In this document: positions 1 to 64,000 of the stretch, in pieces
Numbering within the stretch: position 1 is the first letter of the stretch
Layout: each line of letters opens with the position of its first letter
Virus record (IMG/VR): IMGVR_UViG_3300035182_002586
Coordinates: 310,001-374,000 of that record
Direction: 5' to 3' (one strand)
DNA: 64,000 bases
Notes under the pieces: model-generated
The model's input: the letters and a program-made list of their open reading frames with translations, nothing else
What the model was told of the DNA's origin: nothing
Database searches by the model: none
Position numbers and translations under genes: made by a program

Positions 1-1
1 G

Positions 2-1009
2 GGTGGCGTACGCATCCCTCAGAGCCCCGATGCCGGCCTCCATCACGAAGGACAGGTACTCGTAGCTGGAGAGCGTCGTGAGCACGTCGTGGTACTTCTC
101 GCGCAGGTTCGTCTTGAGGCGCTCCACGTGCCCGTGCGCGGCCGAGACGAGCCCCGTTCGGTAGTGCGCCAGGTCATCGTAGATGCGGATGATCACGTCG
201 TTGGGCGCGCGGCCCTGGAAGACCTTCCCGAGCTGTGACTTGAGCGTCTGGAGCTGCTCCGCCTTGCCCTTGTTGCCGCGCTTCGTGAGGATCCCCTGCA
301 CGATCTCCATGACCCCCGTGTTGTCGGAGGAGGGGAGCTTCAACCGGGTCGCGAGCTGACGGATCTCGATGCAGGCGTTGACGGCCTTCATCGCATCGGA
401 GCGCGCTGCGGAGTCGATCTTCAACGCGTTCAGGACTCGAACGCCGTTGTTGACCTCGACCATGTGCTTGAAGATGTGGAAGTCCCCGCCCGTGCCGGCG
501 GCGTGGACCATCGCACGAAGGGAGGCTTCGAGGTCCGCCAGCTCGGAGGACTCGACGATCTCGCCGCCCTTCTGGACCCCCTCCTGCCGCCGCTTGAGGA
601 TCTTGATCTCGTTGGAGATCAGCGAGCGGAGGCGCTCCACGTCGGTCTTGTAGTGGATGTTGAGGAAGTTGACGATGCACTCGGAGCCGATGTGGAGCGT
701 CCGCTTCCGGATCTTGTTCTGGATCGGGAAGTTCCAGGCGATGGGCTCTTTCCCGCACAGCTCACAGTGCGAGTGGGGGGCCCAGTAGGGGGCCCCCTTC
801 CTCGCCCACTCCTTGATCGCCGTGGCGAGATCCTGGCTGGAAGACTCGGAGAGGAGCTTCGCGCGGATGCGCTGCCAGTAGGCGTCCCCTGTCCCGGCCG
901 GGCGTAGGTGGGCGTCGTCCAGCTCTTCGAGAGCCCGCTCGTACTCAGGGAGGTCGTGGACCGTCCCGTGGAGCGGACCCTGGCCTTCGGCGGCGTAGAA
1001 GAGGAACAT
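2..1009 (-). CDS. hypothetical protein with CxxC...C metal-binding motif; runs off the window edge
   Basis: Not in the ORF track. Manual translation from ATG at 1009: MFLFYAAEG...HCELCGKEPIAWNFPIQNKIRKRTLHIGSECIVNFL..., open to position 2 with high GC3. Confidence 0.7.
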   Translation of the reverse strand, partial: MFLFYAAEGQGPLHGTVHDLPEYERALEELDDAHLRPAGTGDAYWQRIRAKLLSESSSQDLATAIKEWARKGAPYWAPHSHCELCGKEPIAWNFPIQNKIRKRTLHIGSECIVNFLNIHYKTDVERLRSLISNEIKILKRRQEGVQKGGEIVESSELADLEASLRAMVHAAGTGGDFHIFKHMVEVNNGVRVLNALKIDSAARSDAMKAVNACIEIRQLATRLKLPSSDNTGVMEIVQGILTKRGNKGKAEQLQTLKSQLGKVFQGRAPNDVIIRIYDDLAHYRTGLVSAAHGHVERLKTNLREKYHDVLTTLSSYEYLSFVMEAGIGALRDAYAT

Positions 1010-1103
1010 GTGCGCAGAGGTCTCCCTTCACCTGCCCCGCGATAAGTGCCTTACCAGACAGGCTTTTCCTAGGGGTCCCAGGTGAAGGGTGTGCTCTGAG
1101 GGC

Positions 1104-2450
1104 CTAGCGGTGCTCTCCGATCGCGTCCGGTCTGATCGCCCGGTTCCACGGCATGAGCGTCGGGTAGCAGACCCTTGCCAGCTCAGCCATCTCCCAGGCG
1201 ACGCGGCGATACGAGATGTGGCCCTGCGGCTGCGTGCGCAGCTCGGTGATGTAGTACAGCTCACGCATGTCCATCTGGAAGATGGACCGGTGAAGGTAGC
1301 CGAGCGGTACGGCGTACTGGACGATCGAGGAGGACACGCCAGACGAGATCATCGTCCGGCACGCAGTGCCCACTTCGTCCATCGCCGAGCGGTAGGGGGC
1401 CTCGAACTCCGTGCCTTTGAGGTCGTCCGGCACGAGGTAGCCGTAGTCCGTCCCGAGGGGTTCGACGTACTGCTCGCACCGTCTGTGGCGCTGGAGGTCG
1501 CGGAAGGCGCCATAGTCCATCATCACGTCGAACGTGATCGGGACCGTCTTGAAGATCTCCGGGACCGGGTGCTTGCCCCGCGTCTCCATGAGTGCTCCGA
1601 ACGCCCCCCGGTCGAGCCCGTGCCAGTCGGAGACCCTCTGCCAGAAGCGCGTCTCGTGGCGGAACGCGTCGTCTGCGGTCATGGGGTCCTCGATGGTGAC
1701 CCGCCACTCGCTGCTCTTCGTACGGGGGACTCGACCCCTGCCGAGGTCTCGGATCGGGGGCTCGAACGTGTTCGCCTTCGCCCCCATCGCGAAGACCGGA
1801 GCGAACTTCGAGGCTGCCGCCACCATGCGCTCGCCGATGGCCCTCAGCTCGGGGTTCGAGCTACCGAGGAGGTCAGACATGACGTAGCGGGCATCGCGCG
1901 CGTTGAACACGCCTGCGAGGTTCGTCCCCGTGCCTGCGGGCAGCAGATAGCGGAGGTTGTCGAAGGCGCGGGCCTTGACCGAGGGCTTCTTCATCAGCTC
2001 CTCGATCGGTGCTCCGCCCACGAGCTTCGCCACGTGCTCCAGGACCGGGCGCTCCAGGTCACGGTACGTCCGGTAGGCGACCTTGGCGGCATCCCGCAGA
2101 AGGTCGGGCGCGCCCTGGGGCTCGATGAAGCTCTCTTCTGAGAAGACCTGGTAGCGCGTGGACTTCTCGCTGTACCCGGCCCGCTGATAGCGCTCCAGCA
2201 CCTTGCTCGCGATGATGCTGACCCCCTCGAAGCAGTAGGGCAGCGTGGTCAGCTCGGCGACCGAAGAGTGCCCGTACTCGACCCCCCACTTGCCCTGGAA
2301 TGTGTCTGCGTCTGCGGGGGTGACCCCATGAACGATCTCTTCTGCTGAGAGCGGAGATCGACTGTACTTCGCGAGGACCGTGGCCTGGATTGCGGGCGGG
2401 AGGAGCTTCCCGTCTTCTCCCGTGAGCACGAACACACTTGCCGTCTTCAT
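1104..2450 (-). CDS. thyX: FAD-dependent thymidylate synthase, tandem Thy1-domain type
   Basis: AKYSRS, GHSSVAEL, YSEKSTRYQ in the N-half; MDYGAFRDLQRHRR and ELRTQPQGHISYR in the C-half. Confidence 0.9.
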   Translation of the reverse strand: MKTASVFVLTGEDGKLLPPAIQATVLAKYSRSPLSAEEIVHGVTPADADTFQGKWGVEYGHSSVAELTTLPYCFEGVSIIASKVLERYQRAGYSEKSTRYQVFSEESFIEPQGAPDLLRDAAKVAYRTYRDLERPVLEHVAKLVGGAPIEELMKKPSVKARAFDNLRYLLPAGTGTNLAGVFNARDARYVMSDLLGSSNPELRAIGERMVAAASKFAPVFAMGAKANTFEPPIRDLGRGRVPRTKSSEWRVTIEDPMTADDAFRHETRFWQRVSDWHGLDRGAFGALMETRGKHPVPEIFKTVPITFDVMMDYGAFRDLQRHRRCEQYVEPLGTDYGYLVPDDLKGTEFEAPYRSAMDEVGTACRTMISSGVSSSIVQYAVPLGYLHRSIFQMDMRELYYITELRTQPQGHISYRRVAWEMAELARVCYPTLMPWNRAIRPDAIGEHR

Positions 2451-2469
2451 CTGAGGGTCCCTTTCCTAA

Positions 2470-3213
2470 TCACTTCATGCCTCGAAGAACTTCGTCGAGT
2501 CTGCATCCAGGCTTGTGTTTTGGAGCCTTGGCCGGGTGCAGGTAGTCCCCCGTCGTCCGGGCCCCGCACTCCTCACAGGTACGAGCCTCGGCGTCGCTCC
2601 CGAGGGAGACGTACGTGAATTCCCGCTCCTTGAGCAGCTCGTACACGTCCTTGCGTGAGGCGAAGGTCTTGGCCTTCTCGATGACCTCGGCCCACGTGTA
2701 AACGCGCCGGTCATCCATCTCGTGCATCATCCGGGTGTTCGGGATGTGCTTGAGCATTGCGAGGCCACCCGGGTGCTTGTTGCCCCAGTCCACGACGTGG
2801 TTGGGCTTGTCGTCGAGCAGACCGTCTGCGAGGACGACCTGCTTCGAGCCTGTGTGGACGACTTCGCCGGGCTTCCACCCGAAGTGCTTCCCGAGCCAGT
2901 AGGTCCGCTCGTACATCCACGTGGGGCTGTGGAAGGGGGAAGTCACCGGGAACACGTCTACGATCGTGCGCAGCTCCGCGACGGCCTCGATGGCGCCTTC
3001 CGTCGGCTGGAGGGCGGCGCACCAGCCAGGGCGCTCGATCTCAGCGAAGACCTCTCTCTTCTCGTCCTCGCTGAGGACCGAGAAGATGTCCCACACCACG
3101 AAGTCCTCGGGGCGGTACGCTCTCCCCGTGACCTTCTCCATGATCTGGAGGGCGGGGGTCTGAAAGTCCGCGAGGACTTCATCAACGTCGCTGGCCAGGG
3201 TCCTTCGTCGCAT
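2470..3213 (-). CDS. 5'(3')-deoxyribonucleotidase (HAD/NT5C family) with C-terminal CxxC extension
   Basis: DVDEVLADF HAD motif I, ERTYWLGKHF, LLDDKP. Start placed at MRRRTLASD. Confidence 0.85.
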   Translation of the reverse strand: MRRRTLASDVDEVLADFQTPALQIMEKVTGRAYRPEDFVVWDIFSVLSEDEKREVFAEIERPGWCAALQPTEGAIEAVAELRTIVDVFPVTSPFHSPTWMYERTYWLGKHFGWKPGEVVHTGSKQVVLADGLLDDKPNHVVDWGNKHPGGLAMLKHIPNTRMMHEMDDRRVYTWAEVIEKAKTFASRKDVYELLKEREFTYVSLGSDAEARTCEECGARTTGDYLHPAKAPKHKPGCRLDEVLRGMK

Positions 3214-3387
3214 GAGCACTCCGGCCAACCGTAGTGCCTTGCAGGTCCAACTCATCGAGGTCGTACGACCAGCAGAGTGCCGGTTCATCGACATCGAAGT
3301 AGCGGGTTTCCTTGAGCGCGGCGTTGGTGGCGGAGCGCGCCGGTACACCAGAACCGGCAGGGGTCGACAGCTCGGACATGACGTTTC

Positions 3388-3621
3388 CTACGACGGTGCG
3401 CGAGTATACCCGTGCCTCACCCCGAAAGCACTTGCCTCCTCGGGCGTCAGCAGGCGCAGGTAGCCTTCTCTCACAAGGTCCAGGACAAGAGCTTCCGTCT
3501 CTTCGACGGAGATCCACCACCCAAGGTGCAGGGCGAGCTTCCCTACGAGGATAGGCCCTTGGGCTCGTTGTATGAACCCAAGGGCCATCGCACGGACTTC
3601 ACCGGCGGTCAGGCGCCTCAT
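3388..3621 (-). CDS. small hypothetical protein, possibly winged-helix
   Basis: 77-aa ORF in a co-oriented run; EETEALVLDLVREGYL resembles a wHTH recognition helix. Confidence 0.55.
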   Translation of the reverse strand: MRRLTAGEVRAMALGFIQRAQGPILVGKLALHLGWWISVEETEALVLDLVREGYLRLLTPEEASAFGVRHGYTRAPS

Positions 3622-3916
3622 CGGCCAACCCTACCGAAGCGTTCACCACCTGCCCGACGTCGATGTGACACAGGCGCGGAGGGGAGGGTGGTGACGCGAG
3701 CGCGAGCAACATCTCGGGCTCAGCGGGCACGGGCTCGAACTGGTCGAGGGTGTTGCACTGAACGATACGTGCTCCGCTCTCCCTCAGGAAGGCGGTGAGT
3801 TCGTCGATGTCGTCGACCTCGACGTTGAAGGTGTTGACCCCGGGATCGAGCAGAACTCGACGTGCCTGGATCACGATCTCTGTCGGGGTCCACACGACCA
3901 GCGAGTAGTAGGCCAT
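3599..3916 (-). CDS. hypothetical protein
   Basis: 105-aa ORF, ordinary composition, overlaps the next gene start. Confidence 0.65.
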   Translation of the reverse strand: MAYYSLVVWTPTEIVIQARRVLLDPGVNTFNVEVDDIDELTAFLRESGARIVQCNTLDQFEPVPAEPEMLLALASPPSPPRLCHIDVGQVVNASVGLADEAPDRR

Positions 3917-3942
3917 CCACTAGGAGGGCCCGCATCAAAGGG

Positions 3943-5115
3943 CTAGGTGACGGAAGCCGTCCGGGTCACCCCGGACAGGGGCAGAGCACGCACCTTCTCC
4001 GGGTCCAGGTGCACCGCGAACTCGAACGTCGCGATGATCTCCCACCTGTCGTAGACTTCCCTCTCTTCACACCGGAAGCTCAAGGGGTCCACGACGATGG
4101 CCCCTGCCTTCGCGCCCACTCCTACGGGGAGTACGTCGCAGATGAGGCAAGAAGCCTCGGGCGAGACGGCTCGTAGAGCCTTCGCATCGTCGGCTCCCGC
4201 GACCCACAACAGAGCCGGGTCGACATCCCCCGGCTGGAGCGTCCTCACGTCCACAGGGGAGAAGCTCCCCGTGTGGGCGAGAGTCGACACCTCGTGGGCG
4301 ATCTCGGCCACCCATCCGAGCCCGATGGCGGCCTGGAGATGGCGAACGCGGTCGAACGAGAGGTTGAAGGTCGTGGGGTCGCTGATGGGGACACGCGCAC
4401 GCGCAACCCCGGCGCAGCGGATCGCAGACTGAACCTTGTAGGTAGTGGTGGGTTCGTCCTGCCGTACGTCGAAGCGGTCGAGGAACTCCTTGGCCGTCCC
4501 CTGCACCAGGCCCAGGCCCAGGGTTTCGGGGAGCATCTCGCGGATGTGGTTGAACACGCTGCGACGCCCACCGGCCGTAACCGGCAGGAGTCTACGATCG
4601 CCCATCTCCCGCAGCATCGGAGTCTGCGTCGAGCGGGCCAGCATCTCCGCGTGGATGCGCTTGTCGCGCTCCCTGTCGAACTGCCACCGGACGAGGAACC
4701 CCTCCACCTCGGGGCGAAGACGAGGGAGAGGCTTCGCCATGCCCCCGCCTTCACGAGGCACGGGGGCCGGCTGCCAGATGTCTTCCTCCGTCACACGGGT
4801 GACGGCGCGACCGGTCTCCCGGTCGATGATGAGGATCGCGTCCCCGATCTGCGAGTACTCGTCGGCCAGGTATTCGGTGGCCTGTTGGACATCACCCTCG
4901 TGCGTGTCCAACGTTTCGGCCATGATGGGGAGCACGGCTTCGATGAGGCGGTCTCGGCCCCAATGCTCTTCCTTGGACCACCGGAAGATGTCCTTGAGGA
5001 GGGAGCTGCGCTCGATGGCCCCACGGGCCGCCAAGAGCCCCGTAGCCGAAGGGTTGGCCTTCGTATCGACGGTGATGGCCCCGGCTTCGGGCCCGAGGTG
5101 TGCGAGGTCCGCCAT
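3943..5115 (-). CDS. hypothetical phage protein
   Basis: 390-aa ORF, high GC3, 10 nt downstream of the AAA gene. Confidence 0.75.
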   Translation of the reverse strand: MADLAHLGPEAGAITVDTKANPSATGLLAARGAIERSSLLKDIFRWSKEEHWGRDRLIEAVLPIMAETLDTHEGDVQQATEYLADEYSQIGDAILIIDRETGRAVTRVTEEDIWQPAPVPREGGGMAKPLPRLRPEVEGFLVRWQFDRERDKRIHAEMLARSTQTPMLREMGDRRLLPVTAGGRRSVFNHIREMLPETLGLGLVQGTAKEFLDRFDVRQDEPTTTYKVQSAIRCAGVARARVPISDPTTFNLSFDRVRHLQAAIGLGWVAEIAHEVSTLAHTGSFSPVDVRTLQPGDVDPALLWVAGADDAKALRAVSPEASCLICDVLPVGVGAKAGAIVVDPLSFRCEEREVYDRWEIIATFEFAVHLDPEKVRALPLSGVTRTASVT

Positions 5116-5124
5116 GTTGGTCTC

Positions 5125-6723
5125 TCAGCCCCCGCTGACCGAGGTGAACTTCGGCTTGTTCCGCTTGGGCGGCGCCGCGAAGCGGGCACGGATCCCGTCG
5201 TTCGTATCCTGGTCGTAGCCGACCCACTCCTCCAGCTCCTTGATCTCGTCGGGCATCGTACGGACGATGCGCGGCTTGCGCTGGAGGACTTCGGCCAGGA
5301 TCTCCTCGTCGAGGTTCTCCCGCCCCTGGTGGAAGCTCTCGATCATCGCCGCGCCGACCGCCTGCTCGATCTCGCGGCCCACGAGGTCCTTCGCCTTGTC
5401 GGCGAGAGCCACGAGATCGTGGAACCGCACCGGGTCCTGGCCCGCCTTGCGAAGGTGGATCTTGAGGATGTCAACGCGATCTTCGTCGTTCGGGAGCGAG
5501 AAATAGAACCGCTCGTCCATGCGGTTGACGAACTCGACCGGCAGGGTCTTGAGCCCGTTGGCCGTCATCGCGAGACAGACCGGGGCGTTCGTCTCCTGGA
5601 GCCAGGTAGAGAAGATGCCGATGATGCGGGCCGTGATGCCGCTGTCGGTCTGCGCCGACGACTGCATGCCGGAGAGGCTCTTCTCGGCTTCGTCGATCCA
5701 CACGACGCAGGGGGCCGCCGCCTCGATGATGCGAAGGGCCCGGTAGATGTTGCCCTCGCTACCGCCGACGGTCCCGGACCGGAGCCGCCCCATTTCGAGC
5801 TGGACCACCGGCATCCCCCACGCATGGCCGAGCGCCTTGACGGAGAGAGACTTGCCACAGCCCCAGATCCCCACGCAGAGGACCCCCTTGGGCGGCTTGA
5901 GCCCGAACTTCTTGCCCTCGGGCGTCCACGCCGCGCGGGTCTTGGTCGCCCAGTGCTTGAACCACTGCGCCCCGCCCACGTTCTCGAACGTCTCGTGCGA
6001 CGTGTCGATGTACTGCACGAGGTCGGTGCGCTGGATCGCCTGCTTCTTGAAGTCGTGGAGGAGAGCAGGGTTCAACCCGTTGAGGGGGAGCCCGTCGTTC
6101 TTGGCTCGGATCACGCTCTGCGCGATCGCAGTCTTGATCTCGAACGTGGTCATGCCCCGGAACAGGTCGCCGCACTCGTCGGGCGACGGAACGGGCATCT
6201 TGAGCGGCCCGCACGCTTCGGTGACCAGCTCGTGGATCTCCTCGCTCGTGAGCCCCTTGTCGTGCACGACCTGCACGTAGCGCTGGAGGCTCGGCGGGAT
6301 GTACTTCGCCGTCCCCACGAAGATGAGGATCTTGATGTTCCGGATGTCGGCGTTGAGCTGGTGGATGATACGCAGCACGCGGCGCTGGACGTGCTTGTTC
6401 TCCAGGTGTACTTCCGGATCGGTGAAGACGTAGAAGTTGATGAAGTTCTTCGGGTCCGCCTTGTAGACCTCGATGAGCGCCTGGTTGATGTTCATCAACT
6501 TGTCTTCGGCGGTCTCGTGCTTGCGCGACTTCCAGTCGTCCACGTACTCCGTCAGAGGCCGCAACCCCACCGCCGCGTCGAAGACGAACGTGTGATCGAT
6601 CGACTTCTTGAGCACGGCGCGGAGTTTCAGAAGGAACTGGTCCTCCTCGTCCGTGACGAAGTAGATCACACGCGAGAGGGCGCGGATCTGGAGGTTCAGC
6701 TCGGGATTCATCTTACCAGCCAT
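5125..6723 (-). CDS. Ycf46-like AAA+ ATPase
   Basis: PPKGVLCVGIWGCGKS Walker A, VVWIDEAEK Walker B, N-terminal degenerate domain, GREIEQAV lid. Confidence 0.85.
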   Translation of the reverse strand: MAGKMNPELNLQIRALSRVIYFVTDEEDQFLLKLRAVLKKSIDHTFVFDAAVGLRPLTEYVDDWKSRKHETAEDKLMNINQALIEVYKADPKNFINFYVFTDPEVHLENKHVQRRVLRIIHQLNADIRNIKILIFVGTAKYIPPSLQRYVQVVHDKGLTSEEIHELVTEACGPLKMPVPSPDECGDLFRGMTTFEIKTAIAQSVIRAKNDGLPLNGLNPALLHDFKKQAIQRTDLVQYIDTSHETFENVGGAQWFKHWATKTRAAWTPEGKKFGLKPPKGVLCVGIWGCGKSLSVKALGHAWGMPVVQLEMGRLRSGTVGGSEGNIYRALRIIEAAAPCVVWIDEAEKSLSGMQSSAQTDSGITARIIGIFSTWLQETNAPVCLAMTANGLKTLPVEFVNRMDERFYFSLPNDEDRVDILKIHLRKAGQDPVRFHDLVALADKAKDLVGREIEQAVGAAMIESFHQGRENLDEEILAEVLQRKPRIVRTMPDEIKELEEWVGYDQDTNDGIRARFAAPPKRNKPKFTSVSGG

Positions 6724-6802
6724 GATTTCGGAGCCTCGTGGAGAGTTGCGGTCCTTCCCTCTGATACACCGGAGGACCCTAAGTAGAGACGAGAGACCAA
6801 CG

Positions 6803-6844
6803 AAAAAGGCCCCACCGCTACAGCTCGTAGGGTTGGGGCCTTTT
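6803..6844 (-). terminator. intrinsic terminator, possibly bidirectional
   Basis: AAAAAGGCCCCA...TGGGGCCTTTT: GC stem flanked by A and T tracts, just downstream of the DUF1257-like gene. Confidence 0.7.
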
Positions 6845-6873
6845 CGGACCGCCTTGCGGCGCCGTTGGGGAGT

Positions 6874-7212
6874 TCAGCCCAACTGCGCTTCGGACTGGCG
6901 GACGACGATGACGATTCGATCGGCGGTCTCGGTCCGATCGTTGACCGACCCGCCACGGAGCTGCACGTCGTTGCGGAGCTTCGCTTCGGCGTAGAACGCC
7001 GAGACGCTCGCGAGGACCTCCGGGTTGTGGCGGTAGTCCGTGTCGCCCGACACGATGCCCGTGCCGAGGTCGATGAACGCTCGGTTCAGCGGCCCGCTGG
7101 TGATGCGGATGCCGTTGCCCTCGGCAGCGAAGGTGCTGCCCATCTGGCGCAGCGCGGCCTCGGCGAGCTTGCGATCCTTGATCTCGGTCTGCGTGGTGAC
7201 TCTGTGGGACAT
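6874..7212 (-). CDS. DUF1257/Ycf35-like protein
   Basis: MSHRVTTQTEIKDRKLAEAALRQMG N-terminus; next to Ycf46-like AAA. Confidence 0.75.
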   Translation of the reverse strand: MSHRVTTQTEIKDRKLAEAALRQMGSTFAAEGNGIRITSGPLNRAFIDLGTGIVSGDTDYRHNPEVLASVSAFYAEAKLRNDVQLRGGSVNDRTETADRIVIVVRQSEAQLG

Positions 7213-7262
7213 GCTTCCTCTTCGCGTGGCTGGGGTTCTCGTACCCCCGACTCGTGGTCGGG

Positions 7263-7439
7263 CTACTCCGTGGTGATCTCGTTCGCGCCGTCGCACGACG
7301 GACCCGTACGCTCGTCGGAGATCTGCCGGCCGAACTCCGCGGCGTAGGCGACGACCTTCTCGCAGTTCTCGCCTTCACGGTCGAGCACCTCGGCCACCAC
7401 CTGTCCCGTCTTCTTCATGATCGTGTACTGGATGATCAT
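7263..7439 (-). CDS. DUF2997-like small protein (58 aa)
   Basis: Manual translation MIIQYTIMKKTGQVVAEVLDREGENCEKVVAYAAEFGRQISDERTGPSCDGANEITTE; GGAGG upstream; canonical partner of DUF1257. Confidence 0.65.
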   Translation of the reverse strand: MIIQYTIMKKTGQVVAEVLDREGENCEKVVAYAAEFGRQISDERTGPSCDGANEITTE

Positions 7440-7483
7440 CGTCGTCGCCTCCGTGGGCTTTGTACACCGGCCCGGGTCACCAC

Positions 7484-8134
7484 CTACTCTTTCAATCGAA
7501 TCTTCGCACCTCTAGGGACGACGCGCTCGTCTCCAGGTCCGTGAGCAGGGGCAGGGGCGTTCCAAGGGTCCGCAGGCGGAGGCTTTGCCGTCCACGGGTC
7601 TGCGGGAGGGGCTTTCGCTTGTGCAGGAGCCCCATCCAACATTCGAGGCGCTACCCGAGGAGTGTTGAGAGCGCTGGAGAGGGGGTTGTTGGAGACCCCC
7701 CTTGCCCCCGGAGCCGCTGTCCGAGGTGCCTCTGCCGGAGGTTGGGGCCCGGCTGTGGGGGGCTCCGGCAGAGCCTTCGTCTCCGTAGGGAGGTCTGCCG
7801 GAGGAGCCGCAGCCGCAGCCGCAGCCGCAGCCGCGAGATCCCGAGGGTCGTGCCACTCGGAGGGCACGGAGATCATCGCCTTCCGAGTGACAGGGACCTC
7901 TGCGAAGAACTGCTGTGCGATCGTCGGAAAGCGCGGGTCGCTCTCAGACATCTTCGGAGGATTGAGGAAGAGGCGCTCCTCCCAGTTGAGCACGCGCTGC
8001 TCGAACGGCCCCCGGGCGAACGTGGCCCGGGTGCAATCCGAGTTGAAACAACGCTTACAGCAGCCCTCTACGAAGGCGTCGAGCGGAGCACCGTCGACGT
8101 TGCATTCCGCGTAGAGGTCGAGCTGAGCAGCCAT
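7484..8134 (-). CDS. hypothetical protein, Cys-cluster N-terminus and Pro/Ala-rich tail
   Basis: EC...GCCKRCFNSDC; directly downstream of the polymerase; start could be up to 8188. Confidence 0.7.
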   Translation of the reverse strand: MAAQLDLYAECNVDGAPLDAFVEGCCKRCFNSDCTRATFARGPFEQRVLNWEERLFLNPPKMSESDPRFPTIAQQFFAEVPVTRKAMISVPSEWHDPRDLAAAAAAAAAAPPADLPTETKALPEPPTAGPQPPAEAPRTAAPGARGVSNNPLSSALNTPRVAPRMLDGAPAQAKAPPADPWTAKPPPADPWNAPAPAHGPGDERVVPRGAKIRLKE

Positions 8135-8159
8135 GGCGTAGGGAAGGATAATACCTCGA

Positions 8160-11100
8160 TCACTCGGCGTCGATGGCCACCCCATCACTGAGCGCCAAGT
8201 TCCGAAGCTCCCGAGCGAACGTTTCGGGGTCGACGAGAACCCCGAAGGACGGGTCGATCAAGATGTTCCCGAAGGGGTCGATCAGTCGAAGAGGGGACCC
8301 ACGGTCCACGTCCCGAGCGATACCACAGCAGACGCCCTGCACGATTTTGACCGTCTGGCGAGAGACGTTGTTCAGGCGGATCGTGAAGGGCTTCCTCCCC
8401 GCCGCTGGAACCGGAGCCTTGGCGGGGGCCCGAGGGGCGTCCCAGACGTTCGGCTTGGCCGGGGTCATGACGATGGGGGCCGAAGCCTGAACGGGCGCTG
8501 ACGGGGCGCTGATGGGCGCCGGGGCAGCACTGGAAGGGGTCGGAGCTGCCCCTCCGGCGTTCACGGGAGCCGTCTGAGGCTGCATCCCCGCTACTTCCGG
8601 GTCCGTCTCCCACCCCGGCTTGAGGATGCCTTCGAGCCACGGTGGGACCTTGTGGTACAGCTTGTCCCCGACCTGGACGTGGAAGTCCTTCTCGTTGTCC
8701 TTGAGGTCCGAGAGCTTCCCCTTCTTCCCGCGGGTCAGCATGTCCCAGTTGTACTGACCGCCCCACGACTGACCGAGCAGGGGCTCTACGATCAGGGGGA
8801 CCCTCCACTTCGGAGAGAGCGGAGGCGAAGGCATGCTCGTCGGGGCCTCCATGATCCGCACAAGAACCGGCAAGACGACCGGCACGCGGTCGTTGCGGAT
8901 CTCGAAGACGATTTCGTCGTGCACCGTGAGCAGCATCCTCACGGTGTCGTCACCACCCTGCTTGAGCCACCCACGCTTGTAGAATTCCTTGTGCAGCAGG
9001 ATCATCACGATCTTCATGATGTCTGCGCCGGACCCCTGGATCGCGTAGTTGACCGCGTGGCGCTCGCACGCTGCTTTGATGGCGTTCTCGGGCGAATCGA
9101 TGTCGGGGATGGCGATCCACCGACCGAAGGCCGTGTAGACGCCCTTCTTCTCCTTGACCGTGGCGTGCTGCTTCTTGATCCACTTGGCGAACTCGGGGAC
9201 CGCCTTGTCGAAGAGCTGCTTCTTGCGAGCCGCTTCCTCACGCGTGCACCCGGGGATGGCGCGCATGATCGCTGCGGGTCCGCCGCCGTAGAGCAGTGCG
9301 AAGTTGGCGATCTTGCCGGCCTTGCGTTGTTCCTTGGTCGGCTTGTCCACGCCGAAGAACGCGCGCGCCGTGATGGTGTGGAGGTCCCCTTCCCCTTCGA
9401 GGAACTCCTTGATCCACACTGGCTCGCCCGAGACGTTCGTGGCGATGCGGAGTTCCTCGCCTGCGTAGTCCGACTTCACCATCGTGTAGCCGGGACGGGC
9501 GATGAACCCGTTGCGGAGTGCCGAGGCGCCAGGGATGCCGTGGATCGGCACGGCAGCGAACCCCTGCTCTGCGTCACCCTGCGGTGCGGAGAAGCGTCCC
9601 GTCGCGGCCCCGGTCTCTTTGAACTGGAACCGCATCTCGTGTGAGTCGGGGTCGAAGTTGGTCGTGAGCTTTTCGAGGTAGGTGCCGATCACCTTGTCCT
9701 CTTCACGCCAGTTCACGATCCACTGAAGCACCGGCGGGGCGTTGTCCCCCATCTCTTCGACGAGCGCTTCGAGCGTCTTGGCGTCGGTCTTGTACTGCCC
9801 ACTCTTCTCGTTGATCGGAGGCTTCCCCTTCGGCCAGTCCAGACTCTCGGTGACCGTGATGTTGAGGCCACGCTCCCCGGAGAAGAGGAAGTCACTGAGC
9901 TGCTTGGGTGACCCGGGCTCGAACCCGTGGAACCCCTTGCTCACCGCGAAGTCAATGATGCGCTTGTGCAGCTCGTCCCGCTTCTCGATGTGGACGACGA
10001 GCAGGCGACGGAAGCACTCCACGTCGATCTTGACGCGGTTGCGCTCCATGGTGCGCACGACCTGGATGACCTGCTTCTCGATGCGGTAGGTGCCTGAGAG
10101 GTCCTTCCGCTTCTTGACCTTGGGGATGATGTCGGGGATGTCGCAGAGACGACGCGTGCAGATGGCGTCCGAGCACGCGTACTTCTTGACCCCCTCTTCG
10201 TCCGGCGCGAGGGTGTCGAACTGGATGCGTCGCCCCTGCGTGAACAGATCCTTGAGCTTGATCATCTCGTACGCGTTCCCCTCGGGATCGCGCAGCAGCT
10301 CCATGGACTTGAACTTGAGACCGAGGGCCTTGTCCGCCGAGTAGATGACGAAGGACGCGAGCAGCCCGTCCTCGAAGCTCTCCGGGTGCCACCAGTCGAT
10401 GCCGGTAACCGGGTAGAGCATCTCCTGGTCAAACTTCGCGTTCCAGAAGTCGATGACGACCTGCGGGGGCTTCTCGAACACGCGGAACGAGAGGGGGTCC
10501 GTCTGGTCCGGCCCGGGCGTCGGCTGAGCCGCCCAGCAGAGGCGTGAGATCGCTTCCTCGACCTGCGTAACCGGGAGGTTGCCTGCGGGGCCGTCGTCGA
10601 TCGGGTTGTGGCGGACCGGGATGTAGTAGCCAGTCTTCGCGTCACCGACTGCGATGCAGAAGCCGACGATCTGGTGGACCGTGCGCGGCTTGCCCTTGGC
10701 GTCGTAAAAGATGCGGGTGTCGAGCCCTTGGGTCTCCAGGTCGAGCGCGCACCGCCCGACTCTGATCGCCTCGTCCACGATCTCGTTGACCTGCTCGATG
10801 CTCTTCACGAGGACGAAGTTGTGGTGCTTCATCCACGGCATCGTCGGGTTGGGGACCTGCCTCTCCGGCTGGATACCCGCGTTGAACATGAAGTCGTCCG
10901 GGCTATCCCCGTCGTCTTCCGGCAGCGGCGTGCCTGCATGTGCAGCAGCCACCTCTTCCGGGGGCGGCGGGTGTCCGTTGACCCGTTCGTAGAGCGCGGC
11001 CGCGCGCTGTTCCAGGCTCTCAGCATCCTGGCTCGGACCCGGGAGAGGGTCTCCCGGCAGATCGTCCGTCTCCCCCACCGCAGCCACAGGCGCGGGCGCG

Positions 11101-11213
11101 GGAGGGGCCGCAGCCGGGGTCGGCTCTGAGGGGCCGCTGAGCCCGAGGAAGGCGAGGGTGTCTTCCAGGTCGTCGTCTGCACTCGTGTTGGTTGTCACCG
11201 GCGTATCGCTCAA
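8160..11213 (-). CDS. polA: family A DNA polymerase with 3'-5' exonuclease domain
   Basis: ALDLETQG (Exo I), KSDYAGEELR (motif A), RKAGKIANFALLYGGG (motif B), TVHDEIVFE (motif C). Confidence 0.95.
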   Translation of the reverse strand: MSDTPVTTNTSADDDLEDTLAFLGLSGPSEPTPAAAPPAPAPVAAVGETDDLPGDPLPGPSQDAESLEQRAAALYERVNGHPPPPEEVAAAHAGTPLPEDDGDSPDDFMFNAGIQPERQVPNPTMPWMKHHNFVLVKSIEQVNEIVDEAIRVGRCALDLETQGLDTRIFYDAKGKPRTVHQIVGFCIAVGDAKTGYYIPVRHNPIDDGPAGNLPVTQVEEAISRLCWAAQPTPGPDQTDPLSFRVFEKPPQVVIDFWNAKFDQEMLYPVTGIDWWHPESFEDGLLASFVIYSADKALGLKFKSMELLRDPEGNAYEMIKLKDLFTQGRRIQFDTLAPDEEGVKKYACSDAICTRRLCDIPDIIPKVKKRKDLSGTYRIEKQVIQVVRTMERNRVKIDVECFRRLLVVHIEKRDELHKRIIDFAVSKGFHGFEPGSPKQLSDFLFSGERGLNITVTESLDWPKGKPPINEKSGQYKTDAKTLEALVEEMGDNAPPVLQWIVNWREEDKVIGTYLEKLTTNFDPDSHEMRFQFKETGAATGRFSAPQGDAEQGFAAVPIHGIPGASALRNGFIARPGYTMVKSDYAGEELRIATNVSGEPVWIKEFLEGEGDLHTITARAFFGVDKPTKEQRKAGKIANFALLYGGGPAAIMRAIPGCTREEAARKKQLFDKAVPEFAKWIKKQHATVKEKKGVYTAFGRWIAIPDIDSPENAIKAACERHAVNYAIQGSGADIMKIVMILLHKEFYKRGWLKQGGDDTVRMLLTVHDEIVFEIRNDRVPVVLPVLVRIMEAPTSMPSPPLSPKWRVPLIVEPLLGQSWGGQYNWDMLTRGKKGKLSDLKDNEKDFHVQVGDKLYHKVPPWLEGILKPGWETDPEVAGMQPQTAPVNAGGAAPTPSSAAPAPISAPSAPVQASAPIVMTPAKPNVWDAPRAPAKAPVPAAGRKPFTIRLNNVSRQTVKIVQGVCCGIARDVDRGSPLRLIDPFGNILIDPSFGVLVDPETFARELRNLALSDGVAIDAE

Positions 11214-11647
11214 GGCTTCTTCTCCTGCGTAACGACGACCACGTACACCCCTTCACGCCACAGGTTGATCGCCTCGGAGACGAGACGACGAAGTTCGTCG
11301 TCTACGAGACCTCCGGGCGTGTAGCACCAGGGCATTTTCTTCGCCGTGGGGTGACACTCGTTGGGGGCATACAGAGAGCACCGCGTACGCGTGTCACACT
11401 CACGGGCAACCACAGGGAGCTTTCTGAGAGCCCCTTGCGGTTGTACCCCGAGCGCATCAACGAGGGGTTTCGTCCACCCGACGAGAGCCTGGTCCATCAC
11501 CGTCTTCGTCACGACGGTGAAGAGGGCCGCGACCTCGTGATCTTGGAGGGCTCGCCAAGAAGACTCCCACTCCCCTGCTGTGTTGTAGATGAGGTACAGC
11601 TCCAGCTTCCCAAGCTCGCGCGGGCGGAGCGTCAACCGTCGGGGCAC
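11210..11647 (-). CDS. hypothetical Cys-containing protein
   Basis: GTG start at VPRRLTLR overlapping the upstream stop; ends overlapping the polA start. Confidence 0.6.
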   Translation of the reverse strand: MPRRLTLRPRELGKLELYLIYNTAGEWESSWRALQDHEVAALFTVVTKTVMDQALVGWTKPLVDALGVQPQGALRKLPVVARECDTRTRCSLYAPNECHPTAKKMPWCYTPGGLVDDELRRLVSEAINLWREGVYVVVVTQEKKP

Positions 11648-12285
11648 GAACGCTCCCTCTCCCCGATCTTGTCGAGGATTTTCCGCAGGATGGGGATGGC
11701 ATCCGTTGGCGTACGTGCTCCGTTGTTCAGCTCGTATGCCAGACGATCCAGAGCAGAACCGAGGGTGAGGTAGGGCCGCAGCTCGAAGCAGCGCTTGGCG
11801 CTGAGCAGGCGCCGCTCGCACACCTCGAAGAGCTTCCGCACTTCGTCGCTAGACTCGTCGTGAATCGCCTCCTCTTCGTAGCTCCCTCCGAAGGCCGGCG
11901 GTTCTGGCGGGGTGATGCCGTACGACTTCTCGATGTCTCGCAAGAGCCCCGTGAACCGGCCCTCGAAGTTGGTGAACTTCTTCCACAGCCCGATGCAGTC
12001 CCATCCGGGCTCCTGGCAGACGAAGCACCACATGTGCGAGGAGCCCTTCACGGACTCCGGGTAGAAGCGGCACGAGGGTTTCTTGTCCGCCCCGTGGAAC
12101 GGACAAGAGATCTGCTCCTCACGCGTGCCGTTGAAGCGAAGCTCGATCCCGTTGCGGGCGAGAACGTCGTACGCCGTCACCCGGTTGTGGATCAGCTCGA
12201 TTCGCTTCTTGACCCACTGCTTCGCCGCATCGGATTGCTCTACCTCGCGACGAGCCTCTCCTGCGAAGTCTCGTGCTCGTGCCAT
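11632..12285 (-). CDS. CHC2 (DnaG-type) zinc-binding-domain protein without TOPRIM domain
   Basis: ISCPFHGADKKPSC...WCFVC...GWDCIGL; between helicase and polymerase. Confidence 0.85.
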   Translation of the reverse strand: MARARDFAGEARREVEQSDAAKQWVKKRIELIHNRVTAYDVLARNGIELRFNGTREEQISCPFHGADKKPSCRFYPESVKGSSHMWCFVCQEPGWDCIGLWKKFTNFEGRFTGLLRDIEKSYGITPPEPPAFGGSYEEEAIHDESSDEVRKLFEVCERRLLSAKRCFELRPYLTLGSALDRLAYELNNGARTPTDAIPILRKILDKIGERERSCPDG

Positions 12286-12307
12286 CGGTTGCACCCCGTA
12301 CACCAGA

Positions 12308-13765
12308 TCAGACGTTGAGCAGGTCGGTGAGCTGGCTCGTGTGCTCCTCGACGCTCATGCCCTTGGACGCAGAGTTGTACGAGGTGATGTTGTAGATGCG
12401 GCGGCACGCGAAGGCGACCGATGCCTTGAACGGCTCGAACAGCGGGTTGTCGCGGTTCTTGAGGTTGCAGATGAACGTTGTCCCGTCCCGCCTATGGTCC
12501 TCGTTGAGGTAGGTCGTCGAGATCACGTCGGCGCTCTTCTCTGCCTCGTTCGCGTACGTGAGGGCCCGCATCTTGTACTTGCCCCCGTCCTTGTCCGCTG
12601 CGTCCTTCCCATCGCGGTTGATCTGGAAGAGCATCAGCACGGGGATCTTCTCGCCGTGGTTGAAGTGCAGCGCGAGCTTCTTGGCGTCGCGGATGACGCT
12701 GTTCAGCTCGACGGTGTAGTTGACGTTCCGCTTCTTCTTCCGGGCCTCGATGAGCTGTCCGTGGTCGAGGACGATCAGCCCGAGTTCCTTCTGCTTGTGG
12801 AGAAGCTCGGATTCGAGCTTCACGTCGTCCATCGTGACCTCGTGGTCCGGTGAACGCACCTCCAGAGCGCAGTACTCGGGGTTGTTGTTGAAGTCGTGGA
12901 TGACCTCTTGGAAGAACGCCTCTTCCTCCGGTGACAGCTCGCCGTCGCGCACCTTGCGGTAGTCGAGCGGCTTGTGCCCCTTCGCGAGCCAGATCTGGTT
13001 GGCCGAGTGCAGGACGTGGAGCTGGAGGCAGATCTGCTCGTAGGGCATCTCGAACGACCAGTAGAGGACGTTCGTGCGGTAGCGCGTGACGAGGTTGTAC
13101 GCCCAGTTCAGGGCGAAGGTCGTCTTCAACTCGCCCGGGAACGCAGCGTGGATCCACAGCTCGCCGCGCTTGATGCCGTGACACACCTTGTCGATGTCGT
13201 TGAGGCCAGTGAACTTGCCCCACATCTTGCTCTTGTCGCTCTTCGACCGGACGTACTCGTCCCACACGCGCTGACCGTCCGTCAGGACGTTGCCTGCGGT
13301 CTTCGCGTTCTGGTCGGGGACGATGAGGTCGTTGGCGCGTGAGGCGAAGTGTGTGAGGCCGTCTCGGACGCCGAACTTGCGGTCGCCGTCGATCTCCAGG
13401 CCCTTGGAGATGATCTCCTGAGACTCCTTGAGGAGCTGGACGGCCTTGTGCCGCATCCGCTCCGCCACCGCGTTGTCGAGGAGGTAGGCGAAGTTCGTGC
13501 GGACGAAGGGCTCGGCCCCCGCGATGTCCTTGAGGCGTTCCTCGATCTCGACATCCTTGAGCGCCCCGAAGTAGTGCGCGATGGTGCCCGCCGAAGGCAG
13601 CTCCATCCGGCGCTGGAAGTACTCCTTGACGAAATCGTAGATGCGCTGGTCGTCGGGACGATCCCACTCGAACTGCGAGGTGATGAGCTTCTGGAAGTTG
13701 AGGATCAGGTTCTCTTGCGAGATTGACCCTCCGTAGTCGACGATGCTGCGGAGGAGCTGTTTCAC
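12308..13765 (-). CDS. dnaB: DnaB-like replicative helicase
   Basis: AFPGELKTT Walker A variant, YWSFEM, LIVLDHGQLI, LFQINR, NEAEKSADV, KNRD. Confidence 0.85.
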   Translation of the reverse strand: MKQLLRSIVDYGGSISQENLILNFQKLITSQFEWDRPDDQRIYDFVKEYFQRRMELPSAGTIAHYFGALKDVEIEERLKDIAGAEPFVRTNFAYLLDNAVAERMRHKAVQLLKESQEIISKGLEIDGDRKFGVRDGLTHFASRANDLIVPDQNAKTAGNVLTDGQRVWDEYVRSKSDKSKMWGKFTGLNDIDKVCHGIKRGELWIHAAFPGELKTTFALNWAYNLVTRYRTNVLYWSFEMPYEQICLQLHVLHSANQIWLAKGHKPLDYRKVRDGELSPEEEAFFQEVIHDFNNNPEYCALEVRSPDHEVTMDDVKLESELLHKQKELGLIVLDHGQLIEARKKKRNVNYTVELNSVIRDAKKLALHFNHGEKIPVLMLFQINRDGKDAADKDGGKYKMRALTYANEAEKSADVISTTYLNEDHRRDGTTFICNLKNRDNPLFEPFKASVAFACRRIYNITSYNSASKGMSVEEHTSQLTDLLNV

Positions 13766-14691
13766 CAGTCACCTCCCCCGCGGTTGTTGCCCTTTTTCTT
13801 CTTCTCCCACGGTTTCTTCTTCGTCTTGTTCTCGCCGGGGAAAGCGGTCGCCACAGCCGTAGTGGCGAGACTCGGCTCCGGGGGCGGCCTCATCCCGCCC
13901 GTGCGTTTGGCCGTGGGGGCCTCGACTTGCCCGTGACCCTCCGGCACCGGCTCCTCACCGAGGCCCACTTCCTCCACGGCGGAGGCCGTAGGCTGACCCC
14001 ACTCGCTATACCCTTGGGGTGCAACACCCTCGTCTCGACCCTCATCGAAGTGGGACACCTCGACGACCTCGAAGCGGTTCTTGATGTACTCGTACACGTC
14101 TTCCGAGTAGGCGAAGTGGCCCATCGTGAACGGGGACTGCGGGGAGTCGATCAGCCAGGTTGGCTTGAGCGCCACCTCCCGGAGCATCAGCGCTTCCTTC
14201 AAGATTCCGGGCATGGCGACGTTCTTGTACCCCAAGTGCCCGAGTCGGATGATGACGAGATCGAAGTCACGCCCCACGATGTCCGCGAGCGTGTTGAAGG
14301 TCTGCATGTCGTCGCGCTTGCTACGTGCACGAGAGCTGTAGGACTCAGCGCCCACGTAGACCGTGCGGAGTCTCTCGTCGGTCAGCATCGTGTACTTGGG
14401 GAACACCCCTGAGGACCGGTCGGCCAAGGCACCGAGCGCCCACTTGATGTGAGGCATCACGTCGGTCCAGTAGCCGCGGATGACGAGGTTCTTTTTCGTC
14501 AGGTCCTCTGGCTCCCCGTTCGGAACGTGGACGAAGAGGGGGCTCCCCGGAGGCGTGGGCACGGCACACAGCTCCGGTCCGAGATAGGTTCTGATGGCCC
14601 GCTTCCGAGCACACCGACACTCCCGGACGTTCAGGTCATCTACCGGGATGACCCCCGCACCACCGCAGATCTCGCAGACCGGATCAGACAT
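13762..14691 (-). CDS. putative helicase loader (degenerate DnaC/IstB-like) with N-terminal Zn ribbon
   Basis: CEICGGAG...ECRC N-terminus; FDLVIIRLG; overlaps the dnaB start. Confidence 0.45.
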   Translation of the reverse strand: MSDPVCEICGGAGVIPVDDLNVRECRCARKRAIRTYLGPELCAVPTPPGSPLFVHVPNGEPEDLTKKNLVIRGYWTDVMPHIKWALGALADRSSGVFPKYTMLTDERLRTVYVGAESYSSRARSKRDDMQTFNTLADIVGRDFDLVIIRLGHLGYKNVAMPGILKEALMLREVALKPTWLIDSPQSPFTMGHFAYSEDVYEYIKNRFEVVEVSHFDEGRDEGVAPQGYSEWGQPTASAVEEVGLGEEPVPEGHGQVEAPTAKRTGGMRPPPEPSLATTAVATAFPGENKTKKKPWEKKKKGNNRGGGDW

Positions 14692-15157
14692 CGCGAAGGG
14701 TCTCCGTGTCTCCCGCTTGGTCGATGGCGGCCTGCATGCGCAGACCCCACGTGTACGCCGAGCGCTTCCGCCGCTCCACCTCTTCGTGATTCTCCTGTGA
14801 GTACCCCTCTTCGAGGTTCTTGAGGAGACGGTTGCGAAGAAGCTCCAGTAGGGTGGTGGGTGTGTCTCCGCACGGTCCCCTGTCCCACGGGAGGACCGTG
14901 CAGGACGAGGGCAACTGCAACTCTGTCAGCTTCCTGAACAGGAGGTGCACCATGTCCTTGTCGGTCAGCTCGGTGTCGGCCGACGAGGGGTCCCCCATTC
15001 TGGCCACGGCGTCGAGGACCTTGAAGACGCGCGCATCCTCGTACTCGCAGATACTATCGAGACCCACCGCATTCGTCGCCCCTCGGAAGACGCGGGCGTC
15101 TGACGTCGTGACTTCGAGCACGAGTCGCATCGACTGTACTTTGGGGTAGTCGGACAT
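14684..15157 (-). CDS. hypothetical protein
   Basis: ORF from MSDYPKVQ, GGTGTA motif upstream. Confidence 0.65.
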   Translation of the reverse strand: MSDYPKVQSMRLVLEVTTSDARVFRGATNAVGLDSICEYEDARVFKVLDAVARMGDPSSADTELTDKDMVHLLFRKLTELQLPSSCTVLPWDRGPCGDTPTTLLELLRNRLLKNLEEGYSQENHEEVERRKRSAYTWGLRMQAAIDQAGDTETLRDV

Positions 15158-15188
15158 GAGGTGGGCCTCGTCGTACACCAGGTGGGGG

Positions 15189-15449
15189 TCAGCCCTTCTC
15201 GTGCTTCTCTCCGTCGCGATCGACCCACTCGATCGCGGCCACGGCGACGGCTGCGACGATGACCATCTGGTGGCGGAACGTGCGGACGTTCCACGGCCAG
15301 TGCACGGCCCGACCAACGTGCTTCGTGAGGAGCCCGATCCAGTCGTTCGGCGCGTTGCACTCGTCGTGGTCGGGACCGCCCCACAGACGATCCTGCTTGC
15401 TGCGCTCGATGTTGATCTCGTTGTAGATGCCTTCGCGATCGTGGTTCAT
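15189..15449 (-). CDS. small all-alpha protein, possibly MazG/NTP-pyrophosphohydrolase-like
   Basis: ERSKQDRLWG...QMVIVAAVAVAAIEW helical pattern. Confidence 0.45.
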   Translation of the reverse strand: MNHDREGIYNEINIERSKQDRLWGGPDHDECNAPNDWIGLLTKHVGRAVHWPWNVRTFRHQMVIVAAVAVAAIEWVDRDGEKHEKG

Positions 15450-17191
15450 TGGCCTCGTTCCTCTTGCTGCATGCTGCGGATCAGGTCACGCGCAGACTGC
15501 TTCTCGGCGCCGAATTCCAGCGCCCCGACCGCCGCCTCGCCGAGCACCTTGTCGACGAGCCCCTTTTTGCCGCCGAGCAGCTTGAGGACGTGGTGGTCGA
15601 TAGTCTTGTTCGACTTGTACTTGCCCTCCGGCCGCTCTGCGATCAGGTGGTAGACGACCACCGTGTCGTGGACCGAGCCGATGCGCATCGAACGCCCGAG
15701 GAGCTGCACGTAGTTGCCCCAGCTCCACGGCGCGTCGTAGAAGATCATCGCTGACGCGGACTGTAGGTTGATGGCCTCGCTCCCGGCGTCCGTGATGAAG
15801 ATGACCTTCGTGTCGGAACTCATGTCCTGGAACGTCTGCTGCGCGGCGCGACGCTTGAGGTCCGACTCCTTGCCCGTGATGCGGACGCTCTTGATGTTCG
15901 CGTCCTTGAGGATCTGCTGGAGACGCGTGACGAGCTTCTCGAAGCGTGTGTAGATGATGATCTTTTCGTCGTCCAGCTCGCCCGTGATGAGGTCGAGAAG
16001 GGCCTCTTCCTTGCTCCCCTTCTCTTTGACCTTCGTGGACTCGTCGAAGTAGAACCCCGTCGAGATCTCTTGTCCGTCCTCGAACTTGAGGGTGTGGAGG
16101 GAGTTGACGATCTGCTGGCAGTAGATGAGAGAGGTGAGAGCCTTGGTCTCCGTGAACTCTTTCATCTCCCCGTCGCCGAGTTCGAGGATGCCGTCCAGGG
16201 CCTCCTTGTACTTCACGTCCTCCGCGAGGGACATCTCCACGGGGACCTCACGCGTCACGAGCTTCGGGAGTTCGTCTGAGACCATGTGCTTGGGCCTGCC
16301 GAGGAAGTAGGGGTCGATACGCTCACGGAAGATGTCGAGGTGCTTGTACCCAGTGATAATGGGGATCCGGCGCGCCCCGAATTTCTGGAGCACGACGTGG
16401 CAGAAGTCGTCCATGAACTTCTGCTTCGTGGTGAAGAGAGGCGGAACGACAGCCTTGTAGATCGAGAAGCCCTCGATCAAGTTGTTCTTCAACAGCGTGG
16501 CCGTCAGCCCGTAACACCGCTTCGAGCGATCCGAGAGGAAGCGGCACGTCTGCCACGTCTTCGTTCGCATGTTCTTGAACGCGGTCGCTTCGTCGAAGAC
16601 CGTCACCAGACTCGGGATGCCGGAGGTGAGCCGATCGAGCAGGCCGGGGGTCACCGGCTTCTTGGGGTCCGGGTGCCCGTTCGGGAGCAGAGGTACGTGG
16701 CCCCCGGCGTCCCAATCGCGTTGCAGGATGGGGTAGCTCAGGAGAAGGACCGCCTTCTCGCAGTTGGGGCCCGTAGGTGCCGCCTTCCACTCCTCATACA
16801 CGGCCCGTCGCTTCTCGGGGGTGCCCGAGACCACGTAGCACCGGACCCCGACCGTGAAGCGGGCGATCTCCCCTGCCCACTGGCGGAGCGCCGACTTCGG
16901 CGTGACGACGATCACCTTGTTGTGAGGCTCCTTGTTCGGCGCCCACAGGTGACACAGCGCCCCAATGACCTCGACGGTCTTGCCTAGGCCCGTGCCGTCC
17001 CCGAGCACCATGCGTGGCTGCACGAGCAGGTGGAAGATCCCTTGCGCCTGGTAGTAGCGAAGTCGCAAGGGCTGCGGCTTGCCGTCCTGCCCGATGATCT
17101 CCGTACGGAGCAAGGGCGTGGGCTTCAGCTCCAGCGTCTTGCTGGTTCGGATCTTCTTGAGCTTCTCGTGCAGCTCGCGGATGTCAGCCAT
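15446..17191 (-). CDS. SNF2-family helicase
   Basis: LGDGTGLGKT, VFDEAT, LTATLLKN, IIYTRF, DAGSEAINL, QLLGRSMRIG. Confidence 0.92.
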   Translation of the reverse strand: MADIRELHEKLKKIRTSKTLELKPTPLLRTEIIGQDGKPQPLRLRYYQAQGIFHLLVQPRMVLGDGTGLGKTVEVIGALCHLWAPNKEPHNKVIVVTPKSALRQWAGEIARFTVGVRCYVVSGTPEKRRAVYEEWKAAPTGPNCEKAVLLLSYPILQRDWDAGGHVPLLPNGHPDPKKPVTPGLLDRLTSGIPSLVTVFDEATAFKNMRTKTWQTCRFLSDRSKRCYGLTATLLKNNLIEGFSIYKAVVPPLFTTKQKFMDDFCHVVLQKFGARRIPIITGYKHLDIFRERIDPYFLGRPKHMVSDELPKLVTREVPVEMSLAEDVKYKEALDGILELGDGEMKEFTETKALTSLIYCQQIVNSLHTLKFEDGQEISTGFYFDESTKVKEKGSKEEALLDLITGELDDEKIIIYTRFEKLVTRLQQILKDANIKSVRITGKESDLKRRAAQQTFQDMSSDTKVIFITDAGSEAINLQSASAMIFYDAPWSWGNYVQLLGRSMRIGSVHDTVVVYHLIAERPEGKYKSNKTIDHHVLKLLGGKKGLVDKVLGEAAVGALEFGAEKQSARDLIRSMQQEERGQ

Positions 17192-17222
17192 GGGAGCGCG
17201 CCCGTACACCGGGCCGTACAGC

Positions 17223-17636
17223 TCAGGTGTCGCTCGGCGCGCTTTCGTCGTTCTGCGGCGGTTCCGGGGCATCCTCCGGCGTCTCGACCTTCACGAACGG
17301 GAACCGGCGCAGCATGTGCGCGTACTCCCGAACGGATACCTGCATACGATCCGAGCAGGTCGTGAACGTGGTCTTAGGCATCCCCTCAGCGAAACGAGCC
17401 GTGATCTGCGGCAGGGGCGCGTCGGCCGAGAGGCGCATGTCGAACGAGGACAGTACGCCGATCTGTCTCTCCCCCGCGTAGATCTTCGAGACGACGGAGT
17501 AGGTCTGCCCCGTGGCGTCCGCGTCCGCTCGCCCCTCGCGCTTCATCCGCTCCAGGTCGTCGGCCGGGACGGTACCCCTGCGCTGGCTGATCACCACCAC
17601 GAGGTCGTCGTCCCCCACTTCGATCGTCTTCGGCAT
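17223..17636 (-). CDS. hypothetical protein
   Basis: ORF from MPKTIEV with GGAGG upstream. Confidence 0.6.
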   Translation of the reverse strand: MPKTIEVGDDDLVVVISQRRGTVPADDLERMKREGRADADATGQTYSVVSKIYAGERQIGVLSSFDMRLSADAPLPQITARFAEGMPKTTFTTCSDRMQVSVREYAHMLRRFPFVKVETPEDAPEPPQNDESAPSDT

Positions 17637-17733
17637 CTGATCCTCCATCCCGGGCGGGGCCCGTACCCCTCGGAAGAGCGAAAAAGAGATCCTCCGGGAT
17701 GGATCAGACCCACCCACGCACGGTAGGAGGGAC

Positions 17734-18126
17734 ATGAGCGTCACTTTCAGCATCATCGGCGGGGAAACGGACATCGACAGCATGATCGACAGCATGCCGG
17801 AGGACGAGGACGCCATGTACGACAACATGGTGAACGTCTCCAACGCCAACGCGCGGGAACTCCTCATCGCCCTCGGCGCCCCCGGCGCCGACGAGTACCA
17901 GCCGTGTGGGTCGCTTCCGTCCCCCGAGTTCGCCCGCCTCTGCATGCAGGTGGTGAACAGCAACGTGGAAGACCCCGGCCGTGATGCCGTGGAGCCCCTG
18001 CGCAGCGCCGACCAGGCCCGCTTCATCATCTGCGGGCGTCGTCCCGACTACATCAAAGACACGGTGCGTCGTCTGTGGGCTCTGGCGCTCACGGCCCCCG
18101 CCGGCAGTGTAATCTCTTGGGGGTGA
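17734..18126 (+). CDS. hypothetical protein
   Basis: AGGAGG Shine-Dalgarno, high GC3. Confidence 0.75.
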   Translation: MSVTFSIIGGETDIDSMIDSMPEDEDAMYDNMVNVSNANARELLIALGAPGADEYQPCGSLPSPEFARLCMQVVNSNVEDPGRDAVEPLRSADQARFIICGRRPDYIKDTVRRLWALALTAPAGSVISWG

Positions 18127-18128
18127 CC

Positions 18129-18374
18129 ATGATCGACATCGACGACGAACGCATCGAGATGCTCAAAGAGCTGCACGCAGACGCCCGGGCCGAGATGCTC
18201 GACGAGCTGTACGCAGAGGCCCAAGAACAGGCCGCGAAGGAAGCGTACGAAGCCGAGTTCGAGGGCTGCGAGCCGCCGATGTCATTCGAGGAGTTCTTCG
18301 CTGCTTGGCGCAAGCGCGTGTCCACTCTGCCTGCACCCCCGCCGGTCGACGAGGACGACGACATCCCGTTCTAG
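18129..18374 (+). CDS. small acidic hypothetical protein ending DDDIPF
   Basis: MIDIDDERIEML...EDDDIPF; SSB-like acidic tail but no OB fold evident. Confidence 0.65.
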   Translation: MIDIDDERIEMLKELHADARAEMLDELYAEAQEQAAKEAYEAEFEGCEPPMSFEEFFAAWRKRVSTLPAPPPVDEDDDIPF

Positions 18375-18640
18375 CGACGGGGCCTGCGTTCGACAACTTG
18401 CAGAAGGGGGTCCAGAGGAACGTTCTCGTATATCGTCCCTGCCTCCATGAGGGCGACGAGATCCTCGTCCTCGACGTAGTACAGGGGAGCGTTCGGGTGC
18501 AGACCAGGCGCCTTGTTCACGATGAGCTGCCCCAACCTGGAGTGTGGCTGCATCAACCAGATCTGGAGCAACTTCTCGATGATAGCGCGCTTCTGCTCGG
18601 GGGTTTCGGCGCGTCCATGGATCGGGCGGTCGGCAGGCAT
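18371..18640 (-). CDS. hypothetical protein
   Basis: RLGQLIVN...LYYVEDEDLV; GGTGTA 11 nt upstream. Confidence 0.7.
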   Translation of the reverse strand: MPADRPIHGRAETPEQKRAIIEKLLQIWLMQPHSRLGQLIVNKAPGLHPNAPLYYVEDEDLVALMEAGTIYENVPLDPLLQVVERRPRR

Positions 18641-18664
18641 GGGGTCGGATCTACACCGGGCACG

Positions 18665-19024
18665 TTAGAAGTTGTCATCCGTGCGGAGCCGGTCCCACAG
18701 AGTTGGCCGAAAGATGGCGCTCAGCGTGATCATGGGAGCTGGAGCCAAGGGTTCCATGTCGATCCGCAAGTTCGCGAGGGCGCTCGGATCGATGAAGGCG
18801 CCACGCTCCGTCAAAATGGGCAGGATCTCCCTCATCTGACGCTCGATCCGACGCTGGACATCGGACACGAGCGTCAGACGTGCCAGGAGCAGATCCTCCC
18901 TCGTGAGAAGATACCGCAGACGCCCCCACTCCTCGTGCACTTGACGCGCATCTGTGGCGGCCAGGAACCGTTGCACGGTCGAAGTGAGTGCGTTCAGAAG
19001 CTCTTCGGCGTCTTTGGGGTCCAC
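18665..19024 (-). CDS. hypothetical protein
   Basis: 119-aa ORF; GGTGTA 10 nt upstream. Confidence 0.65.
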   Translation of the reverse strand: MDPKDAEELLNALTSTVQRFLAATDARQVHEEWGRLRYLLTREDLLLARLTLVSDVQRRIERQMREILPILTERGAFIDPSALANLRIDMEPLAPAPMITLSAIFRPTLWDRLRTDDNF

Positions 19025-19042
19025 CCTACGGATCTACACCGC

Positions 19043-19573
19043 CTAGACGCTCCAATAGAAGGTGAGGAACAGCTCGAACTCAGGGTTGGTGATGCCGAGG
19101 TCGGCCGCGACCTGAGGGAGCCCCCGAATCGCACAGTCGAGTTCGGTGTGGGGGACGGAACAGACCGGGTTGCTGCCTTGGGCTTCTCCGGTCTGGCGCA
19201 TCAACTTGAACCCCACCGCGAGAGGGCCCGACGGGTCCCGGATGCTCGACTCCACAGCTCCTACATCGTGGATGCCAAGGTCACAGTAGTCCCGATCCAC
19301 GAACTCGTAGATGCCGCTCTCTCGCAAGTCTGCCCAGCAGTCCTCGGCGTTGTTGTAGCCCGCGATGCTCTTCGCGAACTTGCGGAACCGCGCGGAGAAG
19401 ACTTCCTTTGGCTTTTCGGTGAAGGGGCCACCACACGAGGGGCAGAACTTCTGCCCCTCGGATTCCGGTGTGTGACCCCTGCTGCACAGCATCTCCGTGC
19501 CCTTCTTCTCGAAGAACTGGTCCCGCGTCACGCGAAAACCGTAGACGACGTACGCACTTCCATCCGCGCCCAT
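19043..19573 (-). CDS. hypothetical protein with zinc-ribbon insert
   Basis: MGADGSAYVVYGF...LCSRGH...FCPSCGG; GGAGG upstream. Confidence 0.7.
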   Translation of the reverse strand: MGADGSAYVVYGFRVTRDQFFEKKGTEMLCSRGHTPESEGQKFCPSCGGPFTEKPKEVFSARFRKFAKSIAGYNNAEDCWADLRESGIYEFVDRDYCDLGIHDVGAVESSIRDPSGPLAVGFKLMRQTGEAQGSNPVCSVPHTELDCAIRGLPQVAADLGITNPEFELFLTFYWSV

Positions 19574-19596
19574 GCTGTGACCTCCGAGCGCGCCGG

Positions 19597-19613
19597 TACA
19601 CCACGTCGGTGTA
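19597..19613. promoter_or_regulatory. back-to-back GGTGTA motifs between divergent genes (also 23959-23974, 28777-28794, variant 30988-31005)
   Basis: TACACC-N4..6-GGTGTA; motifs mostly ~10-12 nt from a start codon. Confidence 0.6.
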
Positions 19614-19623
19614 TTCCTAGAGC

Positions 19624-20172
19624 ATGAGAGCCGCTCCGATGCTGCACCTGGTCCCCCTCCACGAGTCCCACCTGGACCACGTGATGACGTGGGTGAACGA
19701 CCACGAGGTGATGGCGTACTTCGCGGCACGCCAGAAGGACATCACGCGAGAGGAAGAGGCGGCGTACCTCAAGACGCTCATCGCGTCGAAGAACGACCGG
19801 GCGTTCTCGATCTTCGCCACGGACCGCAAGCTCTTCGCCGGGGACGATCTGAACCCCGGCACGTACGTCGGCCAGTGCTCGATCAACCAGATTCACTGGC
19901 CCTCCAAGAACGGCCGTCTCTTCCTCACGATCCGCAAGGAGATGCAGGGGCAGGGGTACGGGGCAGCCGCCATCGACGAACTCCTGACCCACCACGCCTT
20001 CAACCCCAAGCGACTCGGACTGCACAAGGTCTGGCTGATCGTCCAAGCGGAGAACCTGGCGGCGCAAGCGATGTACCTCAAAGCAGGCTTCGCGTTCGAG
20101 GGTCTGCTGAAAGACGAGTACCTCGTCGGAGACAAGTACTACGACATGGTGCGCATGGGCCGCATCGCCTGA
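19624..20172 (+). CDS. GNAT acetyltransferase, RimJ/RimL/SpeG-like
   Basis: MQGQGYGAAA acetyl-CoA motif, LGLHKVWLIVQAENLAA...YLKAGFAFEG...YDMVRMG. Confidence 0.9.
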   Translation: MRAAPMLHLVPLHESHLDHVMTWVNDHEVMAYFAARQKDITREEEAAYLKTLIASKNDRAFSIFATDRKLFAGDDLNPGTYVGQCSINQIHWPSKNGRLFLTIRKEMQGQGYGAAAIDELLTHHAFNPKRLGLHKVWLIVQAENLAAQAMYLKAGFAFEGLLKDEYLVGDKYYDMVRMGRIA

Positions 20173-20174
20173 TC

Positions 20175-21110
20175 ATGCCGCGCCTGCTCATCGACTGGCT
20201 CCACGATGGGGAACTCCCCATCTTCCGTGCCCCGGGTGCCGTGTACCACGTCCTGCCCTACGAGGGCGACGTGCCTAGCTGGCAGCCGACCTTCAACCTC
20301 AGGGAGAAGGTCATCGTCCCCCTACGTGAAGTCCTCATCCAAGACCTAGTGCCCTTGCTCCGGGCCCTGCTCGACGAAGCCCCGGAGGAGGCCCTCGTCA
20401 TCGTCACATTCCGCACGTACTGCGAAGAGTTCGAGTTCACGTGCATGGGTGTCGCTTCCATCGACCCCTGCCCAGAGGAGCTGGCCTCCGGCACCGAGGA
20501 GCGAGGACCGCCTCCCCTGTCTTGGCGGGTCGACCCCGCCTCGTGCGGAACGCCAGAAGAGCTGGCCCCGCTGGTCCTCGATACCATCCGTGGTCGTGGG
20601 GGCCGGAACGTCGCGCGTCTTCACCCGGTCACCCGCGAGATGTATCGACGGATGATCGCGAAGCGTGAGGACCACCAGCGACGCCTCGACTGGAGCAGGG
20701 AGAACCCGGACCACGAAGAGAACGCGTGGTTTGAGGCCATGGCTCAGGGGTTGATCGACAGGTTCGAGCAGAGCCGTCTCGCGCGCGTGGAGAAAGAGCG
20801 GCAGGAAGCCAGGGCCCGAAGCCTCCTCCTGGAAGTGCTCTCCCCGGCACAGGCAGCGTCCCTACAGGAACACGGACACTTCGAGGTGCGGGGGCGAGAC
20901 GGGCGGAACTACCGCATCAAGAACGGCTTCGCCCACAACGTGTTCCTGCTCGACGAGGCCGGCACTGCCAAGGTCGAGTACTGCATCATCACGCGGGACC
21001 CTACGCCCCTCTCGGATCACATGCTCGCGCAGAAGCTCCTCCTGGAGTCCTGCCCCGAGGTGTTTCACGAGATCGCGAACTTCCGCGACCTGACGGCTCC
21101 GAGCCCCTAG
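20175..21110 (+). CDS. hypothetical protein
   Basis: ORF from MPRLLIDW, 2 nt after the GNAT stop. Confidence 0.7.
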   Translation: MPRLLIDWLHDGELPIFRAPGAVYHVLPYEGDVPSWQPTFNLREKVIVPLREVLIQDLVPLLRALLDEAPEEALVIVTFRTYCEEFEFTCMGVASIDPCPEELASGTEERGPPPLSWRVDPASCGTPEELAPLVLDTIRGRGGRNVARLHPVTREMYRRMIAKREDHQRRLDWSRENPDHEENAWFEAMAQGLIDRFEQSRLARVEKERQEARARSLLLEVLSPAQAASLQEHGHFEVRGRDGRNYRIKNGFAHNVFLLDEAGTAKVEYCIITRDPTPLSDHMLAQKLLLESCPEVFHEIANFRDLTAPSP

Positions 21111-21394
21111 TGCGCCTGCGCCTTCCGGCGGGACACCTTCTTGGTGACCTTGCGCTCCCGGGCGCGCTTCTCCCGGTGCTCGTTGCCGACCAGGTGGCCG
21201 ATGACGTGCGCCGTCCCGTTCGTCTGGTCGAGGATCTTCCTCCAGCGAGCGTCGACCTCCACGAAGCGCTGAACCCTTGGGTTGCGCAGGAGGCGGTCTC
21301 GCTCTTTCAGCAGCTCGACCCCCTCCTCGAAGAGGTCGGCGAAGCGGTCCACGGCCTCTTCGACGGCCACGGTCCGACCGGTCTTGCGGGCCAT
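21107..21394 (-). CDS. small basic hypothetical protein
   Basis: MARKTGRT..., start overlaps the upstream stop. Confidence 0.6.
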   Translation of the reverse strand: MARKTGRTVAVEEAVDRFADLFEEGVELLKERDRLLRNPRVQRFVEVDARWRKILDQTNGTAHVIGHLVGNEHREKRARERKVTKKVSRRKAQAH

Positions 21395-22074
21395 CAACCC
21401 TCCTCGCTGCGCTTGTAGCCTTCCACGTCGAACAGCTCGAAGGGCTCGCCGCCGTAGATGCGCTTCTTGCCAACGTCCTGGTCGAAGTTGTAGGGGCGGT
21501 GTTCGTACTGGAGTTCGTCGGCCTCGCCCTCTTCGCTGGGAGGCTGTTCGACGAGTCCCGTGGCAGCGAGGAACGCTGCCTGCTCCGTCTTGTTCATCTC
21601 GCCGTAGCGGACGACCCAAGGGTTCTCGTTCGCCGAGCAGAGGTTGAAGCACGCGCCACGGTGCGTCTCGTCCTTCGCCACCTCGTCGAGGAGCTTCGCC
21701 ACCCCGAGCATCGTCTCGGCCACTTGGGTCCGCTCAGTGCGCCACGGCTTGGACGGATCCATTTCAATCCACGAGTGCTCCTCGTAGAAGCTACGCAGCG
21801 CGGCCGCCAACGCACCGAGGTTCTCGCGCGCCACCCACACGCGGTCGTAGGTCGAGCCGAGGACCAGGTTGTCCCTCTCGGAGAGCTTCCCGGAGTTGAA
21901 GAGAGGCCAGAACTTGGCTAGCTTCGCCTTGTCGTTCCACGGGAAGTCGCCGAACCCGGTCTTCTTGGCGATCACGTCCCACGCATGGGGAGCGTAGGCG
22001 TGGTTGTTCCGGGCAGCGCCCACGTAGACCACATCCCCCTGCTTGTTGATGGCGTAGACCGAGCTGTAACTCAT
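21394..22074 (-). CDS. hypothetical protein
   Basis: MSYSSVYAINKQGDV...; GGTGTA 9 nt upstream. Confidence 0.75.
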   Translation of the reverse strand: MSYSSVYAINKQGDVVYVGAARNNHAYAPHAWDVIAKKTGFGDFPWNDKAKLAKFWPLFNSGKLSERDNLVLGSTYDRVWVARENLGALAAALRSFYEEHSWIEMDPSKPWRTERTQVAETMLGVAKLLDEVAKDETHRGACFNLCSANENPWVVRYGEMNKTEQAAFLAATGLVEQPPSEEGEADELQYEHRPYNFDQDVGKKRIYGGEPFELFDVEGYKRSEEG

Positions 22075-22155
22075 GCCCTCTAATACACCTCGGCCCGCAG
22101 ACCGACCCATCCGAAGATGGGGGTTGCGGGCCGAGAGGCGCTTGAGCGCGGTGGG

Positions 22156-22965
22156 TCACTCGTCGTCGTGGAGCTTGAGGTAGCGCTCGATGGCCGGCGT
22201 CACCTTCTTGCGCTTCCAGTTGTCGAAGGACTTCATCGCGAGGTCCCCCGTGAACTGCTTGGCGAACCCGGGCAGCAGGCCCTTGTTGATGATGTCCTTC
22301 GCCGTCAGACCTTCCGAGGTCATGTGGAAGAACTGCGGCAGGTCCGGGTGGATCGTCTTGAGGAACTCCATGAACTTGTGGAGCTGCTCGGCCGTCATGG
22401 CCTGATCCATCTTCTTGAAGGCGTTCGGATCCTCCGGGTCGATCTGAACGAAGTGCCCCTCGTCGTCCTCGTGCCCGCCGGGCCCGTGGTACTTCTGACG
22501 GCGCTTGTTCTTCGCCATCTTGTTGAGGGCGAACTTCTTGAGCCCATCGAGCACGTAGCTCTCGGCCTGATGGACGTTATAGCTGCCCGAGAAGCTGTGC
22601 CCGTGGAGCAGTTCGAGCTGGTAGTCGCTCAGCGTGTCGTGCACGTCGGGCGTCTTGAACCCGAGGGCGTAGAGCATCTTGGCGGCTCGATCCCCGAGCG
22701 TGGCTCCGTACCCGTGGGGAAGCTTGTTCATGAGACGCGGGCTCGACGTGTCGAACTCCGCAGCCGGGGTCCCGTGGATGTCGGGCATGTTCTTGACGCC
22801 CGCGCGGAGGAACTCGGCGTAGACGAGAAGACCGAACGCCTGCGCGACGGAATCCGTCGCGAGACGCATGAAGCCGAGCATCAGGCGGTAGCCCCTCGGC
22901 ATGGAGGCACCGATGCGGCGCTGGAGGTCGAGGGCGGCCGAGGCAAGGCGGCGCTGAAGGCTCAT
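22156..22965 (-). CDS. ECF sigma-factor-like protein with N-terminal extension
   Basis: Region 2-like DVHDTLSDYQLELL...ESYVLDGLKKFALNKMAKNKRR and region 4-like FFHMTSEGLTAKDI...NWKRKKV; recognised by pattern only. Confidence 0.5.
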   Translation of the reverse strand: MSLQRRLASAALDLQRRIGASMPRGYRLMLGFMRLATDSVAQAFGLLVYAEFLRAGVKNMPDIHGTPAAEFDTSSPRLMNKLPHGYGATLGDRAAKMLYALGFKTPDVHDTLSDYQLELLHGHSFSGSYNVHQAESYVLDGLKKFALNKMAKNKRRQKYHGPGGHEDDEGHFVQIDPEDPNAFKKMDQAMTAEQLHKFMEFLKTIHPDLPQFFHMTSEGLTAKDIINKGLLPGFAKQFTGDLAMKSFDNWKRKKVTPAIERYLKLHDDE

Positions 22966-22978
22966 GCCGTGCCTTTCC

Positions 22979-22984
22979 GATAAA
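22979..22984 (-). promoter_or_regulatory. CTTRTC/TTTATC motif upstream of late-type genes (also 43731, 40282, 36315, 1041, 55360; plus strand 25679, 27597)
   Basis: 13-14 nt before the start in five cases; longer spacing where an SD-like sequence is present. Confidence 0.5.
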
Positions 22985-23006
22985 AGGCGTATCAGCCGGG
23001 ACCCCA

Positions 23007-23246
23007 TTACTGCGCGGCTTCGTCGGAATACACCTCGTCTTCGACGAGCTTCGCGGGCACACCCCCCTTTTTCGGCCGTTTCGCGTACTGCGAAGGCCGG
23101 AAGAGGAAATCCGCCGCTGTGTCCAGAATGACGCTCGCCGGCACGTCTCGCTCCAGGGCCACCCCGTCGGCGTTCTTCCCGACGACAATCCACCCCCGGC
23201 GGAGGAGGACCTGTGCCGCCTTGAGGTTCTTGACCCTGATCTGCAT
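23007..23246 (-). CDS. hypothetical protein
   Basis: 79 aa; GGTGTA 10 nt upstream. Confidence 0.6.
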   Translation of the reverse strand: MQIRVKNLKAAQVLLRRGWIVVGKNADGVALERDVPASVILDTAADFLFRPSQYAKRPKKGGVPAKLVEDEVYSDEAAQ

Positions 23247-23255
23247 ACCTGGGGG

Positions 23256-23948
23256 TTACACCGGGAAAAGCGCGTCGACGAACGGTTCGTGATCCCCGTG
23301 GAGACAGCGCACGTACAGAGAGTTCGAGAGAGCCAGGGCTCGTGTGCTCTGGATGGTTCGTACCACCTGGTCCCCCTTCCACCCCGTCACCAGGTGGAGA
23401 GCCGTACCGAGCACCAGGCCCGATCGATTGTGCCCAAACTCACAGGTGACCAGCACGGTCTTGCCCGCCTCGACCAACGCGGCTGCACGTCGTGCCGCCG
23501 ACACAACGAAGCCGAGGTCCCCCGAACGAAACCCCTCGTCCGTATCCAAGAAGGGTGCGCGGATGACTTCGACGCCCGGGAACTCCTCGTTGCGAGGCTG
23601 GTACTGCTCGGCACAGAGCACGACCGCGTGAAAACCCGCCTCCCACAACGCGGGCCCAATCGGAGGACGGCCTCCCTGCCAGAGGCGTGGATGGATCTCT
23701 GTTGCGTCGATGGACGTTCGGGTCTCGACCAAGGTGCTCGTGCAGAGCCAGTGGTCCTTCAAGTCGGGCTCCAGGATATACAGCGCCCCACCCTGCGTGT
23801 GAGCCCGGGCTTGCTCCCAGCCCATCGCGGTCACCCGTGCCCGCTCCCCCGCAATGAGCACCTCGTCCCCTGCCGCCAAGTCCCCACGAAGAGCCGGTTC
23901 TCGGCCTCCATCCTGACGGATTCGAGCCACAGAAAGCGCACGGAGCAT
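23256..23948 (-). CDS. dual-specificity/tyrosine phosphatase-family protein
   Basis: VLVTCEFGHNRSG = CX5R P-loop; AVVLCAE...PFLD...IQSTRALALSN. Confidence 0.85.
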   Translation of the reverse strand: MLRALSVARIRQDGGREPALRGDLAAGDEVLIAGERARVTAMGWEQARAHTQGGALYILEPDLKDHWLCTSTLVETRTSIDATEIHPRLWQGGRPPIGPALWEAGFHAVVLCAEQYQPRNEEFPGVEVIRAPFLDTDEGFRSGDLGFVVSAARRAAALVEAGKTVLVTCEFGHNRSGLVLGTALHLVTGWKGDQVVRTIQSTRALALSNSLYVRCLHGDHEPFVDALFPV

Positions 23949-23986
23949 GGGCCGAGACTACACCAGCCGGTGTACCGGCGCGCCCG

Positions 23987-24364
23987 ATGACCCGCATCTT
24001 CCACGCCGTTCTCACCAAGAGACTGCACGTCACCGTCGCCGGAGAGTCCCTCGAAGAGGTCGAAGGGGCCCTGCGTAAGGCCGAGAAGGAAGATGAGATC
24101 GAGGACCTCCAGAAGACCGGGTGGTCCATCGAGGTCGACGACCCCATCGCGAACACGCTTCGGAGGACCACCGCCCGACCGGACGCCGTACCTACCACCT
24201 TCGACCCGCCGGACCACGGTGTTGTGAACGGCTACTGCGTCCCCCTCGGGGCGTACGTGAGGCAGAAGCCTGACTACCTGACCGAGGTGGAGAAGGACGC
24301 GCACGAGGCCGCACAGCAGCTCCACGCCAGGGTCCACAACGCAAAGCTGCCGGGGATCAAGTAG
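23987..24364 (+). CDS. hypothetical protein
   Basis: 125 aa, high GC3; GGTGTA 12 nt upstream. Confidence 0.65.
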   Translation: MTRIFHAVLTKRLHVTVAGESLEEVEGALRKAEKEDEIEDLQKTGWSIEVDDPIANTLRRTTARPDAVPTTFDPPDHGVVNGYCVPLGAYVRQKPDYLTEVEKDAHEAAQQLHARVHNAKLPGIK

Positions 24365-24366
24365 GG

Positions 24367-25077
24367 CTACTTCTCCCTCTTGTTCGCGTTGATCGCCGCC
24401 TGGATCGCCTGGTAGCGCTTGCGCGAGATGTCAGCGAGCTTCTCGATCGACCGGGACCTGACCGGTTTGTTGCACCACGCGGTCAGGTCCGCCGGGTGCT
24501 TCTTGTCGTCCCCGAAGTGCACATAGTGGTGGGGGACCGAGAGGAGCTGCGTGACCAACGCCTTCGAGTGCGTGACCACGAAGACCCCCTTGGTCATCTC
24601 CGGGAGGCTCTGCGAGAACTCTGCGATGGCCACCCCCACCCCGGCCGCCCATGAGTCCGAGAGCCCGAGGTCCGGCTCGTCCCAAAACACCATGTGTGGG
24701 TTCTTGCGGTTCCGACACGTGGCGATGCCAGTGGTCACGGTGCGCGCCGAGACCTGACCGGTCGACTCGAAGCCCTCGTCCCCGTAGATGAAGGCGTTCG
24801 CCATCCCGCCACCGGTGCGGCCCTGCATCGAGACCGCCATCGGCTCGATCCTCGGTTCCACCTCACGGCAGATCTGCGAGATGATTCGCCGGGCTACGCT
24901 CTTGCCAGAGGCGTTGTCCCCCACGAGGATGACGAGGTTCGACTCCGACTTCGCGGGGATCCACAGGTGGGGGACCGGGACTTTCCCGTCCGCCTGCGGG
25001 TGGAACATCACGAACTCGTCGAAGAGGATCTTGAGGATGTCCCCCGCCCCCTTGGCTTTCCACTTGCGGTCGCTCAT
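24367..25077 (-). CDS. stand-alone ABC-type ATPase domain protein
   Basis: GDNASGKS Walker A, VFWDEPDLGLS Walker B/D-loop, VVTHS H-loop. Confidence 0.8.
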   Translation of the reverse strand: MSDRKWKAKGAGDILKILFDEFVMFHPQADGKVPVPHLWIPAKSESNLVILVGDNASGKSVARRIISQICREVEPRIEPMAVSMQGRTGGGMANAFIYGDEGFESTGQVSARTVTTGIATCRNRKNPHMVFWDEPDLGLSDSWAAGVGVAIAEFSQSLPEMTKGVFVVTHSKALVTQLLSVPHHYVHFGDDKKHPADLTAWCNKPVRSRSIEKLADISRKRYQAIQAAINANKREK

Positions 25078-25158
25078 CTCCCCCTACTACTTCGTGGCGG
25101 GCCGCTGATCCATCGAAGGCTTCGCCTTGGCCGGCTGCCCTTCGAGCTTGCGCTTCTC

Positions 25159-25671
25159 CAATACGAGTCGACCTGCTCGAAGTGTCGACACCGCTGGCAG
25201 TGGACCGGCTACAAGACCGGGCTCGGCAAGACGGCCGCGCAGCTCGAAGAGATGCGTACGGCGGGCAAGACCTGCCCCCGCTGCGGTGGACCTGCGACGG
25301 TCGGCCTCGACAACACGAGCGAAGGGGCACAGGCGTTGAACGGTACGCTCGGGAGTCTCTTTGGCGCGCTCGTTCAGAAGCCCGCCCCGTCGCACGGCCT
25401 CCCCCCTCCCCCCTCCGCTTTCTCCACGGCGGAGCCTGTGGTCTTTCCACCCTCGCCATCGCCGCCCTCCCCGACGACGGAGATGTTTCACAGCGGTAGG
25501 CTAGCGCTGGAGACGTTCCACGCCGTCCAAGCCGCCCTCCTGAACTCGGAGTGCAGCCCCCGCGAGGCTGTCGCCGCCGCCCTCAAGGCCGTCGCGCAGT
25601 TCGCCGATGCCGAATCCGTCCTCGGATTCACCGACCTCGCCCGTACGGCGTGGGTGCACAAGGACGGCTGA
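25159..25671 (+). CDS. CxxC/CxxC protein with no identifiable start codon (possibly 5'-truncated)
   Basis: QYESTCSKCRHRWQWTGYKTGLGK...TCPRCGG with high GC3; upstream in-frame sequence looks like antisense shadow. Confidence 0.5.
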   Translation, partial: QYESTCSKCRHRWQWTGYKTGLGKTAAQLEEMRTAGKTCPRCGGPATVGLDNTSEGAQALNGTLGSLFGALVQKPAPSHGLPPPPSAFSTAEPVVFPPSPSPPSPTTEMFHSGRLALETFHAVQAALLNSECSPREAVAAALKAVAQFADAESVLGFTDLARTAWVHKDG

Positions 25672-25697
25672 AAAGCCTCTTGTGCGGCGGGCCGTGT

Positions 25698-27029
25698 ATG
25701 AGCCCGCCCCCGGTTGCCCCCATGCCGATCCGCGTCCTCGACCGCTACGCGGCCGAGACGAAACTCGCGGAAGACCTGACAAAGGGGTGGCTCCTCAAGG
25801 TCAAGAAGCTCTGGAACGACACCCTCAAGAACAACTGGTCGGCCTACAAGACGTTCCAAACACTGGAATACCTGGTGAAGGGCCTCCGTGAGCAGGTGGT
25901 CTTCCAGCGCCAGGGGTACAACACCAAGCACGACTTCTTCGCCCTCCGTCGGAAGATGGAAGCCGCTGTCGAGAAGGTGCTGCACGAGATCCAGGTCAAG
26001 AGCGCCGAGTACGAGAAGCTCAACAACGAGCACACGCACGCTTCGTACGCCGTGCAGGACGCTCGCCTCAAGATCGAGGACGAGACCGGGGACCGCCTCC
26101 AGAAGTTGGGGCCCGAGGAGTACTTCGCGAAGCACCCCGAGGTGAAGCCGCTCAAGGAGAAAGAGGACGCCCTCTACGACCGCCTCAAACCGTTCTCGTA
26201 CGGGCACCTCGTCAAGACACTCGCCCCCGTCACGCGCCACTTCGACGAGCTGATGAAGATCCTCTACGAGGACGCGGCCGACCTCGCCGATGCTCGTAGC
26301 AAGGGTGTAGATGTCGCGGACAAGACCGCGGATCGGGTCTTCGACATCTACGGGATGAAGGTCATCGTCATCGACCCCGAGCTGACGGCCACCGACGTCC
26401 GCAAGTACATCGGCTTCATCGACCAAGCCTATGCAGAGCTGTCGAGGAAGAAGCTGACGCAGGCCGTCTGGAAGGGAAAGTGCTTCATCGACCTCGGGAA
26501 GAATAAGGTCTACACCCCCGAGGAGATGGAGTTCCGCAAGCAGTGGGGGTACACGAACGACGGGGAGGCCGCCCACTACCTATACGGGAAGGACGAGATC
26601 CACCTCACGATGCCGGCGACGAACCACGTTGCCTACACGATCGTGCACGAGATGGGGCACCGCTACTGGTTCAAGGTCATGACCCCCGAGCAGCGGGCCG
26701 TCTTCAACAACCTCGTCCGCACGAAAGAGACCGTGCACAAGCGGGACTTCCCGCAGGGCCCGACGGACGACGAGGGGTACAAGAAGCCCGTGGCGCCGCT
26801 GAACGACTACGCCTCCTCCAACATCGAGGAGGCGTTCGCCGAGGTCTTCGAGGCGTTCGTGATGGGCGGGGAACTCGACCGGGACCAGTTGGAGTCGTTC
26901 AAGAGCGTCCTCCAGCACAAGTTCGCGAGCATCACCGCTCGCGTCCTGGCCCGCTACTTGGCCGCCGGTTCGACGTTCGCGTGCGTCGACCAGAACCACG
27001 CGGACTCCGCCCACTCCTCGGGCGTGTAG
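25698..27029 (+). CDS. zincin-like (HEXXH) metallopeptidase-domain protein
   Basis: IVHEMGHRYWF and downstream DYASSNIEEAFAEVF. Confidence 0.75.
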   Translation: MSPPPVAPMPIRVLDRYAAETKLAEDLTKGWLLKVKKLWNDTLKNNWSAYKTFQTLEYLVKGLREQVVFQRQGYNTKHDFFALRRKMEAAVEKVLHEIQVKSAEYEKLNNEHTHASYAVQDARLKIEDETGDRLQKLGPEEYFAKHPEVKPLKEKEDALYDRLKPFSYGHLVKTLAPVTRHFDELMKILYEDAADLADARSKGVDVADKTADRVFDIYGMKVIVIDPELTATDVRKYIGFIDQAYAELSRKKLTQAVWKGKCFIDLGKNKVYTPEEMEFRKQWGYTNDGEAAHYLYGKDEIHLTMPATNHVAYTIVHEMGHRYWFKVMTPEQRAVFNNLVRTKETVHKRDFPQGPTDDEGYKKPVAPLNDYASSNIEEAFAEVFEAFVMGGELDRDQLESFKSVLQHKFASITARVLARYLAAGSTFACVDQNHADSAHSSGV

Positions 27030-27541
27030 AGCCGCTGGAACGTCCCGCCAGTCTTCTGGAGCTGGTTACGCGCCATCGTCGTCGGGTCCATCGGGATGGG
27101 CCCGTCGTACGGACTCGCGTTGATCGAGACGACCTCCCAGTCCGCATCCGTCGAGGCGTCGGAACCGAGCGCGTCCCGGTGGTAGAGGATGATCTCCACG
27201 TGCTTCGCCGGGACCTTCACCCCCGTCATCACCGTACGCAGTACGGCCTCTTCCCCGGGGGCACGAGGCGCGAACGTGGTCCGAACCACGTCGCCCTCCT
27301 GGAGGGGGCGCACAGCCGTCCAGAAGCCCTCCACGGGCACCGAGACACGGAGGATGGTCCGCTCCTTGTTCACGGGGATCGCCTTCCCTAAGTGCTCTCG
27401 CACGAGCAGGAGAAGGTCGTAGTCCGTCTCGTCAGGTGTGGGGCCGGTGAAGTGGGCGAAGCTCGACTCCGGGGTCTGGCGACGCGCGAAGCCGATCTCG
27501 AACGAGGCGCCCATGCCGGGGGGACAGTTCATCATGCTCAT
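26954..27541 (-). CDS. DUF3228-like protein
   Basis: VEIILYHRDAL...DADWEVVSINA...PMDPTTMARN...GGT...AWFWSTHA pattern. Confidence 0.6.
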   Translation of the reverse strand: MSMMNCPPGMGASFEIGFARRQTPESSFAHFTGPTPDETDYDLLLLVREHLGKAIPVNKERTILRVSVPVEGFWTAVRPLQEGDVVRTTFAPRAPGEEAVLRTVMTGVKVPAKHVEIILYHRDALGSDASTDADWEVVSINASPYDGPIPMDPTTMARNQLQKTGGTFQRLYTPEEWAESAWFWSTHANVEPAAK

Positions 27542-27616
27542 GGCCCTAGAGACGCGTGAGGAATGCGCTGTCTGACACTACACCGAGCAGAACCCTCTTG
27601 TCCGCCACCCCTGGTG

Positions 27617-28390
27617 ATGGACACGGCTACCCGCGTGGCGACGCGCTTCCTCCTCGCCACCACCGACATCACGAAGGAATACGTCGAGGAGTTGCTCCAC
27701 ACCAAGGGCTTGTCCCCGATGGCGCTGAGCAAGCTCAAGTCCGTCGCCTACCAGCTCGACATCGGGGGCATGGACGCCTTCCCGGCTGTGGAGTTGCCCG
27801 CCTTCCTGGAGGAGCGCGGTGTTGATGAGGAGTCCATCGAGACACTCAAGAAGGCGCTCACCAAGAAGCCACCGAAGCCGAAGACCGGGGTGTCGTTCAA
27901 CGACGCCTGGATGCAGCTCGGGCGAGCCACCGGCAAGAGCGTCATCTTCCAGGGCGGGCTGGAGCACCAGAAAGACGCAGCGAAGGGCGTCCTCGGTTGG
28001 ATCAAGGCCCTCAAAGGCTTGAAACCAAAGGCAAAGAGCGTCTTCGACAACATGGTCCACAAGATCCGCCTCCGCTCCGGGCGGGGCTCGGAAGACGCTT
28101 CGTGGGACAGCGGGGGCGTCCTTAGCCTCGTCGTCGAGAGCGGTACGCACTCCTCGGGCACCCTCGCGTTCTTCGTCACCCACGAGCTGGGCCACGCCGT
28201 CGAAGAGCACGCCCACGTGCACACACACGAGGCCCCGTGGGGGGCCCCGCCGTTCATCTCTGAGTACGCCGCCTCCAAGCCCTTCGTCGAGGACTTCGCC
28301 GAGTGCTTCCGTGCGTACGTCTTGGAGCCGAGTGCCTTGAAAAAGGCCAGCCCGGCGAAATTCGACGCGGTGAAAGCCCTCGTTGGGTAG
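27617..28390 (+). CDS. second HEXXH metallopeptidase-domain protein
   Basis: VTHELGHAVEE and SEYAASKPFVEDFAECFRAY; N-terminal TRVATRF. Confidence 0.75.
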   Translation: MDTATRVATRFLLATTDITKEYVEELLHTKGLSPMALSKLKSVAYQLDIGGMDAFPAVELPAFLEERGVDEESIETLKKALTKKPPKPKTGVSFNDAWMQLGRATGKSVIFQGGLEHQKDAAKGVLGWIKALKGLKPKAKSVFDNMVHKIRLRSGRGSEDASWDSGGVLSLVVESGTHSSGTLAFFVTHELGHAVEEHAHVHTHEAPWGAPPFISEYAASKPFVEDFAECFRAYVLEPSALKKASPAKFDAVKALVG

Positions 28391-28618
28391 TCAGCCGGGG
28401 CCGAAGCTCGCCGTCGTACCCCCAAAGAGCGCTTTCACAAGGCGATAGGTCACACTCCCGCTGAGCCCGGCGAACGCGCCGAAAGCGATACGGGTTACCC
28501 CGGCCACCCCCGGCAGCATGAAGCCAGGGGAGAACACGAGCGCTCCCGTGAGAGGCAAGAGCAAGGGCTCGCAGAGGATGACCCACCGAGGCATGCGCCA
28601 CGGCACCTCGACAACCAC
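28391..28618 (-). CDS. small hydrophobic, probably membrane protein
   Basis: Hydrophobic segments VILCEPLLLPLTGALVF and IAFGAFAGL. Confidence 0.4.
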   Translation of the reverse strand: MVVEVPWRMPRWVILCEPLLLPLTGALVFSPGFMLPGVAGVTRIAFGAFAGLSGSVTYRLVKALFGGTTASFGPG

Positions 28619-28619
28619 C

Positions 28620-28766
28620 TCACGGTAGGTGTCGATCCCACGCGGAGGCTCCCGCTTGCTTAGCGTCCCGCGCGAGAACGTGAAGCAGCCTGCGCAGCCA
28701 GAAGCCGATGAAGCTCGCGATCCCGAACAGGATCAGCGTGGGCCACGAAAGCAGCAGGTCTGGCAC
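28620..28766 (-). CDS. small single-TM protein
   Basis: GTG start 10 nt after GGTGTA; LLLSWPTLILFGIASFIGFWLRR. Confidence 0.55.
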   Translation of the reverse strand: MPDLLLSWPTLILFGIASFIGFWLRRLLHVLARDAKQAGASAWDRHLP

Positions 28767-28805
28767 GCCTCTACTGTACACCGTCTGTGGTGTACCTGCC
28801 GGCGC

Positions 28806-29057
28806 ATGGGCTACCACCTGCGTGAGATCGAGACGAAGGGCTTCTACGGCGACCCCTCCAAGATCCGTGAAGAGCTGGAGGAACTCGAAGAGTCGCTCGA
28901 CCAAGACAACCGCATCCTCGCCCTCGTCGAGCTGTCAGACCTGTACGGCGCCCTCGAAGGGGTCGCCGAGAAGCTCGGTTCCAACATGGAGGAGCTGCGC
29001 AAGATGTCGGACGCGACGAAGCGGGCCTTCCGTGATGGCTCCCGGAGGTCGAAGTGA
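28806..29057 (+). CDS. MazG-like nucleotide pyrophosphohydrolase-fold protein
   Basis: KIREELEELEE...LVELSDLYGA (ExxE/ExxD helices). Confidence 0.6.
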   Translation: MGYHLREIETKGFYGDPSKIREELEELEESLDQDNRILALVELSDLYGALEGVAEKLGSNMEELRKMSDATKRAFRDGSRRSK

Positions 29058-29623
29058 TCAACTGGAGCGCCATCGGGGAGGCCGTCCAGTACTACCGACG
29101 TCACGGCTTCACGTACGTCGAGGTCCCATGGATCGTTCCCCGTGCAGTGATCGACGTCACCATCCCCCCGGGACACGTTCCCCACGAGACCACGGGTGGG
29201 GCCCTCGTCGGTTCCGCAGAGCAGTCTTTCGTCGCGATGATGCTCGACGGCCAGCTCAAGCGAGGCGAAAGCTACGTGGCTGCATCCCCCTGCTTCCGGG
29301 ATGATCCCCCGGACCGTCTCCATCAGACCACGTTCTTCAAGGTCGAGCTGGTCTACATCTCCGATGGCCAGGACCCGTGGGACGAAGACCTCAAGAGAAA
29401 GTTCGCGCACGGGATGGCGCTGACCGCACAGAGGTTCTTCCACTCCACCCTGCTCCCTAAGGGCTCTCCGGCTACAAGCATCGTCCAGACAGCAGACGGC
29501 TACGACATCGAGTACCAAGGCATCGAGCTTGGGAGCTACGGCGTCCGGGGACACAACGGCTGGACGTGGGTTTACGGCACCGGCCTCGCCGAACCTCGCT
29601 TCTCCATCGCCACCAAGGGCTGA
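29054..29623 (+). CDS. class II aminoacyl-tRNA-synthetase-like catalytic domain, no anticodon-binding domain
   Basis: GFTYVEVPWI (motif 1-like), SPCFRDD...HQTTFFKVEL (motif 2), IELGSYG...GTGLAEPRF (motif 3); GTGA overlap with the upstream gene. Confidence 0.75.
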   Translation: MINWSAIGEAVQYYRRHGFTYVEVPWIVPRAVIDVTIPPGHVPHETTGGALVGSAEQSFVAMMLDGQLKRGESYVAASPCFRDDPPDRLHQTTFFKVELVYISDGQDPWDEDLKRKFAHGMALTAQRFFHSTLLPKGSPATSIVQTADGYDIEYQGIELGSYGVRGHNGWTWVYGTGLAEPRFSIATKG

Positions 29624-29658
29624 CCGTACCCGCACACACGGCACGGGATGATGCGCAT

Positions 29659-29805
29659 TCAAGACGGGAGCGGTCGCCCCGTCTCGTGCGAGATCCCGTT
29701 GTCCGTGCAGACGCAGGCGCTCTCGTTCCCCGCCCACACCCCGCACGTCGACGACATGGGGTCCAGGGTGCACGGGCACAGGGAGGCAGTGGCGTCGCTC
29801 TTCAT
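29659..29805 (-). CDS. 48-aa Cys-rich peptide
   Basis: Manual: MKSDATASLCPCTLDPMSSTCGVWAGNESACVCTDNGISHETGRPLPS; ATG 10 nt after GGTGTA. Confidence 0.4.
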   Translation of the reverse strand: MKSDATASLCPCTLDPMSSTCGVWAGNESACVCTDNGISHETGRPLPS

Positions 29806-29861
29806 GGGAGAGAAGTACACCGGCCGCGTCAGAGATCGCTCCGCCCCTGCGTCTCTCGGGC

Positions 29862-30359
29862 ATGACCCACAACCCCCGCCACAACCCCTTCGGTTACTAC
29901 GCCCGCCTGGAAGACCCCACCCTGCTGCAAGCCAGCCTCGTGGGGGTCGTCCAAGGGCTTGCCGAGGATAGCTCCCCCGCCAAGAACCCCAACGAGTTCT
30001 CCCTGCCCATGGTGGTGGCCGGGGATACCATCCGCGCTCACTTCGAGGTCCCTGAGGTTCTCGAAGAGTGGCTCCTGAGCCACTCCGATGACGGCCCGCG
30101 TACGGCCGTCTCCCTCCACACGCGACTGATCGCGGACGGGGTGCTGCACCTCACGCTCTCGACTGCGGCCCTCGACGCAGAGACGCTCTACCTCCTCACG
30201 GAAGAGTTGCAGAGCATGCTCACCACCCTGGTGGTCATCTACGACGTGCCCGACAACGACCCGCTGGTGATGACGGCCGAGCAGGTCATCTCGGTCGCGA
30301 ACCGGGTTCTGGCGAAGTACGTGACCGACCTTCTCATCCGCGAGTTGACCTCGAACTAG
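29862..30359 (+). CDS. hypothetical protein
   Basis: 165 aa, high GC3. Confidence 0.7.
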   Translation: MTHNPRHNPFGYYARLEDPTLLQASLVGVVQGLAEDSSPAKNPNEFSLPMVVAGDTIRAHFEVPEVLEEWLLSHSDDGPRTAVSLHTRLIADGVLHLTLSTAALDAETLYLLTEELQSMLTTLVVIYDVPDNDPLVMTAEQVISVANRVLAKYVTDLLIRELTSN

Positions 30360-30451
30360 AGACGGGTAGGATTCCCCTATGCCCTCGCTGCCCCACCTGC
30401 GGCCCTCCGTCACTCTCGCGCGCCTGACGGGCGCGCGGAGTGGAGGAAATC

Positions 30452-30748
30452 ATGTCGCATCGAGGGGATCGAAGGGATCGGACCACCCGCTACGCTAGAC
30501 GTGCGCGTCAGGTCTGGGTGTCGTTCGGCTACAAGCCCCACCCCATCGGGTGGTTCGCCAAGGGAAAGGCCATCGGCTGCCGGTGCCGGCGTAGCCCGAA
30601 AGGTAACCCCAAGGTGCCGGGGTCGCTCTGCCACGTGGGCAACCATCGCTTCCATGAGACCGTGATGGAGCGCATCGAGGGCAAGCGCCTGTGCCGCGCA
30701 TGGCAGCGGAAGCTACTGGCGGAGGACCCGCTAGACGTGGAGCTGTGA
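30452..30748 (+). CDS. small Arg-rich, Cys-containing protein
   Basis: GGAGG then ATG at 30452. Confidence 0.55.
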   Translation: MSHRGDRRDRTTRYARRARQVWVSFGYKPHPIGWFAKGKAIGCRCRRSPKGNPKVPGSLCHVGNHRFHETVMERIEGKRLCRAWQRKLLAEDPLDVEL

Positions 30749-30976
30749 GACCGCTCCGGGGCCGCCGCTGAGGTCCTGAACGGGCTCCCCACACACAGGA
30801 CACGGCTTGGTGCGCGCCTGCCACGCCTTGATCTGTGCTTCCGTGTACCACACGCCGCCCGCCATGTAGATACGCTCCCCATCGACCTTGTAGCTGCACC
30901 CACCGCAGCGGAACGGGGAGATCATGTGGAGCGCGATGTGACGGCGCTCTTCGGGGGTCGTCTTCGATAGGTCCAT
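30731..30976 (-). CDS. small CxxC/CxxC protein
   Basis: MDLSKTT...RCGGCSY...PCPVCGE; divergent from 31016. Confidence 0.55.
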   Translation of the reverse strand: MDLSKTTPEERRHIALHMISPFRCGGCSYKVDGERIYMAGGVWYTEAQIKAWQARTKPCPVCGEPVQDLSGGPGAVSQLHV

Positions 30977-31015
30977 GGCCTCACTGTAACACCGGGTCTG
31001 GTGTAAGGGAGAGGC

Positions 31016-31762
31016 ATGAAGAAGCACCTGGAAGAAGCTCTCCGACGTTTCGAGGAGGACTGGAAGCCGCTCACGGAGAGGGTTCTCGACAAGGTGCTGC
31101 CCCTCCCCGGCCCGAAAGAGCTGGGGCGCTCGGAGTACAACGCCCTCCCCATGGAGGACTTCCTCGACGAGATGGAGGGAGAGGTCTACACGTGGGAGGC
31201 GTGGGGGGCCGAGATGCGCCGGGACTACCCCGTGGCGTGGTTCTTTCGCAAAGAAGTCCCCAAGCCCTTCCGTCGTGCGTGGAGAAGGGTCGACGACACC
31301 ATCTACTGGCTCAAGTGCCACACGCTTCCGAGCTACCGCTTCCACATCCTCGACCTTCGCAACCCCGGGGGTGGAGACGAGTGGGAGTACGGCTGGCGTG
31401 ACCGGAGTGCGGTGATGCTCTGGGCCTGCTTCAAGATTCTCGTCGAGTTCGTGGAGAAGGAAGAGCCGAGCGACCTGGAGTCCTACTGCGCGGGCAAGAC
31501 CGAGGAGCAGATCCGAGAAGAGGTCGGAAGCCAGCTCGATACTCACCGGGAGATGATGTCCCTCTACCGCTGGTGGAAGACGGAGCGGGAGGCGGAAGCG
31601 AAGCAGGTCGATGAGATGTTCGAGCGCTCGAAAGCGGCGCCGGACAAGAAGACGAGCCGCGCGCTTCGAGATGCTTGGTTCGAGGCGGACCAAGCCCGGG
31701 ACAGGAAAGATCAGGTTCAGCTCCAGAGGCTCGTCGCGATTCGAGGGTACCTCTGGACGTGA
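31016..31762 (+). CDS. hypothetical Trp-rich protein
   Basis: 248 aa; GGTGTA plus GGGAGAGG upstream. Confidence 0.75.
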   Translation: MKKHLEEALRRFEEDWKPLTERVLDKVLPLPGPKELGRSEYNALPMEDFLDEMEGEVYTWEAWGAEMRRDYPVAWFFRKEVPKPFRRAWRRVDDTIYWLKCHTLPSYRFHILDLRNPGGGDEWEYGWRDRSAVMLWACFKILVEFVEKEEPSDLESYCAGKTEEQIREEVGSQLDTHREMMSLYRWWKTEREAEAKQVDEMFERSKAAPDKKTSRALRDAWFEADQARDRKDQVQLQRLVAIRGYLWT

Positions 31763-31896
31763 GAGGTTCGGCGCCGTAGAACTGAGTCAATCCGCGGGGG
31801 TCACGATCCTATTGCCCCTTCGGGGTTGTCTTCGGGTCGGCTCGGGCCTGAGACGAACGCGGGCTGCGATCACTCCCTGGTACTGTCCCGTGCTCA

Positions 31897-31932
31897 CGAA
31901 GGTCACTCACAACGCGTTGTGAGTGACCTTCG
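31897..31932. repeat. perfect 36-bp palindrome
   Basis: CGAAGGTCACTCACAACG|CGTTGTGAGTGACCTTCG between convergent genes. Confidence 0.95.
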
Positions 31933-31939
31933 GCTTATT

Positions 31940-32887
31940 TCAGGGGAGGGTTCGGGGGCGCCCCACCTGACGAGGGTGTTGGATGCCGTGTTCGACGAGA
32001 TGCCGTCGCACGGTCGTCTCGGTCTGTCCTAGCTCCCGCGCGATGCGCTTGATGGGGACTCCCTTCGCGGACATCTCCCGGAGCACCTTCGGCGTGAGCA
32101 CCTGCCTGACCTGGTAGTGCGGCCCCTGAAAGCCGAAGGTGAGCTTGTGGGTCATGCACTCTGGCATGTGGGGCTTCACGAGGGCGATGAACCGGAGAGC
32201 CTGCTCTTCCCCCTCCAGGTGGAAGACTCCAGTGTTCCCCTTGCAGACCTCCCATCGGGGACGAAAGCCAAACTGGTCGAAGACACCCATCGCGATGCCC
32301 TGACTCACGGGGTCCATGCCGAAGGTGATGCGAGGCCACCAGCCTACCGAACCGTCGTCCATGAACCACACGGCTAGGACGAGACTGTCTACGACGTGGA
32401 GGACCTCCCGGGTAAGGTGCTTCGGGCCATCCCCGTCATAGAAGCGCTCATGCCACTCGACCAGGCTCGCATGGGAAACTGTGTGGAAGCGCCACCCGGG
32501 GAATTCACGCCCTTCCCTGCGCCACACAACAGGGGCTAGAGGGGCTTGCACCCACTGACCCCACTCCCTGGCTTTCCACTCGATGTACGCGTGCTGCGCG
32601 TCAGAGTGGTTCTCCTGATAACGAGCTGCATGAGGCGTTCGCGAGAGACGGCCATCACCGAGCATCGATCCCACCAGGATGGACTGGAGGCGCCCCTCAA
32701 TAGGCGTGACGGTGTTCCTCTCTGCACGCTCCAGCGTCCGAATGCCATAATGCTTCCGCCAAGAACGCACCCTTTTCAGGGTCGTGGGTTCTCCGAGGCG
32801 AGTGACGATCTCTTCGTCGGTCAGCTTCTCTTCGATGTACAGGCGAGCGAGTTCTTCGGGGGGTACGGGGCACTCGATACGACGCAT
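31940..32887 (-). mobile_element. free-standing LAGLIDADG homing endonuclease with flanking HTH-like segments
   Basis: ILVGSMLGDGRL and LVLAVWFMDDGS; downstream of the major capsid gene; ATG 10 nt after GGTGTA. Confidence 0.88.
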
Positions 32888-32908
32888 ACCGATAGTGTAC
32901 ACCACGTT

Positions 32909-32944
32909 GACGCTTTCGTCCTCAAGTGCTGTGACGAAAGCGTC
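32909..32944. repeat. 12-bp inverted repeat upstream of the LAGLIDADG gene
   Basis: GACGCTTTCGTC-N12-GACGAAAGCGTC. Confidence 0.85.
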
Positions 32945-32956
32945 TGGCGCCTTTTC

Positions 32957-32994
32957 AAAACGTCGAAGGCCGGTCCCTTTCGGAACCGGCCTTC
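32957..32994 (-). terminator. intrinsic terminator after the major capsid gene
   Basis: Minus strand GAAGGCCGGTTCC-GAAA-GGGACCGGCCTTC-GACG-TTTT. Confidence 0.75.
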
Positions 32995-33026
32995 GGAGCT
33001 TCTAGCCTGTTCTCAGGCCACTTCTA

Positions 33027-33959
33027 TCAGAAGCGGCTGATCACGAGACGGGTCAGGCCACGGGGGTTGAACGCCCCAATGCCGATGTTTTCGAAGCAAG
33101 AGAATCCGATCGTCCGGTTCTTCGGGTCGTCGGCGCTGAGCACGGTCAGCTCCGTACGAACCGGGAAGCGGCCGAAGTTCTCCGGCTCTGCGCACACGTA
33201 CACGAACCCGACCGGCACGAGGCGGCTCGTGATGATCTGCGCGCCCCAGAGGACGGCCTGGAGGCCCGTCTTGAGGAGGGTTGCCTGCGACTCGATGTCG
33301 AGGATGTCGCGGCCGAACTTGCGGATGTCCGCGTAGTCGACTGCGTTCATGTAGATGCGTGCCACGCGGAGGTCGTGGCGCTCGATCTCGGCGAACGCGT
33401 CCGCGAGGACCGACGGCGAGATGGGGGCGACCACGGCCACGTCCGGGTTCGTCTGACCCGGGAGGGTGTCGAAGCCCGACACCGCGATGCTGTCGAGGAC
33501 TGCGAAGACGCGCTCGTCTTCCGCCGCCTGGATCTGCGCCTTCGCGAGGTCCTGGCTGCGCTCGATCAGGTCGAAGCGACGCTCCTTGATCTGCGTGAGC
33601 GGGATCTCCGGGTTCGAGGCGATCTCGAACAGCGGGAAGATCACGCGGCGCGGCTTCTGGACGGCGAGGATGTTCTCGCCTTCCTCGCCGACGACGAAGG
33701 CCGTGACGTCCGGGTCCTTGTCATAGATCGGGAGTGCCCCGTCCGGAAGCTGCTCCACGAGGAAGGTCTTGCGACCGACCGCCGTGTAGTCGCGACGGAG
33801 GCGGAGCGGCTGGATCATCGATGCTGCGAGCTTCGCGCGGCCAGCGGCCGTCTTGATGTACTCGCTGATGATCGCCTGCTTGGTCTCGTTGGAGACCACC
33901 ATCTGCTGCTGGGCGACCGGGGAGAAGCCGCCCATCATCTGCTGCTGCGTCTGGAACAT
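33027..33959 (-). CDS. major capsid protein (HK97-fold expected)
   Basis: GRAKLAASMIQPLR..DY..VGR..VEQLPDGALPIYDKD, FEIASNP, AEDERVF; follows protease, scaffold and a decoration-like gene; followed by a terminator. Confidence 0.8.
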   Translation of the reverse strand: MFQTQQQMMGGFSPVAQQQMVVSNETKQAIISEYIKTAAGRAKLAASMIQPLRLRRDYTAVGRKTFLVEQLPDGALPIYDKDPDVTAFVVGEEGENILAVQKPRRVIFPLFEIASNPEIPLTQIKERRFDLIERSQDLAKAQIQAAEDERVFAVLDSIAVSGFDTLPGQTNPDVAVVAPISPSVLADAFAEIERHDLRVARIYMNAVDYADIRKFGRDILDIESQATLLKTGLQAVLWGAQIITSRLVPVGFVYVCAEPENFGRFPVRTELTVLSADDPKNRTIGFSCFENIGIGAFNPRGLTRLVISRF

Positions 33960-34006
33960 GTTCTGGTCCTTTACCTTTCAGCCGGGTCTGGGTTGATCGG
34001 GACCGA

Positions 34007-34636
34007 TCAGACCCGAACGTCCAGGACGAGGAGAGAGTTGTTCGCGTCGGGGGCGACCTTGCAGACGCCCATGAGGGTCACGAACTTGAGGTCGTTCTGA
34101 CCGGCGACCTGATACTCGTACGCGTCTTCGAGGACGTTCGTGAGCAGGCCGTTGACCGAGGCGAAGAGCATGTCGCCCGGCTGGAAGGTGATCGCGGCCG
34201 AGCCGGTGATCTGGTGCTTCGTCTCGTAGACCGAGACGCCGATCGTCGAGCCCGAGCCGCAGACGTACGGGCCACGGCCCGATGCGACGCCGGGGGTGTT
34301 CTCGAACGCGTTGCCGAGCGCGTCGTTGATGAAGAACCCGAGGGGCTTCATGCGCGCGTCGTACGCCGACGAGACCTTGACCGGACCGCCGACGAATCCG
34401 TTGCCGAAGTCGTAGCGGGGGAAGGCGATCGAACCGCCGAGAACGCCAGCCTTGACGATCCCTGCGAGAGTGGTGGACTTGTTGGCCGCCGCGGTGACGA
34501 TGGGGGGGTTGGCCTGCGTGAACGCATCCGGCGTCAGAACACCCTGCGAGTTGCGGGTGACGACGTAGAAGAGCTGCACGCGACCAGAGGTCTCCCGAAA
34601 GTCACCCGAGGACTGGCCGCCGAGGGGGGATGCCAT
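34007..34636 (-). CDS. putative capsid decoration/minor head protein
   Basis: Gly/Val-rich beta-type protein immediately upstream of the MCP; KPLGFF...GVCKVAP. Confidence 0.55.
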   Translation of the reverse strand: MASPLGGQSSGDFRETSGRVQLFYVVTRNSQGVLTPDAFTQANPPIVTAAANKSTTLAGIVKAGVLGGSIAFPRYDFGNGFVGGPVKVSSAYDARMKPLGFFINDALGNAFENTPGVASGRGPYVCGSGSTIGVSVYETKHQITGSAAITFQPGDMLFASVNGLLTNVLEDAYEYQVAGQNDLKFVTLMGVCKVAPDANNSLLVLDVRV

Positions 34637-34770
34637 TGTTGAATCTCCTGCGACAGTGGAACTGGGGTGGCTTTTGATTCGATTCGATCTTAGCACCCAC
34701 TAAGTGGGTGATTGACTCGTCGTGATGAAGGGCGGCGCGCCGAAGCGGGACGCCCTTCATCCCGGGGCGG

Positions 34771-36282
34771 TCAGGAGTTCCTGGGGAGTCCGAACGCCTC
34801 GCTGACGTCGGGGGCCGACGACCAGAGGGACGTGAGCTTGCCGATCTCGCCACCGCCGCTCGGAGCTGCGGGGGCTCCACCGACGCCGCCGATCTTGGCG
34901 ACGCCACCGGTCGGGCGAGTGCCGACGGTGCGGTTCGAGGCAGTGCGCATCGCGTGCTGCGAGGCCGTCTTCTGACCCTGCGCCTGCTGTGCTTCCTGCA
35001 CTTCCTGCTGGCCGGCGAAGAGGGTCTTGAGCACGTCGTCGTCGCTGGAGAGGACGACTTCGCCCACGTCCATCGAAGCCGGTTCGAGCTGGATCTCGCC
35101 CATCATCTCGGCAGCCGGAGCCGGCCCACCGAGCATCTGGTCGAGGAGCTGGTCATCGGCGTTGGTGAACGCCTGCTGACCCTGCTGCGCCTGCTGCGCC
35201 TGCTGCGCGTAGGTCGCGGCCTGCTGCGCAGCCTGCTGCGCGGCCTGCTGTGCCTGGATGGCAGCCTGCTGCGCCTGCTGTGCCTGCTGCTGGAGCGCGG
35301 CCTGCTGTGCCTGCTGTGCCTGCTGTGCCTGCTGTGCCTGCTGTGCCTGGATGGCGACCTGATCCTGCTGCGCCATCACCTGCTGACCGCCGGACTGCAC
35401 GGCGACCATCGGCTGCTGCCCGGCCATCGCCTGCTGGAGCGCCTGCTGAACCATCGACTGGATGGCGGCCTCCATCTGCTGAGCCTGCTGAGCCTGCTGA
35501 GCCTGCTGAGCCTGCTGAGCCTGCTGAGCCTGCTGAGCCTGCTGAGCCTGCTGCTGGAGCGCGGCCTGCTGGCTCGCCATCACGGGGGCCTGCTGCTGCG
35601 CCTGGAGCTGCGCCTGGACCATCGACTGGATGGCGGCCTGGATGGCCGTCATGTCGCCCGACTGGATGGCAGCCTGGAGCTGGGCGTTGGTGAACGCCTG
35701 CTTCTGACCCTGCTCCTGCTGGCCCTGGTCCTGCTGGCCCTGGTCCTGAGCCTGCTTCGCCTGCTCCTGACCCTTCGCCTGCTCCTGACCCTTCGCCTGC
35801 TGGTCCTGAGCCTGCTTCTGGCCCTGGTCCTGCTGGGCCTGCTGGCCCTGGTCCTGCGCGAGACGCGCGTGCGTCGCGATCAGGTTGGCGTCGGGGAGGT
35901 ACATGAGGGCGACGGCCTGATCCTCGACGGCGGCCTCGGTGGCCTTCGAGCCGAGCATCATCCGCGCGGTCGTCGTCGCGAGGTCCGCCTTCTTGATGAG
36001 GAGGCCCTGATCGGCCGCCGTCTTCTCCGGGTGGTTGAACGTCTCGGGACGGAAGGCCGGGAGGCCGATCTCGTCACGCTTCGTCTGACCACCTGCGTAC
36101 TCGACGGACCAGTCGTTGGGGTGGACGTCCTCGGCGAAGGTCGAGGGGTCACCCGTCACGTACTTGTCTGCCGGCGGCTGGACCTTCACGTGGTCCTGGT
36201 TCATGAGGTACGGATCGGCGGTCTTCACCACCGAAGCCTTCTTGGCGATCTCCTGATCGTTCCAGGTCGAGCGGACGCGCAT
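34771..36282 (-). CDS. putative capsid scaffolding protein with Gln/Ala low-complexity core
   Basis: Lies between protease and MCP; long AQQ and QDQGQ repeats. Confidence 0.6.
   Translation of the reverse strand: MRVRSTWNDQEIAKKASVVKTADPYLMNQDHVKVQPPADKYVTGDPSTFAEDVHPNDWSVEYAGGQTKRDEIGLPAFRPETFNHPEKTAADQGLLIKKADLATTTARMMLGSKATEAAVEDQAVALMYLPDANLIATHARLAQDQGQQAQQDQGQKQAQDQQAKGQEQAKGQEQAKQAQDQGQQDQGQQEQGQKQAFTNAQLQAAIQSGDMTAIQAAIQSMVQAQLQAQQQAPVMASQQAALQQQAQQAQQAQQAQQAQQAQQAQQAQQMEAAIQSMVQQALQQAMAGQQPMVAVQSGGQQVMAQQDQVAIQAQQAQQAQQAQQAQQAALQQQAQQAQQAAIQAQQAAQQAAQQAATYAQQAQQAQQGQQAFTNADDQLLDQMLGGPAPAAEMMGEIQLEPASMDVGEVVLSSDDDVLKTLFAGQQEVQEAQQAQGQKTASQHAMRTASNRTVGTRPTGGVAKIGGVGGAPAAPSGGGEIGKLTSLWSSAPDVSEAFGLPRNS
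35476..35547 (-). repeat. 9-bp in-frame tandem repeat (AQQ x ~8); further AQQ/QDQ arrays span ~35170-35860
   Basis: (ctgctgagc)n on the plus strand. Confidence 0.9.
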
Positions 36283-36325
36283 TTTCAGGTAACCTTTCCT
36301 CGCACTGAGAGTCTGATAAAAGGAT

Positions 36326-37993
36326 TCACGATGACCCCAACGCGAAGAGCCGACCCTTGGCGAGTAGGGCAGCCTTCTCTGAGTCTGTGAGGTTCCGGCC
36401 CATGGCCTGGCGGCAGGCCGTCAAATAGCTGTCAGCGTTACGGAAAGACCCGATTCCGCCGACAGCCATCACAGTTCGATAGATTCGCCCTTCCCCCGCC
36501 TGGGAAGCGCGCCTCGTGGCAAGGTCGAGGACCCGAGAGACAGCAAGGACTTCACGACCCGTGAGGGCACCTGAGGTCTGCACTGCCTTCCAACCCCCAG
36601 CCTTGTGGAGAACCAGGCCGAGGAACACCTTCCGCGCTGTCTCTCCGCCGCCCGTCATGGCGACCACCGTGCGGGCGATCTCTTTCCATGCAGCGTGCTT
36701 CAGCGCGGACTTGATCAAGCTGTCGTTCGTGGGGTTGGGCTCCAGAAGATCACGGACCTTCTCGCCTTCACCCTTGTTGATCTCGCCGCGCAGCTTCTCC
36801 ATGGCGCGTTCACGGAGAGCGCCTGCGAGGTCGTCGACGATCTTTGCGAGAGGATCCTTGTCCTCTGCGGCGGGGGCGGCATCGGCCTCAGGACGGGCAG
36901 GGAAGCCTTCACCCTGCTGCTGTTCGCCTTGTGCGATCCTGGGGGTCGCAACGATCTGGTCCTGGTTCCACTCCGCAGCGCGAGCTACGACCATCTCCTC
37001 GATGCGAGGATCACCCGCAGGGAGTTCCGTGGCGGCAAACTCGCGCGGGATGAGAAGAGCACCCTGGTGGTTCTCTTTGGTGATGAGCTTGGCCGTCTCT
37101 GCGTCCGGCGGGAAGAGATGTGCGGCGGCCTTCTGGATGGCGCCCGTGTCTGCCGTGCGCGGACCCTGTGCAATGGCCGACGCGAGGTAGACGCTCATGC
37201 GGGCTGCGTCTTCCTCCGAGAGGATGTTGCGGAGCACGGCGCCCGTGAAGGCGGGGTTCGCAACCCACGACGCCTCGATGAACTTGACCGAGCCGGGCTC
37301 CTCTGACAGGTGCCCGCACAGCTCCGCGATCTTGCGCTTCTGGCCAAGCTCGTCGATGAACTCGGAGCCCTTGAAGTACTTGATGTGCGGACAGAGCTGC
37401 GTCTCGTCGTAGGCGACGTTGCCGCACCGCGAACAGATCGTGAACTGCACCTGGCAGCCCATCGAGAGGGTCTGGAGCTGACCGCTCGTGATCGCCGAGA
37501 TGAGCGGGCGGTGTTCCTTCTTCGTCGCAACGAGGATGTCGACGTAGATGGAGTCGCCGATGTCGCGCGCTGCTGCGTCGATGATCTTCCCCTTCGACAG
37601 CTCGGGGATCTGGATGTGCTCGACGTAGTTCTCACCGCCCACGAACGTCTTGAAGCAGGCGAGGAGCAACTTGCGCTCCCACGCGTCCTGGTTGTTGTTG
37701 ACGTACTTCGTGGAGGGCAGTGTGATGTAGTAGTCGCCGTACTTGCGGTCGATCTGGAAGCCGTCGACCATCTGCTTACCGAGCTTCGAGGCCGGCGTCT
37801 CCGTGTCGACGGAGGCGATGATCGTGCAGTGCGTGAGCAAGTAGTCCTTGGGGTCGTACTTCTCGATTGTGACCTTGGAGGCTTCCTTCGAGAGAAGCGA
37901 CACCCCGCCCGTAGACGCAATACGATCCTGCCACCCCTGGTGGTGGATCGTCGGCTTCACGATCGCCGCTTTCGCGTACTTGAGGAATGCCAT
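36326..37993 (-). CDS. putative prohead maturation protease with Zn-cluster insert and C-terminal extension
   Basis: NYVEHIQ, TLSMGC (candidate catalytic Ser), CSRCGN...CPH, FIEASWVANPAF; upstream of scaffold and MCP. Confidence 0.7.
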   Translation of the reverse strand: MAFLKYAKAAIVKPTIHHQGWQDRIASTGGVSLLSKEASKVTIEKYDPKDYLLTHCTIIASVDTETPASKLGKQMVDGFQIDRKYGDYYITLPSTKYVNNNQDAWERKLLLACFKTFVGGENYVEHIQIPELSKGKIIDAAARDIGDSIYVDILVATKKEHRPLISAITSGQLQTLSMGCQVQFTICSRCGNVAYDETQLCPHIKYFKGSEFIDELGQKRKIAELCGHLSEEPGSVKFIEASWVANPAFTGAVLRNILSEEDAARMSVYLASAIAQGPRTADTGAIQKAAAHLFPPDAETAKLITKENHQGALLIPREFAATELPAGDPRIEEMVVARAAEWNQDQIVATPRIAQGEQQQGEGFPARPEADAAPAAEDKDPLAKIVDDLAGALRERAMEKLRGEINKGEGEKVRDLLEPNPTNDSLIKSALKHAAWKEIARTVVAMTGGGETARKVFLGLVLHKAGGWKAVQTSGALTGREVLAVSRVLDLATRRASQAGEGRIYRTVMAVGGIGSFRNADSYLTACRQAMGRNLTDSEKAALLAKGRLFALGSS

Positions 37994-37997
37994 AGGA

Positions 37998-38210
37998 CTA
38001 CGCGACCCTCCGCACCTCGGTCGAGGAGACCGTCGTGGGGTCGTCATCACCGTCGTAGAGAACGCTGAGGGTCAACCCGTGCGCTTCCACGACTGCGCCC
38101 TTCTTGCCCGCTGCGCCCATGACGCGCTCACCGGCTTGGATCGACATGGCTTCCGCCACGTTCGATCGCACCTGCGCAGGACTTCCGAACTTCGCGAAAG
38201 CCATCACCAC
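37998..38210 (-). CDS. small SH3-like hypothetical protein
   Basis: GERV...KGAVVE...VLYDG; head-gene cluster. Confidence 0.55.
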   Translation of the reverse strand: MVMAFAKFGSPAQVRSNVAEAMSIQAGERVMGAAGKKGAVVEAHGLTLSVLYDGDDDPTTVSSTEVRRVA

Positions 38211-38947
38211 CCCACCGGGTTGCCGTCGGGGCCGAGAAGGTTGTCCATCTTGATCAGATAGAGGTCCTTCGGGCAGGCGAAGAGACGGTGCCTCTCACCC
38301 TTTGACATCTTGTATGTCGTGCGTCGCATCTGCGTCCCGCAACGGGGGCAGGACGGACGCTTCGACAGGGACTCTTGCTGCGTGACGCGGTACTGGCGGT
38401 TCTGCGCGACCCAGTAGGCGGCGATCTTTGTGTGCGCCGACGCTACGATCGTGGACTCCACCGCTTGCTGGAGGAGCACGTCCACGAAGTTCGACCCCAC
38501 GAGGTAGAACTTCTGCACCTCGTCACGAAGCACATGGTCGGGGACGACTGAAGCGTGGCGGCGCCACAGCTCGTCGTACGCAGCGACCTCACTGGCCGAC
38601 CGGGACCAGAGGTGCGCTAGCTCACGGTGGAACGTGGGCGGGACTTCCGTAGTCCGCCAGAGGCGCGGAGTGCGTGATGCCTGACGGGCCTTCTCGATCT
38701 CGTACGAGCTATACGACTGGTCGAGGGTGGGCGGGAGGAACCGCTGGATCTTCGGGTTGACGATGACCAGCTCGTCTGCGGACACCCTCTCGTTGCCGTG
38801 CGGGAACTGCACGTCGACGAAGCCGATACCCGGCATGACCGCAGTGACCCTACCGACGAACGGTGAGAGTGCGGCGTACCCCGGGAAGAACTTCTGGACG
38901 GTATCCCCGACCGAAAAGTCCTTGCTCAGCTTCCAGTAGTCGATCAC
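38204..38947 (-). CDS. head-cluster protein, SH3-like N-terminus and C-terminal zinc ribbon
   Basis: FVGRVTAVMPGIGFVDVQFP; CPRCGTQM...FACPKD. Confidence 0.7.
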   Translation of the reverse strand: MIDYWKLSKDFSVGDTVQKFFPGYAALSPFVGRVTAVMPGIGFVDVQFPHGNERVSADELVIVNPKIQRFLPPTLDQSYSSYEIEKARQASRTPRLWRTTEVPPTFHRELAHLWSRSASEVAAYDELWRRHASVVPDHVLRDEVQKFYLVGSNFVDVLLQQAVESTIVASAHTKIAAYWVAQNRQYRVTQQESLSKRPSCPRCGTQMRRTTYKMSKGERHRLFACPKDLYLIKMDNLLGPDGNPVGW

Positions 38948-39041
38948 GTCAATCCCTCACGTCTTCTGGGGGTCGCACGGCCACGGGACGGTCGGACCAG
39001 CCGACCGTCCCTTCCCATGGAGGCCGAGGAAGAGCCGGGCG

Positions 39042-39443
39042 TCAGGGAGCGAGCGGACGGCCCGTCGTCGACTTGCCGTGGTGGACTGCGCTCGACTGGT
39101 CGTCCTTGTAGGCGGCCATGTACGGCTCGTCGCCCTCGACCTGAACGGGGGCCATCGGGTTCGCGAAGCCCTTCATGTACGCCTCGTCGGCGTCCTGCTT
39201 GATGACCTCGGCGGTCTTCGTACGGGCGGTGACTTCCTTCACCTGACGCGTCTCGAAGGACTCCTTGCCGAAGGTCGCGATCTCGATCTCGTCCGCCGTC
39301 TTGTCGAGGACGTTGACGATCGCCTTGGCTGCCTCGAAGGGCATCCCCCAGGACTTGTAGTTGAGCTGGATCTCGTGGGCGCACTTGTCGAGGGACTGAA
39401 GGGTCTCCTCGGCCTCTTCGGCTGCGAACTTGGGCATGGGCAT
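39042..39443 (-). CDS. head-cluster hypothetical protein
   Basis: GGAG upstream; shares DEPYM/KTA-type motifs with the scaffold N-terminus (KTADPYLM). Confidence 0.7.
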   Translation of the reverse strand: MPMPKFAAEEAEETLQSLDKCAHEIQLNYKSWGMPFEAAKAIVNVLDKTADEIEIATFGKESFETRQVKEVTARTKTAEVIKQDADEAYMKGFANPMAPVQVEGDEPYMAAYKDDQSSAVHHGKSTTGRPLAP

Positions 39444-39505
39444 GTACGTGTCTCCTTGGGGTCTCGGCGTGCCGAGCGATGACTTTGACGAAGAGGGCGA
39501 GTCGA

Positions 39506-42500
39506 TCAGCCGATCTGCTTGATGAGCTGGAGGACGGGCTTGAGCGCCTCGCGGACGAGCGGGTCGGCGGCTGCGGTGCGGATCACGGAGCTGCGGATCT
39601 GCGCGTAGGCGGACGCCTGCTTCTGCTGCTCCTCGGTGGCCTGCTGCACGACTTCCTGCTGCGCGGCCTGCTTCTTCTCGCCCTCTTCCTTCTTCGCCTC
39701 GGCCTCTTCCTTCTTCTTCTCCGCGTTCTCACGGAACTGCGGCGGCATCTCGCCGGCCTCGCGCGCGAACGCAACGAGGTCGTAGGCGATTTCCGGGTGG
39801 GTCGAGGCGATCTTGCTGGCGTAGTTCGAGAGCTTGACGGAAAGCGACATGGGGGTCTCCTCGTTCTTCTCCTCGTGGGCATAAGGAGAAGTTGCAGTCA
39901 CGCTGTTCGCCTGGACGGTAAGAAGGGTTCCCCCCTCTTCACCCGCCAGTTGGGCGAGCAGCTTGTTGTAGGTCGGAGGGTCGACCCCCGCCGAGTAGCG
40001 TCCATCACCGTGCGTACGGATTGCGAGGTCGAGAGCCGCACGGAGCTGCATGTCTCGCACGATCCCGTCGATGGCGACTGACAGAACGGGCGTCTTGAGC
40101 CAGTCCTGCGCCGCAGTCAGGAGGGACTGGAAGTCCGCCTGGCCGAAGTCTCGCTGGTGCGCCTGTGTCCACGGCACGTACGCAGCAAAGCCTTCGTGGC
40201 CCTTGGGGTAGGGCTCAACGCCATGGTAGACCGCTTCGCGGACGTGTGTGGTGGTCTCCGAGCCCATCGCCCAGACGAGGGGATAAGAAGAATACAGGGC
40301 GAAGCGTGTAGCGACTCGGGCGGCTGTCTTACCTAGACCCATCCGACCAAGCTGCTCTTCGAGCAGCTTGGCACTGTCCCCCTTCCCCTTCCCACGGTAG
40401 CCCGCAGGTGCCACAGGGGGTTCGGGGGGCGGAGCGGTTCGGTAGGGATCAGCAGAACCCTTCGCCCGTGCCTTCTCGTACCTCGTCCGCGCCTTCTCGT
40501 ACTCTTTGAGCTTCCGCTCGTAGTCCTTGTTCTCAAAGCCCTGGAGCTTCTTTCGGACCGCCTCAGCCTTCTCCGGGACGAGGATCTTGAGCTTGTCGAC
40601 GATGTTCCCGCGAAAGAGCTTTGCGGGGTCGAGAACGCTCTCCCCCTCGTACAGACTCTCACGGTCCCGCAACGCCTCACTGGCATCGATGAGACCTCTC
40701 GCGATGTCACTCGGGGAAGAGTGCTCGCTGATGCCGTTCTTCGGATCCCGGAACATCTCAGTCGCCCGCATGTAGTCGTTGGCTTGGAGGTAGCCGATGG
40801 CGAGCTTCTTGACGGCCGGGTCGGGGATACCAGAGAGCAGCTTCTTCGCTTGCCCATCCGAGATCTTCTTCGTAACGCCGCTGTCGATGACGTTCTCGTA
40901 GACACTACGAGCTTCATCCGAGAGGCGCTTGGCACGGGCCCCTCCATCCTCGCCCGACTTGTGGGACAGGATCGCGGAGGAAAGAGCGTTCGCCAGCTCT
41001 GTGGGTGCCCCGGACTTCTCGTAGTGCTCCCCGAGCCGGTGCTTGTTCGCAAGGGACAGAGCAACCGTTTGGATCTGGTGTTTGCGGTACTCCTCGGCCT
41101 GGCGCTCCGGCGGGAGTGACGAGAAGTCCTCCCAGTCCCCCTTGTTGTTCCGCACCTTCTCCGGCGGACGCACCTTCTCCGGGTCGGTCTCGTAGTACTC
41201 GTGCGCCGAAGACAGGAGGTGTTCGGTGTTCTTCGGGTTGAGGGGGATGGACCGGGCTGACTGGTAGGCTTCCAACGCCGCATCCATGTCATCGGGATGC
41301 ATCTCGGACAGGTGCCCGAGAAATTCCATTGTCTGCGCATCCTTCAGCTCGTGTGGGATGCTGTTCGAGATGCGGTGGTACGCCTCGTCCGCCTCCTCTT
41401 CGTCATACTCCCGACGCTTCGGCTTCGGGATCGGGGGGTGCAGCTTCTTCGCAGCTTCGGTCAACGCATCGACCGTGGCGTACCGGCCAGAGAGCCCCAT
41501 GCCCTTTAGCTCGGGGATCACCTTCTCGACGAGATGTCCGCCGGACTCCCGATCCTCCGAGAGGCGCTGTGATAGCTCACTCTCGGGGTTAGAGAGATCT
41601 TGGAGAATGTGCCGCAGCTTGGGGTTGTCCTTCTGAATCGTCCGAAGCCCATCGAGGTGCTTATGCTCCTCGAAACGATCCGCCACGTCCTGCTGTGCAC
41701 GCTCGTCCAGCTTCTCGAAAGGCACGAACTTCTTCGACGAAGCGTCGTAAAAGGCCGGCTTACCGCCTTCCATCGACAAGTCCTTCGACTTGTCTACGAA
41801 CTCCCGAAACGCGTCGGTGCTGAGTTCGCTCTTCGCAAACTCAGCCATGCGATCCTTGGCAGGGTGGATCTTCTTAGCGGCCTCGGACAGACCATCGACC
41901 GTCGAGTAGCGGGCCGGGAGCCACACCCCCTTCAACTCCGGGATGACTCTCTCCACAAGATGGTCACCAGACTCGCGATCCTTTGAGAGGCGCTGAGACA
42001 GATCGCTGTTCGGATCGGATAGGTCCTTGAGAACCTGTTGGAGATTGGGATGGTCCCCCTGTAGGACCTTCAACCCTTCGAGGTGCTTGTGCTCCTCGAA
42101 TCGGTCGACGATGCTCTTCTTCCCCCTCTCGTCGAGCTGATCGAAAGGCACCAACTCTTTGGTGGACTCGTTATGAAAGAGGGGTTGAGCTTCCCCTTCT
42201 TCATCGAACGAGATGTCCTTGGACCCCTCCGCAAAGGTGCGGAACTGCTTCGACTTGAGGACGTCTCGTTTGAAGCTCTCCGCCTCTTGCTTTTCGGTGT
42301 CAAACCCATCGGGGTTGACCGAAACCAGCTTCTTGAGATCGCCGATAGTGTGTACGCCCTTGGGCATGCGAATGCCTTTGAGCTGCGGTACACGCTCGAT
42401 CGCCACGTCGTCAGGAGTGATACGGTCTTCGGAGCTGGCGTTCTCGATGACCTTCACAACCGCCTTCGAGATGCTGCTCATCGAGTCGTCCAGACCCGAG

Positions 42501-43717
42501 ATCAGATCCTTCTGCTCCTTGTGGAGGCCGTTGGCGAATTCGTCCGCCTTCGTACGGAGTTCCGACCATTCCTTAGCCCTGGTCTTGAGCGCTTCTTGCT
42601 CTTCGGGCGGGAGCTTGTCGAAGGGGACGTACTTCTCAGCGGGGCCCTTCTTTCTTGCCCCCGGGTTCAGGAACACCGGACGACCCGTCGCTGGGTCGGT
42701 CCTGCTTGTAGGGAGAGCGTTGATGAAAGCGTCCGGTAGGGGGGTCTTGCCCCTCTCCCCCATCGCTTCCGGGGCGTTCGTCTTTGAGCCCTCTTCCGCG
42801 TCCGGGGCCTTCTTCGGCTTGTCTAGCTTGACAGTCTTGCCGGGGTCGCCAGCTTCCGGCTTGGCCGGAGCCCACCCTTCCTCTTTACCGAGGTCTTCCC
42901 ACTCCTGTGAGTAGTCGGGCTTCTTCGCCTCCTGCTTGGGAGCTGCCTCCTGCTTGGGAGCTGCCTCCTGCTTGGGAGCTGCCTCCTGCTTGGGAGCCAC
43001 AGGCTTCGCCTTAGGCGTCTTAGGCGCTTTGGCCTTGGTCTGCTGCTTGTCCCACTTCTCGACGGTTTTCATGGCAGCCGCCATGGCAGCCGCTTCGGTG
43101 AAGTCCTTCGCACCCCAGAACTGGTCGCGCTTCGCCTCGGGGATGGGGACCCGGTTCTTGGGATTGCCCGGGTGGGCCATCTGGTAGAACTGGTCGCCCG
43201 GCGTCAGAAGGGCATTGGCGAACTGCTTCGCCTTCGGGTCGCTCTTGACGGCCTGCAACGCCTTGCGGGCACCTTCGAGGATGTCCGGGTGGACGCCTTC
43301 CGGCCCCTCGGGCTTCGCTTCTTCGCGGGGCTCCCTCTCTTCGTCGTCCTCGTCCTCGCCCGCCTCGGGCTCCTCGTCCTCTTCGCCGTGGGTGTCTTCC
43401 TCTTCGTCCCGGATGACCTCATACTTCGCGGCGTCCGGCCCCTTGAGGGTCTCTTCGTTGATGTGGACGAGCGCCCCCGTGTCCTTCTTACGGACCGTAA
43501 CCAGCTCGGACTGCTTCTTGGCGATGACGTACAGGGCCGCAACGCGCAGCGCCGCATCCTTGATCTTATAGTCCGGGTCCTCTTCGAGGTCCGGGTCCTT
43601 CATCGTCTCGCGTCGAAGATCGCGACGAGGCGGCTTCGTCTTCGGCGAGGGGCGGACGAGGCGCTCCGCCTCTTCCTGCTCACGCTCGTACCTGTCCTTC
43701 GTCGCCCAGATGTCCAC
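39506..43717 (-). CDS. large (1403 aa) charged, probably internal-head protein with internal repeats
   Basis: Two ~142-aa repeats (VPFxxLDER...AAKKxHP), KQEAAP x4, RVAALY and RVATRF motifs. Confidence 0.75.
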   Translation of the reverse strand: MDIWATKDRYEREQEEAERLVRPSPKTKPPRRDLRRETMKDPDLEEDPDYKIKDAALRVAALYVIAKKQSELVTVRKKDTGALVHINEETLKGPDAAKYEVIRDEEEDTHGEEDEEPEAGEDEDDEEREPREEAKPEGPEGVHPDILEGARKALQAVKSDPKAKQFANALLTPGDQFYQMAHPGNPKNRVPIPEAKRDQFWGAKDFTEAAAMAAAMKTVEKWDKQQTKAKAPKTPKAKPVAPKQEAAPKQEAAPKQEAAPKQEAKKPDYSQEWEDLGKEEGWAPAKPEAGDPGKTVKLDKPKKAPDAEEGSKTNAPEAMGERGKTPLPDAFINALPTSRTDPATGRPVFLNPGARKKGPAEKYVPFDKLPPEEQEALKTRAKEWSELRTKADEFANGLHKEQKDLISGLDDSMSSISKAVVKVIENASSEDRITPDDVAIERVPQLKGIRMPKGVHTIGDLKKLVSVNPDGFDTEKQEAESFKRDVLKSKQFRTFAEGSKDISFDEEGEAQPLFHNESTKELVPFDQLDERGKKSIVDRFEEHKHLEGLKVLQGDHPNLQQVLKDLSDPNSDLSQRLSKDRESGDHLVERVIPELKGVWLPARYSTVDGLSEAAKKIHPAKDRMAEFAKSELSTDAFREFVDKSKDLSMEGGKPAFYDASSKKFVPFEKLDERAQQDVADRFEEHKHLDGLRTIQKDNPKLRHILQDLSNPESELSQRLSEDRESGGHLVEKVIPELKGMGLSGRYATVDALTEAAKKLHPPIPKPKRREYDEEEADEAYHRISNSIPHELKDAQTMEFLGHLSEMHPDDMDAALEAYQSARSIPLNPKNTEHLLSSAHEYYETDPEKVRPPEKVRNNKGDWEDFSSLPPERQAEEYRKHQIQTVALSLANKHRLGEHYEKSGAPTELANALSSAILSHKSGEDGGARAKRLSDEARSVYENVIDSGVTKKISDGQAKKLLSGIPDPAVKKLAIGYLQANDYMRATEMFRDPKNGISEHSSPSDIARGLIDASEALRDRESLYEGESVLDPAKLFRGNIVDKLKILVPEKAEAVRKKLQGFENKDYERKLKEYEKARTRYEKARAKGSADPYRTAPPPEPPVAPAGYRGKGKGDSAKLLEEQLGRMGLGKTAARVATRFALYSSYPLVWAMGSETTTHVREAVYHGVEPYPKGHEGFAAYVPWTQAHQRDFGQADFQSLLTAAQDWLKTPVLSVAIDGIVRDMQLRAALDLAIRTHGDGRYSAGVDPPTYNKLLAQLAGEEGGTLLTVQANSVTATSPYAHEEKNEETPMSLSVKLSNYASKIASTHPEIAYDLVAFAREAGEMPPQFRENAEKKKEEAEAKKEEGEKKQAAQQEVVQQATEEQQKQASAYAQIRSSVIRTAAADPLVREALKPVLQLIKQIG
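42927..42998 (-). repeat. 18-bp in-frame tandem repeat x4 (KQEAAP)
   Basis: (gcctcctgcttgggagct)n on the plus strand. Confidence 0.9.
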
Positions 43718-43876
43718 ACCGTGTGCGGGCGATAAGAGAAGATTTCACAGACGTTCCGGGTGGTTCCGTGAGGACACGAAAAACGACACGAGCTTTGCAC
43801 GGTGATCCACGAGACCCCGACGATTTTGTGCAACACGAGAGGGCCGTACGGGCCTTGTACCTAGAGGAGGCCCACC

Positions 43877-44239
43877 ATGCCGAAGATCTCTCGTAACCGT
43901 GCGCGCATTCTCGCCCTGCTGCTCGACGAGATGCCCCCGAACATCTCGATCTCGAAGACGTTTTCTGCTCGCTACCCCGTCATGGATGACGACTTCCCCC
44001 CGTTCGCAAAGTGGGAGGACACGGACCCCCTCGCATGGGAGGGGCTGGACCTCGACTTCGACACGGAGCTGTCACCCAAACTGTTCAGCTCGAAGGACCT
44101 GAACGAGATCGTGTGGGAGGTGGAGTACGCAGAGGAAGGCGAAGAGGGGTCCCTGATCGCGGAGGGTACGGACCTTGTAAGGGCCCTGCTTCTCGCGAGG
44201 AACCGGATCCGGCTCGCCTTCAAACGCCGGGTCGCCTAA
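43877..44239 (+). CDS. acidic hypothetical protein
   Basis: GAGGAGG Shine-Dalgarno then ATG. Confidence 0.7.
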   Translation: MPKISRNRARILALLLDEMPPNISISKTFSARYPVMDDDFPPFAKWEDTDPLAWEGLDLDFDTELSPKLFSSKDLNEIVWEVEYAEEGEEGSLIAEGTDLVRALLLARNRIRLAFKRRVA

Positions 44240-44745
44240 GAGCCGAGGTGCACACCATAGGTGCCCGGAGGATAGATCCGGATCACCCGTTTGCGCAGGT
44301 CAGGCGGGTTGACGAGTCCCTCGAAGACGCACCCTCCCTCCTGTGCGACCTCGCGGACACGGACTGCCAGGGACATCCAGGCGCTTCGTGGTACGGGGGT
44401 GGTGTCTGCCTCCCACGCGAGGATGGTCGCGGCCCCTCCAGGCTCCCCGAGGTACGCCGCACACTCGATGGGGTTGAAGGGGACGGCCATACGCATGAAC
44501 TGGAACGTCTGCCCGTCGATCAGCCCCATGTCCGCGAGACGGGCGGCCGCAGACCACACGGTCTTGATCACCAGATCCTCGTTGAACATCGGGATCCCGT
44601 GGTCGAGCAAGACACACGGAAGAGCTGCCACGAACTTGATGCCCGTCGTCCCTACCGGCATCTCGTAGTCCGCAATGGACCGCATGACGTTCGGGGCCGG
44701 GGGTACCGGACACTGACAGACCCTCTTCGGGAAGCGGACGGTCAT
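44236..44745 (-). CDS. hypothetical protein
   Basis: 169 aa, convergent overlap with 43877..44239. Confidence 0.65.
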   Translation of the reverse strand: MTVRFPKRVCQCPVPPAPNVMRSIADYEMPVGTTGIKFVAALPCVLLDHGIPMFNEDLVIKTVWSAAARLADMGLIDGQTFQFMRMAVPFNPIECAAYLGEPGGAATILAWEADTTPVPRSAWMSLAVRVREVAQEGGCVFEGLVNPPDLRKRVIRIYPPGTYGVHLGS

Positions 44746-44769
44746 GCTTGATGCGTTCCGACAAGGAGA

Positions 44770-45807
44770 CTACTTCCCCGGGTCAAACATCCCTTCGTCG
44801 ATCAAACGGTCCCGAAGATAGTCTGGGTCAGCGTAGGGCTCGTTTTCTCGCACCAGGAAGTACCGAAGGGTAGGATCCTCGTGGATCAGGTTCTCTTTGA
44901 TCCGGTCCCGCTCCTGTAGTGCAAAGTACCGCTCCTCGCACTTGATGTAAACGCTAGGGAAAACGTAGTGCTGGTAGCCGTGGAACTCCACGATGAGGTG
45001 GTGGGAGGGGAAGAAGCCATCGAAGCGGAAGAAGCCATCGAAGCGGAAGCGATGGCCGGTCGAGGGGTTGACGAAACGGCGAGGACTCCACTCCTGCTCG
45101 TACACGACACCCCCGAGAGCCCTCGACACTGCATCGAGGCAGAGAGTTTGACGGAGGCGGTGGCTGAATGTCTCCAGACCGTGGCGTTCGCACTCACGCT
45201 TGATGACCTTGAAGTCGCGCCCGAGTGCCGCCATCGCTTGAGCGATGACCACCCGGTTCCATCCTGCGCTGGCAGACATCTTTGCCCGGGTCTCGGCGGA
45301 GAGGGTGCGGCCCTTGCGGGTTGCCTTATCCCTGATCGCAGACCTGCGGGAGATGACGTCCCCTTCGTACTGGCCTTCGTGCTCTGGGTGCTTGGATCGG
45401 ATGTGACTCACCAGGCTCTCTGCGCGGTGACCGCAGAGGTGGCATGTCACATAGTCTTCCCTTTCGATCTTGCCCTGCCACACGACCTCATCATCTTGGG
45501 TCTTACACGACGGACACCGAAGATCCTTCGATGCGAAGGTCAACCCCACTTGATGGGAGGCACCACACGGGCAAGTGACGATCTTTTTCTGTCCCGTTCG
45601 GGGATTCTCAGCGTGAGCCCGTGTGATAGCGACTCGTCGGTTTGCTTCACATGTCTCGGACCGGATGCGGGCGTCAGGATACTGTGCCCGATATGCGTCG
45701 GCCGTGACCCCATGCGTAGCCTTGAGGTGGCTAGCCAGAGTCACGGCCGAGTGCCCACAGATACGACAGGTGACGGTTTCTCCCGCGGTTCCGAGCCTAC
45801 GCTCAGA
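44770..45807 (-). mobile_element. free-standing Vsr/DUF559-like PD-(D/E)XK endonuclease with zinc fingers; start uncertain
   Basis: CRICGH...SHLKATH, CHLCGH...SHIRSKH, FDGFF...IVEFHGYQHY...RDRIKE; lower GC3 than flanks. Confidence 0.75.
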
Positions 45808-45822
45808 CTACCAACCAGTCAA
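45794..45822 (-). promoter_or_regulatory. sigma70-like promoter
   Basis: TTGACT-N17-TAGGCT on the minus strand between the sheath stop and the endonuclease ORF. Confidence 0.5.
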
Positions 45823-45847
45823 CCTTTTCTTTAGATTGTGCTGGACC

Positions 45848-48800
45848 CTAGATCTGTGCTCTAAGGTTGAACGTGAGGACGAGGTAGAGCAGCGGGAAGA
45901 TCGGCTGATAGCTGGCCGAGAACCGGAGGATCGTGGGATCGCTCGGGTCCACCGCTGCGGTCACGTTCGCGAAGGCGCCGATGATCTCCGCCTGGATGAG
46001 CGTCTTGAAGAGCGCCGTCATCGAGACTTCGACTTCGTTGACGCGGTTCGAGAGGAACTTCGTCCCGACGAACGAGTCGAGGGTGCCGCGCGACTGCTGC
46101 TGCACGAAGTCGGCGATCTGCGTCACCGTCGGCAGACGCGTGAGCACATCCTGCATGTTGGTCGTGAAGCCCTGGCGGATGCGCAGGAACGTCACGAGGT
46201 CTTCGAGCAGGGTGACGCCCGCCACGGCCGTCTGGTTCGCTTCGACCGGATCCAGGATGCGCGGGATGCGCGTGAAGCCCTGGATGCGGCGCCGCGAGTA
46301 CGGGGTGGCCACGTCGACTGCGGGCGAGACCACCGCGCCGGCCACGGCCGCCGCGAAGAAGGTCCCGTCCACCAGGCTCTCGAACGAGTTCCCCACCTCG
46401 TCGGTCAGGGTGATGACCGCCGTGTCCGGGTAGAAGGCGACGATGCGATTCGAGAGCAGCGACTTGGCGACGCTCTGTGCCGCGGTCGGCGTGGTCCCAC
46501 CGGCGAAGCCGATGAAGCCCATGCGCTCGTTCTGGTAGCGAGCCCCCGACTGGACTTCGCAGTGGTTCGTCAGCGCCGTGTAGATCGACGTCGACGTACC
46601 GAGCGGGATGATGATGTCGGGCTTCACGTTCCCGGGGAGCGGCGTCGCCAGCGCGTTGATCGCGTTGATGAAGTCGGTGTCGCTCGCCTGGTTCGTGTTC
46701 GGGACCTTCGGCACCTGCTTGATCCCGACGAGGATGGCCCCGTTGAGGATCGCGAGGTAGGCGCCGAGGGTGACGCGGTTCTCTGCGCTCGTCGTGCCGA
46801 AGTTGGCTTCGACCGTCTTGAGCTGCTGGAAGAGCCGAGTCGAGAAGTCCTGCTTGAGGAAGCGGTACGAGATGAAGTAGAAGTCGCCGTTCTTCGGCTC
46901 GACGCCCGAGGGGGCGAAGGTGAAGAGGGTCGAGGTGTCGTTGACACCGATTCCCACCGTGTTCGCGACGATCAGCTCCAGGCCGCCGATCGCGTAGGTC
47001 GGGACGTTCGGCGAGACGTGGAACGTCTGCGAGACCGTCATGTTGAAGGACCCGCCCGGCGAGTAGCTGCCGGTCGTCGCCGGGAGCACCGTGAAGCGGA
47101 GACCCGTCACCGGATCCGTGTAGGTCTGGCCCGGGGTGCCCGTGCCGCTCGACCCGTTCGGGTTGGTGGACGTGACGGTGTAGTTGTCCTGTGCGTCCTC
47201 GCCCACGTCACCAGAGGTGCCCGGGATGATGCCCGTACCCGACTGGATGTTGAAGGCCGAGTTCGCGCTGTTCGTGAACCCGATCGACGAGGTGGCCGCG
47301 CCGGTCGTGAGCGACTCGAACGTGATGTACGTGTGACCCGCGACCGCTGCGGTGTAGGCCACCGCGCCGGCCGTGAAGGCACCGTCACTCATGAGCACGT
47401 CGACGACTTCCTGAGCCGCCACGAGGGTCTGGCTGGCCTGTGCCCCCTGCGTGAAGCCGAGGACCGTGTTGGCCGAACCCGACCCGATGATGATCGCGCT
47501 CGACGTGTCGTTCGTCGGGCTCGTGAGGCGCACCTTGTTGACGTTCGCGAGGGTACCCGCCGCCGCGACGCCCGAGAGGCCCGGGACCAGGTTGATGGCG
47601 GCTGCCACTGCGGCTGCCGTCACTGCTGCACCGCCGGGGAGGGTGACCGAGTAGTCGACCCCGTTGACCCGGACGAGGAGCGTGTCGTTGAGGCCCGTCG
47701 TGATGTTGAACGGACCGACGCTGGTGCCGAGGATGGTCGCCGGCTTGTTGACGGCGCCCGGGGTGCCGTCCGCACGGGCGAAGGTCGTGAACCCGAGGAG
47801 GGTCTCGGCCGTGCCCTGACGGACGCGCACGTAGCTCGCGGCGTCGAATCCGCCCGGAAGGGCAGCCGGCGTCGAGTAGCTCTGGATGGCGAAGAACACC
47901 GGACCGCCCGCGCCGCCGATCTGGAACGACGTGGCGAGGTTGTTCGGCGCCGTGCCCGCGAAGGCCGGGGCAGCGTCGATGGCGGCGTTGATGTCCGTGA
48001 GGATCTGCGCGACCGTACGGACGCCGGACGTGAGGGCCACCGACACGTCGGTGCCGTCGATCGTCAGGTTCAGCACGTTGTTCGGCGAGGCCGGCACCGT
48101 GATCTGGTTCAGACCCGTGACCGACACGCGCGCGCCGACGAGCCAGCCCTTCGAGGCGGTCGCGAGGTTGTCCGTGATGTCGACGCCGTTGACCTTCGTG
48201 ACCCACGTTGCCGAGGTCGAGGCGAAGAAGTTGTACGGCGAGCCGCCCGCGATCGTGTACGCGGCGTTCGTGGCCGATGCGGTCCCGAAGGTGACCGTGA
48301 CGGTCTCGGACACTGCCGTACCCGCACCCGTGTGGTACGCGTCGGGGATCGTCTCCGAACCACGCGGCCACTGGACCGTCTGCGACAGGCCCGACTTCGT
48401 GCCGAAGCGCACCTGGTAGAGACCCGCGTTCTTCAGCGTCGAGAAGAGCGTGTACTGACCCGACCCCACCGGCCCTGCGACCGTGTTGGTGAGGATGAAC
48501 GTGTCGTCCGAGACCTTGTTGTAGTAGAAGGTCGCGTAGACGTTCCAGTCCGGCGGCAGTGCGTTCTTGAGGGTGATGCGGCGGTTCACGCCGTCGACTG
48601 CCGTGACCGTCTGCACCGGACGGTTGAGAGCATCACGGAGGTTGCGACCCGCATAGACCACCACGAGGTCCGGGCGGTTCGTCACGAGGTCCTGACGCGC
48701 GTTCGCCACCGCGTTGTAGAGCGGGAGGCCGAGCGGCGTGTTGCGACCGTTGCCGGTCGTCGGGATCTCGGGGAGGAGGAAGTCCGTCGTCGAGGTCACC

Positions 48801-50116
48801 GCGGGGATGACCGAGGTGTCGACCACCGGCACGCAGGCCGCGAGCCACATCTTCTGGTCGATGAGGGTCGGGATGATCTGCTGCGTCCCGAAGGGCGTCG
48901 CACCCGGGGTCGTCGTGGTCGGCGTGACCGAGTAGCCGACGCCCCAGTTGACGATCGAGACCGTCGGGCTCGGGTTCGCGATCACGAAGTCCTGGCCCTG
49001 GAGGAAGTCGTTGCGGCCTGCCGAGATGCCGCAGCGGATCACGCTCGTGATCGAGGTGTTCGGCAGGTAGTCGAACGTCCCCTGCCAGGTGTTCGCCCAG
49101 TACTGGATGGTGACGCTGCTACCCGGGGCGGGCGGCGAGGCGAGGGTCACGATGCCGTTGGCACCGTCGACCGCCGTGGGGATCACCTGGATGTTGTTCA
49201 CCTTGACGACGACCTTCGAGGGGTCCGTCGTCGTCGTGCCGGCGCTCGTCCCGTCCACGATCGGACGCTGGAAGACGCGGAACGCGGCGTTGCGGCCGGT
49301 GCTCGCGCCCGACGTGAAGCCGAGCGGACCGTTCGCGTTGCCGTCTCCGATGAGGAGGGAGACCGTCGAGGTGAACTGGAGGTGGTTGCGGCCCTGCGGG
49401 TCGATGTAGACCGAGGTGGAGAGCCCCGGCACCAGCGCCGCATCGATCATCGCCTTGAGCGAGACCGCGGTGGTGGACGAACCAGGGGTCAACACGATGG
49501 TGGCCGTGCCACCGTTCACCGTGATGACGAACGTGTCGCTGATGCCAGCCTGGATGTTGAAGGGCTCGTAGCCCGGGCCGATCAGCGTCGCGTTGGTCGA
49601 GGTGACCTGCGACGACACGTCGTCGGTGAAGCTCGTGTCACCGCGGTGGAAGAAGTAGGTGCAGCGCACCGTGTCGGTCGGCTGGGTGGGCACCTGGAGG
49701 GTCACGAGACCCTTCGCGCCCTGCACCGAACCGATGGCGACCGGCGTGCCGTTCACCGTCACGACCACGCTGCGGACGTCGTTGGTGACGCGCCCGAAGC
49801 CCTGACCGTCGACGAGCGGGAAGTTGCGGACCCGGAAGGTCGAACGCGTGCCGTCCTGCGCACCGAGGACGAGGTTCTGAGGGTTCGTCGCATCGACGAC
49901 CCAGCTCAGGCTCACGTCTTCTGCGGTGACCTCGGTGTCGACCGTGGAGCTAGATCCACGGACCATCTCCAGGTCGAGCTGCTCCAGCTCTTCCTGACCG
50001 ACACCGATGATCGCCGGGATACGCAGACCCGCGACCACGTTCTGGAGGTTGACCTCCGCAAGGGTTCGCGTGTAGACGCCGGGCGGGACGTAGCTGATGA
50101 ACGGACCCAAGGCCAT
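45848..50116 (-). CDS. contractile tail sheath protein (very large, 1423 aa)
   Basis: N-terminal YVPPGVYT and C-terminal sheath core (ERMGFIG...GTFFAAAVAG...RIRQGFTT...PIFPLLYLVLTF). Confidence 0.88.
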   Translation of the reverse strand: MALGPFISYVPPGVYTRTLAEVNLQNVVAGLRIPAIIGVGQEELEQLDLEMVRGSSSTVDTEVTAEDVSLSWVVDATNPQNLVLGAQDGTRSTFRVRNFPLVDGQGFGRVTNDVRSVVVTVNGTPVAIGSVQGAKGLVTLQVPTQPTDTVRCTYFFHRGDTSFTDDVSSQVTSTNATLIGPGYEPFNIQAGISDTFVITVNGGTATIVLTPGSSTTAVSLKAMIDAALVPGLSTSVYIDPQGRNHLQFTSTVSLLIGDGNANGPLGFTSGASTGRNAAFRVFQRPIVDGTSAGTTTTDPSKVVVKVNNIQVIPTAVDGANGIVTLASPPAPGSSVTIQYWANTWQGTFDYLPNTSITSVIRCGISAGRNDFLQGQDFVIANPSPTVSIVNWGVGYSVTPTTTTPGATPFGTQQIIPTLIDQKMWLAACVPVVDTSVIPAVTSTTDFLLPEIPTTGNGRNTPLGLPLYNAVANARQDLVTNRPDLVVVYAGRNLRDALNRPVQTVTAVDGVNRRITLKNALPPDWNVYATFYYNKVSDDTFILTNTVAGPVGSGQYTLFSTLKNAGLYQVRFGTKSGLSQTVQWPRGSETIPDAYHTGAGTAVSETVTVTFGTASATNAAYTIAGGSPYNFFASTSATWVTKVNGVDITDNLATASKGWLVGARVSVTGLNQITVPASPNNVLNLTIDGTDVSVALTSGVRTVAQILTDINAAIDAAPAFAGTAPNNLATSFQIGGAGGPVFFAIQSYSTPAALPGGFDAASYVRVRQGTAETLLGFTTFARADGTPGAVNKPATILGTSVGPFNITTGLNDTLLVRVNGVDYSVTLPGGAAVTAAAVAAAINLVPGLSGVAAAGTLANVNKVRLTSPTNDTSSAIIIGSGSANTVLGFTQGAQASQTLVAAQEVVDVLMSDGAFTAGAVAYTAAVAGHTYITFESLTTGAATSSIGFTNSANSAFNIQSGTGIIPGTSGDVGEDAQDNYTVTSTNPNGSSGTGTPGQTYTDPVTGLRFTVLPATTGSYSPGGSFNMTVSQTFHVSPNVPTYAIGGLELIVANTVGIGVNDTSTLFTFAPSGVEPKNGDFYFISYRFLKQDFSTRLFQQLKTVEANFGTTSAENRVTLGAYLAILNGAILVGIKQVPKVPNTNQASDTDFINAINALATPLPGNVKPDIIIPLGTSTSIYTALTNHCEVQSGARYQNERMGFIGFAGGTTPTAAQSVAKSLLSNRIVAFYPDTAVITLTDEVGNSFESLVDGTFFAAAVAGAVVSPAVDVATPYSRRRIQGFTRIPRILDPVEANQTAVAGVTLLEDLVTFLRIRQGFTTNMQDVLTRLPTVTQIADFVQQQSRGTLDSFVGTKFLSNRVNEVEVSMTALFKTLIQAEIIGAFANVTAAVDPSDPTILRFSASYQPIFPLLYLVLTFNLRAQI

Positions 50117-50315
50117 GGGGGTGGTCTCCTCGGAGGGGCGGCAGAGCTTCTTTGATCCAGATTTCGGGTCAAACAATGACCCACACAACCGTCAAGCCGT
50201 CCCCACTTGGACGACCAGCCTTTGATCCCATCCGTTATGAATCCGATCTTGCCGCTGGTGAGGCGGCTACGACTCGGCGTACCGAGCCGTACAGCACACG
50301 GCCCGCATAAGACGA

Positions 50316-50756
50316 CTATTTGGCCACAGCGCCTTTCGGAGCTTTCCCGGATCGAAGCGTCTCGATGGCCTGCTTCGCCAACCGACGGCGAGCATCGCGG
50401 CCGGCTTCGCCCATGGGGCGGTACTCCGTCGCCTCGGAGGAGTCCTCTCGCATGAGGGCGTGGGTTCCCGCCGCCTCACGGGCCGCCTGCTTGATCTTGT
50501 CCCGCTCCTCGTTGAACTCCCGCTTTTTGTCCGCGTCCCTCCCGATCAGCTTGTCGGCCGTCGGGTAGTCGTGGTCGTGGACGCCCGAGTTGGCCGTCGC
50601 TGACCCCCCGGGAGCGAAGGCGAACGAGAACCCCTCGATGACCCTCGGCGCCCCTTCCTTACAAGAGGGGCAGGGGTGGCTCTCGTGGTCCCCCATCTTC
50701 AGGTTGCGGTCGAACTTGACGTTGCAGTCCTGGCACTCGAACGTGTACACGGGCAT
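50316..50756 (-). CDS. FmdB-family zinc-ribbon protein
   Basis: MPVYTFECQDC...CPSC...RVIEGFSFAF. Confidence 0.85.
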   Translation of the reverse strand: MPVYTFECQDCNVKFDRNLKMGDHESHPCPSCKEGAPRVIEGFSFAFAPGGSATANSGVHDHDYPTADKLIGRDADKKREFNEERDKIKQAAREAAGTHALMREDSSEATEYRPMGEAGRDARRRLAKQAIETLRSGKAPKGAVAK

Positions 50757-50786
50757 GGGACTTCTCCGATCTTCATCTGATGTAGG

Positions 50787-51965
50787 TCACAGGATGCGCT
50801 CGAACTTGTCGTTCCTCCCCACGGCGATGGGGACGGTCGCGAAGTAGAGCCCGCCAGGAATGTCGCTCACGAGGCCAGGCGGGCTCCCGTCCCTGGCTCC
50901 GGTGTAGCCAGGCGTGAGCTTGCTGATGGTCAGCGGGAGCGGGATGTGGATCTCCCAGTCCGACTGGAACGTCGCGGACAAGGAAGCCGTGTAGTACCGA
51001 ATGTCCGCCGTTTCGTCGTAGGACTCTTCGGCCTCACCACCCATGGAGAAGTCCGTCAGCTCGATCCCGTCGAAGGACAGGTTGGCTCGCTTCTCGCCCC
51101 ACATGTACATGATGGCGAGGTCTGCGACTTCTTCCATCGCGTTGGTGTCGTTCGCCACGATCACGGAGAGGTCGAAGTTGATGTCCCATCGACCGCCGTA
51201 GGCGTTCGCGGTGTCGACACGATCGGGGTAGACGACGATCGCCACCTTGTCCCCGACCTTCGACCGCTTGCCGAAAGCGAGCACGACCCCAGGAAGGGTC
51301 TTGAAGTCCGCGTTATTCCACTGGTACGGGACAGGACCGATCGACTGTGTGGCATAGCGGTAGTCCGCCGTCACGATCGCGTCCGGGGGGAACTGCCCGA
51401 TGAATCGGATCGCACCCGTCCTGTAGTCGACAGTGTAGTCGGCCCCCTCTTCGAGTAGGAACCGTCTGTCCTGCCACAGGCGCAGGGTGTTCTTCACTGG
51501 CACCTGCTGGAGTTGCGCCTCACGCTCGACGCCCGAGATGAAGTGCAGCAAAGCCTCGTCCGTGACCGTGAGAAGCGGGTCGATGACGAACGTGCCCGTG
51601 TCGTTGACGTTATCGGGAACCGTCAGGATCTCCAGGTAGTAGACCCCGGGCGGCGTGGGCATCACATCCCCGTTCGCCTTCACCGCTTCGAGGTCCTCTC
51701 GGACCCACTCGATCGGGTTGGCGATCGGGGGGACGTACGCGAGCATCACATAGCTCTTGACCGTCCCGATGAAGTTGTCGGCCGAGAGTTGGACCTTGTT
51801 GGCCGTCGACCCCTTCACCACGATGCCGAGCTGCGGCCGCTCATCGAAGGCGAACCGGTTCTGGATGAAGGGGGTGATCTTCTCGTAGATGGGGTGCCGG
51901 GAGAAACTGTCCTGCAACTCCGCGATCAGGCGACGCTTGAGGGAGTTGATGAGGTAGTAGAACAA
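50787..51965 (-). CDS. putative tail completion/terminator-like structural protein
   Basis: Upstream of the sheath; beta-rich insert (EEGADYTVDY); function inferred from position only. Confidence 0.45.
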   Translation of the reverse strand: MFYYLINSLKRRLIAELQDSFSRHPIYEKITPFIQNRFAFDERPQLGIVVKGSTANKVQLSADNFIGTVKSYVMLAYVPPIANPIEWVREDLEAVKANGDVMPTPPGVYYLEILTVPDNVNDTGTFVIDPLLTVTDEALLHFISGVEREAQLQQVPVKNTLRLWQDRRFLLEEGADYTVDYRTGAIRFIGQFPPDAIVTADYRYATQSIGPVPYQWNNADFKTLPGVVLAFGKRSKVGDKVAIVVYPDRVDTANAYGGRWDINFDLSVIVANDTNAMEEVADLAIMYMWGEKRANLSFDGIELTDFSMGGEAEESYDETADIRYYTASLSATFQSDWEIHIPLPLTISKLTPGYTGARDGSPPGLVSDIPGGLYFATVPIAVGRNDKFERIL

Positions 51966-52035
51966 GGGGGCCTCTGGCTTGCGCGGTGGAGGACCCGGCC
52001 AAGGGAAGCCTTACAGCCTCACCCCCAGGTCCCGA

Positions 52036-52449
52036 TCAACGAACGGTGAGATTGTCCGGGTTGAGCCGGGTGATGTGGCCGTGAACGAGGTTCGCGAGAT
52101 TGCGGCCCATCTCGTTGGCATCGATGAAGACGCTTCCGCCCCCGTGGACGTCGAATCGACCTTCCACGAGGATGGCCGACGCGATCGCCTTCACGGCCTT
52201 ACCGTCGGCGAAGAGGGACACGGAGATCTGGCCCCGCGTCTTGGGGTTCTCGATGATGAACGCCCCTGTCAGCTCGGTGTTCGAGGTCGTCACGCGACGA
52301 TCGAGCTTCCAGCCGAGGCCCATGGATGCCTCGAACGAATAGGCCAACGTCTGTGCGAACGAGGCGAAGTAGTCCGCCATGCTTGCACCCGAAGCCGTCT
52401 TCGGATCCGAGGCCGTCTTCCATGCAGGGTGGTTGGGGGCGTAGTGCAT
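52036..52449 (-). CDS. hypothetical protein with KTAS motifs
   Basis: WKTASDPKTASG N-terminus; AGGAG upstream. Confidence 0.65.
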   Translation of the reverse strand: MHYAPNHPAWKTASDPKTASGASMADYFASFAQTLAYSFEASMGLGWKLDRRVTTSNTELTGAFIIENPKTRGQISVSLFADGKAVKAIASAILVEGRFDVHGGGSVFIDANEMGRNLANLVHGHITRLNPDNLTVR

Positions 52450-52460
52450 CGAACGGTCTC

Positions 52461-53474
52461 CTACTCCGAGTGGGCATCACGCGCGAGAACCAGCAGGCCC
52501 TCGGCTACGGCGGTCATCGGGTCCTTCGCCTGACGGACCTCGCTGATCGGGATCGGGAAGCCGCGCTTCTTCACGGCCTCGAACTCTTCCTTGAAGATGT
52601 CCATGAACCCGTCGGCCTTCGACGTACCGCCGGAGACGACGAACGGGATGGCATCGGGGAGGTCGATCTTCGTTTGGCTCTTGCGGAACTGCGCTGCGAT
52701 GTTGTCGAGGCAGTACGTGATGAGGGCGCGGATGTAGAGCGCGATCGCCTCCTGCTCACGGCCAACCGGCTTCGTGAGATTGACGCCCTTCTCCTTGATC
52801 GCGCACATGCGGGCCGGCGTTGAACCCATCGCCTTGGCTGCGTGGGCGTCGACCCAATCACCGCCACGTGCGAGGGCGAACGAGAGACCCTCGACCGTCT
52901 GGTACGAGAGGGCCACGTTGCACATACCCGACCCGAAGCTCACCGCGAGACCTGAGAAGCCGTCGTCCGCGCAGTTCGAGTAGACGATGGCCATCGCCTC
53001 GTTCGTCGGGACGGCCTTGTACCCGTGCTCGGTGATGATCTTCCGGAAGATCTCAGTGTGGTACACGATGTCCTGGCCTTCGTCGTCGACCGGGGCAGCG
53101 GGCACGCTGTAGTAGCAGTTCTCGCCGGAGACGACCGGATCCTCCAGGACCTTGTAGACGAGAAGGCTCAGGATCTCCTGCGCGTCCACCTCGGCGGAGG
53201 ACACGACACCCCGTGCCAGCGGACGGCGCACGTCACGCTTGAACAGGTTTGCCATCGTAAGGGCACTGTCCCCGATGACGATGATCTGCCCATCCTTCTC
53301 GATGTACGAGACCTTGGACATCCTGAGAGAGCGTTTCGCCTCCGGGTCTAGATCCAGGAAGGCGTCGCGGACCCTCTGTGTCACGGTTTTGTCGTTGTCG
53401 TTCGTGCGAGCAGAAACCAAATTCATGGTTCCCACGTCGAGTCCGACCCCAGGTCTCATTTTCGCGTCGCCCAT
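52461..53474 (-). CDS. actin-like (ASKHA) ATPase
   Basis: GLDVGT (phosphate 1), NEAMA (connect 1), SFGSGMCNV (phosphate 2), VSGGTS (adenosine), DPMTAVAEG (connect 2). Confidence 0.88.
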   Translation of the reverse strand: MGDAKMRPGVGLDVGTMNLVSARTNDNDKTVTQRVRDAFLDLDPEAKRSLRMSKVSYIEKDGQIIVIGDSALTMANLFKRDVRRPLARGVVSSAEVDAQEILSLLVYKVLEDPVVSGENCYYSVPAAPVDDEGQDIVYHTEIFRKIITEHGYKAVPTNEAMAIVYSNCADDGFSGLAVSFGSGMCNVALSYQTVEGLSFALARGGDWVDAHAAKAMGSTPARMCAIKEKGVNLTKPVGREQEAIALYIRALITYCLDNIAAQFRKSQTKIDLPDAIPFVVSGGTSKADGFMDIFKEEFEAVKKRGFPIPISEVRQAKDPMTAVAEGLLVLARDAHSE

Positions 53475-54262
53475 TTGATCTTCTCCCTGATTCGATTTTC
53501 ACATGCTGCGGGGTCTGTCTGGATGTCACGTTCCCACAGACGAAGCACAGACAGCCCTCGCATCAAAGCCTGCTTGTCGGCCAAAGTGTCCAGCCCCTTG
53601 CGTTGTCTCTGCCTCGGGCTGAGTTGCTTGTAAACGGCTGGATTACCGTGCCAGTAATCTCCGGTTTGGATCACAACTCCCAGGGAGGGGATAAGAAAGT
53701 CCACGGTGAAGTCCCCCACCTGTCCCTGTGCGACGAAATCCACCGTGAGGCGTTCTAGTACCCCTCTGACCCAAGCCTCAATTTTCGTCTCCCGTCGTTG
53801 AAACTTGCGAAGCCTCTCTGGTGAGGCAGCTCGGAGCTTGGCCTTGTACTCCTCTGCCTGAGTTGGACCGTACGTTTCTTCGTAGGAGCGCCCCGCTTTA
53901 GACTGGACGTGTGCTCTGATCCCACGTGTGATCTCAGCGACGTACTTGGGATCTTGGTAGAGGTGTTTGACCCTGTGGACAGGGTTCGCTTCACCTCGCT
54001 GCTGCTCTCCGAACTCGGGGTGCACACGATGCCATCGACAAAGAGGGTTTCGGTCCCCCTCCAACCATGGCTTGTCCCTCTCAGAAAGCGTCTTGGTACG
54101 TAGCCCATGCCGACGTAGTTCACGCTGGATCGTTGCGGACCCGCAGTGGAAAAACGTCTTCAAATCTGACAGCCGTGCGTCTGGATTCGCAGCCAGTACG
54201 GCTTCCAGTTCGGCTTTGGGTATCTCTCGCCCAGGCATTGTTCCTACATCTGAGCCTGGCAT
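53456..54262 (-). mobile_element. free-standing Vsr/DUF559-like endonuclease, possibly degenerate
   Basis: ETKIE...FTVDFLIP...VIQTGDYWHGNP...LRLWERDI; lower GC3; overlaps the actin-like gene start. Confidence 0.75.
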
Positions 54263-54273
54263 AAGAGCAATCT

Positions 54274-55002
54274 CTAGCGGCAGTCGTACTTGTAGCCCGA
54301 CTGAGAAGCCGTCTTCGCCGTCCTCTGGTTCAGGAGGTAGACGAACTCCTCGTGCTTGTCGGCGATGCCCTGGAGCATGTTGTCCGTGCCCGACGAGAGC
54401 ATGTTGAGGGCCGTCAGGTCCGCCCTCACAGCCTCGACGAGCGCGATGGCCATCTTCACGACCGCCAGACTGCACGCAGGGAAGTTCGCAGGCCCTTCGA
54501 GACCTTCCGGCTGCGCGTAGGCCACGAGAACCGCCTGGTGGGCCATCTGGATGACCGGACCCACGTACTCGACGCCCCCCGTGCTGACCGTGCGCTCGGC
54601 CCACGAGTCGATCAGCCCGTTCGTGTCGTTGTAGAGGCGATCGAAGAGAAGGTGGTCCCCGTAGTAGTCCGGGCCCCTCGTCTGCCAGTGGTGCGTCTGG
54701 TGGATGACGGTCTCCGCCCGGAGCATCGACAGCAGCACGCCCATGAGCCCGAAGGGACCCGCGTACTGCGCCTTCAAGAGCCCGAAGACCTTCTCCGGAG
54801 ACGCTCCCGCAAGCCACTGTGACGGCGGCAGCATGAGCGGCGTGTCTGCGCCGACCGCCGCCGTCTTCGGACGTGCGGATGCAATCGGAGCCCCATCGAC
54901 GGTCTGACCGGGGAGGTAGGGCGGACCGTGCGCGAAGTGGTTGTACTGCGTAGGGTCGTGCCAGATCGCGTAGGCTGCCGCGCCGTTGGGATCGTGAGCC
55001 AT
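54274..55002 (-). CDS. Dps/ferritin-like protein with N-terminal extension
   Basis: HQTHHWQTRGPDYYGDHLLFDRLYND...IDSWAER...DKHEEFVYLL. Confidence 0.8.
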   Translation of the reverse strand: MAHDPNGAAAYAIWHDPTQYNHFAHGPPYLPGQTVDGAPIASARPKTAAVGADTPLMLPPSQWLAGASPEKVFGLLKAQYAGPFGLMGVLLSMLRAETVIHQTHHWQTRGPDYYGDHLLFDRLYNDTNGLIDSWAERTVSTGGVEYVGPVIQMAHQAVLVAYAQPEGLEGPANFPACSLAVVKMAIALVEAVRADLTALNMLSSGTDNMLQGIADKHEEFVYLLNQRTAKTASQSGYKYDCR

Positions 55003-55334
55003 CACTTCACCGCCTTGTCCTTCAGCAGCGTACGGAGGTGCTCGATGTCGCCCGGGAAGATCCAGCCTTCCCACGCCTTCGTGAGCTTGGCCTCCGCCGC
55101 CTTGAACGCGGGACCAACCTTCGGATCGAGCGCGATGGGAGAGTCGGACTCCAGGGCACTCAGCTCGATGTGGGCGTCCTGGAGGAGCTTCCCCGCTTCC
55201 TTGAGGGCGTGCTCGATCTTCGCGAGCTGCGCGAGGTACTTGGGCACGTTGGCCTGGAGCTGCTCCGGGTGCGGGACGACCCTGGCAAGGACCTCTCGCG
55301 ACTGCTGAATGAGACTGGCCTGACGAGCGTGCAT
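55002..55334 (-). CDS. hypothetical helical protein
   Basis: MHARQASL...; AGGAG upstream; ATGA overlap with the next gene. Confidence 0.65.
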   Translation of the reverse strand: MHARQASLIQQSREVLARVVPHPEQLQANVPKYLAQLAKIEHALKEAGKLLQDAHIELSALESDSPIALDPKVGPAFKAAEAKLTKAWEGWIFPGDIEHLRTLLKDKAVK

Positions 55335-55373
55335 GGGGGCTCTCCTACAGGGCGTCTTTGACAAGGAACTTTA

Positions 55374-56000
55374 TCAAGACGGCCCCTTCTCGCGGATCTT
55401 CCGGAGAGCAGCGGAAGCTGCCCCAACCCCACCAGCCTGCCCCTCGTCCTTCTGGACGTTCACGTAGTCCTTCACGTCGGTGGGCTTGATGGTGGACGGG
55501 ATGAAGAGGGGGGCGTCTCCCGAGGGGGCATCCGAGGCCGGCTTTTCGGCACGCGCAGCCGAGGAGGCTCCTCCACTGCCGGCGGAAACCCCGCGGATGA
55601 GCGCCGCCATCTCGTTGAAGCGTTCCTGCTGCACGATCAGCACGGCCGCAAATGCCTGGTCACGGTGCGACATCTCTTCGCGAAGCAGACGGTTCTGCTC
55701 CTCCAGGGCCGAAACGAGAGCCGTGGGAGGTGCTGCCGCCGTGGGGACGGGGGGTGGGGGTGCAGCCACCGTAGGAACGGGAAGCGGAGCGGGGTGAGGC
55801 ATTCCGTGAGGTGCCGCCGAATGAATCGACCCCCCGTGGAACTGGAACAAGAGACGCTGGCTGATGAGACGCCACAGGTCCTTGGAACGGTGAGCCTTCT
55901 CTGCGGAGATGGACACCACCACACCATGTGGCACGTCAACGAAGATATCCTCGATGAGGATCGTCCCTGTCTTCGTGTTGATCACCTTCACATCGTTCAT
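55374..56000 (-). CDS. hypothetical structural-region protein
   Basis: ORF from MNDVKVIN, coupled to the upstream stop. Confidence 0.65.
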   Translation of the reverse strand: MNDVKVINTKTGTILIEDIFVDVPHGVVVSISAEKAHRSKDLWRLISQRLLFQFHGGSIHSAAPHGMPHPAPLPVPTVAAPPPPVPTAAAPPTALVSALEEQNRLLREEMSHRDQAFAAVLIVQQERFNEMAALIRGVSAGSGGASSAARAEKPASDAPSGDAPLFIPSTIKPTDVKDYVNVQKDEGQAGGVGAASAALRKIREKGPS

Positions 56001-56512
56001 CACTTGGACCTGAATGCGGCTGCGACCTGGCGTTGAAGGTCTCGTTTGATGGCCTTCTTGATGTGCTCGCGAGCTTCCTTGCGAGCCTTCTCGATGATGG
56101 TCGTCGGCTCGTGACCCGGGTGGATCCACTTACCGTTCTTCATCGACCGCGGCGTAGCCGAGCGGAAAATCAGCTCTCCCTCTTCCGTGATGATCGGGAT
56201 GGGAGCCCGAGCCTTTACGAGCCACCGCATCTGCCCACCCTCGCGACCCATGAGAAGGGGTCGGAACGCCGGGTGGTTTGCCGTGATCTGAATGCTCGAT
56301 GCTTTCGCGACGACCTTCAACGCCCGACTGAGCGCGGCCCGCGCGCGCGTCGAGAAGGTCGTCTGCATCATGATGTTGTTCTTGACCCTCTTCATCACGT
56401 CAGCCCGGAGCTTGCGGAGAACCGCTTCCGGGTCGATCTTCCTCAGGGCTGCCGCTGAGGTGACGAGGGGCTTGAGGTTGATCTGCCCAACGGTGACGAA
56501 CGGGTGCGCCAC
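56000..56512 (-). CDS. basic virion morphogenesis (neck/tail-completion-like) protein
   Basis: Very basic; KWIHPGHEP motif; follows the putative head-closure gene. Confidence 0.5.
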   Translation of the reverse strand: MAHPFVTVGQINLKPLVTSAAALRKIDPEAVLRKLRADVMKRVKNNIMMQTTFSTRARAALSRALKVVAKASSIQITANHPAFRPLLMGREGGQMRWLVKARAPIPIITEEGELIFRSATPRSMKNGKWIHPGHEPTTIIEKARKEAREHIKKAIKRDLQRQVAAAFRSK

Positions 56513-56515
56513 GGG

Positions 56516-57871
56516 CTAGTACTCCAGGTTCTCCCAAGCGATCGTGCGGCCGCGAAGCTGCTGCTCACTCGGGATGTTGGGCTTGTTGGTGACACCAGAG
56601 GACGCCTCGTTCTCTGGGCCGTCCGGTGCGAACTGCACCGCGGGCGCGTGTAGAGGAGATCCCACCGGCACCTTGTATCGGATGTCCTTCTCGTCGAGGT
56701 GCCCGACCGTGAAGTGCTGCTGGATGATGTTCCCGCGGTTGTTCGGGAAGCGCACCCCGCCCACCGAGTAGCGCTCGCCGTTCACCTTCACGATGAAGTC
56801 GCGATGCGCGAGGATGGGGGTGGGCCCGGTCCAGGTCTCGTAGGAGTGCTCGACCGTTCGACCCAGTTCCGTCTGCGAGATCTTCCGTTCGGCGTCGTCG
56901 GGGGCAACGATGAGGTCGTACGGTCCCTCATACCCCCCAAGAATGCCCGTGCCGTAGCAGTTCAGGCAGTCGTTCTGCGGCTGCTTGTGCTGCTCGCTAG
57001 GGTCACAGGGGCACGGTACCCCAACGTTCTTGCGAAGGAACGCCTTCACACGCTCGCCGCCCTGCTCCAAGATCCACCGGTTGCGACGAACCGCTTCGCG
57101 CCAGATGTAGTCGAGCTTCTCAACTTCGTAGGACGAGGCAGCGGCCGCACTCTCCAGAGGGGTCTCCACGAGGTCCTGAGGTTGAACCGTGGCGAGGTCG
57201 AGGTTGATCGGGATGCCGACCGTGGCCACCCGCCAGAACACCCTCTGCGCCAGGTCCGTCTTGAGGAGGGTCCGGGTGTAGCGGTAGTAGCAGACCACCC
57301 GGCTGTTCGGACCCGGAATCACCGCCGGGGTGAGGCTCTGCGTCCCGACCTCCGGGAACATGCGAGGGTCAATTTCGACCTCCCCCGCCTTCCCGAAGAC
57401 ACGGAGCACCCGCGCCTCCACACCGTCCACGAAGACACGAACGTCGAGCGGGTAATCCGCAGGGATCTGCTGCGACCCCTCCTTGACGATCGGCGAGTGG
57501 AGGGTCCGGAAGACGTACCTCGGCGCATCCTGCCCGGAAGCCGTCGCCAGACCCTTGAGGATGAACTGGTCGGAGACGTCCTCCTCCAAGAGCACGTTGT
57601 CCGTCTGGTCACGCCAGAACGTCGCCCCCACAGGTAGGTCGGTCACCCGCTCGAACGGGCCGAACTCCGAGTCGAACGACCGGTACACGTTGACCCCGAG
57701 AATCCGGAACCGCCCGTTCACGGGGAGTTGGGCAGGGTCATCCCACTGGAGATCGAACACACCCGCGTGATACCCGCTCGACGAGAACAGGTTCAGCGGG
57801 GCCGCCGGCCAAGGCGCGCGTTCGATCTCCAGGGGCCCGGGGGTCCGGTCTCGTTGCGTCGAGTAGGGCAT
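56516..57871 (-). CDS. putative head-closure/neck protein
   Basis: FN3-like N-terminus (PLNL...LQWDDP...NVYRS); PCPC...CLNCYGTGILGGY...DFIVKVNGERY. Confidence 0.55.
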   Translation of the reverse strand: MPYSTQRDRTPGPLEIERAPWPAAPLNLFSSSGYHAGVFDLQWDDPAQLPVNGRFRILGVNVYRSFDSEFGPFERVTDLPVGATFWRDQTDNVLLEEDVSDQFILKGLATASGQDAPRYVFRTLHSPIVKEGSQQIPADYPLDVRVFVDGVEARVLRVFGKAGEVEIDPRMFPEVGTQSLTPAVIPGPNSRVVCYYRYTRTLLKTDLAQRVFWRVATVGIPINLDLATVQPQDLVETPLESAAAASSYEVEKLDYIWREAVRRNRWILEQGGERVKAFLRKNVGVPCPCDPSEQHKQPQNDCLNCYGTGILGGYEGPYDLIVAPDDAERKISQTELGRTVEHSYETWTGPTPILAHRDFIVKVNGERYSVGGVRFPNNRGNIIQQHFTVGHLDEKDIRYKVPVGSPLHAPAVQFAPDGPENEASSGVTNKPNIPSEQQLRGRTIAWENLEY

Positions 57872-57907
57872 CGGGCCTCCTCAAACCGGCCCGGACAAGT
57901 GGAAACG

Positions 57908-58240
57908 TCAGGAAGCGGCGGCCGCCTGCGCAGCCTGACCGTTCGGGGCATCTCCCTGGGGGACGAGAACCCGGATCTTGCCCGTACCCGCGTCGATCTC
58001 GACCGGCGTGGAGGGCGCGACGCCACGGTCGCTGAGGACCTTCTCGAAGAGCCGCTGACGCTCCACGTCGATCTGACGCGCCGCGACCATGATCTTGACC
58101 TTCTCGGCCTCCACATCGAGGAGCTGTGCTCCGAGGCGCATCCGCGCCGACTCCAGATCGCCGAAGCGCTGGAGGATGGCCGGGTCGATGGGGTCTTCGA
58201 CGGACAGGCGCTTGGTGTTCGGATCCACTTCGGTGCTCAT
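57908..58240 (-). CDS. small coiled-coil hypothetical protein
   Basis: MSTEVDP..., heptad-like helix. Confidence 0.6.
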   Translation of the reverse strand: MSTEVDPNTKRLSVEDPIDPAILQRFGDLESARMRLGAQLLDVEAEKVKIMVAARQIDVERQRLFEKVLSDRGVAPSTPVEIDAGTGKIRVLVPQGDAPNGQAAQAAAAS

Positions 58241-58322
58241 TTCGATCTCCATCTGGATGGATCGGTGCGGGGGCCGATCGGTAGTCCGCAGTAGGGTGTT
58301 TCTACAAGGAGAACCTCGACCG

Positions 58323-58616
58323 ATGGACCTTATGACCATGCCCAAAGGGGCACCTTCTCTGCACGCACTGAACAACGCAACCTCCGGAAATCTATTGGAT
58401 TTCGCGGGGTATTGCCGACAGCACGGCTTCACGGCGTCGGTCGTCGTTCAGACGGAAGGTCTGCATGACGACGAGGCGGTCCTGCACCTGCACGCAGCCA
58501 ACGCCTTCGGGCGGACCACGCACTTCGAGTCCCATCAGCTCACGGGGCGAGCGGCGAAGGCCGCCCGGGACCTCAAGAACCTGTCTCCGGATCTGACCTT
58601 CCGCTTCCGCCTGTAG
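58323..58616 (+). CDS. hypothetical protein
   Basis: AAGGAG upstream of ATG at 58323. Confidence 0.55.
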   Translation: MDLMTMPKGAPSLHALNNATSGNLLDFAGYCRQHGFTASVVVQTEGLHDDEAVLHLHAANAFGRTTHFESHQLTGRAAKAARDLKNLSPDLTFRFRL

Positions 58617-58974
58617 ACGGAGGAGGGACCTCAGCCTTCGTCTCGTACCTCTTCGCCAAAACGATCAGGACCCGCCGCCACACACGTAACGGGATCCCGT
58701 GCTGACGGATCAGCTCCCTGCGGGCTCGCTCCGACTGCGAGTTCGGGCAGGTGTGGAGGTGATGGTCGGAACGACGGCGACACAAGCGGCAGACCGGCTC
58801 TTTTGGCGGCCCGACAGCTTCCTGTGCCTCTCTCGTCAACTGGTGGCGTGCCTTGCGGATCGCCTTCGGATCCGAACGATTGACCCATGGGACGCAGGCC
58901 CGCCGATGTCGCCGCATCTGCGGGTACGTCCGGCAGGTGAACCCGCAGATGCAGGGGTGGATCCTGGTGGCCAT
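58573..58974 (-). CDS. Cys/His zinc-finger basic protein
   Basis: PCICGF...QMRRHRRAC and CRLCRRRSDHHLHTC. Confidence 0.55.
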   Translation of the reverse strand: MATRIHPCICGFTCRTYPQMRRHRRACVPWVNRSDPKAIRKARHQLTREAQEAVGPPKEPVCRLCRRRSDHHLHTCPNSQSERARRELIRQHGIPLRVWRRVLIVLAKRYETKAEVPPPSTGGSGRSDPETGS

Positions 58975-59104
58975 GGCTCGCACTTCCCAAGGGAGCTACC
59001 CCTCGTCGCAGCATGGTGATTCCCGGGTGCTTGTGCACCCGGGAACCGTCCCACCAAGCCGCAAAGTGCCCTCCATTCAAGGCGTTAGGTACACCAGCTT
59101 CACG

Positions 59105-59407
59105 CTACGCGTTCAGGAACGGCGACTCGATGCGGACAAACGGGAAGCACCGAAGCCCCCGGATCGCGTACACGATCGCGTCACGCATCGCAGGCGGAGC
59201 CTTCCGCGCCTCTTCCGGAGTCATCCCCTCCGCGAACCGGATGACCAGCAAGTGCTCGCCTGCCTCGGACATCCGCATCTCCAAGGACGACACGTGCTCC
59301 ACCTTGTGTCCGTCCACGAGCAGGTCGCCCGAGACTTGAAAGGGGAACGCTCCTGGTGCCACGTGTAGGTCCAGGTTCACAGAGATACGATGGGCGAGGG
59401 AAGACAT
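59105..59407 (-). CDS. hypothetical protein
   Basis: AGGAG upstream, 100 aa. Confidence 0.6.
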   Translation of the reverse strand: MSSLAHRISVNLDLHVAPGAFPFQVSGDLLVDGHKVEHVSSLEMRMSEAGEHLLVIRFAEGMTPEEARKAPPAMRDAIVYAIRGLRCFPFVRIESPFLNA

Positions 59408-59435
59408 GAACTCCTAGACGGTGTAGTAGACACCC

Positions 59436-59900
59436 ATGAGCCAAGGTGTGTTGGTCGTGTCTCTGGCCGATGGGAAGGTGGTGGTTTCTGCTGGGGATGA
59501 AAAGCGTACCTTTGCCCACGAGGACACGGAGAAGATCGGAGATTTCCTAGCGGAGCAAGAGCCGCACCGCATCATGTACTCTTCGTCGGTGAGCCACCCC
59601 GACGAGTACGGGTTCCCCGAGGACTTCAACCTGGACCCGTTTCTCGCGAAGGCCGAAGCACACGCCAGGATGAAGACGGCGGTGAGGTTCCCACCCCACC
59701 CTCTACAGGAGGCCACCGAAGCTCTCGAAGCGGCCACCGCCTCGGCACCCAAGGACAGACCTGTCGCGGTGCTGTTCCTCCAGGCGGGCAAAGAGGGTCA
59801 GGACGCCCTCGTCGAGTTCGCAGGCGAGTCCGAGCTGGAGATGTTCCTTGGGGGTATGCGGTACGCGAGGAACCTCGCCAAGCTCACGTCGAAGGACTAG
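59436..59900 (+). CDS. hypothetical protein
   Basis: GGTGTA 10 nt upstream, high GC3. Confidence 0.7.
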   Translation: MSQGVLVVSLADGKVVVSAGDEKRTFAHEDTEKIGDFLAEQEPHRIMYSSSVSHPDEYGFPEDFNLDPFLAKAEAHARMKTAVRFPPHPLQEATEALEAATASAPKDRPVAVLFLQAGKEGQDALVEFAGESELEMFLGGMRYARNLAKLTSKD

Positions 59901-61369
59901 GGCTTGTGTAGTTTCGACAGGAACTCTGCGACGCGCCCCTGTACTTCTTGGGGGTCTGCCTTGAGGTCGGACTCCCACACGACCAAGCAAGACACCCCGA
60001 TGTCTGCGTAGGCTCCGATCAGCTCTTGTTCGTGATCGAAGTTCGCTTTGCCCGTGAACATTCGGGAGTGCCAAAAGTCCCCAAACAACTCGACCGCTTT
60101 CGTAATACCCATTTTCGGGCGTGCGAGGTCCGGGCCGGGAAGAAGAAAATCGGGGTTCTTGTGTTGCCCCAGCTTAGGCAACCACCGCCAGAATGTACCG
60201 TTCCCCGTGTAGAGAAGCTGTGGGACGAGTGCATGAAGCATCCGTTCGGACAGGTTCGGCCCCGATCGTACATTCGCACAGAGGGCTTTGAAAGCCACAC
60301 CGGGGTCCATCATGGCATTGGGGACACCGTAGGTGTCCATACACGTAGCTTTGTACGACTCGACTGCCTTCACGTAGACTTCTGGGCTCTTCATGGGGTT
60401 ATCGAACCCATACCGTTCCAAGCATACGGTGCGTCGTTTCTCCAGCACCTCTGCAAGTTGCAGAGGGTGTGTCACGCCGTACTTGCGCAAGAAAGTCTCA
60501 ACGGCCCTATCCCAAAACCCGTCGATCTTTGCAGGATGATCGACCCCATACCTTTCTATGAGTGCCTCTCGGATCTTCGCTCGACCTTCATCCGAGGCTA
60601 GAAAGTGGCTGCCGTACCGTCCTTCCATGGTGTCGTACTGTTGCTGACGCACACCAGGATGTTGTGCGGTCCAGTCTACACCCCAGCGCTTCTGGTTCGT
60701 CTGGCGTGTACGCCCCACAACCTCTGCCGAGGCACCAGGAGATGGCCCCCCGTACCGTTTAGTGTTGGTCGCAATGATACGCGCCCGCACCTCAGGAGAA
60801 GCTAACACCTCCCCCACGCCATACCTATCCAAGTTCGTAGCGCGTGTCTGTGCCCGAACGACAGGTGACTGCTGAGGGTTCTCCGCTCCACGACGTGCGA
60901 GATGTGTAGCTCGGATCTTAGCTTTTACGTCAGCACGAGAGAAAGGATTGTCCTCCCCCGTAAGCGACCGGTGGTTCGCTTTCGACGCTGCTTGTACTTG
61001 AGCGAAAAGTGCGGACTCACGTGCGAAGTTGTTTTCCGCTCCGTACCTCTCTCTTAGCGTGGCTTTACGTCTTTCTTCAGCAGACGTAATGCTTCGGGGG
61101 TTTACCACACCTTCGCCATGATTTCGTTGGAGGGTCTCCGCAAGACGCTCCATCTGCACCTCCCCCCGATCGCGCTCCGCCCAACGTGTACACGATGTTC
61201 GATGGCGCTTCATCTGCGTAGCAGACATCGCCTCAAACCCACACAGACAGGGCCTTGGTCTGCGATCACCCAGTGCCTCTCGCCAGCCCTCACACACAGA
61301 CTTGTGGCGAGAGTTGATCACGTCAGAGGTAGCGAAGTGCTTTTGGCAGTGGGGGCAAGTGACGGGCAC
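59897..61369 (-). mobile_element. free-standing endonuclease with zinc fingers, repeated T-x3-RYG units and C-terminal Vsr/DUF559-like domain
   Basis: Repeats ATLRERYGAEN, ATNLDRYGVGE, TFLRKYGVTHP, VCLERYGFDNP; KNPDF...AVELFGDFWH...VVWESD; low GC3. Confidence 0.8.
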
Positions 61370-61396
61370 ACAGGTGTTGTACCGTAGGGCCCTACG

Positions 61397-62341
61397 TTAG
61401 GCAAGGTGTGGGGACAGCATATCGAGAATAACCTTACAAAACAGGAACAAGGGGATGACGAATCCTACGAACTTTCTAGGTGTGAGTACACCTGCACCTA
61501 CATAGGGTCCAAAACTCGACCTGATTCCCGTTCCGAACTTCGGCTGCTGAAGACCACGGACGAAGTTGACGGTGGCTTTCGCGCGATCAAGCTGCTTGTC
61601 GAATTGGTCAGCCGCCGCGTTCATCGCCGCTTCGTACTTGCTTGCCTTGTCGATGCCGAGCGAAACGCCGCCGATGGAGTAGTCGAACTCGTCCGCCACC
61701 CAGTTGATGCGGAGCGCCTGTAGGGCGTGAATCTGCGCGGCCGTGAGCAGGAGCGTGGTCCACTCGCGTCGCTCACGCACCATCACATCGACGCTCGGGA
61801 AGGGCGTGCGCGGCGGTGCCGAGACGATCATATCCAGACCGCGCTGGATGTACTCGTTCAGCTCTTCCTCTTCCCAGATGAAGCCGAAGACCCGGTTGAA
61901 CTGCCGGATGGTCGTCTCGTGGGTCGGGGGGCGGAAGTGGTAATTGCGGTCAGGGGAGTTCGAGACGAGCATCCCGGATCGGTGGAGAACGAAGTTGTGC
62001 CAGTCCTCCGCTGTCAGATCATACATGTACTGTCTGGAGGGCAGACGTTCCACAGAGAGAACCTGTACAGAGGCACTGTGACTCGCAACCTTGGTGTCTG
62101 TGCTCAGTCTCTCCGTCTCTACCTTGGTGCGCGGGGTCAGAAACACCCGGTGACCACCAGTCAGGACAGACGAACCCTTGGAGGTCGTCACCTTGAGGAT
62201 CGATTCCGGACCCACCTCAGCTCGATGAACGTGTAGGACGCGCTTCCACTCCGACTGACCCTCGGGGGAGACAGACTGCACACGCAACGACCCTTGTTCA
62301 AAGGCCGCTCGGATCTTCTCGCGTTGCAAGGGGCTCAGCAT
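61397..62341 (-). CDS. IntC (128 aa) fused to the C-extein of a putative neck/head-tail adaptor protein
   Basis: GGAGAAGGA-N6-ATG; VLTGGHRVF (block B), MYDLTAEDWHNFVL (block F), LVSN|S (block G); extein DEFDYSIGGVSL. Confidence 0.85.
   Translation of the reverse strand: MLSPLQREKIRAAFEQGSLRVQSVSPEGQSEWKRVLHVHRAEVGPESILKVTTSKGSSVLTGGHRVFLTPRTKVETERLSTDTKVASHSASVQVLSVERLPSRQYMYDLTAEDWHNFVLHRSGMLVSNSPDRNYHFRPPTHETTIRQFNRVFGFIWEEEELNEYIQRGLDMIVSAPPRTPFPSVDVMVRERREWTTLLLTAAQIHALQALRINWVADEFDYSIGGVSLGIDKASKYEAAMNAAADQFDKQLDRAKATVNFVRGLQQPKFGTGIRSSFGPYVGAGVLTPRKFVGFVIPLFLFCKVILDMLSPHLA
61958..62341 (-). mobile_element. split intein, C-terminal fragment
   Basis: Blocks B, F, G; terminal Asn at 61958-61960 followed by Ser+1. 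Confidence 0.85.
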
Positions 62342-63263
62342 CGAAGTCCTTCTCCGTCCAGATGAGGAAGTCCCACCCCATGCGCGCTGCATAGGAAGAA
62401 GCTGCTTCGAGCCTGCGCGTCACACGGTGGTCCGGGGGGAGGCTCAGGGTCCAGCTCGCCTTCACTTCGACCAGAACGATGGACCCGTCATGGTGGGTCA
62501 CAAAGAAGTCGGGAAGGATCCAACGACCATCTGGCAGCTCTACCCGTGGCTCAAACAAGTACTCTTTCACAGACGGGTCACGATCCAGAAGGCGCACCAC
62601 AACCCGCTCATAGCTGCTGCGCGTCCAAATGAGTGCCCGTGTGCACTTCTTGGGGGACACCCACTCGCCGCGACCCCGCTGCCACTTTTCGGGGTTGTCC
62701 AACATACGTTGTGTCTGCGCCGCAGACCGGAGCGCCCGCACATCCTCTCGGTGATGATACGCCAGAAGACGGCCACGCTCCTCAGGACGTTGCCACCTGC
62801 GAAGCGCGGATTCACGGCGGCGATGCTTTACATCGGGCCTCTGTGCGACAAGGCGTAGCGTTTCCCGCTCCTCAACAGACCGAATACGACCACGGTGAAA
62901 GTCGAACGAGCCGGCCTCCCACGCTTTCTGCATCCGCAATGAGAGCCACGGCTTCTCTCGGCCCTTACCTGCACGGCCAACGACAGCAGCGTTTGCGGCC
63001 CGGTTAGCTCTGGAGGCGTCGTTCCACGCTGCCTTGGTCAGTCGTTGTATGGCAGCGAGTGACAAGCCGGTCAGAGACATCATCCGCTTCCAGGGGGTCC
63101 CTGCGGCATGTAACTCTGTGACCAAAGCACTGCGTTTCTGGGCAACCCCCAAAGGAGGGCGACCGGGCTTTCGAAACACCTCCCAAGAAATACCGTGCTT
63201 CGCAAGCAACGGTACCAGTTCAGGGGGCGGGAGTAGTTCCGTGGATCGCCTCGTAGAGATCAC
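62298..63263 (-). mobile_element. TnsA-N-like PD-(D/E)XK endonuclease between the two intein halves
   Basis: RSSYE...DRDPSVKEYLFEP...PDFFV...LVEVK...GWDFLIWTEKD; basic N-terminal region; start uncertain. Confidence 0.82.
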
Positions 63264-63726
63264 GGATAGTAACTACCATTTTCTCGCCCCCCACGTCAAG
63301 TTCGACCTCTTCCTCCCCACCTACACAGTTGTCGCGGAGCAGGATGCGCAGGCGGCGCATCAGGTCGCTCTCGATCTGCGTGAACGTCGAGGTGCCCATG
63401 AGCGAGGCGGTCACCTTGTCGACGACCTCGAACTCCTGGAGCACCTGCTGGATCGCTGCCCCGACCGACTGCCTGAACGTCCATCGGATGCGGTAGCTGC
63501 CGATGTTGGCGTCGAGAGGGATGATGATCGACGAGTAGTACTCGCCGACCGACGGGTTCACCGGCGTCCGCTTCGCGGGACCGAGGAGGACCTCCATCCC
63601 CGTCGTGTAGTCGTAGAGGGCGTAGGAGATCTCCGCGGCGTTCACCGGCACGTCAGACGACGAGACGAGGAAGATGTTGAGGTCCTCCCGCCCGAGCTGC
63701 TGACCCTTGTAGAACGCCGTGGACAT
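63220..63726 (-). CDS. N-extein of a putative neck protein fused to IntN (35 aa)
   Basis: ...RRLRILLRDN|CVGGEEEVELDVGGEKMVVTIRDLYEAIHGTTPAP*. Confidence 0.85.
   Translation of the reverse strand: MSTAFYKGQQLGREDLNIFLVSSSDVPVNAAEISYALYDYTTGMEVLLGPAKRTPVNPSVGEYYSSIIIPLDANIGSYRIRWTFRQSVGAAIQQVLQEFEVVDKVTASLMGTSTFTQIESDLMRRLRILLRDNCVGGEEEVELDVGGEKMVVTIRDLYEAIHGTTPAP
63223..63327 (-). mobile_element. split intein, short N-terminal fragment (block A only)
   Basis: Cys1 at 63325-63327; C-x5-V...G...I.dLye is block A-like; codon usage shifts at Cys1. Confidence 0.8.
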
Positions 63727-63730
63727 CGAT

Positions 63731-64000
63731 TCACTCTTCCGACATGCTCTTGAGCCCGTCGATCACCGACTTGATCTTTTTGTGATCGACCTTCTGCGGG
63801 TTTGCTCCGGGAAGCTTCATGCCCTCCGGCAGGTCGAGATGCTGCTCCAGACTCTTGATCGTCGAGTCGATCTTCTTCTTGGAGACTGCTTCGCCCTTTT
63901 CGAGCGCACGGGCGATCTCGTTCATCGAGCCGCCGCCCTGCGAGAATTCGTACAGCTTGTTCGAGAGGTCGCGCACTGCACCAGCATCACCCTTGTGCTT
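63731..64000 (-). CDS. partial hypothetical protein, 5' end outside the window
   Basis: Frame open from the window end to the stop at 63731. Confidence 0.65.
   Translation of the reverse strand, partial: KHKGDAGAVRDLSNKLYEFSQGGGSMNEIARALEKGEAVSKKKIDSTIKSLEQHLDLPEGMKLPGANPQKVDHKKIKSVIDGLKSMSEE

What the first reader, a model, noticed from the sequence alone, without database searches (positions are those of the whole stretch)
62298..63263. TnsA-like endonuclease wedged between the intein halves in a third frame, overlapping both
Seen: the three ORFs use three different minus-strand frames. The nuclease ORF overlaps the IntN end (44 nt if the GTG at 63263 is the start) and the IntC start (44 nt), so the IntC SD and ATG lie inside the nuclease coding sequence. 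It sits between blocks A and B, not at the canonical B-F endonuclease position. Established: described fractured-gene loci pair conventionally split inteins with Vsr-like endonucleases; here the nuclease is TnsA-N-type. Inference: the nuclease invaded a mini-intein after block A, created the atypical split, and is retained because its 3' end supplies the IntC translation signals. It may home the whole cassette into intein-less alleles.
Basis: partly seen in the sequence, partly recalled or inferred. Interest (0 to 1): 0.8.

Follow-up and report, generated by a model that had tools for sequence, protein, structure and literature searches.

The report
Nuclease-split intein in phage virion gene
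A virion-protein gene of a huge (over 500 kb) phage is cut in two by a self-splicing intein that is itself broken, at an unusual early point, by a free-standing TnsA-type nuclease gene; this is a new variant of the known "fractured gene" layout, and relatives show several stages of the nuclease's decay.

Summary
On the minus strand lie N-extein+IntN (63220-63726), a 321-aa nuclease ORF (62298-63263) and IntC+C-extein (61397-62341). They use three frames, with 44-nt overlaps at both ends.

The nuclease's C-terminal domain is TnsA-type (Pfam above its cut-off; best PDB fold match is TnsA). Its catalytic residues are invariant in 61 homologues.

The same host gene occurs in relatives without an intein (RDN|NPD), with a contiguous mini-intein, and split. 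In a nuclease-independent scan of IMG/VR, 27 distinct intein-bearing loci comprised:
- 16 with an intact TnsA-like nuclease
- 7 with decayed copies
- 1 with an HNH nuclease at the same break
- 3 with a contiguous intein

One pair is 100% identical in DNA except for a clean 771-bp deletion inside the nuclease. Every decayed copy whose 3' end was read keeps it; that end carries the IntC ribosome-binding site and start codon.

In the window, IntN, nuclease and IntC form one low-GC3 island whose edges lie at the splice junctions. This suggests the cassette arrived as a unit.

The layout, the overlap and the "nuclease supplies the start codon" model were published by Dassa et al. 2009, including one early-broken intein. 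New here are the nuclease family, the structural host gene and the decay series. No activity was tested.

The parts
63328..63726 (-). N-extein (133 aa) of a conserved virion-module protein; ends ...LRILLRDN
   Evidence: It aligns with residues 1-136 of intein-less homologues such as P0178. GC3 is 0.95.
63220..63327 (-). IntN: 35 residues starting at Cys1 (CVGGEEE...), carrying block A and the N2-like helix (..IRDLYEAIHG), then stop TGA 63220-63222
   Evidence: It aligns with the first ~35 residues of contiguous mini-inteins P0117, P0099, P0126 and P0157. GC3 falls to 0.57 exactly at the RDN|C junction.
62298..63263 (-). Free-standing nuclease ORF, 321 aa from GTG 63263
   Evidence: At least 60 homologues at 35-68% identity. 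AlphaFold pLDDT 91.5. All-helical N-terminal two thirds followed by an alpha/beta catalytic domain.
62700..63263 (-). N-terminal helical region of the nuclease (residues 1-188), with a helix-turn-helix-like unit at about residues 40-76 and further helices; presumed DNA-binding part
   Evidence: Helices from the model. Conserved W58, M61, T65-G66-L67, R74 and T76. No Pfam family matches. DNA binding is inferred, not shown.
62346..62678 (-). TnsA-type PD-(D/E)xK catalytic domain (residues 196-306). Invariant residues: S216, E219 (62607-62609), E238, D252 (62508-62510), E266 (62466-62468), K268 (62460-62462), T303, E304
   Evidence: Pfam PF08722 above its cut-off. NCBIfam TnsA_like_Actin E 4.5e-10. 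Foldseek best match TnsA 1t0f/1f1z. A profile alignment places PDF and EVK on the TDF and QVK of TnsA. Invariance in 61 sequences; coordinates.
63220..63263 (-). 44-nt overlap of the nuclease 5' end with the non-conserved tail of IntN
   Evidence: In relatives the same junction ranges from a short gap (L007, L010) to a 44-nt overlap.
62298..62341 (-). 44-nt overlap of the nuclease 3' end with the IntC start
   Evidence: In relatives the overlap is 4 to 107 nt, and the IntC start is always inside the nuclease ORF.
62347..62355 (-). Shine-Dalgarno-like GGAGAAGGA for IntC, made by nuclease codons T303-E304-K305-D306
   Evidence: The equivalent purine run lies upstream of the IntC start in every locus read, and TnsA itself has FTDKE at the aligned place.
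61958..62341 (-). IntC: 128 residues from ATG 62341, with block B (TGGH, 62150-62161), block F (YMYDLTAEDWHNF) and block G ending ...LVSN
   Evidence: Pfam Intein_splicing E 6e-7. The contiguous homologue matches the Pho RadA mini-intein, E 2.5e-4, and the NCBIfam intein C-terminal domain. GC3 is 0.70.
61397..61957 (-). C-extein (186 aa plus stop), starting at Ser+1 (SPDRNYHFRPP...)
   Evidence: It aligns with residues 137-302 of intein-less P0178. GC3 returns to 0.86 directly after the junction and falls to 0.57 in the last 69 codons.

Best explanation
This is a fractured gene in the sense of Dassa et al. 2009, carried by a huge phage. A conserved virion-module gene is interrupted after ...RDN by a class 1 mini-intein. 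The intein is in turn interrupted, in the loop between its N2 helix and block B, by a free-standing nuclease gene.

Proposed working:
1. The three ORFs are transcribed together with the structural genes.
2. Translation of N-extein+IntN ends at 63220. The nuclease is translated at a low, coupled level from GTG 63263.
3. IntC+C-extein starts at ATG 62341, using a ribosome-binding site formed by the nuclease's own T-E-K-D codons.
4. The 35-residue IntN and the 128-residue IntC associate and trans-splice. This gives a mature protein of about 319 aa with the junction RDN-SPD.
5. The nuclease has a helical DNA-binding region and a TnsA-type PD-(D/E)xK domain. It acts as a selfish, homing-type enzyme: in mixed infections it cuts alleles that lack the cassette, and repair copies IntN, nuclease and IntC in as one unit.
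6. Once targets are gone the nuclease decays by deletion. Its 3' end is kept because IntC cannot be translated without it. This leaves a nuclease-free split intein.

Shown by sequence: the layout, its conservation, intact catalytic and splicing residues, the translation signals, the compositional island, the patchy distribution and the deletion series.

Inferred: splicing, cleavage, the cleavage target and the low-level translation.
For: Layout: the same five-part arrangement is in all 10 loci found through the nuclease, in L089 and in 23 further loci found through IntC alone.

Splicing residues present: Cys1, TGGH, terminal Asn, Ser+1. The intein is a genuine HINT domain.

Nuclease: TnsA fold, with eight catalytic-domain residues invariant in 61 sequences.

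Association: no nuclease homologue lies within 5 kb of intein-less or contiguous alleles, and there is no paralogue elsewhere in the window.

Translation signals: the IntC start lies 4-107 nt inside the nuclease ORF in every locus, shortly after the purine run from the W-T-E-K codons. In L087/L088 the N-terminal half is not adjacent, but the nuclease stays joined to IntC.

Mobility as a unit: GC3 is 0.95 in the N-extein, 0.57 / 0.65 / 0.70 in IntN / nuclease / IntC, and 0.86 in the next 117 extein codons. In resident genes only 5.9% of 35-codon windows are at or below 0.70. Across loci the cassette's GC3 spans a narrower range (0.39-0.75) than the exteins' (0.44-0.95) and is above the host's in L007.

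Patchy distribution: 13 changes of intein presence on a 171-row C-extein tree. One clade of intein-bearing alleles is rejected (lnL difference 533, p-AU 2e-6). The window's C-extein is closest to eight intein-less alleles.

Decay series: 7 of 27 distinct loci carry frameshifted, truncated or 29-50-codon remnants. L182 and L181 are 100% identical in DNA apart from a clean in-frame 771-bp deletion in the nuclease.
Against: No activity was measured, neither splicing nor cleavage.

The penultimate intein residue is Ser, not the usual His. Relatives vary at this position.

The nuclease start has no clear ribosome-binding site.

Pairwise identities of nuclease and C-extein co-vary (Spearman 0.59, p 0.001), and no near-identical cassette was seen in a distant host. 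Most of the history is therefore vertical, and recent homing is not directly documented.

Low GC3 could partly reflect weaker codon selection on the intein and nuclease. It is also seen, more weakly, in a contiguous intein (L083: 0.66 against 0.75).

Three unrelated nucleases use the same loop (TnsA-like; HNH in L177; DUF559/Vsr-like at the second site in L086). That fits nucleases targeting the intein gene itself at least as well as whole-cassette homing.
Confidence: 0.75

Rival explanations
1. The nuclease targets only the nuclease-less contiguous intein. It cuts in the loop between N2 and block B and spreads from intein to intein, while the intein itself is not mobilised. The cassette does not home into intein-less alleles. 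This is partly compatible with the best explanation.
For: Contiguous alleles exist at the same site. Three unrelated nuclease families occupy the same loop of homologous inteins: TnsA-like; HNH in L177; DUF559/Vsr-like at the second site in L086. This is step II of the model of Dassa et al. 2009.
Against: In the window, IntN and IntC share the nuclease's low GC3, and the island ends at the splice junctions rather than at the nuclease edges. Contiguous alleles are rare: 6 against 112 split rows in the tree set, and 3 of 27 distinct loci in IMG/VR. Few targets would therefore be available.
Confidence: 0.3
2. The nuclease is not selfish. It is a phage function, for example a T4 gp4-like head-completion nuclease or a DNA-binding regulator, that happens to be encoded inside the intein.
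For: The best PHROG match for the catalytic domain is phrog_218 'head closure' (E 2e-9). The host gene lies in the virion module. The catalytic residues are conserved.
Against: It is absent next to intein-less and contiguous alleles. It is deleted, truncated or frameshifted in 7 of 27 distinct loci, including a clean deletion in an otherwise identical phage. An HNH nuclease replaces it in L177. The 71 viral loci that match only the catalytic core do so at about 30% identity.
Confidence: 0.07
3. The intein halves no longer splice. The two host-protein fragments work as separate, non-covalently associated subunits, and the intein pieces serve only as a dimerisation interface.
For: The penultimate His is missing (Ser-Asn at the C-terminal junction). 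No splicing data exist. Intein-independent reassembly of a fractured gene is known for Aeh1 NrdA (PMC3045599, listed; abstract only).
Against: Cys1, T-x-x-H, the terminal Asn and Ser/Cys+1 are kept across highly diverged loci (T61, H64 and N128 invariant in 34 sequences). Intein-less alleles have Asn or Asp at +1, whereas intein-bearing alleles have Ser or Cys there, as expected if the nucleophile is needed.
Confidence: 0.1
4. The arrangement is a sequencing or assembly artefact, and the true sequence has the nuclease fused in frame inside a contiguous intein.
For: None found.
Against: The identical sequence is in an independent IMG/VR contig. More than 25 loci from different samples have separate ORFs with their own stops and starts. 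The relative frames differ between loci; in L007 IntN and the nuclease share a frame but are separated by a stop.
Confidence: 0.01

Closest known systems
Fractured genes (Dassa, London, Stoddard, Schueler-Furman, Pietrokovski 2009, PMC2677866)
   Same: [quoted passage not shown] The nuclease 3' end overlaps the IntC start (6-69 bp there, 4-107 nt here). Origin is in phages. Their model has the invader supplying the stop and the Met codon, followed by loss of the nuclease.
   Different: Their nucleases are GIY-YIG or Vsr-like; here the nuclease is TnsA-type PD-(D/E)xK. Their hosts are DNA synthesis, repair and packaging enzymes; here the host is a virion-module protein. They report 27-51 non-coding bases and a hairpin before the nuclease. 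Here the nuclease start overlaps IntN, and no hairpin or promoter signal was found.
[quoted passage not shown]
   Same: The break is near the N-terminus, upstream of block B. This gives a short IntN (35 aa here) and a long IntC (128 aa here, 122 in the terminase locus).
   Different: The host gene differs. IntN here includes the N2-like helix as well as block A. Sequence relatedness to the TerL or PolB16 inteins was not tested, because no reference sequences were at hand. Which nuclease sits in those loci could not be read from the papers held.
TnsA, the endonuclease subunit of Tn7 (PDB 1f1z, 1t0f)
   Same: Same catalytic fold. The acidic and lysine residues align, and the F/W-T-D/E-K motif follows the last strand.
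   Different: There is no TnsA C-terminal domain, and no transposase genes appear among the neighbouring genes examined. The NCBIfam score is far below the family cut-off (39 against 110 bits). A long helical N-terminal region is present instead.
I-Ssp6803I, the known PD-(D/E)xK homing endonuclease (cited in PMC2677866)
   Same: A restriction-enzyme-fold nuclease serving a self-splicing element.
   Different: It is encoded in a group I intron. No chain described as I-Ssp6803I was among the 50 listed Foldseek matches.
Pseudomonas jumbo phage MIJ3 PolB, fractured with an HNH nuclease (PMC6892783)
   Same: A jumbo phage with a split intein and a free-standing nuclease between the halves.
   Different: The break is at the conventional position, after block N4. 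The nuclease is HNH and the host gene is a DNA polymerase.

Membership tests
Fractured gene (Dassa 2009) | One host gene in two same-strand ORFs that together align with an unbroken homologue | tested here: met
   The N and C parts align with residues 1-136 and 137-302 of intein-less P0178.
Fractured gene (Dassa 2009) | The upstream ORF ends with IntN and the downstream ORF starts with IntC | tested here: met
   Alignment with contiguous mini-inteins; HINT matches.
Fractured gene (Dassa 2009) | A free-standing endonuclease ORF between the halves, with its 3' end overlapping the IntC start | tested here: met
Class 1 intein | Cys/Ser at position 1, T-x-x-H in block B, C-terminal Asn, Cys/Ser/Thr at +1 | tested here: met
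   C134 of ORF1, TGGH, N128 and S+1. T61, H64 and N128 are invariant in 34 IntC sequences. The penultimate His is replaced by Ser.
Class 1 intein | Protein (trans-)splicing activity | not testable with these tools
   Needs co-expression and mass spectrometry.
Atypically split intein (short IntN) | Break upstream of block B; IntN of about 40 residues or fewer | tested here: met
   IntN is 35 aa; block B lies in IntC.
Atypically split intein (TerL / PolB16 lineages) | Sequence homology to the published atypical inteins | not tested
   No reference sequences were available from a tool. The closest solved intein by sequence is the Pho RadA mini-intein.
TnsA-like endonuclease N-terminal domain (Pfam PF08722) | Profile match above the gathering score | tested here: met
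   34.7 bits against 26.5 for the whole protein; 36.6 bits for the domain alone.
TnsA-like endonuclease N-terminal domain (Pfam PF08722) | PD-(D/E)xK catalytic residues in place | tested here: met
   E219, D252, E266 and K268 are invariant. They align to the TDF and QVK stretches of TnsA.
Tn7-type heteromeric transposase (TnsA proper) | TnsA C-terminal domain, and score above the NCBIfam family cut-off | tested here: not met
   No C-terminal domain hit. NF033179 scores 39.4 bits against a cut-off of 110.
Tn7-type heteromeric transposase (TnsA proper) | Adjacent TnsB/TnsC-type partner genes | tested here: not met
   The flanking ORFs are the two halves of the virion gene. The other neighbouring genes examined are structural or nuclease genes, and none matched a transposase family.
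Homing endonuclease (functional class) | Encoded within a self-splicing element and sporadically present among alleles | tested here: met
Homing endonuclease (functional class) | Site-specific cleavage of the allele that lacks the element | not testable with these tools
   Needs a cleavage assay on intein-less and contiguous alleles.
T4 gp4-like head-completion nuclease (phrog_218) | Profile match over the catalytic domain | tested here: inconclusive
   E 2e-9 over residues 211-308 only. The N-terminal two thirds, the position inside an intein and the frequent decay do not fit an essential assembly gene.

The most novel reading that the evidence does not exclude
This may be the type example of a large, undescribed family of naturally early-split inteins in a conserved virion gene of huge phages. 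In that reading, the loop before block B is a recurrent landing site for at least three unrelated nucleases (TnsA-like, HNH, DUF559/Vsr-like). The TnsA-like enzyme would be a new lineage of homing endonuclease. The natural series runs from intact nuclease through frameshift and 29-50-codon remnants to halves that are no longer adjacent, and it includes two otherwise identical phages differing by one clean deletion. That series would capture the birth of nuclease-free split inteins in progress.
Probability: 0.5. Interest if true: 0.72.

Novelty: new variant of a known kind. Interest (0 to 1): 0.62.

Why it matters
How split inteins arise is an old question. The standard model (a nuclease gene invades an intein, then is lost) rests on a few metagenomic snapshots. 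This gene family offers all states side by side: intein-less, contiguous, split with an intact nuclease, split with remnants, and halves that are no longer adjacent. It occurs at two sites of one gene, in hundreds of phage contigs, and includes a present-day deletion polymorphism. The steps can therefore be tested directly.

It also adds a TnsA-type enzyme to the nucleases that ride in inteins, and shows inteins thriving in a virion gene rather than in a DNA enzyme.

On the practical side, short-IntN split inteins are sought for protein semi-synthesis. This family offers many natural variants, including Ser1/Ser+1 inteins at the second site.

Finally, gene callers mis-start IntC because of the overlap, as in the window's own record. 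Such loci are therefore hidden in automatic annotation.

Tried and rejected
- DNA search of 59800-64000 against deposited phage genomes found no match.
- The promoter and terminator scan, and folding of the region before the nuclease start, gave nothing above shuffled controls. The hairpin reported upstream of nucleases in Dassa 2009 is not evident here.
- The first state classification, based on whole-protein HMM domains and hmmalign, mislabelled many IntC-starting proteins as intein-less. It was replaced by separate HMMs for the three extein segments. Only the later counts are used.
- The IMG/VR scan with the intein-less alignment A4 used a pattern that spans the splice junction. It is biased to intein-less alleles and was used only to show how widespread the family is.
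- Contigs carrying P0157 had no DNA on file. The GOS-TerL paper (PMC4661395) is not held, so the nuclease type in the published early-split loci could not be checked.
- Extra nucleotide constraint on the ribosome-binding site within the W-T-E-K codons was considered and rejected. The purine run follows from the codons themselves, and the motif is ancestral to the TnsA fold.
- The host protein's role stays uncertain. There is no Pfam or PHROG family. The fold shows an N-terminal Ig-like sandwich and a helical C-terminal part. The best matches are uncharacterised phage proteins, including Bacillus phage G Gp165 and Gp160. There are only weak PDB matches to a portal-adaptor chain and to BppU-type baseplate proteins.
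- PDB sequence searches of two neighbouring genes gave nothing.
Full report
WHAT IS THERE

Three ORFs lie head to tail on the minus strand at the end of the window:
- ORF 63220-63726 (168 aa) ends ...LRILLRDN|CVGGEEE... and stops 35 residues after the Cys.
- ORF 62298-63263 (321 aa, from GTG) is the nuclease.
- The third ORF, read from ATG 62341 to 61397 (314 aa), begins MLSPLQREKIRAAF... and passes through ...MLVSN|SPDRNY... into the rest of the host protein.

The three starts fall in three different frames, and both overlaps are 44 nt. GGAGAAGGA lies 5 nt before ATG 62341 and is formed by the nuclease codons T303-E304-K305-D306. The longer ORF from ATG 62392 listed mechanically has no such signal, and in relatives that frame is closed a short way upstream.

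THE NUCLEASE

Pfam places residues 248-304 in Tn7_TnsA-like_N above the gathering score. NCBIfam gives a sub-threshold TnsA-like match.

A profile of 61 homologues finds only TnsA in the PDB. It aligns PDF and EVK with the TDF and QVK stretches of TnsA, and WTEKE with FTDKE.

An AlphaFold model with mean pLDDT 91.5 has TnsA as its only strong fold match (E 2e-5, about 140 aligned columns, rmsd 2.6-3.1).

S216, E219, E238, D252, E266, K268, T303 and E304 are invariant in 61 sequences that are 35-68% identical to the window protein.

The N-terminal 190 residues are all-helical, with a conserved helix-turn-helix-like unit, and belong to no Pfam family. This two-part build (DNA-binding region plus catalytic domain) is what Dassa et al. 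describe for GIY-YIG, HNH and Vsr-like homing enzymes. DNA binding here is an inference.

The protein is not a Tn7 transposase subunit. It has no TnsA C-terminal domain, no transposase genes appear among the neighbouring genes examined, and its score is far below the family cut-off.

THE INTEIN AND ITS BREAK POINT

Homologues of the host protein fall into three states at this site:
- Intein-less proteins of about 300 aa, reading LRDN|NPDRNY (or DPD).
- Proteins of about 450 aa with a contiguous mini-intein of about 150 aa.
- Split forms.

The contiguous inteins align with IntN plus IntC without a seam. The break falls in a short variable linker between the helix ...DLYEAIHG and K-I-R-x-A-F.

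A contiguous copy matches the Pho RadA mini-intein and the NCBIfam intein domains. Block B (T-G-G-H) and blocks F and G all lie in the part that is IntC here.

More precisely, it lies after the N2-like helix.

Cys1, T-x-x-H, the terminal Asn and Ser or Cys at +1 are kept across diverged loci. Intein-less alleles have Asn or Asp at +1.

CONTEXT

The window is part of IMG/VR contig IMGVR_UViG_3300035182_002586, 529 kb. The protein collection records a 620-kb contig for the same gene. Relatives sit on viral contigs of 100-520 kb. This is a huge-phage lineage with no deposited close relative.

The host protein has no named family. Its model shows an Ig-like sandwich and a helical C-terminal part, resembling uncharacterised proteins of other large phages, with faint similarity to adaptor and baseplate proteins. 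Neighbouring genes include a prohead-protease-like gene and a weak match to a virion structural protein. 'Virion-module protein of unknown role' is as far as the evidence goes.

IS THE ARRANGEMENT CONSERVED?

Every locus with a full-length relative of the nuclease has N-extein, IntN, nuclease, IntC and C-extein in that order. No nuclease homologue lies within 5 kb of an intein-less or a contiguous allele, and there is none elsewhere in the window.

In all loci read, the IntC start codon (ATG, or TTG in L001 and L088) lies 4-107 nt inside the nuclease ORF. It follows shortly after the purine run produced by the W-T-E-K-(D/E) codons.

At the other end, the junction varies from a short gap (L007, L010) to a 44-nt overlap. 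The nuclease start is ATG in L005, L009 and L011, and GTG at the window's position in L001, L002 and L004.

The relative frames differ between loci, and the nuclease is never fused in frame.

A CENSUS THAT DOES NOT DEPEND ON THE NUCLEASE

IMG/VR was scanned with an alignment of IntC sequences. The patterns lay in blocks B and F and at the C-terminal junction. The 31 informative loci collapse to 27 distinct ones:
- 16 have an intact TnsA-like nuclease.
- 7 have a decayed one:
  - L190, a frameshift.
  - L171, an internal deletion plus frameshift.
  - L172, only the last 92 codons left, lacking the helix that carries E219.
  - L180, L182, L187 and L197, remnant ORFs of 48, 50, 29 and 33 codons.
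- 1 (L177) has an HNH nuclease at the same break.
- 3 have a contiguous intein (L183, L189, L193).

L182 and L181 are 100% identical in DNA over 344 and 576 bp on either side of a clean in-frame 771-bp deletion. The deletion leaves the first 12 and last 38 codons of the nuclease. This is a present-day polymorphism between two samples.

Every remnant keeps the stretch just before the IntC start. It also shows that the body of the nuclease is dispensable to the phage.

In L087/L088 no N-extein or IntN lies within 3 kb upstream, where the genes are on the other strand. The nuclease nevertheless remains joined to IntC and the C-extein.

A SECOND SITE

The same host gene has a second intein site, at DEF|xYSIGG. 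Among 50%-identity representatives found with an intein-less query, the protein pieces were classified as follows:

| Site | None | Split | Contiguous |
|---|---|---|---|
| Site 1 | 63 | 26 | 6 |
| Site 2 | 66 | 36 | 10 |

In L086 the gene is in three pieces. Site 1 carries a TnsA-like nuclease. Site 2 carries a homologous intein broken at the same relative loop (its IntC starts MLNKNDKAKIRKAF...), but there the intervening gene is a DUF559/Vsr-like nuclease.

With the HNH case, three unrelated nucleases use this loop.

MOBILITY

Evidence for mobility:
- On a C-extein tree of 171 rows, intein presence at site 1 needs 13 changes (shuffled labels: mean 45.6). The 6 contiguous rows need 5 changes among the split ones.
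- A single clade of intein-bearing alleles is rejected (119 rows, lnL difference 533, p-AU 2e-6).
- The window's C-extein is slightly closer to eight intein-less alleles (75-78%) than to any split allele (75% or less).
- Composition gives the clearest signal in the window itself:
  - Third-position GC is 0.92-1.00 through the N-extein and drops to 0.56 exactly at RDN|C.
  - It stays at 0.50-0.76 through IntN, the nuclease and IntC.
  - It returns to 0.84-0.96 directly after SN|S.
  - In ten resident genes the mean of 35-codon windows is 0.86, and 5.9% are at or below 0.70.
  - IntN shares an ORF with the N-extein, and IntC with the C-extein, so expression level cannot explain the step. The simplest reading is that IntN, nuclease and IntC entered together, with recombination edges at the splice junctions.
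- In other loci the cassette's GC3 spans a narrower range (0.39-0.75) than the exteins' (0.44-0.95). It is lower than the host's in L001, L005, L008, L009, L010 and L089, similar in L002 and L004, and higher in L007.

Evidence against frequent recent transfer:
- Nuclease and C-extein identities co-vary (Spearman 0.59, p 0.001, 17 paired loci).
- No near-identical cassette was found in a distant host.

RELATION TO WHAT IS KNOWN

Dassa et al. 2009 (PMC2677866) defined fractured genes, and their paper already contains:
- nuclease/IntC overlaps of 6-69 bp;
- a terminase locus 'fractured at an unusual point', with a 122-residue C-terminal part that lacks only motif N1;
- a model in which the invading nuclease supplies the stop and Met codons and is later lost, leaving split inteins that may move apart.

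Short-IntN inteins (GOS-TerL 37 aa, AceL-TerL 25 aa, PolB16 OarG 15 aa) are established tools. A jumbo-phage PolB fractured with an HNH nuclease is also described.

Searches of the held library found no relevant paper linking TnsA-type nucleases with inteins or homing, and none describing this gene family.

The kind of system is therefore known. New are the nuclease family, the host gene class, the scale, the repeated use of one early loop by different nucleases, and the decay series.

VERDICT

- Splicing, cleavage and the cleavage target remain untested.

Noticed in passing
window 59897-61369 (-) and 61397-61606: Directly downstream of the host gene lies a second free-standing nuclease-type ORF of 490 aa (four DUF7487 repeats; phrog_3339 'homing endonuclease'). 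Its GC3 is 0.61. The last 69 codons of the host gene also have low GC3 (0.57 against 0.86 just upstream), which could be a co-converted flank. The same kind of ORF follows the host gene in L086 and L089, but not in L001, L002 or L083-L085.
   Followed up: partly
window 53456-54817 (-): A 453-aa ORF with a C-terminal DUF559/Vsr-like endonuclease match (phrog_13076; Pfam DUF559 E 0.006) and GC3 0.52. It overlaps the start of the Volactin-like gene by 19 nt and is probably another free-standing nuclease gene.
   Followed up: partly
window 52461-53474 (-); L085 7515 onward: A 337-aa ORF matches Pfam Volactin (PF25216) at E 2.4e-75 over the whole profile, inside the virion module of a huge phage. 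In relative L085 the homologous gene is 714 aa and carries an intein with a LAGLIDADG domain. No PDB sequence match was found.
   Followed up: partly
window 44770-45744 (-): A 324-aa ORF with a ROS/MucR-type zinc-finger match at its N-terminus and a phrog_22215 match. The same two families also match nuclease ORFs of L086. It may be a further nuclease-type mobile gene.
   Followed up: no
L086 472-2732; also L171, L175, L178, L190, L198: The host gene has a second intein site (DEF|xYSIGG), occupied in many relatives. L086 is in three pieces, with a DUF559/Vsr-like nuclease at site 2. The site-2 intein there has Ser1 and Ser+1 (EEF|SIHG......VAHN|SYS) and only two cysteines in IntC, so it is a candidate cysteine-independent early-split intein.
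   Followed up: partly
L177 2672-3511: At the same break of the site-1 intein, this locus carries an HNH nuclease (DHVVPLSHNG...CHSCN) instead of the TnsA-like one. Its 3' end again overlaps the IntC start.
   Followed up: partly
L182 1-920 against L181 2279-3969: Two viral contigs from different samples are 100% identical in DNA here, except for a clean in-frame 771-bp deletion that removes 257 codons of the nuclease.
   Followed up: yes
L087 / L088 1-4750: Nuclease, IntC and C-extein are present, but no N-extein or IntN lies within 3 kb upstream, where the genes are on the opposite strand. The two halves of the gene appear to be in different places of a contig of at least 331 kb. The N-terminal half was not located.
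   Followed up: partly
window 61397-62026 (record P0061): The public gene call for the window's own IntC+C-extein is 209 aa and starts at an internal Met (MYDLTAED...) inside block F. Several relatives are called the same way (P0121, P0135, P0139, P0147, P0160, P0164). The overlap with the nuclease hides the true start from gene callers.
   Followed up: yes
L003 3062-3364 (beyond window base 64000); L001 2285-2584; L004 3641-3943: An upstream gene encodes a paralogue of the host protein's N-terminal Ig-like domain (24-35% identity to the N-extein) in most loci.
   Followed up: no
window 61397-61459; P0162; L088: The window's C-extein carries a hydrophobic tail of about 20 residues after ...PRKFVGF. 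Most homologues lack it, but intein-less P0162 and L088 have it, so it was not created by the downstream nuclease gene.
   Followed up: partly
window 1-64000: No tRNA gene was found in the window. 36326-38050 encodes a head-maturation-protease-like protein (phrog_18299, E 4e-9).
   Followed up: no
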